From Candidatus Heimdallarchaeota archaeon (lineage in GTDB: Archaea > Asgardarchaeota > Heimdallarchaeia > JABLTI01): a DNA stretch of 64,000 nucleotides. Under the pieces are notes generated by a model. It was not told the origin of the DNA and made no database searches. It worked only from the letters and a program-made list of their open reading frames with translations. The position numbers were made by a program, and so were the translations under genes. The stretch spans positions 32,001-96,000 of the forward strand of contig JABCTZ010000033.1 in the NCBI GenBank assembly GCA_018238155.1. Direction: 5' to 3'. Each line of letters begins with the position of its first letter. The first letter of the stretch is position 1. This document shows, in pieces, positions 1 to 64,000 of this stretch.

Positions 1-646
1 GTTCCATGAAAATAAAAAGCAAGGTATTTAGTGCCAATGATATTACACTAAAGTTAATGAACAAAGTTCCTCTTCTTGCAACAGGATCAGAAATATCCTT
101 TCTAAGGATAAAAAGACTGAAAATCATTCTTACAAGCCCAAGAACAAACAATGGAACAAATAATGCAAGTAACAAAATATAGGAAGGTGCTATAATATAA
201 ATATTTGTCCCAGCAAGAAAGAATTCTACAGTTGCCGGAAATTTCATAGTACCACCTAATATAATTGTAAACATAGTCGTAGTGATTACAGCTGTAGATT
301 CCGCAAATAAGACAGCTGCAATTGATCGTACTAGTTCATTATCACGTAAAATATGTCTTGTCGAAAAATAATAGAAATAAATTATGCTTAATGAAATAAA
401 ATTAATATAGAATCCTTGTAAAATACCTATAGCAACTGTATTTGAAGGACTAAATCCACCAATCCAATAACTAACAGAATTGAATATTTCACCGAAAGCA
501 ATCATTCCAAAAGCAACCATCATAAATATCGAGCCCATAGTTCTCTTTTTGAAAAACGTTCCAGTCATAATAGATGAAAAAATCAATGCGAAAATAGATA
601 TTATTACAGATGTAGTTAAAAAGAATATTGTCATCGAATTTACCAT
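1..646 (-). CDS. Multi-pass membrane protein (at least 6 TM, possibly 7TM), truncated by the window edge; not in the ORF track
   Basis: Hand translation from ATG at 646 (MVNSMTIFFLTTSVIISIFALIFSSIMTGTFFKKRTMGSIFMMVAFGMIAFGEIFNSV...) is open to position 1, has six hydrophobic segments and starts 8 nt after the GTPase stop. Confidence 0.85.
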   Translation of the reverse strand, partial: MVNSMTIFFLTTSVIISIFALIFSSIMTGTFFKKRTMGSIFMMVAFGMIAFGEIFNSVSYWIGGFSPSNTVAIGILQGFYINFISLSIIYFYYFSTRHILRDNELVRSIAAVLFAESTAVITTTMFTIILGGTMKFPATVEFFLAGTNIYIIAPSYILLLALFVPLFVLGLVRMIFSLFILRKDISDPVARRGTLFINFSVISLALNTLLFIFME

Positions 647-654
647 GTTATCAA

Positions 655-1188
655 TCACTCTCCAAGCATTTGTAAGAACCATGTAATTGATTCTACAACT
701 CCTTCACCAGTTTTTGCTGATGTATCAAAAACAGCCCATGTGTGAGAAATTTCATCCTCTAATAATCCAAAATCACGTGTAAACTGTATTCGCTCCATGT
801 GATCAGGTAAATCTGTTTTATTTAACAATATTAAAACAGGAATTTCATTATCAATTTGGCTCCTTAAGATGTCAAGAAAGATTCTTTTTGTTTCTTCAAA
901 TCTAAGGTAATCTGTACTATCAACAACATAGATAAGAGCATTAGATTTCTCGTTTATATCAGACCAAATAGGACGGAAATCTTCTTGCCCACCCATATCA
1001 AAAATATGCAAGTCCAGTTTAGGAAAACTAATCGATTTCCTATTGATTCCCATTGTGGGTGTTGTTTCTCTGAATTCTCCATGTACCAAATAATTAACAA
1101 AAGTTGTTTTACCTGCTTTGTCAAGCCCACAAATTGTTAAATTTACCGGTTTCGATTTCTTTTGAAATAGCTTAAGTATAAAAGACAT
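655..1188 (-). CDS. Arf/Sar-like small GTPase
   Basis: G1 GLDKAGKTT, G2 PTMG, G3 DMGGQ, G4 NKTD, G5 TSAK; amphipathic N-terminus MSFILKLF with no Gly2. Confidence 0.95.
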   Translation of the reverse strand: MSFILKLFQKKSKPVNLTICGLDKAGKTTFVNYLVHGEFRETTPTMGINRKSISFPKLDLHIFDMGGQEDFRPIWSDINEKSNALIYVVDSTDYLRFEETKRIFLDILRSQIDNEIPVLILLNKTDLPDHMERIQFTRDFGLLEDEISHTWAVFDTSAKTGEGVVESITWFLQMLGE

Positions 1189-1208
1189 GATAAATTACCA
1201 CAGTAAAT

Positions 1209-1709
1209 CTATTTCCATAATTCATCTTTTAATGAATCAACAAATTTCTCGCCTCTTTTTTTCTGTTTCTTATCTTTATCTTGAAAATCAAATTCCAAAG
1301 TTACTACTGAACTTATTTTGATCTTAATTTTGCCTTTTACTAAGCCTTCATACATACTTGGTAAAATCTTTGAAAAAGTTTCTGTGTTTCCAAGATTATT
1401 TTTCTTAATTTCAGCAACAGTGAATGAAAAGAATTTTCGCACACTATTACGATCATAAGTAGAATTTTCAAATATTGCTACTAATGAGGCAATATTTTTT
1501 CTATCTTTTCCTGGAATGGAAAAGATATAACTCTCAAATTGACAATCTTGTACAGTGCTAGAAGTGAAATCACCATCTTTTGCACTCATTGGCATACTTT
1601 TTATTACTAATTCATTTAGCAAAGAATCTGGCAAAGCATTAGGATAAACATTCACTAATTCCAAACCAGTTTTTCCCATTTGTGTCAAACAAACGCCTAT
1701 TGGTTTCAT
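1209..1709 (-). CDS. uDENN/longin-like protein (Asgard type)
   Basis: N-terminal strand-G-x-strand-YP pattern (MGKTGLELVNVYP), helix ending KSMP, then YIFSIP...RKNIASLVAIF; 20 nt upstream of the GTPase. Confidence 0.55.
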   Translation of the reverse strand: MKPIGVCLTQMGKTGLELVNVYPNALPDSLLNELVIKSMPMSAKDGDFTSSTVQDCQFESYIFSIPGKDRKNIASLVAIFENSTYDRNSVRKFFSFTVAEIKKNNLGNTETFSKILPSMYEGLVKGKIKIKISSVVTLEFDFQDKDKKQKKRGEKFVDSLKDELWK

Positions 1710-2083
1710 TCATAATACACCCTAAGAATAGATAGTAATTTCTTCTTAATGTCAAATTCTTTTTTTGATTATAAACTAAACGGTTAACGCAAAAATGAGT
1801 AATCTAATTATATGTGTAACTAAATAACGATTCACATAAATTTAAGGATAACTTTAGATTATTATTAGCAATCTTATCTATTAAAAAATCTTTTTTGATT
1901 ACAAATTATACCTCTTTGTTGAACAAAGCTATAAAAAATGGCTTGTTTTGATTTTTCAATTATCAATTGCTCTAAAGAATACTATAGTTCTGCTTCTCTC
2001 GGTTTACACTAGAAAAAGCTAAATTGAATAACTAAACTATTCAAATGTTGAAGCAGCTAAAAAAAAATAAAAAAAATGAAAAA

Positions 2084-3370
2084 TTATGATGTTTTTATTA
2101 CATGAGCATCAAGGTCTTTCATAAGGAATGCCAATATAGTTGCAGTAGCAAAAAGGACAGTCATAATTATAAAATTGATGTAAATGAAATTTGCATTTAG
2201 AGCTTCTGTTAACATTATACAACCGAGCAAAACTATTCCGCTAACTTGTCCTATCCACATCATTAAACCATTCGATGTTTCCTCGGGTAGTGGATGAGTC
2301 ATTTCCGCAGCAAAAGTTAATCCAACGGGCAGTAGAGAAATAAGGAAGAAACCTGAGAAAAATGAAGTAATGTATCTTGAAACATCAATATTGATAAAGT
2401 AGAATAATGGTAGAAGAATTGTTCCAGCACCCATAGCAATTATAATGAATAGTCTTCTTTTGCGGAAGTGATCAGATAAAGCTGAAATAACTATAGCGCC
2501 TATTATACCTCCACCTACTATCAGACTACCAATAATTCCAGGTCGTGGATCATTAATCGGGTAACTAAATATTACATCAATAACAGCTGATATTGCGTTA
2601 AATGATCCGAAGCCTAACAGGAAGATGACAAATAGTAGACTGAAATCTCTTTTCTTAAACATTGATTTGGTCCCTTTAATTGCCAAAGTTTTACTTCTTT
2701 CACTGTATTCATTTGGAGGTGTAGGCGGTTTATCACGTACAAAAATCAAATATAAAATCATTGAAATAAATGCTACAATTCCAAAACTCCAAGTTACCCA
2801 ACTGATTGCTAAATCTGCACCAATTTTTTGCACTAATAATGGCGGAACTAGAAAAGCTATCAGCACACCAAGAAGCATAGACATTGTTCCCAAACCTGAA
2901 GCTAATGTTTTCTCTTTTTCTGGGAACCAAGCAGATGCAAGTTTTGTAAATGAATTCAAAACAAAAGGCTGACCTATTGCAGTTAAGATTTGGAAAATTA
3001 TAAGCAGAGTATAACTTTTGGTTATTATTGCGATTACTCTCAAAAATCCAAAAACACCTGTTAGAATAACACCAACACCAGTGCCCCATTTTAAACCAAA
3101 CTTATCAATTACCCAACAAGCGATAAAATTGACAGGGACATAAGCAATCATGAAGACTAATGCGAGAACTAAAATTGCTATCTCGGATACACCAAAAAAA
3201 GCAGCCGTTTCATCAACAATGACTCCATATGTAACCCAAATGATTTGGGTCATTGCTCCAGCAAACATAAACAAAATAAGTACTAACCAACGATACTTAT
3301 AACTTTTAAAATCTGATTCATTTGTTCTATTATCTATAATATCACTATCAATATTTTGAGCCAATAACAT
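2084..3370 (-). CDS. MFS transporter, SLC49/FLVCR-like
   Basis: About 12 TM; YKYRWLVL start, IDKFGLK and SDHFRKRR MFS loops, GQPFVLNSFTKLASAWFPEKEKTLA. Confidence 0.85.
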   Translation of the reverse strand: MLLAQNIDSDIIDNRTNESDFKSYKYRWLVLILFMFAGAMTQIIWVTYGVIVDETAAFFGVSEIAILVLALVFMIAYVPVNFIACWVIDKFGLKWGTGVGVILTGVFGFLRVIAIITKSYTLLIIFQILTAIGQPFVLNSFTKLASAWFPEKEKTLASGLGTMSMLLGVLIAFLVPPLLVQKIGADLAISWVTWSFGIVAFISMILYLIFVRDKPPTPPNEYSERSKTLAIKGTKSMFKKRDFSLLFVIFLLGFGSFNAISAVIDVIFSYPINDPRPGIIGSLIVGGGIIGAIVISALSDHFRKRRLFIIIAMGAGTILLPLFYFINIDVSRYITSFFSGFFLISLLPVGLTFAAEMTHPLPEETSNGLMMWIGQVSGIVLLGCIMLTEALNANFIYINFIIMTVLFATATILAFLMKDLDAHVIKTS

Positions 3371-3579
3371 CTTGTCTCCTGTTTACCAACTATTTGTGAT
3401 TTTAAATTATGACTCTCGACAATTAAAAAAGATTGTTCAAAAAAACTGCTAAAATGAAGTAATATCTAAAGCAATTATTAAATTATTATCGTAAAAAATT
3501 ATTTTTGAGGTGAAGAGAAAAAACAATTAGAAAATGCCTTAAAAATAGACTTTTTAAATATTAGTATTAAAGAAGAGTC

Positions 3580-4920
3580 ATGAAAAAATTATACATTATT
3601 TTGATTGTTATAGGTTCAATAGTTGCTATTGCATTACCATCGATCTTCTTAGGTGTCTATTTCTATTCACAAAACAAATTAAACAATACTGAAGTCACCA
3701 TAGAAACTTTCGTTATAAATGATTTAACGGATGGTAGCCTTGCAGGGACAGTTAATTTCACTATTAGTGAACCAACACAGGTAGATGCTACTTTTACTAT
3801 AATTACACTTAACGTTAGCTATAACGAACAGCATTTAGGCGATGGAATAGTTTTAACTCCGTCCTTTTCAACAAAAGAAGCAAACCATTCAGCAGATTTC
3901 ACTCTAACAATAACGGATCAACCAGCTTTTGCAGATTTTATCGACGATTTCTCTAATATGACATTATTAACTGTCGATATCGATGTTGTGATTGAATTCA
4001 CTGATGCATTAGCAGCTTTAGGACAAAAAACAATTTCAAAGTCACTTGAAATGAACGGTCTTGGTGCCCTTGATTTCAGTTTACAATCTTTCGAGTTAAC
4101 AAATGTTGTAGAGGAAAGTCTCTTTCTTGAAGTAACTGCGGAAATCTATAACCCAAGTCCTGTTGAAGTTGAAATTTCTTCACTATATTCAGATATAAAA
4201 ACACTAAATTTGACTCACATTGGAAATATTACTAAAAATAACTTCCAAATAAAAACTGGAATCAATATTCTCCAATTTAACACTTGGTTAGATGGTCCTA
4301 AAAACGAGTTGTCAGATTTAATTAGCACATATATCAATTCACTTAACACTACTTTATGGCTTAATTACACAATTACAATTGATGAATTAGATAATTTAGA
4401 GATTAACAAAGATTACTTTATGGTTGAATTTGAAGGAGCACAAACAGATCTTATTTCGATTGAAGTTGAAATGATTTCTTTATCTCTCGGTATTTCTTTA
4501 CCTCTTGTTGTTAGTTATCAAGTAGATACTACCGTTACTATAACCAATCCGATGGATTTTGAAATAAACTTAACAGCTTTCTATGGCAATCTTACTTATA
4601 ATGATGCAGATGGTGCAAGCTTTTCGATTCCGATTCCACCTACAAACTGGAATTATGGACCTGATACTATGATACCAATAACTCCATTAGATTTTAATTG
4701 GACTTCTGCACCGATAGAACTCGACCCATTAGGATTCAAAGAAGAAACTGTTGTATATACAGGTAGTGATATCGAACAAGCCATACGTTTCAATGATGAA
4801 TATTTCCTTAAGAATCAATTATACGTAGATATCATCTTTGGACACCTCTATATCCAGATTGGAGACTTTGAAATCGATTTATTAATATCCATTTATGATA
4901 TTTATGTACCAAATAACTAG
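3580..4920 (+). CDS. N-terminally anchored protein with about three LEA-2/WHy-like beta domains
   Basis: N-terminal TM; repeated (I/V)xNP/EP-x-x-(V/F)-x-hydrophobic motifs (ISEPTQVDATF, IYNPSPVEVEI, ITNPMDFEINL). Confidence 0.6.
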   Translation: MKKLYIILIVIGSIVAIALPSIFLGVYFYSQNKLNNTEVTIETFVINDLTDGSLAGTVNFTISEPTQVDATFTIITLNVSYNEQHLGDGIVLTPSFSTKEANHSADFTLTITDQPAFADFIDDFSNMTLLTVDIDVVIEFTDALAALGQKTISKSLEMNGLGALDFSLQSFELTNVVEESLFLEVTAEIYNPSPVEVEISSLYSDIKTLNLTHIGNITKNNFQIKTGINILQFNTWLDGPKNELSDLISTYINSLNTTLWLNYTITIDELDNLEINKDYFMVEFEGAQTDLISIEVEMISLSLGISLPLVVSYQVDTTVTITNPMDFEINLTAFYGNLTYNDADGASFSIPIPPTNWNYGPDTMIPITPLDFNWTSAPIELDPLGFKEETVVYTGSDIEQAIRFNDEYFLKNQLYVDIIFGHLYIQIGDFEIDLLISIYDIYVPNN

Positions 4921-4923
4921 TTC

Positions 4924-4960
4924 GGCTTGTATCTTTCAAGCCAACTTTCTTTATTTTCTG
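4924..4960 (+). terminator. Hairpin plus T-rich tract after the LEA-2 gene
   Basis: ggcttg-N7-caagcc followed by a pyrimidine run. Confidence 0.35.
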
Positions 4961-5291
4961 TCTCATTTTTTTTGGAAACAATTCTCTATTTTAAAATAGT
5001 AAAAGATATTATATAAACAGATATTATAAAAAAAAGGTATCTCTCAAATCATTCAGATTTAGTTCTCAGAGCTAAAGATGGTTTTTCATCACAAAAAGCT
5101 TTCAATGAAGAAGAGAATATTTTACTATTAGATTTCTTTAAATTACTAAGAACAGCTCGCATAAACCACTGTTAATGGTATTTCACTTAAGATAATTTTT
5201 TGATTTGAAGAAACTCAGAGAAATACTCAAAAATCAGCTAATTACAAGCAGAAGAGGAGTTTTTTCGCTAAAAATAGGCTTTAGAATTTAA

Positions 5292-7676
5292 CTATTCTTC
5301 TCTCAAACTAGCTGCTAACTCTTGGTTAGTATTAAATAACGTTCCAGGGATTGCTGCAATGAAAGTTGTTCCTAATGCAAATACGAAAGTAATCCAAACT
5401 GCAGTCCAACTAAACATATATGGCAATGTTTGTGCGTATTCTGATATTAGATGTAAAAAGGCTAGTGTAAGAGGAAATGCTAAAAGAATTCCACCAAGAA
5501 ATGCTATTGGAGTTAGCACTCCATTTTCAATTTCAGTTATTAGAAAAATTGAGAAGTTAGAAAAACCATAGGCACGCATCAGAGCGAATTCTCTTGTTCT
5601 CTCGAGAGATGAAATGAAAGTTGTGTTGAATATGGCTATAAAAGCAACAATGAAACCCAATATGACTGCAACAAAAGCAATTTCTTGTTCTACACCTATT
5701 ATTTCCATCATTAGCTTCAAGAAAAATTCATGCGTTGTTGCGAAGCTAATATTTGAGTCGTCATTATTTAATGATGCAACAACCTCTTCTTGAAATCCCT
5801 CTTCTACTATCATTCTTACAGCTGAGTAACGTATGAAAGGACCTAGTCTTGTCTTTAAATAATCTATTTGAACTATCACTGAAGTTGGAATCGACCAAGA
5901 ATTTACTACACCAATAATAGTGAATTCAAGTTTCTCCTGATAAAACCAAACGGTAATATTATCTCCTAGTGTTAATCCTAAATTATTCATTATTCGTGCA
6001 TTAATCATACATTCGCTCGATCCCTTTTCAGTAAATCCACTTCCTTCCTTAAAGGCGAAGGTTGTCATATTGCTATTCCAAGGTTGCCCTTCTAAGAACA
6101 TAAACACAGATTCATTACTTGTAGACATTGTTGCAAACCTAAAATAGGGTTCAACAGCTTCAACATGAGAAAGATTTCCATATGAATTTACAATTGCTTC
6201 TGAAACAGGTGAACAGAAATTTGCTTCTATGTCCCAGTTGATTGACTCATTAATACTTTTTGGAATTTGATTGTTGGCTATATCAACAGTAGCTACTAAA
6301 CCAGAACTTAAGGCTAAAGCACTCATCACTGAGATTATTGTCATCCAAGTACGTATTTTTTCTCTGCTCAAATTCCTGATACCAATTCGAGGTATCTGTG
6401 GCAAGTATTTTGTAAACAAGATATAATCCAATATTGATTTCTTAGTTACATCTGTAGTTGTCTTCCCTCGCAAAGCTTCGTAAGGGTTCATTTTTGCAAC
6501 GCCAATTGTAGGAATAACGGCAAATAGCAGTATTGAGCTCATAGCCAGAATACTAACCCAGAGAATCGTAAACCAATTAATGCTTAGAGCAATCACTGAA
6601 ACTCCCCAAGAGCTACCCAAATTCATTGTTATTAGAGCCAACACTCCATAAGATGCGCCTATACCTAATAGGCAACCAAATGCTCCTAATATCGCTGCCC
6701 GGAGGAGAAACATACGAATGATAGCTGAATGCGGAAAACCAAAGCTGTGAAAGACACCTATCAAACTCCTTTGTTCTGAAACAAAACGACTCATAATAAT
6801 ATACATTACAAACCCACAAATTATGATGGTTAGAATCGCACAAACACTAAGGTATCTCGAGATAAGCTCCGCAGTATCCATTAATACTGCTCGAACTGAC
6901 AAATCTCGAGGATAATTAACAAATGTAAGTGGAGCTCCGTTTAAAATACAGTGTGCACGAATTTTTTCACCAATTGCTATTGAGTCCTCGATAGCTGCTT
7001 CTTCATCTAAATATACTAACAGACTGTTGTAAAGACCTGCAGGCATTCCATGCAACTCTCTTGTAACAGTTTCTGTTGTCCAAATAACTGCTTTACTTAC
7101 CAGCTTGAAATTTAACCATTCTATTGAATGAACTAAGCCTACAATTTCAAACGTTTTTTTCCCGGTAAGACCTTTCACAGTGATATTATCACCAAGCTTC
7201 AAACCAACTTCTTTTGCAAAGCTTTTTAGAATCATTACCTCTTCAGCTTTGCCAAGTAATTCACCTTCATAAAGTACTATTTGATTTACTCGAGGTAAAG
7301 CTGAATTATTGATACCAATAAAAACTACCGGAAAAGTTTCCTCTAGGTCCATTGTCGCTCCTTTTGAAACGACTCTTCTCTCAACTAGAGCAGAATTATT
7401 TGTCTCATCTTTCACGATGGTTTCAATTTGTTGAAGAAGTGTTTCATTGAAGACCTTTGTTTGAAAGTCAATATGAGCAAGAGCTAAATTTTCAGATTCG
7501 TTATAAAGTGACAATTGAAGTGAATCTGAAGTACTCAAAAAAGCAATTGGAAAAGCAGTTACTAACATTACTGCAATAATAGTTGTCATGCTTCTTGTTT
7601 TCTTCTGAAAAATATCCCTTATTGCAGATTTAGCAATTAATGAGCTTCTCTTAACTCTATTTGAATCTTTAACCAT
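5292..7676 (-). CDS. ABC transporter permease, duplicated MacB/FtsX type
   Basis: Two repeats of TM, large extracellular loop, 3 TM; EQRSLIGVFHSFGF and ERTREFALMRAYGF motifs. Confidence 0.92.
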   Translation of the reverse strand: MVKDSNRVKRSSLIAKSAIRDIFQKKTRSMTTIIAVMLVTAFPIAFLSTSDSLQLSLYNESENLALAHIDFQTKVFNETLLQQIETIVKDETNNSALVERRVVSKGATMDLEETFPVVFIGINNSALPRVNQIVLYEGELLGKAEEVMILKSFAKEVGLKLGDNITVKGLTGKKTFEIVGLVHSIEWLNFKLVSKAVIWTTETVTRELHGMPAGLYNSLLVYLDEEAAIEDSIAIGEKIRAHCILNGAPLTFVNYPRDLSVRAVLMDTAELISRYLSVCAILTIIICGFVMYIIMSRFVSEQRSLIGVFHSFGFPHSAIIRMFLLRAAILGAFGCLLGIGASYGVLALITMNLGSSWGVSVIALSINWFTILWVSILAMSSILLFAVIPTIGVAKMNPYEALRGKTTTDVTKKSILDYILFTKYLPQIPRIGIRNLSREKIRTWMTIISVMSALALSSGLVATVDIANNQIPKSINESINWDIEANFCSPVSEAIVNSYGNLSHVEAVEPYFRFATMSTSNESVFMFLEGQPWNSNMTTFAFKEGSGFTEKGSSECMINARIMNNLGLTLGDNITVWFYQEKLEFTIIGVVNSWSIPTSVIVQIDYLKTRLGPFIRYSAVRMIVEEGFQEEVVASLNNDDSNISFATTHEFFLKLMMEIIGVEQEIAFVAVILGFIVAFIAIFNTTFISSLERTREFALMRAYGFSNFSIFLITEIENGVLTPIAFLGGILLAFPLTLAFLHLISEYAQTLPYMFSWTAVWITFVFALGTTFIAAIPGTLFNTNQELAASLREE

Positions 7677-7696
7677 TATGAAGCACCTAGGAAACT

Positions 7697-8401
7697 CTAT
7701 TTGAGATTGATTGTTTTTCTTTCGTCCTTGACGATTTTACCAGACTCGAGATGTAACACTCTATCAGCAAATTTAGTAATGCTCTGATCGTGAGTAACTA
7801 AAATAACTGTTTTCGATTTCTTTTTGCAAATTTCGCGAACAAGTTCAATGATTTTTATTCCTGTTTCTTGATCAAGTTGCCCTGTAGGCTCATCCAATAT
7901 AACTACTTCAGGATCTTTAGCTAAGGCTCTAGCAATTGCTACTCTCTGACGTTCTCCACCAGATAGCTGTGATGGAAAATTATTCATTCGATCTGTTAAA
8001 CCAACAATTTCCAATGCTTCCGTTGATTTCTTATTTAGCTCTTTACCTTTGATACCAACTAACTCCATCATTAATTGAACGTTCTCAATTGTAGTAAGTG
8101 TGGGTATTAGCGAATAAAATTGAAATACATAAGAGAGTTTTTCTTTGCGGAATTTAGTTAGTTGTGAGGGGGAGAAATCAGTTATAATCTCACCGTTTAA
8201 AGACACTTTTCCAGAAGTTGGATAATCAATACCTCCAAGAATATTTACTAGTGTAGTTTTTCCGCTTCCAGATGGACCCATAATAAACAATATTTCGCCT
8301 TCATTGATACTGAAACTGACTTCTCGTAAGGCATGCACAATAGTCGTTCCTAAATGATAGTCCTTTGTCAAACCTTCAGCTTGGATATAATAATCAGCCA
8401 T
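7697..8401 (-). CDS. ABC transporter ATP-binding protein, LolD/MacB type
   Basis: GPSGSGKTT, LSGGERQRVAIARAL, ILDEPTG, VTHD. Confidence 0.96.
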   Translation of the reverse strand: MADYYIQAEGLTKDYHLGTTIVHALREVSFSINEGEILFIMGPSGSGKTTLVNILGGIDYPTSGKVSLNGEIITDFSPSQLTKFRKEKLSYVFQFYSLIPTLTTIENVQLMMELVGIKGKELNKKSTEALEIVGLTDRMNNFPSQLSGGERQRVAIARALAKDPEVVILDEPTGQLDQETGIKIIELVREICKKKSKTVILVTHDQSITKFADRVLHLESGKIVKDERKTINLK

Positions 8402-8612
8402 TCTGTTTCCTCACAAATTTCTCAGAAGTTTCCATTATTTTGAGTGTTTTTTTTAATAATAAGGATTTTCATTCTAATTTTCCATCAAATATTTGATGAT
8501 TATTCAGTTTATCCACAAATGAACTTGGATATTATTAAGCTGTAATTTAAAATTGAAAAAAATAAGGTGAGAAAGAAAAAAATAGAGAAAAAATAATTCA
8601 TGTCTAAATGAA

Positions 8613-11600
8613 CTATTTTTTGTTTCGTTTTTTAACCATTATCGTTGATCCAATTGTAGCTCCTAATAACGCAATAATGTATACTAGAATAGGTATATTT
8701 GTAATACTTGTAGGAGTTGTTGGAGTAGGAGTTGGTGTTTCTGTTAAGGGGGCAACTATTGTAAATGAAATTAAATCTGTAGCAATATTTCCACTAGTAT
8801 CTGTTGCAACTATTTTCAGGTAATATTTACCTGGAGAAAGAAATGCAATATCTCCAGTGTCTACAATAGCTGTTTCATTTAGAAATAGCTCAATAGTGAT
8901 TGCTGTATCTTCATCTGAATATTCGTAAGTATAATGAACAGTTTCTGATTCATTGTAGATTGCGTTGTTTTCTGGCGTTAAGAAAGAAATCTCAGGTGCA
9001 GTAGTATCTTCAACAGTGACAGTAACAGTTTGAGTATTACTTTGTCCCCAGAAGTCAAATACGATTATGGTATAAACATACACTCCAAGCGATAATCCTA
9101 CAAGAGAAATGCTTAGAGTTTCTTCCAAAGTACTCCAAGCGATATCTTCCAGTATTACTAAACCATCACATTTTATCGTGTAATTTTCTGGGTTATCATC
9201 TGAAATGATCCAAACCAATGTTTGAGAATCATCTCCAAACTCTAACACAATATTGCCATTCGCTGAAACAATTGGTGCAGCATAATCAGGGTCAATAGAA
9301 AACGTCACTACCGATATATCATCAACAGAATCAAGAGCTACACCTTCAAATGTACCAAAAACTGTAATACGAACACGATAGTTTGTTCCTTGTGATAATT
9401 CATGTGTATTCCAAAGATAGGTTGTTGTTTCTAATCCTGAAATAATTGTGTACCAAGTTTCACCATCAGTAGTATATTCAAGTAAAACTTCAAAAGTAAT
9501 TGATTCATCACTTTTTGATATATCCCATGAAATTGGGCAAAAATCGTCAATTTGTTCCCCACCATTTGGGTAAAGCAAATCTACACTAATTGAAGGACGA
9601 TTATCGATTGAGAAGATTCCTGAGGAGTCATCTACATCTACAGTCAAGGTATTAAGCGCAATGATATGTAATCGAACCATGGATGAATAGACAACAGTTG
9701 TTGTATCCCAATCGAAAGTCAAAATATCCTCTGAAATTGTATCATCAATTAGAACCCAAACAGGTTCGCCAATTGCAACTGAATAATAGAGCTCATAGCC
9801 AGCAATAAATTCATCTGGATCATCAATTACCCAGCTTATAGTTATTACTTCATCATAAGTAAATCCTGCCAGAGGATAGATCAATGATACATCAGGTATA
9901 TCTTCGTTATCAATTTCAAAAACGAAATTACATTCATCTGAAACTAGTGCACAATAACCATCATAGGCATAAACGATGAGTGATACTGCTTGTGAATCAG
10001 CAATTCCATTAATATCCCAAACATACGAATTATTCGTTAAGTCTTGAACTATGAGAACCCAACCACCGCCTTCGATTTGATAGCCTAGATTATATGTTAA
10101 GCTATCACCATCAGGATCGGAACCGGACCACTCGATGAGAATAGAATTTTCAAAAGTTCCTCCCAGATTTGGAGAGTCAAGTGTTACTTCCGGTGGACGA
10201 CAAACAACTGTGTATTCAAAATTTCCGGCATTAGAATTTTTGATTTCTATCCAATTACCGTTTGAATCTTCCACAGTGATGTGCCACTCAATTGTCGTAC
10301 CATGCTCATGACCGGGTAAATTTCCATACCAATTATCTGGATCACCCAATCGTTCCAATAGATTAACAGTATTCCAACCTGCACCTCCATCATCAGAATA
10401 AATAATCAAAGCGGTAGTAATATCAGCCTCATCAGCAATTTCAATTTCAACTAAAGGTGTATCATCTTCAGATGGTGCATATCCATCTCCGTCTGTATCA
10501 AGAGTGATTACTGGTTCACCTGCTTCGGGAGGTAGGTAATCTAGAGTATTGTATTCCCAAGGAGTAGAGCTCTTAGATTGTAATAATGGGTTTTCAGTAG
10601 GAGTATTTCTGAATATTGGCACTCCAAAACGCATGTCTGTTCCCATATCATAATGGAAATAATCACCACTATCATCATCATGTAGATAATAAGTTGTTTT
10701 TACGGAATCAGTTTGTGAATCATCATGTTTGAAACTGGATTCAATAGAAGCAGAAATAGTCGTTTTTCCTAGACCAAGTTTCACTGTAGTTTCATAGCTG
10801 ACACCAATTGAAAATTCATGACTCATACTGCTAGAGGAAATCTCTTCATGGGTACTCTCAATGTATCCTGCTCCACCTTGAAATTCACCATTTGTTATAT
10901 CCCAAGCAACCATTGAATCATACAAACCGGTATTGATGTTGGGATTCAATTGTTTCCAAGCTTCAGGTGCATATTGATGTGATACTAAAACATTTTCAGA
11001 ATAATCTATTCCAAAGTATATTATTGGATCAGAATATACAATCACTCCATCGGAATACAATGTTTCGGTACAATGAATTTCCCATAAAAATACTTCTCTT
11101 TCACCCCAATACATATCACCATATCCTGGACCGACGAGTTCTTTTTCGTCATTATTGATTGAGGATGACATTTCCAAAGTATCGATATCGGTATTGGACC
11201 ATTCATATTCAAAACCGTATCCAAAATCTAATCCGAATTTAGCTTCTGCACCAATATTGAAAAAAGAAGCATCCAATTCTGCTTCAAATCCTAAGGCAAC
11301 ATCTACACTAAAGGAATTTGTTCGTGTTACCTCTGTTTGCTCAGTAAATGTGCTATGACTGTCGTCACCGGGAGGATCATAAATAATGAGATAAAGATTA
11401 CTCCCTAAATCCATTTGGCCTTCATCCAGCTTTGAGCTCAGAGAACTAATTTGTTTTGAAAAGTTAAAAGTTCTAGTTGACTCTGAAACTTTGGTGCTTC
11501 CAACATATCCTCTTAGATCTGCTCGAACCATACCATGAAGCTCATCCATTGATGCTCCTAAATCAGCAGTTTTAGAAACAGAAGAACCCATAGTTGTAAA

Positions 11601-12143
11601 AGTAGCACCAAATTGAACTGTTGGCACAGAACCTGCTTCACTGATAAATAATTTGACATTATCTAAATCAATAGCGGAATATCTAAATGAAAACACATTA
11701 CTACCTTGTGGAAAAGTAACCAAACCATTATTACTTGGAGACATCCAAGAAACGGATGGATCAGGCACATATTCTTCTACTAAAACAAAGTTATGTGTAT
11801 TACTCCCACTTGATGTTGAACCTCCATGACTCCCTCTCTCATACCCCCCTCTCTCTGCTGTTAATAAGAAACTAATGGGTGGTATAGAAACAGAATAACT
11901 ACAAGTAACTGTATAATAACCGTTACTACTCGTAGTTGTTGTTCTCCGAATAGGTACTAAATCGTCATCAATTGTTAACACCACTGTTGCTCCCGAAAGA
12001 CCAACACCACTTGTATTCCTTACATATCCATGGAAATTCACTGAACCTCCATCAGCACTATCAACAAATACTAAACTAATATTACTAATAAAGCAAGCTA
12101 ATATAATCAGTGCAATTGCTTTTTTACTGTTTTTTAAACACAT
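8613..12143 (-). CDS. Large membrane-anchored surface protein: signal peptide, carboxypeptidase-regulatory-like domain, S/T-rich hairpin domain, Ig/FN3-like stalk, PT linker, C-terminal TM
   Basis: ATG 12143 with GAGGT RBS; PNLGG/PLAG/PNGGE Ig-like repeats, DTTAPEI, TPTPTPTTPT, TM followed by KKRNKK. Confidence 0.85.
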   Translation of the reverse strand: MCLKNSKKAIALIILACFISNISLVFVDSADGGSVNFHGYVRNTSGVGLSGATVVLTIDDDLVPIRRTTTTSSNGYYTVTCSYSVSIPPISFLLTAERGGYERGSHGGSTSSGSNTHNFVLVEEYVPDPSVSWMSPSNNGLVTFPQGSNVFSFRYSAIDLDNVKLFISEAGSVPTVQFGATFTTMGSSVSKTADLGASMDELHGMVRADLRGYVGSTKVSESTRTFNFSKQISSLSSKLDEGQMDLGSNLYLIIYDPPGDDSHSTFTEQTEVTRTNSFSVDVALGFEAELDASFFNIGAEAKFGLDFGYGFEYEWSNTDIDTLEMSSSINNDEKELVGPGYGDMYWGEREVFLWEIHCTETLYSDGVIVYSDPIIYFGIDYSENVLVSHQYAPEAWKQLNPNINTGLYDSMVAWDITNGEFQGGAGYIESTHEEISSSSMSHEFSIGVSYETTVKLGLGKTTISASIESSFKHDDSQTDSVKTTYYLHDDDSGDYFHYDMGTDMRFGVPIFRNTPTENPLLQSKSSTPWEYNTLDYLPPEAGEPVITLDTDGDGYAPSEDDTPLVEIEIADEADITTALIIYSDDGGAGWNTVNLLERLGDPDNWYGNLPGHEHGTTIEWHITVEDSNGNWIEIKNSNAGNFEYTVVCRPPEVTLDSPNLGGTFENSILIEWSGSDPDGDSLTYNLGYQIEGGGWVLIVQDLTNNSYVWDINGIADSQAVSLIVYAYDGYCALVSDECNFVFEIDNEDIPDVSLIYPLAGFTYDEVITISWVIDDPDEFIAGYELYYSVAIGEPVWVLIDDTISEDILTFDWDTTTVVYSSMVRLHIIALNTLTVDVDDSSGIFSIDNRPSISVDLLYPNGGEQIDDFCPISWDISKSDESITFEVLLEYTTDGETWYTIISGLETTTYLWNTHELSQGTNYRVRITVFGTFEGVALDSVDDISVVTFSIDPDYAAPIVSANGNIVLEFGDDSQTLVWIISDDNPENYTIKCDGLVILEDIAWSTLEETLSISLVGLSLGVYVYTIIVFDFWGQSNTQTVTVTVEDTTAPEISFLTPENNAIYNESETVHYTYEYSDEDTAITIELFLNETAIVDTGDIAFLSPGKYYLKIVATDTSGNIATDLISFTIVAPLTETPTPTPTTPTSITNIPILVYIIALLGATIGSTIMVKKRNKK

Positions 12144-12479
12144 TTCTTTTACCTCTGAAATAACTAATTTCTCCAAATTATTTTAAAACTAAGAGAAATA
12201 TAGTGGAAGCAATATATAATAATTTCTATATGGTTTTTTTCTTGAAATTAGATAATAATTATTGACTCATTCTATGATAATTATTAAAATAATCCAATTA
12301 GAATAGCATTGTTGAAAATTGGAGAAATCAGCTTGTTTAGTTAATTGCTTATAACATATTTTAACGATATTCTTGGAATTTCTGTGAATATTTTTACAAG
12401 AAAAAGCAAGAAATAATCAAAAAGCACTGATAAGCAGAATTGCCTAAATGGTATCCGAAAAAAGTATTTAATTGAATAC

Positions 12480-14669
12480 TTAGGACATCATTTCTTCTAT
12501 ACTCCTCTCTAACCATTTATAGAAAGTATCATTCGCTTGTAGAAGATTCATAATTTTAGTTTCATTTGTATATAGGTAATCTTTAATCTCTTTTGCAAAG
12601 GAATTCAATTTAGAAATTGAGTCATAATTCTCTTGGTTTGCTATCATTGCGAGATTTAAATCAGGGTTAACATTTTGGAAGAGGATAATATTATTTCCTC
12701 TAGTAATTGAAAAGTAGGGGACATGTGTTCCAAAGAGTTCGTTTCCGAAAGAGTTTATTGCAGCAATGAAATTTGATATAAGATGTTTATCCATCATTCT
12801 CTCATCGAACATCTTTGTGTATACTGCAATACCGGCATTATTCAATAATAGAATTAGTTTTATATCAGCTTTTCCAGGCTGAAATTCCGTTGGTAGTGCA
12901 ATAATTGCATTAAGCCCTTGATCAATAATATTAATGAGATGTGCAAGAGCAGTATCCTTATTGGTTGCAATTTCATTGAAAAGAGTTTGTCTTGGAAACT
13001 TTTCTTTCTTAGGTTGAGCGCCATCATTTTCTTTTTTCTCTGTAGAAATAGTCAAGATGAAGGAGAAGAGTTCACGAAGCATAGCGGTTATTTTAGTTGC
13101 TTCTTTGTTGGTTGTTTCCGGTATGGCGTCTAGATATTCTCTCGCAATTTGATAATTATCTAGAAGTATTTCGTAACTTGCTAACAACGCATTTTTGATT
13201 GCCAAATAATCTTCTCGCTCTAATTTACCAATGAATGAAAGAAGCTCTTTTAGACGTTTCTTGGAGGCATTTAGATAACGATTTCTTTTGGCCATTTTAT
13301 AAAATTGAAATTCAGTTAATGTTATATTGAAAAGTGCTGTTACGATGTTTAGATAATTGTTCTCTTTATTTACATAATAGAGGTACTCTGAACCCCATTT
13401 GGTTGCTTTTTCATAATTTATTTCTAAATCCGTATAGTAGTAAAGGTTCGCCCCTGCAAAATTTCCCATATTCTTTGGTGTTGGATTTTCTTCAGTTTTT
13501 TTTCGTAAAATTTCTAGATACTTTTTAGCAAGAAGAGGGTCCTCAAGGGAAATTGCATTCACTGCAACAGAATAGACTCTAAATGGTGTTGCTAGTTCTT
13601 CATTTTTCTCAATGAGATTAACAAGTTTCAGGAGCATTTCTCGAGCTTCATTAACTGCTTTGATTTCCATCTTAAGACTTATGAGATTACTTAGAGTAGT
13701 AGCAATTGATTGATGATCTTCTGATTCATCTAGAAATTCTAAACTCTTTTCAAATGCTTCAATTGAACGATCAGTGTCAATAATTGTAAGCATGACTGCA
13801 TAGTTGTGATAGAAATTTGATTTCCATTGTTTCCTTCCAAATACACTTGATAATAACGAAATTGCTTTCTCTAATTGTTGGACTGCTTTTTGTGGTTGAC
13901 TTGCAGAATAGTAGATATTAGCACTTACATAAGCTATTGTGCATTTCGAGAAAGTACTTTGAGCTTGTTTCAAAACTTTTTGGACATCATCTTCTTCGAA
14001 GAAACTTACTGCAGCATCAACATTAATTATTGAACTTAAGGTATTTGCATATGATAAAATCAAGAGGATAATCTGTTCAATTAAAAAGATGATTGGTTTA
14101 TCTTTTATCCAATTCAGAGATTGCTTCCAAATTTTCTCTGCATTCGAGTAGATTTCCTTCACTTTATCATAATCTTGTTTTTGTATATAATATCTTAGCT
14201 CAAAATCAAAACTTTGCAAGTCGAGAATGATCTTTGCTAATTTATCTGCAGAAATAAGGCGGTTGAAAGTTTGATTTCGCTCTTCATCAGACAAACGTGT
14301 AAGAGCAAGAACAGAACCAATATCTTCAAAATTGCCTTTATCAGTTTCGGACTGAATTTTAGAGAATTGTAACTCGTGTGATTTTGGAAAGAGTTCAATC
14401 AATTCAATGATCTTCCCCTTCCTTTCGGTATCTTGAGCAACTTGTGCAAACATTATGAAAACAAGAGAAGAAATGTCCTCGTTTTGATAGGTAGTAAGAT
14501 AGTCTAATAAACCAAAATAAAATCTTTCATAGATGTTTTCTAACTCTTTGTTGTTCTTTATTATCCTAAGAATTCCTGATTTCTCTACTGGTGAAATAAC
14601 AGCAAAGAGATCTTTGTATTCTATTGGTACAATATCTGTTGCATCAAAGCTCATTTTTTCAACACTCAT
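12480..14669 (-). CDS. TPR/helical-repeat protein with C-terminal longin-like domain
   Basis: TPR-like helices; C-terminus LILLLNNAGIAVYTKMF...LISNFIAAINSFGNELF typical of Asgard longin/roadblock-like domains. Confidence 0.8.
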   Translation of the reverse strand: MSVEKMSFDATDIVPIEYKDLFAVISPVEKSGILRIIKNNKELENIYERFYFGLLDYLTTYQNEDISSLVFIMFAQVAQDTERKGKIIELIELFPKSHELQFSKIQSETDKGNFEDIGSVLALTRLSDEERNQTFNRLISADKLAKIILDLQSFDFELRYYIQKQDYDKVKEIYSNAEKIWKQSLNWIKDKPIIFLIEQIILLILSYANTLSSIINVDAAVSFFEEDDVQKVLKQAQSTFSKCTIAYVSANIYYSASQPQKAVQQLEKAISLLSSVFGRKQWKSNFYHNYAVMLTIIDTDRSIEAFEKSLEFLDESEDHQSIATTLSNLISLKMEIKAVNEAREMLLKLVNLIEKNEELATPFRVYSVAVNAISLEDPLLAKKYLEILRKKTEENPTPKNMGNFAGANLYYYTDLEINYEKATKWGSEYLYYVNKENNYLNIVTALFNITLTEFQFYKMAKRNRYLNASKKRLKELLSFIGKLEREDYLAIKNALLASYEILLDNYQIAREYLDAIPETTNKEATKITAMLRELFSFILTISTEKKENDGAQPKKEKFPRQTLFNEIATNKDTALAHLINIIDQGLNAIIALPTEFQPGKADIKLILLLNNAGIAVYTKMFDERMMDKHLISNFIAAINSFGNELFGTHVPYFSITRGNNIILFQNVNPDLNLAMIANQENYDSISKLNSFAKEIKDYLYTNETKIMNLLQANDTFYKWLERSIEEMMS

Positions 14670-14858
14670 TTTAAAGATAACTTGAATTCAACTCTACACA
14701 TTCTAATTTCTTTCGAACCCTAAATTAAAGTTCTTTAGGTAAAGCTATTTTAGTTGAAATTACAGTTCATTTTTGACTTCAGGTTCACATTTTTTTTGGT
14801 TTAATTTTATTTAAACAGTTCTTCTTATATCATAAATAATAATTATTTCTAGAAATAA

Positions 14859-15110
14859 TATTCCAATATAGTTCTAATCTCAGAGAAAGAAATTGAAAAA
14901 CCAATACTTGAATTTCCTTGTGATCTTTTTATCTTCTCTCAAGAGAAAGCAATTGAACTACTCAAAGCAAGTAATTTCATACTCAAAAATGCATTGCTAA
15001 CTGGAGATATTTTGTTAGATAACTTAGCAATAACAGATGATTTGTTAGTAATATATAAGTCACATGCAAAACCTGTTCTAAATCAACTTAGTATAGTAGA
15101 TTTTTATCCG
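14859..15110 (+). pseudogene. 3' remnant of a minimal nucleotidyltransferase (MNT)
   Basis: SNIVLISEKEIEKPILEFPCDLFIFSQEKAIELLKASNFILKNALLTGDILLD resembles the MNT C-terminal half; upstream stops and no GS motif. Confidence 0.5.
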
Positions 15111-15973
15111 ATAAACTTAATTGCAGATTCCACTGTCTTTCTAGTTTTTGTTTCTTCACTTTTAAGCCAAATTTGTAAAATTTCAAGTATGCTTCTCAAC
15201 AATTTGTCAGGTAAATCTCTTACTAATTTTGACCTTTTAACAATATCACAGAATAATTTTATTATCGTATAATCTTTAGAATTGCTGTACTTTTCGAAAT
15301 ACCTAACTACTTCTTCAGGATTCACCCTAAAACCCAATGTTCCGACTATCCATGAATTTGCATCAAGAACAATTTTTCGACTATCCGAGAATGAAGGTTC
15401 AATTGCCTTAAAACATTTTACCACATCTCTTTCATCTTTTGTTAAAAAGAAGCCTCTACCGAGGACTACAATTGCTAATCGTCGTACCCATTGATTTTCG
15501 TGAATAATTAATGGACTCAATTTTTCCAGATATTTGTTATAATCCTTTGCAGCATATTCCTCTAAAGAATATCCCGCCCAATTGTCAATATCATTCCAGT
15601 TTAAACACAATTTAGCATTTTTAACTATTATTTCAAAATGAGCTTCTGGATCTCTATCATATATCTGTCCCATAATAAACGAACTAATTTCTCTTACTGA
15701 AGAATTCTCTATTTCCCATAAACTATCAATGAATTCTAAGTATGTTTTGAGAGTAATAGTTTCATTTTTCAAAATCTCTATTGCAATATATTTAGTAATG
15801 TCTTTTTCAGGTTCATCGAATTTTGTTCTAAAATTTGTTTTTGCAATGAACTCTACTACATTGTCTCGAGCATCTTTTGAATTTGAATTAGCCAAATTAG
15901 ATACTATTTTTACTATTTTTTCCTTTTCTATAAAATATCTCTCTATATCTTTCGAGGAAACTTTCAATTTCAT
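15104..15973 (-). CDS. AlkD-like HEAT-repeat DNA alkylation repair family protein
   Basis: NWNDIDNWA, ENQWVRRLAIV, DSRKIVLDANSWIVG patterns. Confidence 0.75.
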   Translation of the reverse strand: MKLKVSSKDIERYFIEKEKIVKIVSNLANSNSKDARDNVVEFIAKTNFRTKFDEPEKDITKYIAIEILKNETITLKTYLEFIDSLWEIENSSVREISSFIMGQIYDRDPEAHFEIIVKNAKLCLNWNDIDNWAGYSLEEYAAKDYNKYLEKLSPLIIHENQWVRRLAIVVLGRGFFLTKDERDVVKCFKAIEPSFSDSRKIVLDANSWIVGTLGFRVNPEEVVRYFEKYSNSKDYTIIKLFCDIVKRSKLVRDLPDKLLRSILEILQIWLKSEETKTRKTVESAIKFIG

Positions 15974-16095
15974 GATTAAATACTTCCGTTTGTTTTTTTT
16001 ATTATGTGAATTATTAACAATTGATATGGGAGATAACCAAAACTATTCAATTAGATTTCAATTATTTCTAATTGTTCTTTTTCTTAATTAGAATT

Positions 16096-16309
16096 CTATT
16101 ACCACATACCAAATAACAGCAACCACTTATTGACTAAAATCTAAAAACAATAACTATAATTCTAACTCAAACATATATATAACCAGAAATTACTCTTATC
16201 ATTTAGTGCATCATAATGGGTTTAATTGATTTTCTAAAAGGTTTATTCAATGAAGAAAATAAGAATAGAACTTATTTCACAATACTGTTTTCTGTAAGTT
16301 ATTTTACTA
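16096..16309 (+). repeat. About 210-bp imperfect repeat of 29693-29906 (upstream region plus 5' end of a membrane-protein gene)
   Basis: Shared core gattttctaaaaggtttattcaatgaagaaaataagaatagaacttatttc; encodes MGL(I/S)DFLKGLFNEENKNRTYF. Confidence 0.9.
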
Positions 16310-16576
16310 ATGATTTTCGGTTGGTTCGGGCCAAATATATTCCGAAACCTCTTCACCACACTTGCTACATTTAGCAATTTTTATCATTGTTACATCAGTA
16401 TATTCAAAGTTGAATGTTAATCCAAGATCACAAAGAATATCCAAATTACAATATTCGCATCTATAATATTTTCTAGGTTTTTCTAAATTCGTAGGCCACA
16501 AATAACTTGAACAAGACATACAGATGCTACGGTTATCGCACATTAAATGATTTCCTCTAACAGTCATTGCAATCAA
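16307..16576 (-). CDS. Small Cys-rich Zn-ribbon protein
   Basis: CMSC, CEYC and CSKC motifs. Confidence 0.7.
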   Translation of the reverse strand: MIAMTVRGNHLMCDNRSICMSCSSYLWPTNLEKPRKYYRCEYCNLDILCDLGLTFNFEYTDVTMIKIAKCSKCGEEVSEYIWPEPTENH

Positions 16577-16699
16577 TCTCTCTTAATGTAAATATTATAA
16601 TAGGGAAATGTAAATAAATATTATTGAATGTAAATTTGTTCTTGAAATGATTCCATTAATCACAAAATAAACAAATATGATTTCGAATGTGAAATTAAA

Positions 16700-19600
16700 T
16701 CACTCTTTCTCTGAGCTTTTTTTCTTTTTTGGAAGATGAATAGAAAATGTTGTTCCTTTTCCTTTCTCACTATTTAGAATTATCTTACCATTATGAGCTT
16801 CAACAATTTTCAAGGCTATTAACATTCCAAATGATTTATACTTTCTGGTTTTCCAAGACTCTCTAATTTCGTCTTGTGTTTTTTTATTCATGCCAATACC
16901 ATTATCGCGAATGTGAATAATGTGTTCTTCATTATTTTCTTCAGCAAATACTTCTACTTTGGTTGCTTGGGCATGTTTAAGCACATTCATCATAATATTC
17001 TCAAATACTTGACCTAATTTCGTAGGGTCAGATTTTAGTTGTGGTAAATCCCGAATAATAATTTTCAGATTAGAATCAGCAGCGGAAATATTTTTAGCAA
17101 TTTTTTTGATTAATTCATTTAAATTAACAACTGATAATTCACCCAATATTTCACCTTTCGTTGCAAGAAGTAAAAGTTTTTCAAGAAGTGCATGTAAATC
17201 ATCTATTTGGTCGATTATCATTTCAGAATACTCAGATTCACTCATTTCCACCAATGACATTATAATCTGTAAACGCCCCTTTATATCATGAGAAACAGTA
17301 CTAGAAAATGATTCAAGTTCATCTTTTTGTTTATGCAATTCATTTTGTTTTAACACAAATTTTTCTTCTGCATCCTTGATCTTGGAAATGTCTGTTACTA
17401 CTGCGAATCTCCCTGAAATATTGCCATCAGAATCATATAGTGTCATTGGTTTAACTAATGTTGGAATTTGTGAACCATTTTTTCTAGTCCAATACATTTG
17501 GTAAGGTTCAATTAAACCAAGATTTCGTTTTTCGATTTCATTATCACGTAATTTCATGTTTATTGGATTAAGAAAATCTGTCACAGAAAACCCAATTATT
17601 TCTTCTTTAGAATAGTCTAATATCTCACAGAATTTATCGTTTACATAACTAAAAACACCATTTAAATCAGCAATGGCAAAACCATCATTCATGGAATCAA
17701 CCAATATACTATAACGCTTTTCACTTTGAACTAACTCTTCAATATCCATAGAACGTAACAATGCTACAGAAATTTGATTTACAAGTGTTACAATCAACTC
17801 TTTATTTCGAATATTATTTCCCTTTCTAAATGCAATTGTAATCCCGCCCATCAAGCGATCTTTATCCATAAGAGCAATTGTATAAGCCCGTTCAATTCCT
17901 AGAAATTTGATTAGAGAATCTCTAAGTTTATTTGATATATTTCCTTGGGAGATTTCATTTAGATTATGACTCAAAGGAATCAATTTTCTTTCCCGAAAAA
18001 TCATCATGGATTCTTTTGGAATATTTATAGACATTTTTTCCGGATTTCTACCAAGAATCTTTGACAGTCTTTTTATTTTCTTGTCTAATCCAAATAAGTT
18101 TTCCACGACAAAGGTATTTGAAATATTGTCATATGAATGAACAACAATATATGAATCCCCAATTATTTCCCTCATTTTCAACCCAATGAAATGATAAATC
18201 TCATGCTTTGATGTAAGTCTCACTAATTCATTTACAGATTCAGATAAAAATGTTAAATCATGAATACGTTTCCATTCTTTCTCTTGTGAAATTATTCTTT
18301 CTGTAATATCACTAAACATAATGACAATTGAACCAGGTTTATATTGAAAAGCTCTTATTTCAAAAGACAATGAAATAGATTTATTTTGATAATCTATTCG
18401 ATCAATTTCCCAGACACCACCGTTTTTAGCAACTTTTAGAAACTCATTTGGAATTACAGTACCTTTCAAATTCGGAAATGCTTTGTGAATAGTTTTGCCT
18501 ACCAATTTTTGATGATCAAAGTCCATAATTTGATCTGCAGCAGGATTGCTTCCTTTGAAAATTAAATTTTCCTTGGAATCCAAATCATACATAAAAACAC
18601 CAATGGGAGACAAATCAAATATTTTTTGAAGATGCTCTTCTCTTCTGTGTAATTCTTGATTGATATGTTTATGAATTTTCGATAATTCTTGGGCTTTCGT
18701 TTTTTCCTCAAGATAATTAATATTTGATATCTTTAGGTTTTCAATTAGCCTTGCGTTCTCAATACCAATAACTGAAACATTTGCAAATGTCGTTAGTAAA
18801 TTTAAATCACTTTCAGTAAATGATTTGGGAATAAAATTCTGAAAGATCAATACACCAATTATTTCACCAGTAATTTTCATTGTAACATAAATGGCAGATT
18901 TTACTTGTTGTTTGGAGGTATCTCTTTGCGGGTACTCAATTATCTCTCCTTTTTCATTGAAAGTATAGCTGGTTTCAACTCTAGAGAGACCTTTACCTAA
19001 ATCTTTGGGGTAGTATATTTCACCTGTGCGAATTGCTCTACTTTGTGTAACTTTACTTATTTCTTCTAAATGTATTGGAGGAAATTTGGATACATCCAAC
19101 TCATTCCCTTCCGCTATTCCGAATTTAGCTGTGAATATTTTATTCTTATTATCATATGATGAAACAATGAATGTTGTTGCATTTATAATTTTCAACGAAT
19201 AAGTGTATATTGTTCGATAAACTTCTTTAAAATCTTGAATTTCTCCAAGCATAATTGCTAATTCATTGATTGTATCTTGTTGGTTAATAAATCTCTGATT
19301 AAAACTTTCTTTTAACTTAATACTTGTCAAGTCCACTATTGTAACTAATATTTTATGAGAGGGAATAAAATTACATTGAACTCTAATCCATTTGCTTTCA
19401 TTAGCTAATTGAGTGGTAAAATTAACTTCTTGATTGATTGCTTTTTTACAACTAAAACAATTTTTAACTAAATCAAGTAAAATCGGATTGTTCTTATAAT
19501 ATTCCTTAGCAGTTATATCGAAAAGCTCTTCTTCAAATCTATTTGAGAAGTCAATTTCTGTGTCACTGATATTAATTAAGAGAAAATTATTACCAATTTT

Positions 19601-20077
19601 TTCCCACAGCACCATTGGAATAGGAGAATGTTTAATTTGTATTTTATTCTGTATTTGAATTTCTTTTAAAGAATCCTTCATACGTTTTCTAGATGCAACA
19701 CGTTCTATTAAATTTAGTAATTCGCGAAATTGGGTATCTGTATCTCCAGCTTTATAATGATAATAAGATGCTCCAAGATTTAATGCTAGAATAGCAATCT
19801 CCTCTCTTCCTCTACTGGTAAAAACTATTAAAGGTATTTCACTATATAATTTCTTAACTTTTCTAAGAAACTTTAAGCCGTCCATTTTTGGCATTTGATA
19901 ATCAGAAATAATGACATCAAAATTCTGTTTTTTGAGTATTAATAAAGCTTCAATTGTAGAAGATACAGTAGTTATTTTTAAATTCTTTCTAATCTTCATT
20001 AAGCATGATTTTGTTAGCTTAAGAAAGCTAATATCAGCATCCACCAATAACAACTGGATATCTTCCACTATAATCAC
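16700..20077 (-). CDS. Hybrid sensor histidine kinase REC-PAS-GAF-PAS-GAF-like-PAS-HisKA-HATPase
   Basis: REC IISDYQMPKMDG; H-box VSHDIKGRL; N-box FENIMMNVLKHA; G1 DNGIGM; EKGKGTTF. Confidence 0.93.
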   Translation of the reverse strand: MIIVEDIQLLLVDADISFLKLTKSCLMKIRKNLKITTVSSTIEALLILKKQNFDVIISDYQMPKMDGLKFLRKVKKLYSEIPLIVFTSRGREEIAILALNLGASYYHYKAGDTDTQFRELLNLIERVASRKRMKDSLKEIQIQNKIQIKHSPIPMVLWEKIGNNFLLINISDTEIDFSNRFEEELFDITAKEYYKNNPILLDLVKNCFSCKKAINQEVNFTTQLANESKWIRVQCNFIPSHKILVTIVDLTSIKLKESFNQRFINQQDTINELAIMLGEIQDFKEVYRTIYTYSLKIINATTFIVSSYDNKNKIFTAKFGIAEGNELDVSKFPPIHLEEISKVTQSRAIRTGEIYYPKDLGKGLSRVETSYTFNEKGEIIEYPQRDTSKQQVKSAIYVTMKITGEIIGVLIFQNFIPKSFTESDLNLLTTFANVSVIGIENARLIENLKISNINYLEEKTKAQELSKIHKHINQELHRREEHLQKIFDLSPIGVFMYDLDSKENLIFKGSNPAADQIMDFDHQKLVGKTIHKAFPNLKGTVIPNEFLKVAKNGGVWEIDRIDYQNKSISLSFEIRAFQYKPGSIVIMFSDITERIISQEKEWKRIHDLTFLSESVNELVRLTSKHEIYHFIGLKMREIIGDSYIVVHSYDNISNTFVVENLFGLDKKIKRLSKILGRNPEKMSINIPKESMMIFRERKLIPLSHNLNEISQGNISNKLRDSLIKFLGIERAYTIALMDKDRLMGGITIAFRKGNNIRNKELIVTLVNQISVALLRSMDIEELVQSEKRYSILVDSMNDGFAIADLNGVFSYVNDKFCEILDYSKEEIIGFSVTDFLNPINMKLRDNEIEKRNLGLIEPYQMYWTRKNGSQIPTLVKPMTLYDSDGNISGRFAVVTDISKIKDAEEKFVLKQNELHKQKDELESFSSTVSHDIKGRLQIIMSLVEMSESEYSEMIIDQIDDLHALLEKLLLLATKGEILGELSVVNLNELIKKIAKNISAADSNLKIIIRDLPQLKSDPTKLGQVFENIMMNVLKHAQATKVEVFAEENNEEHIIHIRDNGIGMNKKTQDEIRESWKTRKYKSFGMLIALKIVEAHNGKIILNSEKGKGTTFSIHLPKKKKSSEKE

Positions 20078-20222
20078 TCATTTGAGGTATTTTCTTAGAC
20101 TTGTGAATTATTGTAAGCATTAATCAATTGATTTTTCTATTGTGGTATGAATCCAATAATTGTCTGCAAATTATTGAGAGAATCATTTTTCTTAAACAGA
20201 TTGAAAGTAATTATTTAAAATT

Positions 20223-20573
20223 TCACATATTAACAGCATATTCTTTCATTTTTTCGATAAGAATATTTTTTCGGATAGGTTTTTTTAAAACTTCCTTTGC
20301 TCCTGCATCAAGAATTTCATTGGTTTTTGAAGAATAAGCTGTAATTGCAGCAATTTTTGCCTTAGGATTTATTTTTAGTATCTCTTTAGTAGCCTCAATT
20401 CCATCCATCTCAGGCATAAGAATATCCATTAGAACAATATCAGGTGAATATTTCCTATATAATTCAATAGCTTCAATGCCGTTTCTTGCTTCTATCGTTT
20501 CATATTCTTCCAAGATAAATCGAAATATCGACCTCAACTTTTCATTATCATCTACGATTAATATAGTTACCAT
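20223..20573 (-). CDS. Single-domain response regulator (CheY-like)
   Basis: IVDD, MDILMPEMDG, ITA, KKP. Confidence 0.95.
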   Translation of the reverse strand: MVTILIVDDNEKLRSIFRFILEEYETIEARNGIEAIELYRKYSPDIVLMDILMPEMDGIEATKEILKINPKAKIAAITAYSSKTNEILDAGAKEVLKKPIRKNILIEKMKEYAVNM

Positions 20574-20719
20574 AATATTCCTATCCTTTCACTTAATAAA
20601 TAAAGAATCTAGTTAATAGGTATTTTGGGTTAAGTAAAAATTTTGTTAATCAAATAAAACAATAGATTTTAGACTTGTGACCCTTGTAAAACAGTAGATA
20701 AGATGGACAGATAAAAAAA

Positions 20720-23700
20720 TCAATCAATTTTCAGACCAATGGATTTACGATACTCTGCAATTAATGATATTATAATACTTACTTGTTCTTTGATGTAATC
20801 TGATGATTCTGATTCTAAGGAAGAAGAAGTTTGAAGAATAACATCTAGCTTCTCTTGCAAATCATTAATCAATTTCGATGTTTGTTTATCAAATTGCTCT
20901 TGTACATTTAGGATATTCTCCTCAAGTTCTTTATTCTTTGAAATATCGCGGATGATTCCAATATATCCAATTATTATAGCGTTTTGATTTCTTCTAACAG
21001 TACCGTTTACAAAGACATCAATTATTGTTCCATCTTTCCTTTTCATTTTTAATTCAAAATTTCTTAGAAAACCTTGCTTTTCAATTGTTTTTTTGAATTC
21101 GATTCTATCTTTTGGGTTAGCATACAGATCAGCAATATTCAATTCTAAAATTTCTACCCTAGAATATCCAAAAAGTGTTTCACCTTTTGGATTTAAATCA
21201 ATAATAGTTCCATCTGTATTTGTAATGAAAAAAACTTCATTTATATGTTCAAAAATTTTCCGATAACGTATTTCACTTTCAACAACCTTTAGTAGAGAGG
21301 TTTTTTTATCAGTAATATCTAAGTGTAAACCTATTGCTCTTGTTGGATTCCCTTGTTTATCATGCTCAACAACTTTTCCAATGCACTGAATCCATTTGAT
21401 GTCTCCAGATTTGCATATCGCACGATGTTCTACACTGATTAATTTCATAATATCTTTTTTTGGAAGGTTCAAAATCAAATCAGAAACACAGGAGTTGTCC
21501 TTATGGGTAAGTTTTCTTACAGATTCAATATTGGGTTCTATTTCATCAAGAGAATATCCAAGCATTTCAACATAGGGCTTATTGATAATAAAATCTCCAG
21601 TCTCGATATCCCAATCCCAGGTACCGAGGTTTGCACTCTCATGCAATAAAGTTTGTTTTTCAAGTAGGTCATTGATTTTACTCTTAAAATCATCTGGGAA
21701 TTTTTTTTCTATAAATACATATCGTAATCGTTCCATTTCCACTTCATCATTATATTTTATTTTTCCATCAAAATAAACAGACAATGTTTCACCATCTTTT
21801 GTTACCATATCAAAATGGATATCATGAATTTCTCCACGTTCAATGAATTTTGAGAAAATCTCCTCAAACTTCACAACAAAATCAGGAGTCAAAAAATCAC
21901 CAAAACATTTCCCTAAGACTTCATCCTCAGTATAACCAAGTGATTTCAACCAAAACTCATTTACATCTAAGATGAGTCCTTCTTTATTTAAGGATTGATA
22001 AAGAAGAGATGCATCCTCAAACATTGATCTGAAATGTTTTTGTGAATCAGCCAATTCCTTTTCATGGATCACTTGATTAGTTATATCTTTCGTAATGCCA
22101 ATGAAACGATTAAATTTCCCAGAATTATCTTTTATTGGTGTTATAATCCTATCACCTATTCGTATCTTACCATCTTTTCGTTTAATTTTTAATCTGCCCT
22201 TCCAAGTCTTTCCGCTAAAAGTAGTTTTCACAATATTTGCGTAATAATCTTCATCGAATTCTTCATCAATGTATCTCATTATAGCTGGTGTTTGGTTAAC
22301 AGCATCCAAATATGAATAACCAGTGAATTTTTCAAAACCAGGATTAACATAGATGATTTCCCCTTTTTCATCAGTAATTAGGATACTATCGTCTATATGT
22401 TCTATGACTTTTAAAAGAGAAATTTGTTCCACTTCGAGTTGTTTAAATTTAGTAATATCTTGACAAAATGTCAAACTAAAGACTTCATCTTTTTCTCGAA
22501 ATTTGTTAATGTTTAGCAAAGCATCGTAAACTGTTCCATCTTTTTGTAAAAGTTTGGTTTCAAAATTTACCACCACTTCATTCTTTAACAAAATTTTTCG
22601 AAGTCTTTTTTGATCATTTGGATTATAAAAGGTGATTGAAACATTGATTTCTAATATGGTTTCTTTTGTATAGCCAGTTATTTCTAGCATTTTTTTATTT
22701 ACTCTAATTACCCTCCCAAAACTATCGAATATACCTACACCTATAGGTATATCTTCAAACAGTGTTCTAAACTTATTTTCTGATTCTATTAATTCACTGT
22801 GAATCTTCCTTCTAAAAGTTATATCCGATCCTGAACTTAATGAAGCAATGACTTTTCCGTTATCATTTTTAAGAACGCTATTCTTCCAAGAGATTAATTT
22901 TTCTTCACCATTTTTAGTTAAGACTATATTTTCGTAACTCTCAACAATTAACTCTTCATTTAAAACTTTACGAAAAACATTTCTAGTAACTCCTCTAATA
23001 TTTTCAGAAAGAAAAATATTAAACCAGTTCTTACCGAGAATTTCATTTTCTTTGTACCCAAGAATTTCACAAGATTTCTTGTTTACAAAAATAATATTTT
23101 CGTTTATATCGACAACCACTATCATTGAATCAATAATATCAAGGTACTTTTGCCTTATATTGCGTTCTCTACTTAATTCCTCTTGGAAATTTCTCATTTT
23201 TGTAATATCTGTTGTCATACTTTGTATATACTCAATATTATCAACAGTTATAAAATTGCTAATAAAAGAAATCTGAATTTTCTCTCCATTGGGTTTCAAG
23301 AAGTCAAGCTCTGAACTCCCAGATCTGCGTAAATTTGAAATTTCAATAAATTTTTTCTTTGCTAATTCTCTCTTTTCTGGAGGTCGAAAATCCCATATTT
23401 TTAATTGTCTTAAGTCTTTAATGGATCTTCCAGTTTGTTTTTCAAATTCTTTGTTTCCGTCCATTATTTGACCGGTTTTTGCATTAATTAGAACGATACC
23501 ATTTTTTGCTTCTGAAAAGATTAATTGATATTTTTCATTAGACGTTTGTAAGAATTCGAAGGATTCTTTTTTTTCAATTAATTTTTCTATTTCCTTAACT
23601 AAAATTTTAAATTGGTCTTTAGAGTTATCTTTTTTGATATAATAGTTTACTCCTAAATTCAATGCTTTAATAACTTCATTTTCCCTGCTTTCACTTGTAA

Positions 23701-23947
23701 AAATAATGAAAGGAATATTATCTCCTTTTTTCCTCAAATTTGATAAGAATTTTAATCCATTCATTTCTGGCAAAACATGTTCAGACAATACTGCATGATA
23801 TTTTTCTCCCTTTAATATCTCCAATGCTTGCTCTGCAGATGTGCAAGTACTAATTTGAAAATCTTTTGTAATTTCTAAGAGATTTTTCTCAGCTAATTTT
23901 AGAAATTTTTTATCTTTATCTACTAAGAGAATTTTAATATTAAACAA
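20720..23947 (-). CDS. REC (Asp to Glu) plus about seven PAS/PAC domains, no kinase domain
   Basis: AVLSEHVLPEMNG; repeated S-box/DIT motifs; short coiled C-terminus. Confidence 0.9.
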   Translation of the reverse strand: MFNIKILLVDKDKKFLKLAEKNLLEITKDFQISTCTSAEQALEILKGEKYHAVLSEHVLPEMNGLKFLSNLRKKGDNIPFIIFTSESRENEVIKALNLGVNYYIKKDNSKDQFKILVKEIEKLIEKKESFEFLQTSNEKYQLIFSEAKNGIVLINAKTGQIMDGNKEFEKQTGRSIKDLRQLKIWDFRPPEKRELAKKKFIEISNLRRSGSSELDFLKPNGEKIQISFISNFITVDNIEYIQSMTTDITKMRNFQEELSRERNIRQKYLDIIDSMIVVVDINENIIFVNKKSCEILGYKENEILGKNWFNIFLSENIRGVTRNVFRKVLNEELIVESYENIVLTKNGEEKLISWKNSVLKNDNGKVIASLSSGSDITFRRKIHSELIESENKFRTLFEDIPIGVGIFDSFGRVIRVNKKMLEITGYTKETILEINVSITFYNPNDQKRLRKILLKNEVVVNFETKLLQKDGTVYDALLNINKFREKDEVFSLTFCQDITKFKQLEVEQISLLKVIEHIDDSILITDEKGEIIYVNPGFEKFTGYSYLDAVNQTPAIMRYIDEEFDEDYYANIVKTTFSGKTWKGRLKIKRKDGKIRIGDRIITPIKDNSGKFNRFIGITKDITNQVIHEKELADSQKHFRSMFEDASLLYQSLNKEGLILDVNEFWLKSLGYTEDEVLGKCFGDFLTPDFVVKFEEIFSKFIERGEIHDIHFDMVTKDGETLSVYFDGKIKYNDEVEMERLRYVFIEKKFPDDFKSKINDLLEKQTLLHESANLGTWDWDIETGDFIINKPYVEMLGYSLDEIEPNIESVRKLTHKDNSCVSDLILNLPKKDIMKLISVEHRAICKSGDIKWIQCIGKVVEHDKQGNPTRAIGLHLDITDKKTSLLKVVESEIRYRKIFEHINEVFFITNTDGTIIDLNPKGETLFGYSRVEILELNIADLYANPKDRIEFKKTIEKQGFLRNFELKMKRKDGTIIDVFVNGTVRRNQNAIIIGYIGIIRDISKNKELEENILNVQEQFDKQTSKLINDLQEKLDVILQTSSSLESESSDYIKEQVSIIISLIAEYRKSIGLKID

Positions 23948-24150
23948 TATATTCTCTCTCCATAAAGGAATATTTAACTATTTAAAGCAATATTGATTGT
24001 ATTAGTTTGTCTGTAATTGAAATAGCTTCTGATTAAATAAAAATCTTTTTACTCATTATTTCAGTTTATAAATGATATTCCAAAATTAAATTCTATTGAA
24101 AAAAATAGTTAAATATAGTAATTCGTAAATTCTATATATTTTTAGAATAA

Positions 24151-26286
24151 TTACATGTGTTCCTTTAGGAAATTTCTAATTGTCTCAGATTCTAACCATC
24201 TGTTATCTAATTGAACAGTAATCTCATCTATCATATTGATTTGTTTAATGATGTCTTCTGATGATTCATGAACAGAACTATCTATGATTCCGATTATTAC
24301 AGCAAGAGGATTACGAATATTATCAACTAAAATGGCAAATTGCTCCAAATTTCGCTCAATCTGTTCATATGCTTGTGATTTTACTTGTTCCATTAAGGTT
24401 TTTTCTGTTATGTCATGAATGGAAATAACAGCTTGGTTAGTGTCAGGTATGATATCCGCAACAGCCCATACATTTCGAACCAAACCCTTTTGACCTACTA
24501 CTCGAAATTCTAACTCTCTTGGAAATGATTCAGGATGATTAGAAATCGCATTATTGATTTCTAACAAGAAATCGTAGTCATTTGGATGAATAAGAGATTT
24601 CCATCTAGTGCCTATTAAGTTATTTTTTTTAATCCCAACAAATTTTTCAAAAAGTGAATTACAAAGAACTACTCTTGCATTTGAATCAACAACCAGCATA
24701 TTAGTTCCTGTGTTTTCAAAAATCGTTCTGTATAATTTTTCAGAATCTTCAAGTGCTTTTTGAAATCGTTTTTTGTCGGAAATATCGCGTGTTATTGCAA
24801 TTAGTCCAATTGGTTCCTCGAAATCATTTAAAACAAAAGCGCTAGTAACTTCAGCAGGAAATGTTGAACCATTTTTTCTTATCAATTGATGTTCTTTTTT
24901 ACTTGAACCACTGATAAACTGTCGGATATCAATACGATTAAATACTCTCTTGAACTCCAAATCTGATATTAGTGAACTAATATTTTTACCAATGATTTCT
25001 TCACTAGTTTCATAACCATGCATTTTTAAAAACTGTTGATTTACTACAAGAATATCACCGTTAAGATCAGTATAAAGAATTGCATTTGGTGAAGTTTCAA
25101 ATAATTTACGGTATTTTTCTTCATTTTCACGTAAAAGCTTTTCCATATTTGTACTTTTGGTAATATCTGTTCCCGCACTAATTAGGGCTTCTTTTTCGCC
25201 TTGAGAATTTTTTATGAGTGTATGTTTCCAAGTGAAATATTTGGTGATCCCATTAACTCCTTTAACAGCATTTTCTTTAAAAGATAGCTCTTCAGCGCTA
25301 CCATTAAAAATATCTTGGAAATCTTTTCTAATTCTCTTCCTTCGATTTTTATTTCTTATTAGATCAATCCAATTTACACCAATCATCTCATCTGAAGTAT
25401 ATCCAAAAAATTTTGCCAGTTTATTATTAATTAGTGCTATAGTTTCGTCCTTATTTATAATAACAAAGTAAGAATCTGCAGAATTCATATACAAATCCAT
25501 CAAATAATGGCTTCTTTTAATCTCGTCTCCCAGTAATACCTCACCAGATATATCTTTGATACTTCCATTTATTTTAAGCAGAATATTATCCTCAGTAAAA
25601 GTTGCTTTGGTATTTAATTCAACCCAAATAATTTCGCCATCTTTTCTGATTAATTGTTTTTTGCCACTTGCGAATGGAGAATCTGATATAAAAGTTAAAA
25701 GGTTTTTGAAAGGAAATTCATTTTTCAAAAGGTAGTCTTGAATTTTAGTGTATATTAATTCGTCTTCGTTTTCAAAACCTAAAATTTGAGCAAACATCTT
25801 ATTGCAAGATAATATTATTCCTTTAAAATCGGTTTGATAAATTCCAATTGGAACATTATCTAACAATTGTTGATACTCTCTTCTTGTGAAATCTAATTCT
25901 TTACGTTCTAAAGCTCTATTATATGCATATCTAAAAGCAAAATGTAGTTGTTCAATCATTTTATCATTTAATCGATTAATTATTCCATCAGCAATATTCT
26001 CTTGTCCTTTAACCATTATATCAACATCTTTAACACTGAAAACGATTCTACCAATAAACGGATAATTTTCACCGAGTTCTTTAAGTAATTTACATGAATT
26101 TGTCCATTTTAAATCAAAATTGACTAAAATAATTTGAGAATCAATTTTTTGTTTAATCGAATCTAATTCCTTCTTCGTCTTCAGTAAAGAAATATCTAAA
26201 TCATCAATTGAATTCCTTAGTATACTTAATAAAACTTTTTTGACTTTATTATCATTATCAATCAACAATATTTTAGATATTTGCAT
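24151..26286 (-). CDS. Pseudo-REC plus four PAS domains plus DHp-like tail without HATPase
   Basis: IILVNFDL (Asp to Asn); tail QIERNLEQFAILVDNIRNPLAVIIG...LDNRWLES. Confidence 0.88.
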   Translation of the reverse strand: MQISKILLIDNDNKVKKVLLSILRNSIDDLDISLLKTKKELDSIKQKIDSQIILVNFDLKWTNSCKLLKELGENYPFIGRIVFSVKDVDIMVKGQENIADGIINRLNDKMIEQLHFAFRYAYNRALERKELDFTRREYQQLLDNVPIGIYQTDFKGIILSCNKMFAQILGFENEDELIYTKIQDYLLKNEFPFKNLLTFISDSPFASGKKQLIRKDGEIIWVELNTKATFTEDNILLKINGSIKDISGEVLLGDEIKRSHYLMDLYMNSADSYFVIINKDETIALINNKLAKFFGYTSDEMIGVNWIDLIRNKNRRKRIRKDFQDIFNGSAEELSFKENAVKGVNGITKYFTWKHTLIKNSQGEKEALISAGTDITKSTNMEKLLRENEEKYRKLFETSPNAILYTDLNGDILVVNQQFLKMHGYETSEEIIGKNISSLISDLEFKRVFNRIDIRQFISGSSKKEHQLIRKNGSTFPAEVTSAFVLNDFEEPIGLIAITRDISDKKRFQKALEDSEKLYRTIFENTGTNMLVVDSNARVVLCNSLFEKFVGIKKNNLIGTRWKSLIHPNDYDFLLEINNAISNHPESFPRELEFRVVGQKGLVRNVWAVADIIPDTNQAVISIHDITEKTLMEQVKSQAYEQIERNLEQFAILVDNIRNPLAVIIGIIDSSVHESSEDIIKQINMIDEITVQLDNRWLESETIRNFLKEHM

Positions 26287-26617
26287 TTCAAATTACCCTG
26301 CCCTTTGTTAATATATGTGATGAAGTGTAGAATTAATGTTATGATTTCTACTGGGAATAAACAAATTGAATATGTTGGTTCTTTAAATTTGCAGTATGGG
26401 CAAAGTACGCTAAACTTGAAGCCAATTTAAAAATACTAGAGATGAAATCCTTGAAAAGATACTTTGAGTTATCACCAAAAGAAAGAGATAATAAGCACAA
26501 CTGTAAAGATAATTATTGAGCTAATACTCTCTAAATTTTTCAAAAAATAATTGATTACAATAATGCTTTATTAAACAATGAAATTTGTTATTGTTATCAT
26601 TGAATCTATGTATACTT

Positions 26618-27030
26618 CTATAAAAAATAACGAACGTTTTGTGATTCCAAATCAAGTTCTAAGATAATATTATCAATCAATTTAACCTTTTTAACGATTT
26701 TATCATTTACATCACTTGAAAAAACATTAACAAAACCGACAATTACTGCTAGAGGATTGCATTTATTATCTACCAATATCTCGAATTGTTCCATATTTCT
26801 TTCAAGTTGCTCATATACTTGATTTCCAACCTCTTCGAAATTCTTTCTCACAGTTATATTTTGTTTAGGAGCTACTGTTCTTATTACTCCAAGCTAAAAT
26901 TAACAACGGCAAAAATAGTTCTTACGTCTCCATCCTTTCTTTTCAAAAATAATCGCACTTTCTCGTTTAGTTTTTTTAGTAGCGATGATTCTTTTATAAT
27001 TCTAGCAAGTATATTACGATCCTGATATTA
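26618..27030 (-). pseudogene. Degraded paralog of the 24151-26286 C-terminus (PAS end plus DHp-like tail)
   Basis: YEQLERNMEQFEILVDNKCNPLAVIVG vs YEQIERNLEQFAILVDNIRNPLAVIIG; upstream KRKDGDVRTIFAVV interrupted by stops. Confidence 0.8.
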
Positions 27031-27350
27031 AAAATTTAAACAAATGGTATTTACTTAACTATTGACAGATTGAAATACCTCAAGATATTTTATCTTAACC
27101 AGACACGATAAGTTTCAATTTGGCATTTTCTTATTAGTTTTCCCTTCCTACAAAAGTGAGAAAATAATAGTTGATTTTATACGAAAAACGTCTTTTGAAA
27201 TATATTGGCAAAAAGAATGAATCTTAAATAGAAACTAACAATATTAGCCTAAACAATAATTTCAGTAACTTATAAAAACTATTTAGAGTGATATTATTAG
27301 CATTTGCAGAAAACAAAACTAATATATCTTAAAAAACCGTCAATTATTCT

Positions 27351-28481
27351 TTGTGGAAGGATTTAACATTGAGTAGCAAATTACAAATTATCATTATTAA
27401 TGATAATAAGTTGAATCGTGACTTCTTATGGAATTTATTAACAAAAAATGGGTTTGAAACTATTCTCGCATCAAATGGTAAAATAGCTTTGAATCTAATT
27501 AAGAAAAATCGACCTCATCTTGCTTTTATTAATCTTTTACTACAAGATATTTCTGTTATTGACATTTTGGACAAAATAAAGATTCTCTCACCAATCACCG
27601 AATGTATTATTATGACTGACTTTGCTAATTATGAGGTTCTTAAACAGGTAATAAATACAAACACAGCATCAGGATTTTTAGAAATACCAGTAGATGAGAT
27701 TAAACTAATTAAATTAGTAAATAACATTTTGAATCGAAAAAAAATTCTATTAGAAACACAGCAAACATTAGATGATTTATTTGAATCATACAATCAAATT
27801 GAGTTTTTTCTAACAATACTTACCAATGACTATGAAAATTATACTGAAGCATTGAATATAGCTATTAATTTACTTCATCCCTCTGAACTTTCTGAACCTC
27901 AAGAGGCGAGTTTGAAAATTCTAAAAGATTTGTCCCTCAATAATACGCGACTTATTGAACGATTTAAGAACATACAAGCATTAGGAGATTCTCAACCAGC
28001 TAATTTTAAAAAAATTGATGTTGTAGAAGTAATAAGTAAAATTATTGATGATATAAGAAGTAAGAATCCAAATTGTAAACTAACAATATCAAAAAAACTA
28101 ATACTTGAGAAATATTTTGTAAAAGCAACTTCTGATAAACTACTAACACTTTTCACTGAAGTGTTCTATTCATTGAGCTTGCCAATGACAAATTTTTGTA
28201 AAAGTATCAAAATTCTATTTCGAGAATCTAAAATACTCGTAAATTCTGAAGGTAAAAACATTGACTCTATTGAAGTAGATATACATTCATCATTGGATAG
28301 TGCTGTAATGAATGATGATAACTCAATTGTAGATATAACTCACCAACAATATGGATTTGGGTTCATTTTAGTAAAAGGCTTGGTTGATATTTTTGGTGGT
28401 CAAATATTTATAGAAGATTCAAAGGTAGATAATGAAACAATAACAAAAATGACCATTGTATTACCATCTTATCAAAAATAA
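27351..28481 (+). CDS. Pseudo-REC plus degenerate histidine-kinase-like module
   Basis: HLAFINLLL (Asp to Asn); H-box-like LTNDYEN with no His; only the G2-like YGFGFILVKGLVDIFGGQI is retained. Confidence 0.8.
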   Translation: MWKDLTLSSKLQIIIINDNKLNRDFLWNLLTKNGFETILASNGKIALNLIKKNRPHLAFINLLLQDISVIDILDKIKILSPITECIIMTDFANYEVLKQVINTNTASGFLEIPVDEIKLIKLVNNILNRKKILLETQQTLDDLFESYNQIEFFLTILTNDYENYTEALNIAINLLHPSELSEPQEASLKILKDLSLNNTRLIERFKNIQALGDSQPANFKKIDVVEVISKIIDDIRSKNPNCKLTISKKLILEKYFVKATSDKLLTLFTEVFYSLSLPMTNFCKSIKILFRESKILVNSEGKNIDSIEVDIHSSLDSAVMNDDNSIVDITHQQYGFGFILVKGLVDIFGGQIFIEDSKVDNETITKMTIVLPSYQK

Positions 28482-28519
28482 GAAAATCTTTAGAATTATA
28501 GCATTTAAAAAAATAAACA

Positions 28520-29458
28520 CTAAGCTCCAAAACTTTCTTTGATAACCCATTTAAGTTGATCTGGTTTTAGTTCTCCATCTTTGTCCAAGACAGAAACAAC
28601 ATTAAGAATACTTTGTCCTGTAATTCTAACAGAATTGTAATCTGCTTCTTTTTCTGTTATAATTAAGCAGAGAAAACCTTCTTGAGCAAAAACATAAACA
28701 TCCAAATTATCTTGTTCATAATATTGCATTGTTGATTGGTTCTTATTGAGTAATTTTTTATTATAATCAATTATATCAATAATGCTTTTCTGTTTATGAA
28801 AATCTTTGACAGTATCTGTAAAAGGTAATTCCAATATCACTGAATTCTTTTCAACTGAGTAAATTAATACGCCTTTAATTTTCGACTTCTTTGTAGAACC
28901 TACTACTTTACCAAACAACCATTCCATTGATTCTTCAACATTTTCTCCTGTCTTTGCAGATATTTCAAAAATCCGGAATGAATGTTGTATATGTTCATCT
29001 TGACTAAATTTTTCTAAATTGAAGATATTAATAATTTCTTCAAGTGACATTGCAGATCCTTTTTTCGAATCTCTCAAATCAATTTTGTTTGCGCAAAAAA
29101 TAATTGGTGCATCTTCTCTTAACCATTCAACAACTTTCCAAAACCAATCAACTGCTTCTTTTACTCTCAACCTATCAGCAATATCAAAAACAAAAATCAC
29201 CCCTTGAGCCATTTGAGCATAAGTTCTCCAGATAGTGATTCTAAATGATTGTTGTCCTCCGAGATCAATCATATTAAATTTCTCTCCTTGAATTTCAACA
29301 TGTTCAATATCAAGCCCAATTGTTGCTGTTGTTTTCCCCGTAACTCCTCTGGTCCACTGATCAACTAAAGTTGTTTTTCCCGCATAATCTAAACCCATTA
29401 GTACAACAGAGCGACCTTTTGAGAGCCAACCGATTGGTTTTCTTTTCATCATAATCAC
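28520..29458 (-). CDS. Arf-like GTPase fused to a C-terminal longin/roadblock-like domain
   Basis: GLDYAGKTT, ATIG, DLGGQ, NKID, ISAK; about 120-aa C-terminal domain IKGVLIYS...VYVFAQEGFLCLIITE. Confidence 0.9.
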   Translation of the reverse strand: MIMMKRKPIGWLSKGRSVVLMGLDYAGKTTLVDQWTRGVTGKTTATIGLDIEHVEIQGEKFNMIDLGGQQSFRITIWRTYAQMAQGVIFVFDIADRLRVKEAVDWFWKVVEWLREDAPIIFCANKIDLRDSKKGSAMSLEEIINIFNLEKFSQDEHIQHSFRIFEISAKTGENVEESMEWLFGKVVGSTKKSKIKGVLIYSVEKNSVILELPFTDTVKDFHKQKSIIDIIDYNKKLLNKNQSTMQYYEQDNLDVYVFAQEGFLCLIITEKEADYNSVRITGQSILNVVSVLDKDGELKPDQLKWVIKESFGA

Positions 29459-29596
29459 ATAATAGTGTGTTTGTCAGTTTAAAAGATAAATTATTGAGGC
29501 AAACAATATTAAAAATATTCTTAACATGTACAAAAGATATTCGAATAAAATTTATGTATTAGTGGATAATGTGATTATACATGATTAAAATTTCAA

Positions 29597-29674
29597 TTCC
29601 ATAGAAATCGTTTCCAAAAGAGTTTATTGTAACAATGAAGTTTGATATGAGATGTTTATCCATCATTTTCTCAT
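29597..29674 (-). repeat. 78-bp remnant about 88% identical to 12728-12805 (longin domain of the TPR-longin gene)
   Basis: Encodes EKMMDKHLISNFIVTINSFGNDFYG vs ERMMDKHLISNFIAAINSFGNELFG; 9 mismatches by eye. Confidence 0.85.
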
Positions 29675-29813
29675 ATTCTTATTTTTTTCATACTATTACA
29701 ACATATCAAATATCAGCAATAACTTACTGGACTAAAATATGAAAACAATGACGATAATTCTAAATAATACATTTTTATATACAAGTATTACTCTTATCAT
29801 TTATTGCACTATA

Positions 29814-30990
29814 ATGGGTTTGAGTGATTTTCTAAAAGGTTTATTCAATGAAGAAAATAAGAATAGAACTTATTTCGCAATACTATTTTCTGTAATTAAT
29901 TTAATATTGCTTATCGTAAGCACTCATCTTGAATTCAATTTATAGTTCAGCATTTAATAAAAAATTGGAGTTGCTTTCAATCCTCAATTTATTATGGGCG
30001 GCAATAGGAGATGCACTTGTTCTGTTATTTGCTTGGGGAAGATTCAATCATCTGCCAGACATAAGAAAGGATGTAGTAAATACAGAGCTCTCTTTGCGAG
30101 AATCTAAAGAAGATTTCATGAGATATATTAACAAATATGTCATAAATAATGATTAGGAATATACTAGGTTACAACAAAAAAACAAAACAATGAATATCGT
30201 CATCATTATTGTAACTATTATTCAAGTAGTAGCGTATATACCAGTTGTTTATTTCTATCCACAAATTAACATCCTTTTGGATAGTTATCTAAAGGCAACT
30301 TCTCTCAAATTCAATGATATCCTACTTATTATGGCAATTGCTGATTTCAGCATTTTACATGTAATAATCATTCGTAAATTCGAAAAGGTAGGACAGAAAA
30401 TGTGGCAGAGGTTGAGTGTTTTATTCCCAAAGTATAAAGCTTTTCTAAAAGTTGAAATGGATATTCAGTCAATCAATCTTGGTACTCGTGAAAAACCCGG
30501 GAAAGGCATAGTATTTATTAATGAATTGAAACTTGATCCAGCACATTTCAGAAACACTAGTTTATCTACACAAGATGAACTTTACATTTTGCATGAATTG
30601 GCAAAATTCCACATTCATCACAATCAAAATTATAATTCTCTATTCATTGATAATCTCCTTATCAATTCTATTTTCATGTTTCTTGTTCGATTTAGAAGGA
30701 ATTTACTTTGAAGTGTTCGTTGCAATTTTTCTTCTTTTTTTGGCTGGGGTCAGTATTTTATTATCTAATAAATAAAAATACGTCAAGTTAGCCAAAGGAG
30801 TATTGGGTTTTAGTAATTCCTTCAGAATAATAGAAGAAAGAAGTTCAACAGATAACTCATTTAATGAATTTGATTGACTTTCTGAAATCAATTTTAAAAC
30901 TCCCTCTTCTCCCACAGAAAAAATAATAGAATTGGAATTACTAAAGAATATTCTAGTAAAACCTGGATTTTATTCAAAAGAAATTAATAT
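29814..30990 (+). pseudogene. Frameshifted or interrupted membrane protein, possibly M48-peptidase-like
   Basis: Consecutive ORF pieces 29739/29929/30190/30533 in shifting frames; degenerate YILHELAKFH. Confidence 0.55.
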
Positions 30991-31028
30991 GAAGTCACTT
31001 TAAAATAAGTACTAAGGAGAACTGAAAC

Positions 31029-31406
31029 TTGCATAAAGAAGAAGTAGAATTACTATTGAAGAGGAGTAGAAATTTTCTCGAAAGTGCAGAACAAAGAATC
31101 AAAAAGGATGATTGGGATTTAACTTGCTTTCTGGCAGAACAATCAGTCCAACTTTATCTGAAAGCGATTATCCTTGAAGAAGCAGGACAAACACCTAGAA
31201 CACATTCAATAAGGCAATTACTCGCACAGCTCGGACAAATAATTGAAAAAGAGATTAAATATGATCGCAATAGTCTTTTTATGCTCGAGAGTGCTTATTT
31301 TAATGCACGATATATTGCAGTCACTTATGATGAAGAGCAAGCAAAAGACGCAATTAAGATAGCTAAGGAATTAATTACTCATGTTGAAAATATTCGAAAT
31401 AGGTAA
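31029..31406 (+). CDS. HEPN domain protein (HEPN-MNT pair)
   Basis: CFLAEQSVQLYLKA, PRTHSI, NARY; overlaps the MNT gene by 26 nt. Confidence 0.92.
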   Translation: MHKEEVELLLKRSRNFLESAEQRIKKDDWDLTCFLAEQSVQLYLKAIILEEAGQTPRTHSIRQLLAQLGQIIEKEIKYDRNSLFMLESAYFNARYIAVTYDEEQAKDAIKIAKELITHVENIRNR

Positions 31407-31725
31407 AGCAAGATACAAAATAATTAAAAAATACAAGCAGTATCTTGAACCAATTAAAAAGGCTTGCCTTGAATTTTTTCCTAAATCGAAAGTTTATCTT
31501 TTCGGTAGTGCCCTTAGAGGAGAGCTTGTAGCTGCTAGTGATATCGATATTTTAATTGTTGTAAAAAAAGAGTTTACAAATCAAAGGGAAAGAGCAACAA
31601 TAATCATTGGTATTGAAGATAAAGTTAGTTTACCATTTGTTCATCCATTTGAATTTCATTTAATATCACAAAGAGAATATGTGAAATTTATTAACATCAC
31701 AAATACTCAATTAGAAGAAATCTAA
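31381..31725 (+). CDS. Minimal nucleotidyltransferase (MNT)
   Basis: YLFGSALRGELVAASDIDILIV, PFEFH. Confidence 0.93.
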   Translation: MLKIFEIGKARYKIIKKYKQYLEPIKKACLEFFPKSKVYLFGSALRGELVAASDIDILIVVKKEFTNQRERATIIIGIEDKVSLPFVHPFEFHLISQREYVKFINITNTQLEEI

Positions 31726-31911
31726 TTTCTTCATTCAAATCGAAGAAGAAGGAATATAAACGAATTTTTTACTTCATTTTGGTTTTGTTATAACAACTAG
31801 ATGATTAATATATCATTTAGAATCAACAATAAGTGAACTTTTGAAAAACGAGAAGAGTTTGTTGAAGGATTGATAAAACACAAAAAAAGAAGAAGAAAGG
31901 TTGTTTTTGCT

Positions 31912-33837
31912 TTACCAACCTACTTTTCGTTTCTGCAAAGATTGAGCGAAACCTGCTAAGTCTTTCATACTGGGAGCACTTGTTGTAGCATTCGCAGAAT
32001 AAGTTTCAACCCTATTTTGTTTTAATGAAAACAATAAGCCTTCGAGTTTAATTGCGCCAAGGCGATCTAATAAAGTGCTTTCTTTTCCATCTACTAACTT
32101 ATCATAGGAGCTATCTATATTCTTGTGCTCTTCTTTAATTACTTTAGCTAACAATTTGTAGCCCTTTTCTTCTGAAATTTGTTGTGCTTTCTCAAATAAT
32201 TTCTTAGCAACAGTTAAATCAGGTTTTAGTAATGCTAATTTTCCTCTGAGCAAATAAGTTTTAGCAAGTAATGAAAAAGCATTTTGTGCTTCACCAATAT
32301 CCACCAGCTTCTTTGTAAGCAAATCTAGTTCATCGAGAATATTTTCATTGCCCAATATCCTCATTTCAATGATTAATAATTCACATAAATTGAAAATGCC
32401 CTCAACGATTCGTTCATAATCGATAACTTCACCTTCAATAATTTCACTGATTAAATCTTTAGCTTTAACAAATCGTCCCAAAGTAGTATGTAAAGATTCA
32501 AATGATAATTCATCAGAAGTATTTTGTTCTGTTTGTAAAACAAATGCTTGTGCTAATTTATTACACATAATGACATATTTATTTTCTTCTTTCTTAGCGA
32601 TATCATCTAGCTTGACCAAGTTTTCCTTGGCTTGTTTCATTGAATTAATTTCTAATGAGACCCTTATTAACTGGTAAAGACCTTGACTTGTTGTAATATT
32701 ATTATTGTTTTTCTCTGAATACTTGACACTTTTTTCATAGAATTGTTTTGCTTTTCCAAAGTCCATTTTAGTGAAATAAACTTCCCCTAAGGCCATGAAT
32801 ACCTGTCCAAGTTTTTGAGGATTATCAAAGCCTTCAAAAATTTTCTTAGCTTTATTTATGTTTTCAAGAGAGGAATCTAATTCACCTTTTCTCTGGTAGT
32901 ATTTTCCAAAATTAATGTACATCATACCAGTTAACATCTCGTTTTTCAATTCTATATAATATGGTAAAGCTTTTTGGTAATATTCAAAAGAAAGATCAAG
33001 TTCACCTTTTTGATGGTAAAGATAACCTATATTATTTAATTGTTTGACAATGTTTTCTTTGTTATCAGTTTTTAAAATTAATTCAAGACCCTTTGTGAAA
33101 AATTCGAGTGCTCGATCTAGGTCCCCATTCGTTGCATAGACTATTCCTGTATTATGTAAGACATTGCTGTGAGCAATAACATTGCCTGTTTTTTCCCATA
33201 CTTGTATCGTTTTGTTAAAACACTTCAATGCTTCAGCAGTGTTTCCTGAGAAGTTGTAAGTATTGCCTAGATGATTATATACACTACCGATTAAAGAATC
33301 TTCATTGAGAGTTTTAGCAATTTCTAGTCCATCCAAGAGAATTTTAATTGCTTGTTTAAGTTTTCCTTCTTTTTCAGCTAAACGCCTTCCTTTTATTAAA
33401 GAAATTCTTACTTGAATCTGAGCTTTTTGTGTCGTATTTAATTTTCGCTCAATTACTAATGCTTTTTCTAAGGAGCTTAATTGTTTAAAGCCATCTTTAC
33501 TTGAGCTTGAGCCAAGTTTCATTGAAGTTTGTAATATTTTAGCATTATAATAGTGGTAAATCAGACCTGCGGCTTTACTTTGTGAAATAATCGACTTGGC
33601 GATATCTATATTATCTTTATTACGACCTCTCATACTATTAATTTTAGTTAATAATAATAAAAGGTCAAGTTTTTTTTCAATGTTAAAATTAAATGTTTTC
33701 AAATTCGATTCAGTGTACTCTTGTGCTTCAACAAGAAGACCTCTTCTTAACAAATCATTACTTTTATCTAAAATGTTCTGTTCTGTAATCAAAACCAATA
33801 CCAACAGTATTTTTATCGGATTTTTATCTCTAAACAA
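31912..33837 (-). CDS. Tetratricopeptide repeat protein
   Basis: Repeated (Y/L)NxLGxxYxxxGxxDxALxxFxKA TPR units. Confidence 0.92.
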   Translation of the reverse strand: MFRDKNPIKILLVLVLITEQNILDKSNDLLRRGLLVEAQEYTESNLKTFNFNIEKKLDLLLLLTKINSMRGRNKDNIDIAKSIISQSKAAGLIYHYYNAKILQTSMKLGSSSSKDGFKQLSSLEKALVIERKLNTTQKAQIQVRISLIKGRRLAEKEGKLKQAIKILLDGLEIAKTLNEDSLIGSVYNHLGNTYNFSGNTAEALKCFNKTIQVWEKTGNVIAHSNVLHNTGIVYATNGDLDRALEFFTKGLELILKTDNKENIVKQLNNIGYLYHQKGELDLSFEYYQKALPYYIELKNEMLTGMMYINFGKYYQRKGELDSSLENINKAKKIFEGFDNPQKLGQVFMALGEVYFTKMDFGKAKQFYEKSVKYSEKNNNNITTSQGLYQLIRVSLEINSMKQAKENLVKLDDIAKKEENKYVIMCNKLAQAFVLQTEQNTSDELSFESLHTTLGRFVKAKDLISEIIEGEVIDYERIVEGIFNLCELLIIEMRILGNENILDELDLLTKKLVDIGEAQNAFSLLAKTYLLRGKLALLKPDLTVAKKLFEKAQQISEEKGYKLLAKVIKEEHKNIDSSYDKLVDGKESTLLDRLGAIKLEGLLFSLKQNRVETYSANATTSAPSMKDLAGFAQSLQKRKVGW

Positions 33838-34220
33838 AATAGCTGTCTTTCTATTTAAAGAAATTTAATGAGGATAATCTGTAGAGAAATTGATTTCTTA
33901 GTTTTTCACTTAATTTTCGCAAAATAATAAGAAGAAATGACAGAGATTTTGTCGAATTAACGTATAAAAAATAAAAGAAATTTTAGTCATAGAGCAAATT
34001 TAAAAGTAGCTTTGTAAATAATAGCTGCTTTTATGTTATTCTCAATAAAAAATCCAATTATCACTATTAGACAATTTTTCTAATTCCTCGTTCATTTCTT
34101 TAATTAGTAATTTTTGGTTTGAAATGTTAAATTGTACTTGATTAACAACGTTTTCCGGAGCATTTTCTAAGAGATCTTTTGTGGGCTTTTTCATCAATTT
34201 TTGGAGTGAATCCTCAAGCA

Positions 34221-34823
34221 TTACTTGTTGCCTTTTGCTAATTGTCTTTCACGTTTTTGTTTTTCTAGGAATTCAGGTGTAAGATAATCCCAGTTATTTT
34301 CTCGATTTAGCATTATTTCTTTCAGTTGCTCAAAGGAGACTAATTTGTAATCATTCGCTTCTAAGCAAACATTATAACGTTTCCCAAGTATCTCTTTGTT
34401 AGTATCACTATGATGATGACCATATAATTGCCAGGTGTTGTGATGAGACGCACTAAATGTGTGCATTGGGTAATGGCAAAGTGTTATCTTTTCACCTTCA
34501 AGATTAATTGTCCTCAAAGGTGAAATTGATTTACAATGTTGTTCTAAAACATTTTGAATCTTATAGTCGTGGTTCCCAAGTATACAGTGAAATATTGTTG
34601 TTTCTGTAATCTGTTCTAACAGTTCAACAATTTTGGAAAATTGAGATTTACTACTAAAAGCAAAGTCACCGAGGAAGTAAACTGTATCACCCTTCTTCAC
34701 TGTAGCAAAGAACATATCAAGGATGGCTTTGTTCATCTCTAAGACATTGTTAAATGGACGTTTAGCATATTTGATAATATTCGAGTGCCTTAAGTGCCAA
34801 TCAGAGGTAAAATATGTTGGCAT
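34221..34823 (-). CDS. Calcineurin-like metallophosphoesterase (phage-associated COG4186-like type)
   Basis: TSDWH, LGDF, GNHD, LCHYP, LYGHHH. Confidence 0.92.
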   Translation of the reverse strand: MPTYFTSDWHLRHSNIIKYAKRPFNNVLEMNKAILDMFFATVKKGDTVYFLGDFAFSSKSQFSKIVELLEQITETTIFHCILGNHDYKIQNVLEQHCKSISPLRTINLEGEKITLCHYPMHTFSASHHNTWQLYGHHHSDTNKEILGKRYNVCLEANDYKLVSFEQLKEIMLNRENNWDYLTPEFLEKQKRERQLAKGNK

Positions 34824-35003
34824 TCTTTAATTCTCCATCAATAAATATATCTCTATTTTCATTTCGAAAATTGATAACTAAAATATAAATGAGTTTCTAT
34901 AAGAAAAAGACAGTTAAAATTACATAACTATCCATATGAATCTCCAGCTTATTTGGATAGGTTTCTCAAAAAAATTACTAATGGTTGTTATGTAATGGGT
35001 TGT

Positions 35004-35080
35004 TTATTCAATCCCATAATAATATCCTTTCTGTTTCTGATAACAAATATTACACTTACACATTGTCCATATCTGAATTT
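35004..35080 (-). pseudogene. PLD-family gene fragment A (extreme C-terminus)
   Basis: QIWTMCKCNICYQKQKGYYYGIE* vs intact EIWKGKHCENCYQKNKGYCQGIEI*. Confidence 0.75.
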
Positions 35081-35222
35081 GTTGATAGTTCGGCTATATT
35101 CAACATAATCCAGTATCATCTGCTATTTTGATTTTTTCAAAAAAAATCTAAACTCATTAACTGAAATCTTTATTAAACAAGTATAATTCCATTCAAATAG
35201 TAATTATTGAGGTGTTTATTCA

Positions 35223-35402
35223 ATGTCAAATGTTATCCAACGTAATTTTACTGAAAACATGAAATGCCCTATTTGTAATAAAGCGATATCAAGTTTACTT
35301 GAAATATGGAGCACAAGAGAAAGCAAAAAAGCTAATATTGGTGTATCAATAGTTTTTCTATGTCCAAAGTGTAGATCAATCCTAAAAATCGCACGACCTT
35401 AA
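35223..35402 (+). CDS. 59-aa Zn-ribbon protein (not in the ORF track)
   Basis: MSNVIQRNFTENMKCPICNK...FLCPKCRSILKIARP*; GAGGTG RBS upstream. Confidence 0.8.
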   Translation: MSNVIQRNFTENMKCPICNKAISSLLEIWSTRESKKANIGVSIVFLCPKCRSILKIARP

Positions 35403-35629
35403 AAAACGTTAATTGTACTTCAATTAAAACACAATTACTTTTTTAATTGCTAAATAATATAATGACATTTTCAATTGTATCTATTTTTGAGAGAGGATAT
35501 TGACTTATTTTTGTATGGATGAAAATAAGAATCGAATAGCCATAAAATATCCTTATTTTATTGATGATTTAGTAATAATTGGAAATCATTTCATTAAATG
35601 TTATAAATAGAATAAGTTTAGGGCTTTGT

Positions 35630-35915
35630 CAAATTAAATTCTTTTGCAATAGCCTTTTGTTTTTGATAGCAACCTTTACACTCATTCCCATTCCAAATCT
35701 GCTCCAACTGATATTCAATAGCAGCAATTACTTTCTGATCAATAGTTATTGTTCCTATCTCGAAATTATTCTTGCCTTTACGAGTTCTTGTACCTATCCC
35801 CGCACCTGTTAGATTTGCTGAAGTAAACCTAAGTTCCATCTACTATGATGGTTTTTATATGCATCTCATAGCAAAATTTGAATTCATTTTTTACAATATT
35901 TTTTCATTTTTGATT
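35630..35915 (-). pseudogene. PLD-family gene fragment B (C-terminal half)
   Basis: EFKFCYEMHIKTIIVDGT*VY/SANLTGAGIGTRTRKGKNNFEIGTITID...IWNGNECKGCYQKQK, with a stop and frameshifts. Confidence 0.92.
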
Positions 35916-36084
35916 TATTATTCTTTAAACTAATGCAAAGAGAGTTAGCAAAATGAATAAAACTCTTGAAGGTTTATTCATTAAATAACATTACAAGCTG
36001 TTTTTTTTATGAAGGGTAAACATATGAAGACTTACTGCCATGATAAAATTTAACGAAAATAAAGATTCAAACATTTAAAGGAAT

Positions 36085-36470
36085 AATGATCTTGTTAATT
36101 CTTTTGATGTTGAAGTATAAGATTTAATGAAGCATTTCAAAGGGAAAAGTAGAATGTTTGGTGTTTTAGTAGTAAATGAAATATCTTTTCATGTAGAAAT
36201 AAGTGAAGTCTTTGGACTTTAAGGAACTAATGGAGAAGGAAAAACAACTACCATTAGAATTTTTACTGGTACACTTTCGCCAATAGAAGGCACAGCTACT
36301 GTTGGTGGATTTGATTTAAAATATGATATTCAAATGATTAGTGTTTGTCCACAAGAATCTGCTAAATACAAATTTCTTTCAGGTATTGGGAATATCAAAT
36401 TCTTCGGAAACTTGCATCTGATGCCAAAAGATCAGATAATCGAACGTGGAGAAGAGCTAAAGCAATTTAT
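36085..36470 (+). pseudogene. ABC-2 type ATP-binding protein remnant
   Basis: VNEISFHVEISEVFGL*GTNGEGKTTTIRIFTGTLSP...VCPQE; in-frame stop, truncated before the signature motif. Confidence 0.85.
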
Positions 36471-36691
36471 AGGTAACCAATAATTTTTAAAATATTCAGC
36501 TAAAGGCTTTTTTTTCTCTTTTACAGCATTCGAAAAATAGCAGTAAGATTATTTTTTACCGTTAAATACTGTTATGTTTATATATATTGTTAGTCCTAAA
36601 TGCTTGTCAAAAAAAAATAACGAAAATGAAGTTTATGTGGAATAGAAAATTCTCATTTTTCTGAAGCTTTTTTGATTGAGGAGATTTACAT

Positions 36692-39331
36692 TTGAAAAAT
36701 AAAAAGTTGACGTTAACAGTCATTGCTATTTTCTTCATAACAATGGTTTTTCTAAGTAGACCAAATAACCTGTATTTGGTAGATGGACGGGAGCAACAAA
36801 GCACCTATATAACACAAGATAACATCGTTTTACCTGCTGCTCCACAATTCATATATGATGTTGAAAGTACAATAGACGAGCTGCTTGGTAGTAGTAATTA
36901 TGTTTTTGTTGTTGGAGACTTAGCATATGTTAGCTCAAAAACATTCAGTAGTGGAGACTTTGATGGGTTGGTTATTTATAATGTGAGTGAACCAACTGAC
37001 CCAGTAATATTGAGTACTTTTGCTATGACATATATAGAAGAAATATGGGTGGAAGGAGATTATGTTTATGTTGCAGGATACCACGATGGATTAATCATTA
37101 TAGATGTGTCAGACCCAACTACTCCAACTCAAATAGCAAATTTAGATGATCCAGGAGTAAATGAAGGAATATATGTAGTTGGAAACTTTGCTTATTTGAC
37201 TGATTATTATTTCGGATTAGATATTTTTGATATTAGTACACCAACGAGTCCAGTAAAAGTAGGGCAATACTTGAATGATAATAAAACATCGGCTGTTTTT
37301 GTTGCAGGAAATTATGCTTATATAGAAAATGGCACAAATCATATTGAAATAATTGACATTAGCACTCCAGCAACACCAGTCAGAGTAGGGGTTTGGACAG
37401 ATAATAATGTCGGCTCTATAAATGATATATTTGTATCAGGAAACTATGCTTATATAGCAGATTGGGATTATGGATTGACAATTCTTGATATCAGCACCCC
37501 TTCAAATCCAACAAAAGTAAGACAAGTTTCAAATGGTAATAATAGAAATGGGGTAGGAGTATATGTCTTTGGTAACTACTTATTTGTTGTAGATGGAGGA
37601 TTAAAGGTATTTGAGATTTCAGACCCAGAAAATCCAGTAGAAGTTGTAGATGAAAGTATTGGCGCAGGAAGTAAAATATTTGTAAAAGAATTATATGCGT
37701 ACATAGTTAGAAAACATTCAGGTCTCTCTGTTATAAGATATGGTTATGATGGAGATGGGGATGAGCTAACTGATTTCGAAGAAACGAATATCTACGGAAC
37801 AGGAATTGCAGATGATGACTCTGATGATGATAACGTTTATGATGGAATTGAAGTTCACACTTATGGATCAGATCCATTGGATGTGGATACGGATGACGAT
37901 GGGCTTTCTGATTATGACGAAATAGTAACATATAACACAAATCCAACATTGGCTGACACAGATGATGACGGTCTTCAAGACGGAGAAGAAGTAATATTAG
38001 GTACAGATGGTTTCATCACTGATCCAAACGATTCCGATAGCGAGGATGATGGACTTAACGATGGAGATGAATATTCAGCAGGATCAAACCCACTTATCTC
38101 CGATTCCGACGCAGATGGACTTTCAGATGGGGATGAAGTTCATAATTATTTTACAGATCCAAATATATCAGATGCTGGACTTGATTCAGATTCAGATGGC
38201 TTGACAAATGTGGAGGAAGTGGATTCCTATTCTACTGATCCGTTAGACAATGATTCCGATGACGATGGGCTTTTAGATGGGGCAGAAGTTAATACTCACA
38301 ATTCTGACCCAAATGACACAGACAGCGATGATGATTCTATTTTAGACCAAGAAGAAGTTACAGTTGGTGCAGATGGTTTTATCACTGATCCGAACAACTC
38401 AGATACTGATCAAGATGGAATAGATGATTCTGATGAAATTGTCACTTACTCTACAGATCCAACTGATGAGGATAGTGATGATGACGGTCTTCAAGATGGA
38501 GAAGAAGTAATATTAGGTACAGATGGTTTCATTACTGATCCAAACGATTCCGATTGCGATGATGATGGACTTAACGATGGAGATGAAGCTGCAAATAATA
38601 GTAATCCATATGTTTCTGATTCCGATTTTGATGGTTTGAGTGATTACGATGAGGTATACACTCATCATACTTTGCCAGATGTCTTTGACTCCGATGCAGA
38701 TTTGCTTAGTGATTATGATGAAGTTAATACCTATCTCACAGATCCTATGGATAACGATACCGATGACGATGGACTTCTAGATGGGTTTGAGGTTGCGTTA
38801 GGTATCAATCCTCTTGATAACGATCATGATGATGATGGTTTGATAGATGGTGATGAGCAAGCAAATGGTTCTGACTATTTTGATCCTGACACCGATGACG
38901 ATGGTCTGTTAGACGGGGAAGAAGTTCACATATATCATACTTTTCCAACACTCGCTGATTCTGACATGGATGGTTTAGATGATTTTGAAGAGGTAAACCT
39001 TGGTATTGATGGCTACATAACAGATCCACTAGATATCGATTCTGATGATGACGGCATATCTGATTTAGAAGAAGTAACTGTTGGAGATGATGGGTTTCTC
39101 ACTAATCCAAATAATGCCGATACCGATGGAGACTCTTACAACGATGGTTATGAGGTTTATATTGGTACGGACCCAACCGATCCACTTGATTATCCTTATA
39201 CTCCTACTTCAACATCCACTCCTTCTCCAACAAATGAAGGTTCGCTAATAGGTGGAATTGTGGGCTGTTTAAGTATTCTATTCTCATCTTTAGCTCTGAT
39301 TCAATTTTTAACAAAAAGAAGAAAAGTTTGA
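36692..39331 (+). CDS. Anchored surface protein: LVIVD beta-propeller plus about 20 Ca-binding DxDxDGLxDxxE/TDP repeats plus C-terminal TM
   Basis: VxGNYAYIAD...GLxIxDIS.P repeats; DTDDDGLxDGEE repeats; TP linker, TM, KRRK. Confidence 0.92.
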   Translation: MKNKKLTLTVIAIFFITMVFLSRPNNLYLVDGREQQSTYITQDNIVLPAAPQFIYDVESTIDELLGSSNYVFVVGDLAYVSSKTFSSGDFDGLVIYNVSEPTDPVILSTFAMTYIEEIWVEGDYVYVAGYHDGLIIIDVSDPTTPTQIANLDDPGVNEGIYVVGNFAYLTDYYFGLDIFDISTPTSPVKVGQYLNDNKTSAVFVAGNYAYIENGTNHIEIIDISTPATPVRVGVWTDNNVGSINDIFVSGNYAYIADWDYGLTILDISTPSNPTKVRQVSNGNNRNGVGVYVFGNYLFVVDGGLKVFEISDPENPVEVVDESIGAGSKIFVKELYAYIVRKHSGLSVIRYGYDGDGDELTDFEETNIYGTGIADDDSDDDNVYDGIEVHTYGSDPLDVDTDDDGLSDYDEIVTYNTNPTLADTDDDGLQDGEEVILGTDGFITDPNDSDSEDDGLNDGDEYSAGSNPLISDSDADGLSDGDEVHNYFTDPNISDAGLDSDSDGLTNVEEVDSYSTDPLDNDSDDDGLLDGAEVNTHNSDPNDTDSDDDSILDQEEVTVGADGFITDPNNSDTDQDGIDDSDEIVTYSTDPTDEDSDDDGLQDGEEVILGTDGFITDPNDSDCDDDGLNDGDEAANNSNPYVSDSDFDGLSDYDEVYTHHTLPDVFDSDADLLSDYDEVNTYLTDPMDNDTDDDGLLDGFEVALGINPLDNDHDDDGLIDGDEQANGSDYFDPDTDDDGLLDGEEVHIYHTFPTLADSDMDGLDDFEEVNLGIDGYITDPLDIDSDDDGISDLEEVTVGDDGFLTNPNNADTDGDSYNDGYEVYIGTDPTDPLDYPYTPTSTSTPSPTNEGSLIGGIVGCLSILFSSLALIQFLTKRRKV
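37961..38587 (+). repeat. Intragenic 111-bp direct repeat (37961-38071 and 38477-38587)
   Basis: 4 mismatches, offset 516 nt (in frame). Confidence 0.9.
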
Positions 39332-39591
39332 GATCAACTCTCATCTTTTCTATTCTGTTTTTTCTATCCTTCCAACTTTCGTATTAATATAGTTTAAAGC
39401 TTATTTGAATGAATTAGCAGGATAAAGTACAACTTTGGTTTTCATGATTTCATGCAATCCTTTTGTTATAATACTTAGTCAGATGTTCTAGCAAGTCAAT
39501 ATAACCAGCGCGATTATTTTTTTTGCTGTTTTCCAAACACATTTTTTATATACCTATGTTGGTAATTGAATGGTAGTAAGGTAGTATTCCA

Positions 39592-39808
39592 ATGACTAAT
39601 CTATCCCATAAAAGAAAGAGTATTAAGACTAAAGAATTTGTCTGCAAGCGAATCCATGTAATTACAAGCAAATTTAATTGATGATTTAGTTCGAATTTAC
39701 TTAGCATCTCTAATAAGAGAATATTCAAATGCTACTTTTGATGAGCTTATTCAATATGGTCATGAAGAAACTCATTATAAAAAACGAAGGAGAGAATATC
39801 GTGTTTAG
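39592..39808 (+). pseudogene. Small helical antitoxin-like gene (MenA1/Rv0078B-like), disrupted
   Basis: IKERVLRLKNLSASESM*LQANLIDDLVRIYLASLIREYSNATFDEL...; frameshift and stop; overlaps the start of the NTase gene. Confidence 0.5.
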
Positions 39809-40370
39809 TTACAGACGTTTTCAAGAACTAGCAGAAATTGCAGTAACTTGTTTAGATGAAAGCATCATTGATTATGTTCTTGTGGGAGGTGCAACTATTG
39901 GTGTGTATGGCACTATTCGTTCATCCGAAGGTTTTGATTTCATGCTAGTATTAGAGAATACAGAAGAGAAGAAAATTAATACTTTTGTTGAATGTCTTCA
40001 AAGAAATGATCTTTCGCTTACGGTTAATGAGTTAATGAAAGGTTTAGAAAAAAAACTCTCATATCACAGTTTTTGATTTAAAGAATCCAATATTACGTTT
40101 AGATTTAAAACAAATTAGAACTAAACTCGATTATTCAACTTATGATTTACGAAGAGAAATTGATCTATTCGAAACAAGTAAAACATTTTGGATTACAGCA
40201 CCCGAATCATTAATCATAGTAAAACTCCTGCCAGGATTTAGATGATGTTAGAAGTATCCAACTAAGATCATCTGATTTATTAAATTGGTCTTTACTTGAA
40301 AAATTATCAATTTCTTTTGGTTCTGAAAAAATATTGAACAAAATCAGAAATGAATTTAATTCATATGTAA
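39801..40370 (+). pseudogene. Nucleotidyltransferase (MenT/AbiEii/DUF6036-like), frameshifted
   Basis: IDYVLVGGATIGVYGTIRSSEGFDF; after a frameshift in the A-run near 40050, ITAPESLIIVKL...DD. Confidence 0.75.
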
Positions 40371-40498
40371 ATAAATCTAGATTATTGTGAACACTGAGAA
40401 ATAATCAAATACTACTCAATGCCCTTTCGATATCCTTTCCATTTCGGATAGCTTTCATTGACTTGAAATCAAAATAGTATGTTTGCAAATAAGAAAAA

Positions 40499-40915
40499 TC
40501 AGCACTCTCTATTTAGTATGCCATCAAATTCTGAATCAAAACTGGCAATTGAATCTATTTCAAATGATTGAGCTACAGCTATTAACAAACAATCAACAAA
40601 ACTCAAAGGTCTTTTTTGTGTTGCATATTTTTGAAATAATAACCATGCATTATCTATGTCTTCTTTCTTTATAATTAATGGTTGTACTAAAGCTGCTTCT
40701 ACAGAATAAATTAGATCCCAAGCTTTTGCCACTACATCCATTCTTCTTGTTTTCTTAAATAAGAAAGTTGCAGCCTCTGTAAAAACTTCTGATATTGAAT
40801 ATCTGTTTCCATATTTTCCTGAAAGGAGCTTAACAACTATTTCTTTTGCACGTTGATGATTCTTATCTCTCTTATTCAGAAACGCAACAAAAACATTGGT
40901 ATCAACTAAAATCAA
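40499..40915 (-). CDS. vapC: PIN-domain VapC-type toxin
   Basis: LVDTNVF, TEA, LSFVDC, SFDSEFD. Confidence 0.93.
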   Translation of the reverse strand: MILVDTNVFVAFLNKRDKNHQRAKEIVVKLLSGKYGNRYSISEVFTEAATFLFKKTRRMDVVAKAWDLIYSVEAALVQPLIIKKEDIDNAWLLFQKYATQKRPLSFVDCLLIAVAQSFEIDSIASFDSEFDGILNREC

Positions 40916-41197
40916 CTATTCAGCTCCATACAAAACTTCATCGACCTCTTCAGATAAAGATTCTGTTCCTTCTCCAAGATCTAAAATATATTTCTTTTCC
41001 AAGGAACTTATCTCTTCTTTATCCCACACTCTGCTTGCTTTTTGAAGAACAGCTATAAATTCATCTAGCTTCTCATCAGAAAACTGTACACAAAAACTAA
41101 GCAAATCTTGTTGGGTAAATTTCTTACCTGTTTTCAGCAAGATTTTAGCGGCTAGCTGATCTAACTTATTCTTATCAACAATTTTAACAGAAGACAT
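40916..41197 (-). CDS. Cognate VapB-like antitoxin
   Basis: ATG 41197 with GGTGGA RBS; ends SEEVDEVLYG, typical of archaeal VapB tails; abuts vapC. Confidence 0.8.
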   Translation of the reverse strand: MSSVKIVDKNKLDQLAAKILLKTGKKFTQQDLLSFCVQFSDEKLDEFIAVLQKASRVWDKEEISSLEKKYILDLGEGTESLSEEVDEVLYGAE

Positions 41198-41259
41198 AAT
41201 TCCACCAGGTATAAAAGTAGAAAAGTAGAATAAAAGTCTTACCATTTAAATATCCACTT

Positions 41260-41817
41260 TCATATTTCAATTCCTTGACAATATCCTTTATTTTTCTGAT
41301 AGCAATTTTCACAATGTTTCCCTTTCCAAATTTCTGCTAGTAGTTGCTCAATATTTTGAATTACTTGTTCATCAATCGTTATTGTTCCAATCTCAAAGTT
41401 ATTTCTTCCTTTTCTAGTTCTTGATCCTAAACCTGCGCCTGTTAGATTTGCAGAACCGAAGTAAAGCCATGTCGAGTCAATAAGAACAATTTTCATATGC
41501 AAATTGTAACAGAATTTGAACTCAATATTCTCGACATTTTTTAATTTTTGATAAAATTTCTTTTCTTTTTCTTTAGGTGCAAGAATGAACTTAATTTTTA
41601 TTCCTTGTTTTGCTAATTGATATATTCTCTGTGAGAATTGAAATGCTTCTTTTGTTTTTGGATTTGGAATCATAAAATCAGTTACTTTCGCACTAGCAAA
41701 CCAAATTCCTTTTTTTGCTTTCATAAATCCATTATGTACTATATACTCAAATGAATCTCCATCATTTCCATAGAACAAATAACCTTGATATTCAACTGAC
41801 AAATATAACACCATCAT
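41260..41817 (-). CDS. Single-HKD phospholipase D/Nuc-family protein with C-terminal CxxC...C motif (intact copy)
   Basis: HMKIVLID-x6-GSAN, NNFEIG, CENC...C. Confidence 0.92.
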   Translation of the reverse strand: MMVLYLSVEYQGYLFYGNDGDSFEYIVHNGFMKAKKGIWFASAKVTDFMIPNPKTKEAFQFSQRIYQLAKQGIKIKFILAPKEKEKKFYQKLKNVENIEFKFCYNLHMKIVLIDSTWLYFGSANLTGAGLGSRTRKGRNNFEIGTITIDEQVIQNIEQLLAEIWKGKHCENCYQKNKGYCQGIEI

Positions 41818-42110
41818 AATATTGTTAGAATTCCTATTTATACATCAGTATTTTACCATCTTTTTTCTCAGAAAAAATCAAATAATCATCCATCTTTCCT
41901 TTTTTATTTCCTTCTTTCTAACTTTTTTAGTAATTATGTTGATATTGATTTTAAAGCTAAGAAATTTTCAATCCTAACAAACAATAACTATCAATTATTT
42001 TGATGTTTTTATATGCAAAATTAGCTCCATTAAAGATAGATGTTTAGAAAAAGTTAACCTCGAAAATAACCTTTTTCTATTTTTTCAACGAATCGAGTTC
42101 TTCTTTATAT

Positions 42111-42356
42111 TTGCCAATATTTATTGCAATGATTACTAAATCAAATGCTCGAAGAACCAGTGGATATGTTATCGGAATTATTGTTCTTGGAGTAATAGCA
42201 GATTATTCACAGTTAGGTATCTATGTTATGTTAAGAGTTTCACTAATCTTCGCATCAATAGCTTTTATTTTTGCTATATTGCTCTATTTTATTAAAACTC
42301 CACCTATCGAACAAAATAAGATGGAAAATACTGATCCGGTTAAGAAGATAATTTGA
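42111..42356 (+). pseudogene. Probable C-terminal MFS remnant (last two TM)
   Basis: GYVIGIIVLGVIAD followed by a final TM; no upstream continuation. Confidence 0.4.
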
Positions 42357-42474
42357 TCAAACATTTTAAGTGTTTTTGTAACCAATTATAATCTTTGTAT
42401 TTATTTACCAATCTGCTTATTTCAAAAGCATTTAATAACTAAAGAGCTAATTACAGCTTGTTTCTGGAGTTTAT

Positions 42475-52452: not shown

Positions 52453-52648
52453 ATTTCGAGTATCTATTATTTGACTTTTTCTTAAAAATCATTTTTTTTC
52501 CATAAATTTGGTTTGAAGATCTACAAAGTTAGTAGGAAATAAACGACCATATTTTCTTATTTATAAAAAGAAACTAGATATTGATGTGAAATTAATGATA
52601 GATGATGAAAACTTCAAAGATTAACCATATGAATGAAAAATCAAAATA

Positions 52649-52912
52649 ATGAGTTTTAAAACTGAGAAAGAAATTAGCGATGGTCTAGAACAAATAAAAT
52701 TTATTTGTAAAGATTATTGTGAAAAGTGCCCAAGCTATCATGGAATTGGGGAAACTGATCTTGCATTTTGTTCTATAGATAAGAGCTCATTGATCAAAGA
52801 AAAGAAATGATTTCTTTGTAAAGTGTGCCCTGTATACAAAATGATGAGTCTTCGATGGGAATATTTTTGCATAGAAGGAAATGCTATGGAATTATCAAAT
52901 GCTGAAAAATAA
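52649..52912 (+). pseudogene. DUF2769-like Cys-rich protein with internal TGA
   Basis: CEKCPSY...LAFCSIDKSSLIKEKK*FLCKVCPV...YFC. Confidence 0.75.
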
Positions 52913-53029
52913 GAGAAGTAATTTATTAACCATTTTATTTATTATTATTTCCCGATTTTGTTAAAATGAAAAAGTTTATTGCCATTTATTCATCTATTTA
53001 ATTGTGAAATTATAATACAAGTGGTTAAA

Positions 53030-53668
53030 ATGAATAAAAAGATCTTAGTTCCTATTATAATTTCAATTATTAGTATTCTTCTTGTCTTCAACACTACTTG
53101 TGTAAATGGAGTGAATTTATCCTTAGTTGATGAAACACAAGATATTATTCATATGATTGATGGCGTAACTTCAGCAACTAACCAAGCTGTTCTTCCAGAA
53201 ATTGACATAGTTTCTTTGGAAATGAATGAAAGTACTGTTGCAGTAACATTTCTTGATACGCCTGTTCTCTCAATCAATAATTTCTATGATTTTATTGTTT
53301 ACTGGAATGGAGATCAAAATGGTAATTTTACAGATGGTCATTGGAATCAAGGAAATATTATTTCACAAACATATCTTGTAAATAGTACTGGTGATATAAT
53401 CGTATCTACGAAAGCTAATGATTCTATAGCTATTATTGGATACACTTTATACTATCCAATTTTGAATGCTTCTCTAATTGTCACTGATTTGGATCCAATA
53501 AATATGATTATGGATGCCCGTCAACGTGATGGTACTGGTCCAGATTTCTATCAAGACACCTTAGAATACAATACTGGTGAATCCGTTCCTGGTTTTACAT
53601 TTGTTGCATCGATCATTGGAGTAGCAACTCTTGTTGTGACAGTTATATTCTCGAGGAAAAAGCACTAG
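53030..53668 (+). CDS. Secreted protein with PGF-CTERM-like sorting signal
   Basis: Signal peptide; C-terminal SVPGF, TM, RKKH. Confidence 0.8.
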   Translation: MNKKILVPIIISIISILLVFNTTCVNGVNLSLVDETQDIIHMIDGVTSATNQAVLPEIDIVSLEMNESTVAVTFLDTPVLSINNFYDFIVYWNGDQNGNFTDGHWNQGNIISQTYLVNSTGDIIVSTKANDSIAIIGYTLYYPILNASLIVTDLDPINMIMDARQRDGTGPDFYQDTLEYNTGESVPGFTFVASIIGVATLVVTVIFSRKKH

Positions 53669-53711
53669 TTGTTTATATTTTAAATAAAAATAAATTAAAT
53701 GAGGATTTGAA

Positions 53712-54791
53712 ATGAATAAAGTTATTATTACAGGAAAAATAGACGATGGGGAAGATTTCAGCCAAGAAGTAGATACTAATGCTGAAGAACTCAGTTTATC
53801 AGGATACCAACTTATATCGGTCGACCTATCTCCACTTCAACAATGTACTGAGTTAAAGAGATTTTACATTTATTCTAACAAACTTACCACACTTGATCTT
53901 GCACCACTTCAAAATTGCAGGCAGCTCCAAACACTCGCTCTTGATTTTAATCAACTTACTTCAGTTGATTTGGTTCCACTACAAAATTGTCAACAACTAA
54001 AAAGACTTACTCTTGAAGAAAATCAACTCTCTTCGATAGATTTGACTCCTTTACAGAATTGTAAAAAGATGATATTTCTATCTCTTAGTGTCAATCAACT
54101 GACAACAATCGACTTAGCTCCAATTCAAAAATCTAAACAGCTACAAAATCTGGAACTTAATTATAACCAGCTAACCTCAATTGACTTATCTCCCCTCCAA
54201 AACTGTTTAAAACTTGAAGCGCTCTTCCTTCGCAACAATCAATTTACTACAATTGATCTTACACCACTGCAAAACTGTTCAAACCTAGAATGGCTATACC
54301 TTAATAGCAATAAGCTATCATCACTAGACTTGGAACCTCTAAAAGGATTAACGAAACTAAAATTACTTTTATTGTCATTCAACCGTCTTACATCACTCAA
54401 TTTGGGTCCGTTAAAAAATCACAAGCATTTGAAATATCTTGGCTTAGGTAATAATCAGTTATCTTCACTGGACATAGCACCTCTTCAAAGCTGTCAAAAA
54501 CTGGAAAGGCTCGAACTAATTTATAACAAGCTTAAATCATTAGATTTATCCCCATTCCAGGATTGTTTAGAATTAGAAGCAGCAATTTTAAGTGAAAACA
54601 TGATAAACTCCATTGATTTGGCACCACTCCAAAGTTGTTCCAAATTAAAAGAATTATACCTTGATGATTCTACGACCATTCTTTGGAACAAAGCTATTTT
54701 AGAGGTGGATTCGTTATCTAAAGGTTTAGAATTTTATCAAGCAAAAATACTCCAAGCACATCAACAGTATTTAGAAAGTCATAAAGATTAA
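53712..54791 (+). CDS. Leucine-rich repeat protein (22-aa repeats)
   Basis: About 13 repeats of LxxLxLxxNQLTSIDLxPLQNCxx. Confidence 0.95.
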   Translation: MNKVIITGKIDDGEDFSQEVDTNAEELSLSGYQLISVDLSPLQQCTELKRFYIYSNKLTTLDLAPLQNCRQLQTLALDFNQLTSVDLVPLQNCQQLKRLTLEENQLSSIDLTPLQNCKKMIFLSLSVNQLTTIDLAPIQKSKQLQNLELNYNQLTSIDLSPLQNCLKLEALFLRNNQFTTIDLTPLQNCSNLEWLYLNSNKLSSLDLEPLKGLTKLKLLLLSFNRLTSLNLGPLKNHKHLKYLGLGNNQLSSLDIAPLQSCQKLERLELIYNKLKSLDLSPFQDCLELEAAILSENMINSIDLAPLQSCSKLKELYLDDSTTILWNKAILEVDSLSKGLEFYQAKILQAHQQYLESHKD

Positions 54792-55101
54792 GCAACACAA
54801 TTTGAGTAAGCATTATTTTTGGAATTGATTTGCTATACATAAATTTTGTTCCAAAAATACTGAACCAATTTCTTAAAAAGTGATTGTATAATTCAATAGG
54901 TACAATCAAATAGAAGAATACCTTGCTCAATAATGTAGTTGAACAAAATGAAAAACTTGAATTTTAATTGATTTTACTAACCTATTCTATATCATTGTTT
55001 GATAAAAAATAGAAAAAAAGATAGCAATGAGTAGAAGAAAGTTACAATTTAGGTTATTATTTATAAGTTAGTTTTTAGTTAATAAATTTGAGGCTATAGT
55101 T

Positions 55102-55479
55102 TTGCATAAAGAAGAAGTAGATTTACTATTAAAAAGAAGCAGAAATTTTTTGGAAGGTTCTGAACAAAGGTTCAAAAAAGAAGATTGGGATCTTACTTGT
55201 TTCTTAGCTGAACAATCTGTTCAATTATATTTGAAAGCAATCATATTACTAGAAACAGGTCAAACACCAAGAACTCATTCAATAAGACAGTTACTTGCTC
55301 TACTTGGGCAAATTATTGAGAAAGAAATACTCTTCGATAGAAAGAGTCTTTTTATGCTCGAAAGTGCTTATTTTAATGCAAGATATATCGCTGTGAGTTA
55401 TGATGAGGAACAAGCCAAAGATTCGTTAAAAATTGCCAAGGAAATAATTGCTTATGTCGAAAATATACGAAATCGGTAA
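55102..55479 (+). CDS. HEPN domain protein (paralog of 31029)
   Basis: Near-identical protein with the same TTG start. Confidence 0.92.
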   Translation: MHKEEVDLLLKRSRNFLEGSEQRFKKEDWDLTCFLAEQSVQLYLKAIILLETGQTPRTHSIRQLLALLGQIIEKEILFDRKSLFMLESAYFNARYIAVSYDEEQAKDSLKIAKEIIAYVENIRNR

Positions 55480-55798
55480 AGAACGATACAAGATTATAAA
55501 AAAATACAAACAATATCTTGAACCTATTAAACAAATATGTATCAAATTATTACCTGCAGTAAAAGTATTTCTTTTTGGCAGTGTCCTCAGAGGTGAGTTA
55601 GTTGCTGCTAGTGACATAGATATCTTGATATTAACTGAAAGAGAATTTAAAAACCAAAAGGAACGAGCTTTAATAATTATAGAAATTGAAGATAAGATAG
55701 GATTACCCTTTGTCCATCCATTTGAATTTCATTTAATGTCAACAGAAGAATATAATAGATTTATTAGCACCACAAAAACTCAATTAGAAGAGATTTAG
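55454..55798 (+). CDS. MNT (paralog of 31381)
   Basis: FLFGSVLRGELVAASDIDIL; same 26-nt overlap with HEPN. Confidence 0.92.
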   Translation: MSKIYEIGKERYKIIKKYKQYLEPIKQICIKLLPAVKVFLFGSVLRGELVAASDIDILILTEREFKNQKERALIIIEIEDKIGLPFVHPFEFHLMSTEEYNRFISTTKTQLEEI

Positions 55799-56006
55799 CT
55801 AAAAAAAGAAATTAACCCAAAGCTTTCGTAGTCATAGCCTTTTCAAAATAACCAGCATTCTTAGTAAAAGCCTTTACTTTGAGAAATCATAAAGTCTAAA
55901 TTTCAATAACCTTCAATGATAGAAGTGTTATTTGACTATTTCATCTTGATTCGTATTTAGAAAAGATGTTGAATGATTATTCTTGATAGTACTTTGTGAT
56001 AAAATT

Positions 56007-56213
56007 ATGCCAATTGTACATGTTCATCTCTGGAAAGGTTTTAGTGAAGAAAAAGTAAAACAGGTTATTGAAGGTATAACAGAAGTTTTTGTGGATATGG
56101 AAATACCTCAACAAACAGTGCATATTGTTGTTCATGAATCACCTAAATCTCATTGGGGTATAGATGAAAAACCGGCTACTGAATCACGAAAAAACACCAA
56201 ACCTCCACCTTAA
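56007..56213 (+). CDS. 4-oxalocrotonate tautomerase family protein
   Basis: MPIVHVHL (catalytic Pro1), ITEVF, SHWGI. Confidence 0.9.
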   Translation: MPIVHVHLWKGFSEEKVKQVIEGITEVFVDMEIPQQTVHIVVHESPKSHWGIDEKPATESRKNTKPPP

Positions 56214-56429
56214 ATACCATCAGTTCATATTTTTAGAAACTGAGCCTGAGAGATTTCACTTCGTTCATCTTCCTTTTCTTTATCATTAAAAGACATTAAA
56301 AAAATTCTCAGATGACATTTAACAGGAAATTATTCAGAGATTTATGGAGTAAGATACCACAAGTAATTTCTTTTAAACAAAAGGTTGCTCTTCTCTAAAT
56401 AATTTTAAAAATAATAATAAAAGAAAGAG

Positions 56430-56810
56430 AGAGCTAGCTCTTTCTTTTTCGTAATACCATTTGAAAGAAGATGTAAGACAACTATACAAATTTCGAAGCC
56501 ATAAGTAGGTGTAGCTACAAGAGTAAAGGGAACAGGTACTATTCAATTGTAAAGAATTGATCATTATTATTGTTTACAGTGATATTATGACTTAGAGAAT
56601 TATCTACTGCTTCAATATAATATTCAAAAAATCAGAAGGATTCAGTTTCAAAACTAGCAAAGCTTGGTAGATATTCGAAGTATATAAAATCATTGAACTG
56701 GTTTCCCAAGAACTACCATTGATTCGGTAGTAGAGTGTAACAGAAACATACTTACATTCATTTAAGCTCATATTTATATTAGGATTATTTGATTTTAAGC
56801 AATTCTTCAT
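56430..56810 (-). pseudogene. Remnant of an anchored surface protein
   Basis: VSVTLYYRINGSSWETSSM...YQA piece plus downstream TPTYGFEI...VLRKRKS* in other frames. Confidence 0.45.
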
Positions 56811-57013
56811 TTATTTTAATAATTAATAATTAGTCTATCCCCTTACAACATCTTTTCTGTTTTTGAAAACAAACATTGCTTTCACAGCTAGCTAGTATCC
56901 ACAGGAGTGGATAAATCAAGTTAGAGAAGTTTATTTTAACTGTTTTACAGTTTTTAAGGAGTCTTTTTTTCTTGTCTCTTATGTGTTTGGATAAATAAAT
57001 AGAATTAAGGATT

Positions 57014-57400
57014 TTATTTTGAAACGTCGTTCCTTTTTTTCCAAATCTCTTGACCTTCATCTAGAATTGTTAAGATAAAGGGATCTTTCTCCACTTTTCT
57101 CTTTTTCAATTCTTCCTTAGTTAGAATTAGTGGTGACCATTCAAATTCCAACGACAAATCATACAACAAACTATAAATCTTTTCGAAATCATTTTTTGTC
57201 CGTTCAGTAACAACAATAAGTATATCCACATCACTACCAAAATGAGGTTTTTTTCTTGCATAGGAACCAAAAAGGAAAATGTTAGTTATAGTACCAACTG
57301 CTCCAGCTAGTTTTTCCCTTTGCTTATTCAATAGCTTCATCAGCTTTGTTTCTGATGGCGGGTATCTGATCTTTACAGAATTCGAGAATCTTTTTTCCAT
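57014..57400 (-). CDS. MNT nucleotidyltransferase
   Basis: FLFGSYARKKPHFGSDVDILIV; starts inside the HEPN gene. Confidence 0.9.
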   Translation of the reverse strand: MEKRFSNSVKIRYPPSETKLMKLLNKQREKLAGAVGTITNIFLFGSYARKKPHFGSDVDILIVVTERTKNDFEKIYSLLYDLSLEFEWSPLILTKEELKKRKVEKDPFILTILDEGQEIWKKRNDVSK

Positions 57401-57743
57401 CTTCAATAGCCTTCTCAGCATCTTCTTTCAAGTAGAAATCTTCAGGTGTTCCAGCAGCAAAACCATTTGGATAACGGGAAGTAATATAATGCTTATCCAA
57501 ATTCTTTGCTGAAACAATTAATGCTTCAGGAACAGCCTTTTTCAGAGGTAATTTTTCTAATAATTTTAAAATAGAATGTCCCCATGGATCAGCTCCAAAT
57601 TCATAAAAAACGGCTTTTACTGCTTTTTCTGCCGATTGTTGAGCTGCTAAGACTACCCATTCGAAATGTTCCAGCTTCAAACTTCCTTCAGCATGAGCTA
57701 AATCTCTCATAGCTTGTCTTAACCAATCATCTGCTCTGGACAT
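57324..57743 (-). CDS. HEPN domain protein
   Basis: AQQSAEKAVKA, WGHSI, HYITSRYPN. Confidence 0.93.
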   Translation of the reverse strand: MSRADDWLRQAMRDLAHAEGSLKLEHFEWVVLAAQQSAEKAVKAVFYEFGADPWGHSILKLLEKLPLKKAVPEALIVSAKNLDKHYITSRYPNGFAAGTPEDFYLKEDAEKAIEDGKKILEFCKDQIPAIRNKADEAIE

Positions 57744-57889
57744 ATCATTACTCTCTAATTATAATATCTTCATTGAGAAAATATAGACTTTTTGTAGACT
57801 TTAGCTTATAGTATTTAATAAGCTCTTTATTTTAGCTCATATTAACATTTGATTTATTTCTATTTAAGCAATAACAAAAATGGTGTTTC

Positions 57890-58184
57890 TTATTTCTTTT
57901 AAATCAATTCCTTTTGTATTAAAAACAAATAATTCTTTCTTCTGAACTTGTGGAAGTGTTTCTATAAGCTCTCTTACTAGACTTGGAGCAAGACCTGCAT
58001 ATACAGGATACACAAGGCAAATTATATCAAAATCAGTAATTATTTCTGGATCAACCCATTCTAAAGCAGCAAGAGTTATTTCTAAACTTGATATTTGACT
58101 TTATTTCAATAGATGATCTTTGAGATACTCGGAAATAAATTGGGTATTTCCAGTTCCACTGAAAAAAATGAAAAGCAACCTCAT
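57890..58184 (-). pseudogene. Flavodoxin-like (EFR1-type N-terminal domain) remnant
   Basis: MRLLFIFFSGTGNT, frameshift, DIICLVYPVYAGLAP...FVFNTKG. Confidence 0.8.
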
Positions 58185-58330
58185 AATTATAGATTATTAT
58201 CTTTAATATTATGGATTCATTTTACTATCTAAATCATTTAATTATTCAAAATGCACCCTATAAAAGTAAGCAAAGTAATTCTCAAATCTATTACGGGCGT
58301 TCAGTAACGTCAAAAATAATTGACATTTAA

Positions 58331-58493
58331 GTTGATAATAATTATCTCATTAATAACGAAGATAGTAATGGCATTCAAATCTATGAACTAAATACAAGTT
58401 TTACTGTAGAAGTTCAAATTAAATTTAAGCTCTTAGCTATTTCATTTGTATTCTTATTTACTTTTTTTATCATTAAACGCAAAAAAAGATAAT
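58331..58493 (+). pseudogene. C-terminal remnant of an LVIVD surface protein
   Basis: VDNNYLINNEDSNGIQIYEL...LLAISFVFLFTFFIIKRKKR*. Confidence 0.55.
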
Positions 58494-58551
58494 AATTTCA
58501 ATATTTTTTTAATAAAAGAATTAGAAGAGAGGAATTATTTTCTTTTTCTCT

Positions 58552-58911
58552 CTATTCTTTCCTTGCCAATTCCACTCGTTCTCTAGCCACTAATGTTTTC
58601 AAATAATCCATCGCACTTTGTAATCTTTGATCAAAAGGAAGCGTTTCATCAATAATTCTTTTTTGCATCATTGTTTGATATTTTCCTTCGGTTTTCTCTA
58701 TAAGAGTATTGTTTTCTGATTGAACCAATCGTATTTTTGGCTGACTCTGTATGTAAACAATTAATTCTAACCAATTTCCCGCTACAGAAGGATTAAGTCC
58801 AATTTCCTTCAATCGACTTTTTGGAAACGGCTTATATTGTTGATCAATAAATTTGAAAATAGCTTCCACTCTTTCTCTTAGTGTTCTTCTTTGTGCAGAT
58901 TCTTTTGACAT
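58552..58911 (-). CDS. Small wHTH-like protein, divergent from eutA
   Basis: Helix-helix-GLNPSVAGNWL-beta-hairpin pattern. Confidence 0.6.
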   Translation of the reverse strand: MSKESAQRRTLRERVEAIFKFIDQQYKPFPKSRLKEIGLNPSVAGNWLELIVYIQSQPKIRLVQSENNTLIEKTEGKYQTMMQKRIIDETLPFDQRLQSAMDYLKTLVARERVELARKE

Positions 58912-58933
58912 GATAACAAAAGTATATTGCGCT

Positions 58934-58981
58934 TGTATTTAAACGTTGATACATTATTGTATCTTAGGACACATAAATACA
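58934..58981. promoter_or_regulatory. Divergent promoter with nested inverted repeats
   Basis: gataca-ttat-tgtatc at 58948-58963 flanked by tgtattta (58934) and taaataca (58974). Confidence 0.55.
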
Positions 58982-59012
58982 GATTTAAATATGATAGAAC
59001 GATTAAGCAAGT

Positions 59013-61094
59013 ATGGACGATTTCGGTGATACAAATTTAGTGAAATTGAATACAGAGGAAATCAAATCCAATATGATATTTATAGTTGCAAGAGTGCTTG
59101 ATACAACCCATCCTGACGAAGCAACGAAAATGGCAAATGCTTTTTTAAAAGAATACAATAAGCGATTAGAAGAACATGTTAGCGAAGATAAAAACGATTT
59201 TGACAAACTTGTACGTATAATCAATGTGTTTAAGCCAACTCTAGAAACTATTTTAGAATCAGGAGCAGATTTCTATACAATTTGTGATATAGCGAGCATT
59301 TCTTTTGATGTCTTCCTCTCAAGTGCAAAAAGGCAAATGGCAGGAATTAGCCTAAAAAAGGTAAGTGATGGTCCTGTTTTACCTGGAAGTAGTTCTGAAT
59401 CGGATATAAAATATTACTGCACAGTTTGTAAGGAATTTAGTGATATTCCAGATGTTGAAAAAACGAAAATTCTCAATAATGAAGATGAGGATCTAGCTTT
59501 ACCCAAACATTGTGACAGTGAAATGGTCATTCAAATAATCAACATCAAAAAAGTACATCAATTTGATAAGGAAACCCAAACTAGATTAAAACCACATGAA
59601 CGTGCTAGCTATTTAATGGGTGCTAGCGGATCAGGTGGTAGTAATGATTCTGAATACTTGAAAGTGACCAGTGTAGGTATTGATATTGGCTCCTCTACGT
59701 CTCATCTTGTTTTCTCAAAGCTGACACTTCGAAGGGAACATGGTTTCATTAACATGACAAACAGATTCAATCTTGTAAAGCGAGAAATAATCTATGAAAG
59801 CGAAATTATCTTAACACCTTTACTAGATCGATTTACGATTGATATAGATGCTGTTGTTAATTTTTGTAAAAAAGCATATGAGAAAGCAGGATTGAAACCT
59901 GATGATATTGACACCGGTGCGGTGATTGTAACAGGAGAAACGGCAAAAAAACAAAACGCCGATGAAATCGTTGAACGTTTATCCTCTGAATCCGGAAAAT
60001 TTGTTAGTGCTACAGCAGGACCCAATTTCGAATCCGTTCTTGGTGCAATGGGTAGTGGAATAGTTGATCAAACTGTTTTACAAGAAAAAACCATTATGAA
60101 CGTAGATATTGGCGGTGGAACAAGCAATATTGCCATTGCTACTAAAGGAGATATCCATAGTACTTCGTGTATTAATGTTGGAGGACGATTATTAGGAATT
60201 AAACCTGATAATGAAATTTGGCGTATAGATGAACCAACAGAATTTCTTATGAAAGAATTAGGAATGAAGTATACATTAGGCGATATTATTAGTGATATTG
60301 ATGTTAAAAAAATTGTAAATGAATATGCGAAAGCATTAGTAGAAGTTATGATAGGATCAGCAAAAAGTGCTATTGCTAAAGGAATTATGATGACTGATGA
60401 TTTGGATTTCTCAATGCCTATTGATAATTATTCATTCAGTGGTGGAGTTGCCGAGGTAATATACAATGAAAATGATATTGTAGAATACAATGACATTGGA
60501 GTCCTTCTCGCTAAAGAAATTAAACGATTGATGAAAAAAGAGGGATTAACACTAATTGAACCTGAGAATAAAATAAGAGCAACAGTCATTGGAGCAGGGG
60601 CATTCTCCCTTTCGGTTTCCGGCTCTACTTGTTACTATGAAGAAAGTGTTATTTTACCAATTTTAAATGTTCCAGTCGTACCTGTGAACATTGAGCAATC
60701 TGAATTACACTTAATTGATAAAAAATTGAAAGAAGTCATAAATCTTGCATTAAATAACCTCGATTTAGTTGAGGGTGAAGATCGGTTTGTATTGTATTTC
60801 AAAACACCATTTATGAGAGCCCAAATAATGGAGAAATTTGCCAGTGCAATAGAAGATGCTTTACCAAATTCCGTAGCTAAGAAGAAGTTGATTCTCATCA
60901 TCCTTGCTTTTGATGGTGCAAAAGTCTTAGGAATAACAATCAGAGAAAATACAACAATTAAGAGTAATCTCTTTTGTCTTGATGAATTGGATCTTGAAGC
61001 GGGTGACTGGATAGATATTGGTGAATCCCTAAAAACTGGTGATGTGTTTCCAGTAACAGTCAAGAGTCTAGTATTTAGCAAAAACAAAAAATAA
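59013..61094 (+). CDS. eutA: EutA-like ethanolamine ammonia-lyase reactivase with about 210-aa N-terminal extension
   Basis: SVGIDIGSSTSHLVFS, GAVIVTGETAKK.NA, ATAGPNFES, DIGGGTSN, FSGGVA, IRATVIGAG. Confidence 0.9.
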   Translation: MDDFGDTNLVKLNTEEIKSNMIFIVARVLDTTHPDEATKMANAFLKEYNKRLEEHVSEDKNDFDKLVRIINVFKPTLETILESGADFYTICDIASISFDVFLSSAKRQMAGISLKKVSDGPVLPGSSSESDIKYYCTVCKEFSDIPDVEKTKILNNEDEDLALPKHCDSEMVIQIINIKKVHQFDKETQTRLKPHERASYLMGASGSGGSNDSEYLKVTSVGIDIGSSTSHLVFSKLTLRREHGFINMTNRFNLVKREIIYESEIILTPLLDRFTIDIDAVVNFCKKAYEKAGLKPDDIDTGAVIVTGETAKKQNADEIVERLSSESGKFVSATAGPNFESVLGAMGSGIVDQTVLQEKTIMNVDIGGGTSNIAIATKGDIHSTSCINVGGRLLGIKPDNEIWRIDEPTEFLMKELGMKYTLGDIISDIDVKKIVNEYAKALVEVMIGSAKSAIAKGIMMTDDLDFSMPIDNYSFSGGVAEVIYNENDIVEYNDIGVLLAKEIKRLMKKEGLTLIEPENKIRATVIGAGAFSLSVSGSTCYYEESVILPILNVPVVPVNIEQSELHLIDKKLKEVINLALNNLDLVEGEDRFVLYFKTPFMRAQIMEKFASAIEDALPNSVAKKKLILIILAFDGAKVLGITIRENTTIKSNLFCLDELDLEAGDWIDIGESLKTGDVFPVTVKSLVFSKNKK

Positions 61095-61364
61095 TATTTC
61101 AACAACATTTGATAAATAAAAGAAAAGTGTCACAATTTAAATAATAAGCATACAAGATTCTTTCTGTTTTTAACAACAGCTCTTATAACCATTCCCATAC
61201 AAGATTTGGAGATAGTATTCTTATCAAAAAGAGCTTAAAATGTTATGAATCTATAAAGCACTTAATTTTGATAAGTTTAAATATAACTATTTACAATACT
61301 ATAAGTGGGAAATTAGTTTTAATAAAAATAGAAAAAGAATTAACTAGGAGAAATTGTTGAATAT

Positions 61365-63158
61365 ATGTCTTATACAGCTGTTTTATTTCTTGCAATCATT
61401 CCGTTTGTAATACTCTTTTGGAGTATTATCAGATTATTTATGCTGGATTGGGCTGGTATAGCTATTACTATTATAATTGGACTTGTATGTATAATGTTCT
61501 TAACGTGGGGTATTGTGTTCTGGAATCGTGTTACATACTTCGAAGTTTATCAATGGTTAATTGTAGCCGGACCTTTTGCACTCGCAATAAATTTTGGTGT
61601 TGAATTTTTATACCAAGTAAAAGAAAAGGATATTCCACCAGTAAAGTGGATATTAGGAATTTCAGTTATTGGTATTGTTTTATTTCAAGTAGCTGTGCTT
61701 CCATTCATAGCAACCATTCCGGTAACAATGGGTGAAGCACGATGGGTAGCAGAGGAAACAGAAACTCATTTTGATGTATTTCCATTTGTCAATGATCCTA
61801 TTGATTCTTCAATTAGAATGGTAACAAAGGAATATGCTCTGAAGAGAGCTTATCTTTTTGATGGACCCTTTGGTTCAAATGTCCAACAAGAAAGTGCTAA
61901 CATTATCAGAGTGAATGGTACTCTGTATTGGTCTGTTACGTATAAGAGAGATAGATTACTTGGTTCTAATGGATTATTCCAAGAGAACCGTATTGTTGGA
62001 GCGATTTTAATCGATGTAAATGACCCTAATGCTCAAGCAATTATTATTGAAACAGAAAATCTGAACTATGCAAACAATTTGTGGTACAATCACAAAATTG
62101 ATACCGTAATGTACAGACGAGATCAGTCTTACAAGTACCAACGAAGTTATCTTACAATAAATGATTTTGGTCTTTGGGTTATCGTTGTAACAAAATGGAC
62201 TCAATCAGGACCATTCAAACCAAGTATTTTTGGACCTGTTGTTATATTAGATGCTAGTAACGGTAAACTAATTAGAAGCTATGACGTGGATGATTTTGCT
62301 TCAACACCTTTATGGGTTACTCAAGTTTATCCTGAAGATTGGTTAGAAAAAGTAATTAATAATTGGGGCAGAAAAAGAGATTTACGTAATCCTACCGGTG
62401 TTGATTTTTGGGCTTCTTCAGTTATTCACGGAAGGTCTAATCACAGAATTAAAATGAGCGAAGATACTCGTTATATTATTAATCCAGATACAGGTGATTC
62501 TGTTGCTTATGTTGCTATGAACCTTAAAGGATTTTCAGGTTCTCTAAGTGGTATTTTCGTTGCCTCAAAAGGCAAATTTGATTATTATGACTTAGTAGAT
62601 CAAGGATTTGTTTCAACAACTATTGCTTTACAAGCTTTAATGGGTAAATCTGATATTGTTGCGCGACCACATGGAAATTACAAATCAGCAATGCCAATTG
62701 CCTATGCATTGAACACAAGTACAGGATTACGATTAGTTTGGTATGTACCAATTTACTATAGCTATTCTGACACTTTAGAAGTTGCATATTTTGGTATTAT
62801 TGATGCAAAAGATACAAGCAAATATGCTATTGTAAGTGCTGAAGGTAAAGATGGCGAACAAATGGTGTATGAAGCTAGAATAAAATATAAAACACTATTT
62901 GAGACACAATCAACAGAAACATATGAATATGCTCAAGTAACAAATATCAATTCTTATGTTATCGATGGAGAAACTATTTTCGTTTTGCAATTAAATGATT
63001 CAAGGATCATCAGGGCTTCAAAAGCTTTTCTAAACGAAACAGAATGGAATGAAATTGTTTTAACTTCAATCGGAGATACGATTAAATTCCAACAAATGAT
63101 TGATGATGATGATATTATTTGGTTTATCACATTTGACAATCTTGATATTACAACATAA
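61365..63158 (+). CDS. 4-TM membrane protein with large extracytoplasmic domain
   Basis: Four N-terminal TMs; conserved-looking NGTLYW, PLWVTQVYP, INNWG motifs; OB-like tail. Confidence 0.8.
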   Translation: MSYTAVLFLAIIPFVILFWSIIRLFMLDWAGIAITIIIGLVCIMFLTWGIVFWNRVTYFEVYQWLIVAGPFALAINFGVEFLYQVKEKDIPPVKWILGISVIGIVLFQVAVLPFIATIPVTMGEARWVAEETETHFDVFPFVNDPIDSSIRMVTKEYALKRAYLFDGPFGSNVQQESANIIRVNGTLYWSVTYKRDRLLGSNGLFQENRIVGAILIDVNDPNAQAIIIETENLNYANNLWYNHKIDTVMYRRDQSYKYQRSYLTINDFGLWVIVVTKWTQSGPFKPSIFGPVVILDASNGKLIRSYDVDDFASTPLWVTQVYPEDWLEKVINNWGRKRDLRNPTGVDFWASSVIHGRSNHRIKMSEDTRYIINPDTGDSVAYVAMNLKGFSGSLSGIFVASKGKFDYYDLVDQGFVSTTIALQALMGKSDIVARPHGNYKSAMPIAYALNTSTGLRLVWYVPIYYSYSDTLEVAYFGIIDAKDTSKYAIVSAEGKDGEQMVYEARIKYKTLFETQSTETYEYAQVTNINSYVIDGETIFVLQLNDSRIIRASKAFLNETEWNEIVLTSIGDTIKFQQMIDDDDIIWFITFDNLDITT

Positions 63159-63445
63159 TTATGCGATTATTATTGCATAATTCTTTTTTTTATTGGCTTT
63201 TTATGCACAAGAATTTAATAGTTAAAATCGGTCGAATTTTATCAATAAGAATTTCAAATATTTCTGATGGAAGTTGATCAGTGAGTAATTTTCTATCTAT
63301 CAGAAGTTTTTCACGAGCTAAAATCGCATCCACCTTCACACATATTACAAAGTCTGCAGCATTTTTTGCTGTTTTTCTTCTTCAAAGATTAATTGTTTTA
63401 ATTCCACTGCATCGTTTTCAGCTTCTTCCAAAGTTCCATCTTTGG

Positions 63446-63495
63446 CTTTTCAATGATCTTTATTTTTTTGATAGTAACCTTGCATTCATCCACAT
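63446..63495 (-). pseudogene. PLD-family gene fragment E (C-terminal Cys region)
   Basis: gaatgcaaggttactatcaaaaaaataaagatcattg vs fragment B gagtgtaaaggttgctatcaaaaacaaaaggctattg. Confidence 0.5.
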
Positions 63496-63610
63496 ACATG
63501 AATAATAATAACTGCTTCAAAATTTAGGTGATAAGAAATTGCTATTGATAGAATAGTAAATAATAAACACCTTTAAAGAGAATAAAAAGTAAAATACTAA
63601 TTGGATAAAT

Positions 63611-64000
63611 ATGAAAAAGATGATTAAGGATTGGTTGAAAAAAGCAACCAATTTTAAGGCGAATGCCATATTAGCAAAGGAGAATAAGCTATACGATATT
63701 GCTTGTTTTTCTGCACAACAAGCTGCTGAATTGCTTTTGAAAGGAATAATCGTTGCTAATAGTGGATCAAGACCTTTTACTCATTCTTTAATAGAATTAT
63801 ATGAGATAATTGAAGCAATCGACTTAGGAAAATTCCCAAAAGAAATAGTTAATTGTTTAAGAACTTTGGCTAATCATTATTTACAGGCAAGATATCCTGA
63901 CTCAAGGTTTACTGATTATACATTGGAAGAAACTGAAAAAGCTCTTAATTGTTTAGAGGAAGTGTTTGAATTTGCAAGTAAATTTTTACCGGAAGATTAA
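63611..64000 (+). CDS. HEPN domain protein
   Basis: ACFSAQQAAELLLKG, PFTHSL, HYLQARYPD. Confidence 0.93.
   Translation: MKKMIKDWLKKATNFKANAILAKENKLYDIACFSAQQAAELLLKGIIVANSGSRPFTHSLIELYEIIEAIDLGKFPKEIVNCLRTLANHYLQARYPDSRFTDYTLEETEKALNCLEEVFEFASKFLPED

Follow-up and report, generated by a model that had tools for sequence, protein, structure and literature searches.

Three open reading frames, designated here as A, B, and C, lie on the minus strand at the left end of the window, a stretch of 64,000 nt that corresponds to positions 32001-96000 of the contig. They are read in one direction in the order A-B-C, and their coordinates are given in Table 1 together with the motifs discussed below. 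The start of C was assigned to the second ATG, at position 646 of the window, through alignment with orthologues. With this start, the layout described in the earlier note, three co-directional genes with gaps of 20 and 8 nt, is exact. C extends 254 nt beyond the left window edge and was completed from the contig; the full protein is 299 aa long, or 311 aa if the upstream ATG is used. A Shine-Dalgarno-like GGAGAG is positioned 12-17 nt 5' of the C start, within the end of B, and a T-rich run is found about 25 nt past the C stop. On the other side, a gene for an MFS transporter (MFS_1) occupies positions 2084-3370, parted from the A-B-C unit by the intergenic region upstream of A. A look-up of public sequencing runs for window positions 1-2100 listed none, and no RNA data.

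Table 1. Genes, spacers, and conserved motifs of the A-B-C locus. Positions are those of the window.
Feature	Position	Strand	Description
Gene A	1209-1709	-	ORF, 166 aa; NPRL2-type longin according to its model; candidate GTPase regulator (GAP)
Gene B	655-1188	-	177-aa Arf-family small GTPase; Pfam Arf match
Gene C	1-646	-	First 215 of 299 codons within the window; 7TM membrane protein; whole ORF at L001 1247-2146
A-B spacer	1189-1208	-	20 nt; 4-33 nt in paralogues
B-C spacer	647-654	-	8 nt; B-C distance of -1 to 8 nt in paralogues
Arg70 codon of A	1500-1502	-	Candidate arginine finger, beta4-beta5 loop; invariant in the family
P-loop of B, GLDKAGKT	1105-1128	-	Residues 21-28; ORF translation and alignment
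Switch II of B, DxGGQ	985-999	-	Residues 64-68, catalytic Gln68; alignment of 24 copies
R-H-I-L-x-D motif of C	341-358	-	Residues 97-102, cytoplasmic end of TM3; alignment of 24 paralogues and orthologues
Intergenic region 5' of A	1710-2083	-	AT-rich, presumed promoter region; sequence only

Conservation and block duplication of the unit

The genome search behind the locus counts scored five candidates per genome. At each of the 38 loci inspected, which come from about 20 genomes, A is located directly upstream of C, and at 29 of them B lies in between. The genome analyzed here carries six A-B-C trios and one A-C doublet. This A-(B)-C arrangement is far beyond chance, and the synteny, which the earlier note had proposed to check across Asgard genomes, is conserved. 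Each unit at the 38 loci includes a single longin gene. No account of a longin-Arf-7TM operon was found in the literature searched.

The trees of A, B, and C give the same orthogroups, and their distance matrices correlate with r of 0.66-0.87, with none of 2000 permutations as high. The agreement of the trees indicates that the unit was duplicated as a block; it shows a shared block history, not co-evolution. The A-C doublets without B retain Arg70 of A (8/8 copies) and the cytoplasmic motifs of C, and this retention hints at a direct functional tie between A and C.

The Arf-family GTPase and the seven-helix membrane protein

The assignment of B to Arf-like GTPases, made earlier from the sequence, is borne out by a match to Pfam Arf (PF00025) of 143.9 bits (cut-off 22.3, E 4.5e-42) over residues 4-174 of 177. 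B also reaches 48.4 bits for Pfam G-alpha (cut-off 48.8) and 40.6 bits for Pfam SRPRB. The nearest natural solved structure is the Asgard "GTP-binding protein" 8OUN (E 2.5e-29), followed by Arl3 and Arf1, and B aligns with the Ras-like domain of miniGq as well. The G motifs GLDKAGKT, DMGGQ, NKTD, and TSAK are complete, with D64, G67, Q68, K124, and D126 unchanged across 24 copies. The first residues of B comprise a conserved M-S-F-L-x-x-L-F and a basic run, a stretch that can be aligned with the start of 8OUN. As to a membrane-binding amphipathic helix at this end, the helical hydrophobic moment calculated for residues 2-12 did not exceed that of shuffled sequences. Gly2 is absent from B, and therefore myristoylation is not expected.

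The model of C (AF2, pLDDT 83.7) consists of seven TM helices, a beta-hairpin in the outer loop between TM4 and TM5, and a long basic helix after TM7. The earlier note had counted at least six TM segments and suspected seven; with the rest of the gene retrieved, the complete protein has seven predicted TM helices in a receptor-like topology. C is oriented N-out/C-in, with about 10 loop K+R inside versus 1 outside, clustered in loops 1, 3, and 5 and in the tail. The cytoplasmic side is also the conserved side: it holds 29 of the 30 most conserved columns, and mean conservation is 0.54 versus 0.40 (Mann-Whitney p 8e-11). The outer half varies among the copies, while the cytoplasmic loops and the post-TM7 helix are constant. 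Such cytoplasm-biased conservation is common in membrane proteins and is no proof of sensing. Conservation is highest in the TM1-TM2 loop and second highest in the R-H-I-L-x-D region, where all 24 aligned paralogues and orthologues have R97 and D102. After TM7, the motif Y-L-G-W-x-x-P-x-W is conserved; neither this nor the R-H-I-L-x-D motif corresponds to DRY or NPxxY. Many copies share a short conserved motif in the C-terminal tail.

Family searches with C by Pfam and NCBIfam revealed no family, only scattered sub-threshold matches among its members, and no fused or identifiable ligand-binding domain is present. Among 1.84 billion proteins, 91 representative relatives of C were found, all of them short stand-alone 7TM proteins. 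A rhodopsin assignment was rejected: position 233, in the outer half of TM7, is a conserved basic residue, but most copies have Arg there and only a few have Lys, unlike the retinal-binding Lys of rhodopsins, and there is no Bac_rhodopsin match.

The combination of a 7TM protein and an Arf-type GTPase raises the possibility that liganded C is the direct exchange factor for B, with A as an RGS-like GAP; in the strong form of this explanation, the unit is homologous to the ancestor of 7TM receptors and G-alpha. Several features recur in GPCRs with their heterotrimeric G proteins: an N-out/C-in 7TM protein with a beta-hairpin in an outer loop and a basic helix behind TM7, a GTPase of the Arf/G-alpha branch as the candidate partner, and a separate GAP-like regulator. 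GPCR chains head the structure searches of C (Foldseek E ~1e-3, TM 0.47-0.5; VIA Z 15.8), the G-alpha score of B and its alignment with miniGq fit the accepted kinship of Arf and G-alpha, and B-C is the most tightly coupled gene pair of the unit. However, the Z-score for GPCRs is indistinguishable from that for the microbial rhodopsin KR2 (15.1) and close to the stated helical-bundle background of ~13-14. In the ESM Atlas, the bacterial HisKA_7TM proteins fit C better than the GPCR cluster (TM 0.64 over ~246 residues versus 0.58). The GPCR families of Pfam matched none of 26 C members at E up to 10, and class-A motifs are absent. B lacks a helical domain and no beta-gamma partners accompany it. 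Furthermore, a quarter of the loci hold A and C without B, which favors a tie of A to C over a tie of C to B. A direct receptor-exchange factor is considered improbable. Of the term "GPCR-like" in the earlier note, the topology stands, while the fold itself matches GPCRs, microbial rhodopsins, and bacterial HisKA_7TM about equally, near background.

HisKA_7TM (PF16927) proteins are prokaryotic 7TM sensor domains fused to kinase, GGDEF, or EAL outputs. Among named folds, they fit C best in the ESM Atlas, and they also come out as the closest named clusters when language-model features are compared (score 0.87), which is no more than a lead. Alignment of C with 14 true Asgard HisKA_7TM domains by hhalign gave a probability of 38.6% and E 3e-4 with 162 columns collinear from TM2 to TM6, and a second hhalign comparison gave a probability of 0.4%. 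Screening of the whole genome with PF16927 in six frames at E up to 10 matched no C gene, and the single weak match was an unrelated 560-aa multi-pass protein. Unlike these sensors, C matches no Pfam model and carries no output domain of its own; A and B, encoded by separate genes, would presumably take that part.

Another explanation is that C is a transporter, a channel, or an enzyme, which A and B would either regulate or serve as dedicated insertion or biogenesis factors, in parallel to the Arf-like SR-beta with the longin-like SRX domain of SR-alpha. The SRPRB score of B, the presence of the SR-beta/SRX complex 1NRJ among the weak matches of A, and the conserved K or R at position 233 of C are in line with this. 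Against it, no transporter or enzyme family in Pfam or NCBIfam matches C, conservation of the TM core among the copies is poor with no conserved polar network seen, and the relatives are uniformly short stand-alone 7TM proteins. The possibility that C would prove to be a transporter or enzyme, which had been raised at the outset, is likewise considered improbable.

In a search for 7TM-longin fusions, three other 7TM proteins with C-terminal extensions of ~150 aa were found. None of them belongs to a Pfam family, matches the A profile, or is related to C by hhalign.

The NPRL2-type longin protein

The model of A (AF2, pLDDT 82.7) includes a longin domain of b-b-a-b-b-b-a-a topology with a hairpin, followed by a disordered tail. 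The top Foldseek matches are NPRL2, NPRL3, and Npr2 (E 7e-8). With VIA, A aligns to NPRL2 chains with Z 13.5-16.2 over 142-148 residues (rmsd 2.7-3.6 A), above all other longins: FLCN/FNIP reach Z 10.5-11.1, DENND 9.9-10.3, and AP sigma ~9.5. The highest of these scores, 16.2, pairs residues 1-143 of the model with NPRL2 5-160 (NPRL2 ranges 5-160/166). In the ESM Atlas, A is nearest to NPR2 (PF06218) clusters with TM 0.70. Pfam and NCBIfam searches with A and all its family members returned scattered sub-threshold matches only, and the A profile found no meaningful match among PDB sequences; thus, the likeness to NPRL2 is structural only.

The earlier note had described A as "uDENN-like". The longin fold that this label implies is present in the model of the region 1209-1709. 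The uDENN part does not hold: DENND1 is at rank 16 with Z 9.9 versus 16.2 for NPRL2, there is no DENN core or dDENN and no Pfam DENN match, and the nearest structures are NPRL2/NPR2 of GATOR1.

Arg70 of A is invariant in 31 family members, in 24 trio copies, and in the doublet copies. It falls between strands 56-65 and 72-80 of the model, that is, in the beta4-beta5 loop. The arginine finger of NPRL2, FLCN, and SMCR8 sits in the corresponding longin loop, and the aligned ranges, at the level of ranges only, are compatible with the equivalence of Arg70 and Arg78 of NPRL2. A would most likely be a GAP for B that uses Arg70. The earlier note had named GEF activity as frequent among DENN and longin domains; the NPRL2 family acts as a GAP and not as a GEF, and A has an invariant Arg at the arginine-finger loop. 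The GP motif, located before or at the start of the second strand, is described as the hallmark of GAP longins (PMC12290439). The corresponding position in A is G15-L16, where Gly is nearly invariant but every copy has Leu or Ile in place of Pro; this deviation counts against a GAP.

Longin domains are more commonly GEF platforms or adaptors. B could instead be recruited as Arf and Sar1 are, for trafficking or membrane remodelling, with A as a GEF, adaptor, or effector longin (DENN-, Mon1-Ccz1-, AP sigma-, or SRX-like) and C not as a sensor but as a membrane anchor or as cargo sorted by A and B. AP sigma, SRX, and DENND chains do match A at Z 8-10 (Foldseek, VIA), the tail motif of C is a possible sorting signal, and membrane association of Asgard Arf proteins in heterologous cells has been reported (PMC11914678). 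However, A is clearly nearer to NPRL2 (Z 16) than to these adaptor and GEF longins, and it keeps an invariant Arg that adaptor longins do not need. The six to seven diverged copies per genome and the variable outer face of C are more like a sensor family, and no coat, SNARE, or ESCRT gene accompanies the unit in the inspected loci. A function in trafficking is considered unlikely.

A candidate membrane-anchored GTPase switch

The explanation proposed here is that A-B-C constitutes a membrane-anchored small-GTPase switch, in which C senses or anchors and the longin A regulates the Arf GTPase B, probably as a GAP. We put this proposal at just short of an even chance. C would be a sensor, a membrane dock, or both, and B would cycle between GDP and GTP at the membrane where C resides. 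A would regulate B, most likely as a GAP that inserts the invariant Arg70, and it probably also touches the conserved cytoplasmic face of C. Through A, the state of C would set how long B stays in its GTP form. We infer which of the three proteins bind each other, that the role of A is that of a GAP over a GEF, that C senses, and that there is a downstream output. When a complex of C, B, and A was modelled, a control in which the GTPase was replaced scored almost as high; the score is not specific and carries no weight either way.

In the eukaryotic lysosomal circuit, the membrane sensors LYCHOS/GPR155 and SLC38A9 control the longin GAPs GATOR1 and folliculin, which act on Rag GTPases. This sensor/longin-GAP/Rag circuit may serve as the closest working analogy for A-B-C. 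A has the NPRL2-type longin fold of GATOR1 (NPRL2-NPRL3-DEPDC5), the GAP for RagA/B, including the extra hairpin. FLCN-FNIP and C9orf72-SMCR8 are related longin GAPs. A has its invariant Arg in the beta4-beta5 loop, as a candidate counterpart of their arginine finger, and it is likewise paired with a catalytic-Gln small GTPase and a multi-pass membrane protein. The differences are considerable. Eukaryotic longin GAPs are heterodimers of two different longin subunits, of which the second is non-catalytic, whereas A is a single 166-aa domain without the C-terminal NPRL2 domain, a second longin in the operon, or DEPDC5. The GP motif of GAP longins reads G-L in A. B is Arf-type, not Rag-type; C9orf72-SMCR8 is, for its part, a GAP for Arf GTPases (PMC12290439). 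Unlike LYCHOS and SLC38A9, C is a simple 7TM protein that lacks transporter and DEP domains. Finally, A-B-C is a prokaryotic operon, known here from genes and models.

A bolder idea is that the operon survives as a relative of the machinery from which eukaryotes derived both 7TM/G-alpha signalling and lysosomal longin-GAP nutrient sensing. C would then be a true receptor, gated by a ligand and directly controlling the nucleotide state of B, and A would be the dedicated off-switch. This would be a long shot; if true, receptor-coupled G-protein signalling is older than eukaryotes. Should the membrane-anchored switch proposed above hold, with A acting as a GAP and C as a sensor, archaeal relatives of eukaryotes would already have coupled small-GTPase switching to a sensor in the membrane. 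The same logic is used in eukaryotic lysosomal nutrient sensing and, more distantly, in GPCR signalling.

The models and gene order suggest that the operon joins an Arf-type switch, an NPRL2-shaped regulator, and a receptor-shaped 7TM protein, and thereby offers candidate matched partners for archaeal Arf GTPases. We know of no native partner of an Asgard Arf GTPase. In a cultured Lokiarchaeon, the genes for GTPases and their regulators are generally not in operons, so that the genome layout reveals no partners (PMC10933270). Stand-alone longins from Heimdall archaea that resemble GAP longins ("FLCN/SMCR8-type", "NPRL2-like") and have a conserved Arg were reported (PMC12290439; bioRxiv 10.1101/2020.10.19.343400), and A is a protein of the same kind. 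These reports describe two-component-domain fusions, not a 7TM-Arf operon, and the client GTPase is left open; which GTPase the Heimdall GAP-like longins serve is asked explicitly (PMC12290439). In principle, the operon answers both the question of the Arf partner and that of the longin client, by naming a single longin, a single Arf GTPase, and a single membrane protein, all co-inherited and co-duplicated. The pairing is testable with three small proteins.

B itself belongs to the Asgard ArfR/AArf GTPases (8OUN/8OUM), with which it shares the M-S-F-L-x-x-L-F start and the basic residues. Two reports on these GTPases (bioRxiv 10.1101/2024.02.28.582541; PMC11914678) mention operons, gene neighbourhoods, and transmembrane partners 0 times. 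B is distinguished by having a longin and a 7TM protein as fixed partners.

Organization and distribution of the three-gene unit

The window spans positions 32001-96000 of contig C29 in genome G000. Its first 1709 bases are occupied by three minus-strand ORFs: A, a candidate regulator with a predicted longin domain; B, a GTPase assigned to the Arf family; and C, a membrane protein. A and B are separated by 20 nt. The start codon of C was chosen from an alignment of 26 relatives, and with this start the spacer between B and C is 8 nt, with GGAGAG within the final codons of B. A T-rich run is found downstream of the C stop codon. The earlier note had described three co-directional genes with these spacings, the third with at least six transmembrane (TM) segments, and every measurable point of this description was correct; C, once completed from the contig, was modeled with seven TM helices. 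The genes on either side are not related to the trio.

Synteny was analyzed at 38 loci with strong C matches. A lies directly upstream of C at all 38, contig ends excepted; B is present between them at 29, and the other nine are A-C doublets. The A-(B)-C order, whose synteny the note had left to be checked, is conserved. The window's own genome (G000) contains six trios (contigs C29, C39, C10, C41, C15, and C20) and one doublet (C21). The trees of A, B, and C recovered the same orthogroups, and their distance matrices are correlated (r 0.66-0.87; 0 of 2000 permutations as high), a correlation that reflects shared history rather than co-evolution, as the sequences are kin. Trees and distances together indicate that the trio was duplicated and inherited as a block. 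The trio is real, conserved, and multi-copy. Seemingly decayed copies were also observed in related genomes.

Strong matches to the C profile were confined to the genus/family of the window and a second family in its class; weaker relatives of 250 aa with the signature Y-L-G-x-x-x-P-x-W-L-K/R-R-R are distributed across the phylum. In a clustered set of 1.84 billion proteins, C has only 91 representatives. Where relatives of A and C are named, they carry the labels Heimdallarchaeota, Gerdarchaeota, Asgard group, or, in a few cases, Thorarchaeota.

Asgard Arf GTPases have been described, with partners and gene context absent from those accounts, and NPRL2-like and FLCN/SMCR8-like Asgard longins have been described with no client GTPase given. 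In a cultured Lokiarchaeon, GTPase genes are generally outside operons with longin or roadblock genes, and partners are therefore hard to match (PMC10933270). No description of a longin-Arf-7TM operon was found in open-access papers and bioRxiv. Each component belongs to a known kind of protein (Arf GTPase, NPRL2-type longin, and 7TM protein), but the fixed combination of the three genes appears undescribed.

Features of the trio, its flanks, and related loci (positions in the window unless a G000 contig, C.., or an inspected locus, L..., is named)
Feature	Location	Strand	Description
A	1209-1709	-	166 aa
B	655-1188	-	177 aa
C	start ATG at 646, open at window edge	-	299 aa when completed; end 254 nt beyond window
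MFS transporter	2084-3370	-	MFS_1, E 1.5e-37
446-aa protein	3580-4920	+	one N-terminal TM segment; DUF3712 match
DNA methylase	L001 282-1040	-	N6_N4_Mtase; flanking gene
A-C doublet	G000:C21:5502-6928 (L046 2503-3929)		longin gene directly upstream of 7TM gene, no GTPase between
Further A-C doublets	L013, L014, L016, L041, L043, L045, L047		
A-like longin	G000:C22:9351-9923 (L060 1426-1998)	-	stand-alone
259-aa protein	G000:C15:198759-199538 (L061 1234-2013)	-	diverged A-like longin domain
Orphan Arf-family GTPase	G000:C13:86298-86855 (L063 399-956)	-	Pfam Arf 138.8 bits
Tandem 7TM genes	G000:C1:35807-37880 (L062 308-2381)	-	151-aa protein without Pfam family, then two 7TM proteins, about 265 aa each
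7TM proteins with extension	G000:C3:42964-44112, C7:377135-378262, C19:17014-18093 (L065-L067)		359-382 aa
Seemingly decayed copy	L009 2717-2938		73-aa GTPase remnant
Seemingly decayed copy	L015 1501-2310		7TM gene broken by stop codons
Seemingly decayed copy	L038 2612-4390		trio with shortened genes, in-frame TGA

The GTPase and its candidate regulator

By its sequence, B is classified as an Arf-family GTPase, as the note had proposed (Pfam Arf, 143.9 bits; cut-off 22.3). Among natural relatives of solved structure, the Asgard protein 8OUN is the best match, with Arl3 and Arf1 next. In 24 copies of B, the conserved elements are the P-loop, the DxGGQ of switch II with its catalytic Gln, NKxD, SAK, and an N-terminal M-S-F-L-x-x-L-F followed by basic residues; this last stretch was not singled out as amphipathic by a hydrophobic-moment test.

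A had no match in Pfam, NCBIfam, or PDB sequences. Its model, built with an alignment of 31 relatives, is confident (pLDDT 82.7) and shows b-b-a-b-b-b-a-a plus a hairpin, the topology of a longin domain, with a disordered acidic tail behind it. The note had called A uDENN-like; the longin fold is borne out by the model, but DENN proteins are not its nearest type. NPRL2, NPRL3, and yeast Npr2 rank at the top in Foldseek (E down to 7e-8), and VIA-align gave Z 13.5-16.2 against NPRL2 residues 5-160/166 (142-148 residues, 2.7-3.6 A), well above the values of 10.5-11.1 for FLCN/FNIP, 9.9-10.3 for DENND, and about 9.5 for adaptor sigma subunits. Independently, eukaryotic NPR2 (PF06218) clusters in the ESM Atlas match A at TM 0.70.

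Arg70, in the loop joining the fourth and fifth strands of the model, is invariant in 31/31 family members, 24/24 trio copies, and 8/8 doublet copies. Heimdall longins of exactly this kind, bearing both an arginine finger and a "GP motif", were reported, and their client GTPase was posed as a question (PMC12290439). The GP motif reads G-L in A, so that only half of the GAP-longin hallmark is present.

Two further A-like longins are encoded in G000. The stand-alone one on C22, which the A profile matches at E about 1e-31, has neither a GTPase nor a 7TM neighbor, a non-Arg residue at the Arg70 position, and a long acidic C-terminal tail. The 259-aa protein on C15 (E about 1e-12) has an additional C-terminal domain of about 100 aa without a Pfam family.

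The seven-transmembrane protein

No sequence family was found for C in Pfam or NCBIfam. Modeled at pLDDT 83.7, it forms seven TM helices, with a beta-hairpin separating TM4 from TM5 and TM7 continuing into a long helix. Basic residues cluster in the tail and in the loops that follow TM1, TM3, and TM5, indicating an N-out/C-in topology.

The note had inferred a module resembling a primitive GPCR-like or membrane-trafficking switch. The receptor-like 7TM shape agrees with the GPCR-like reading, and Foldseek retrieved class A GPCRs (E about 1e-3, TM 0.47-0.5), but the resemblance is not specific to GPCRs: other 7TM proteins fit comparably or better. In an exhaustive structure search, GPCRs (Z 15.8) and microbial rhodopsins (15.1) were both near the helical-bundle background of 13-14. 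In the Atlas, the named proteins with the best fit were bacterial sensors in which HisKA_7TM is joined to GGDEF, EAL, or kinase domains (TM 0.64, against 0.58 for a GPCR cluster), and language-model features likewise pointed weakly to HisKA_7TM clusters. Sequence comparison does not establish this link: a PF16927 (HisKA_7TM) search matched none of the C genes, and a comparison by hhalign with 14 true HisKA_7TM domains from Asgard archaea gave a probability of only 38.6%. A rhodopsin was ruled out, as the conserved basic residue of TM7 is mostly Arg. From its model, C is best described as a stand-alone 7TM protein of receptor-like shape, membership of any known family not being demonstrated, and GPCR ancestry of the trio is improbable.

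Of the 30 C columns that are most conserved among 24 paralogues and orthologues, 29 are located in cytoplasmic halves of helices, in cytoplasmic loops, or in the helix that follows TM7 (mean conservation 0.54 cytoplasmic versus 0.40 outer; Mann-Whitney p 8e-11). The conserved motifs are K-K/R-T-x-G after TM1, Y-x-F-x-x-R-H-I-L-x-D after TM3, R-K-R-G before TM6, and Y-L-G-W-x-x-P-x-W after TM7. This asymmetry fits a family whose members share one cytoplasmic partner and differ on their outer side; it is not an unusual pattern, however, and is no proof of sensing.

One of the tandem 7TM proteins on C1 is a distant C relative (E 1e-5). In each of the three L065-L067 proteins, an N-terminal 7TM half with C-like spacing precedes a soluble C-terminal extension, about 150 aa long; none belongs to a Pfam family, and profile comparison with A and C shows no relation.

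A putative membrane-anchored switch

Our best reading, at slightly less than even odds, is that A-B-C is a membrane-anchored GTPase switch; all that is said here of binding, direction of regulation (GAP or GEF), ligand, and output is inferred. C would be the dock and probable sensor, B the switch, and A the regulator of B, most likely a GAP acting via Arg70; A is probably held by, or controlled via, the conserved cytoplasmic face of C. The doublets retain Arg70 and all cytoplasmic motifs of C, which argues for a direct tie between A and C. The closest working parallel is lysosomal nutrient sensing in eukaryotes, where the action of the longin GAPs GATOR1 and folliculin on Rag GTPases is under the control of membrane sensors.

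Short motifs conserved after disordered linkers are observed at the C-termini of A (residues 145-166; D-D/E-L-W-K/R) and of a long-tailed C subfamily (last about 25 residues; V/I-x-E-V/I-S-D/E-P/x), and are possible docking motifs. A second C subfamily terminates shortly past W-F-E-x-Q-Y-K.

The orphan GTPase on C13 is very like the trio GTPases and comes next after them in similarity, with 228 bits on the trio profile. Neither an A nor a C gene adjoins it, and it could serve as partner to the G000 doublet.
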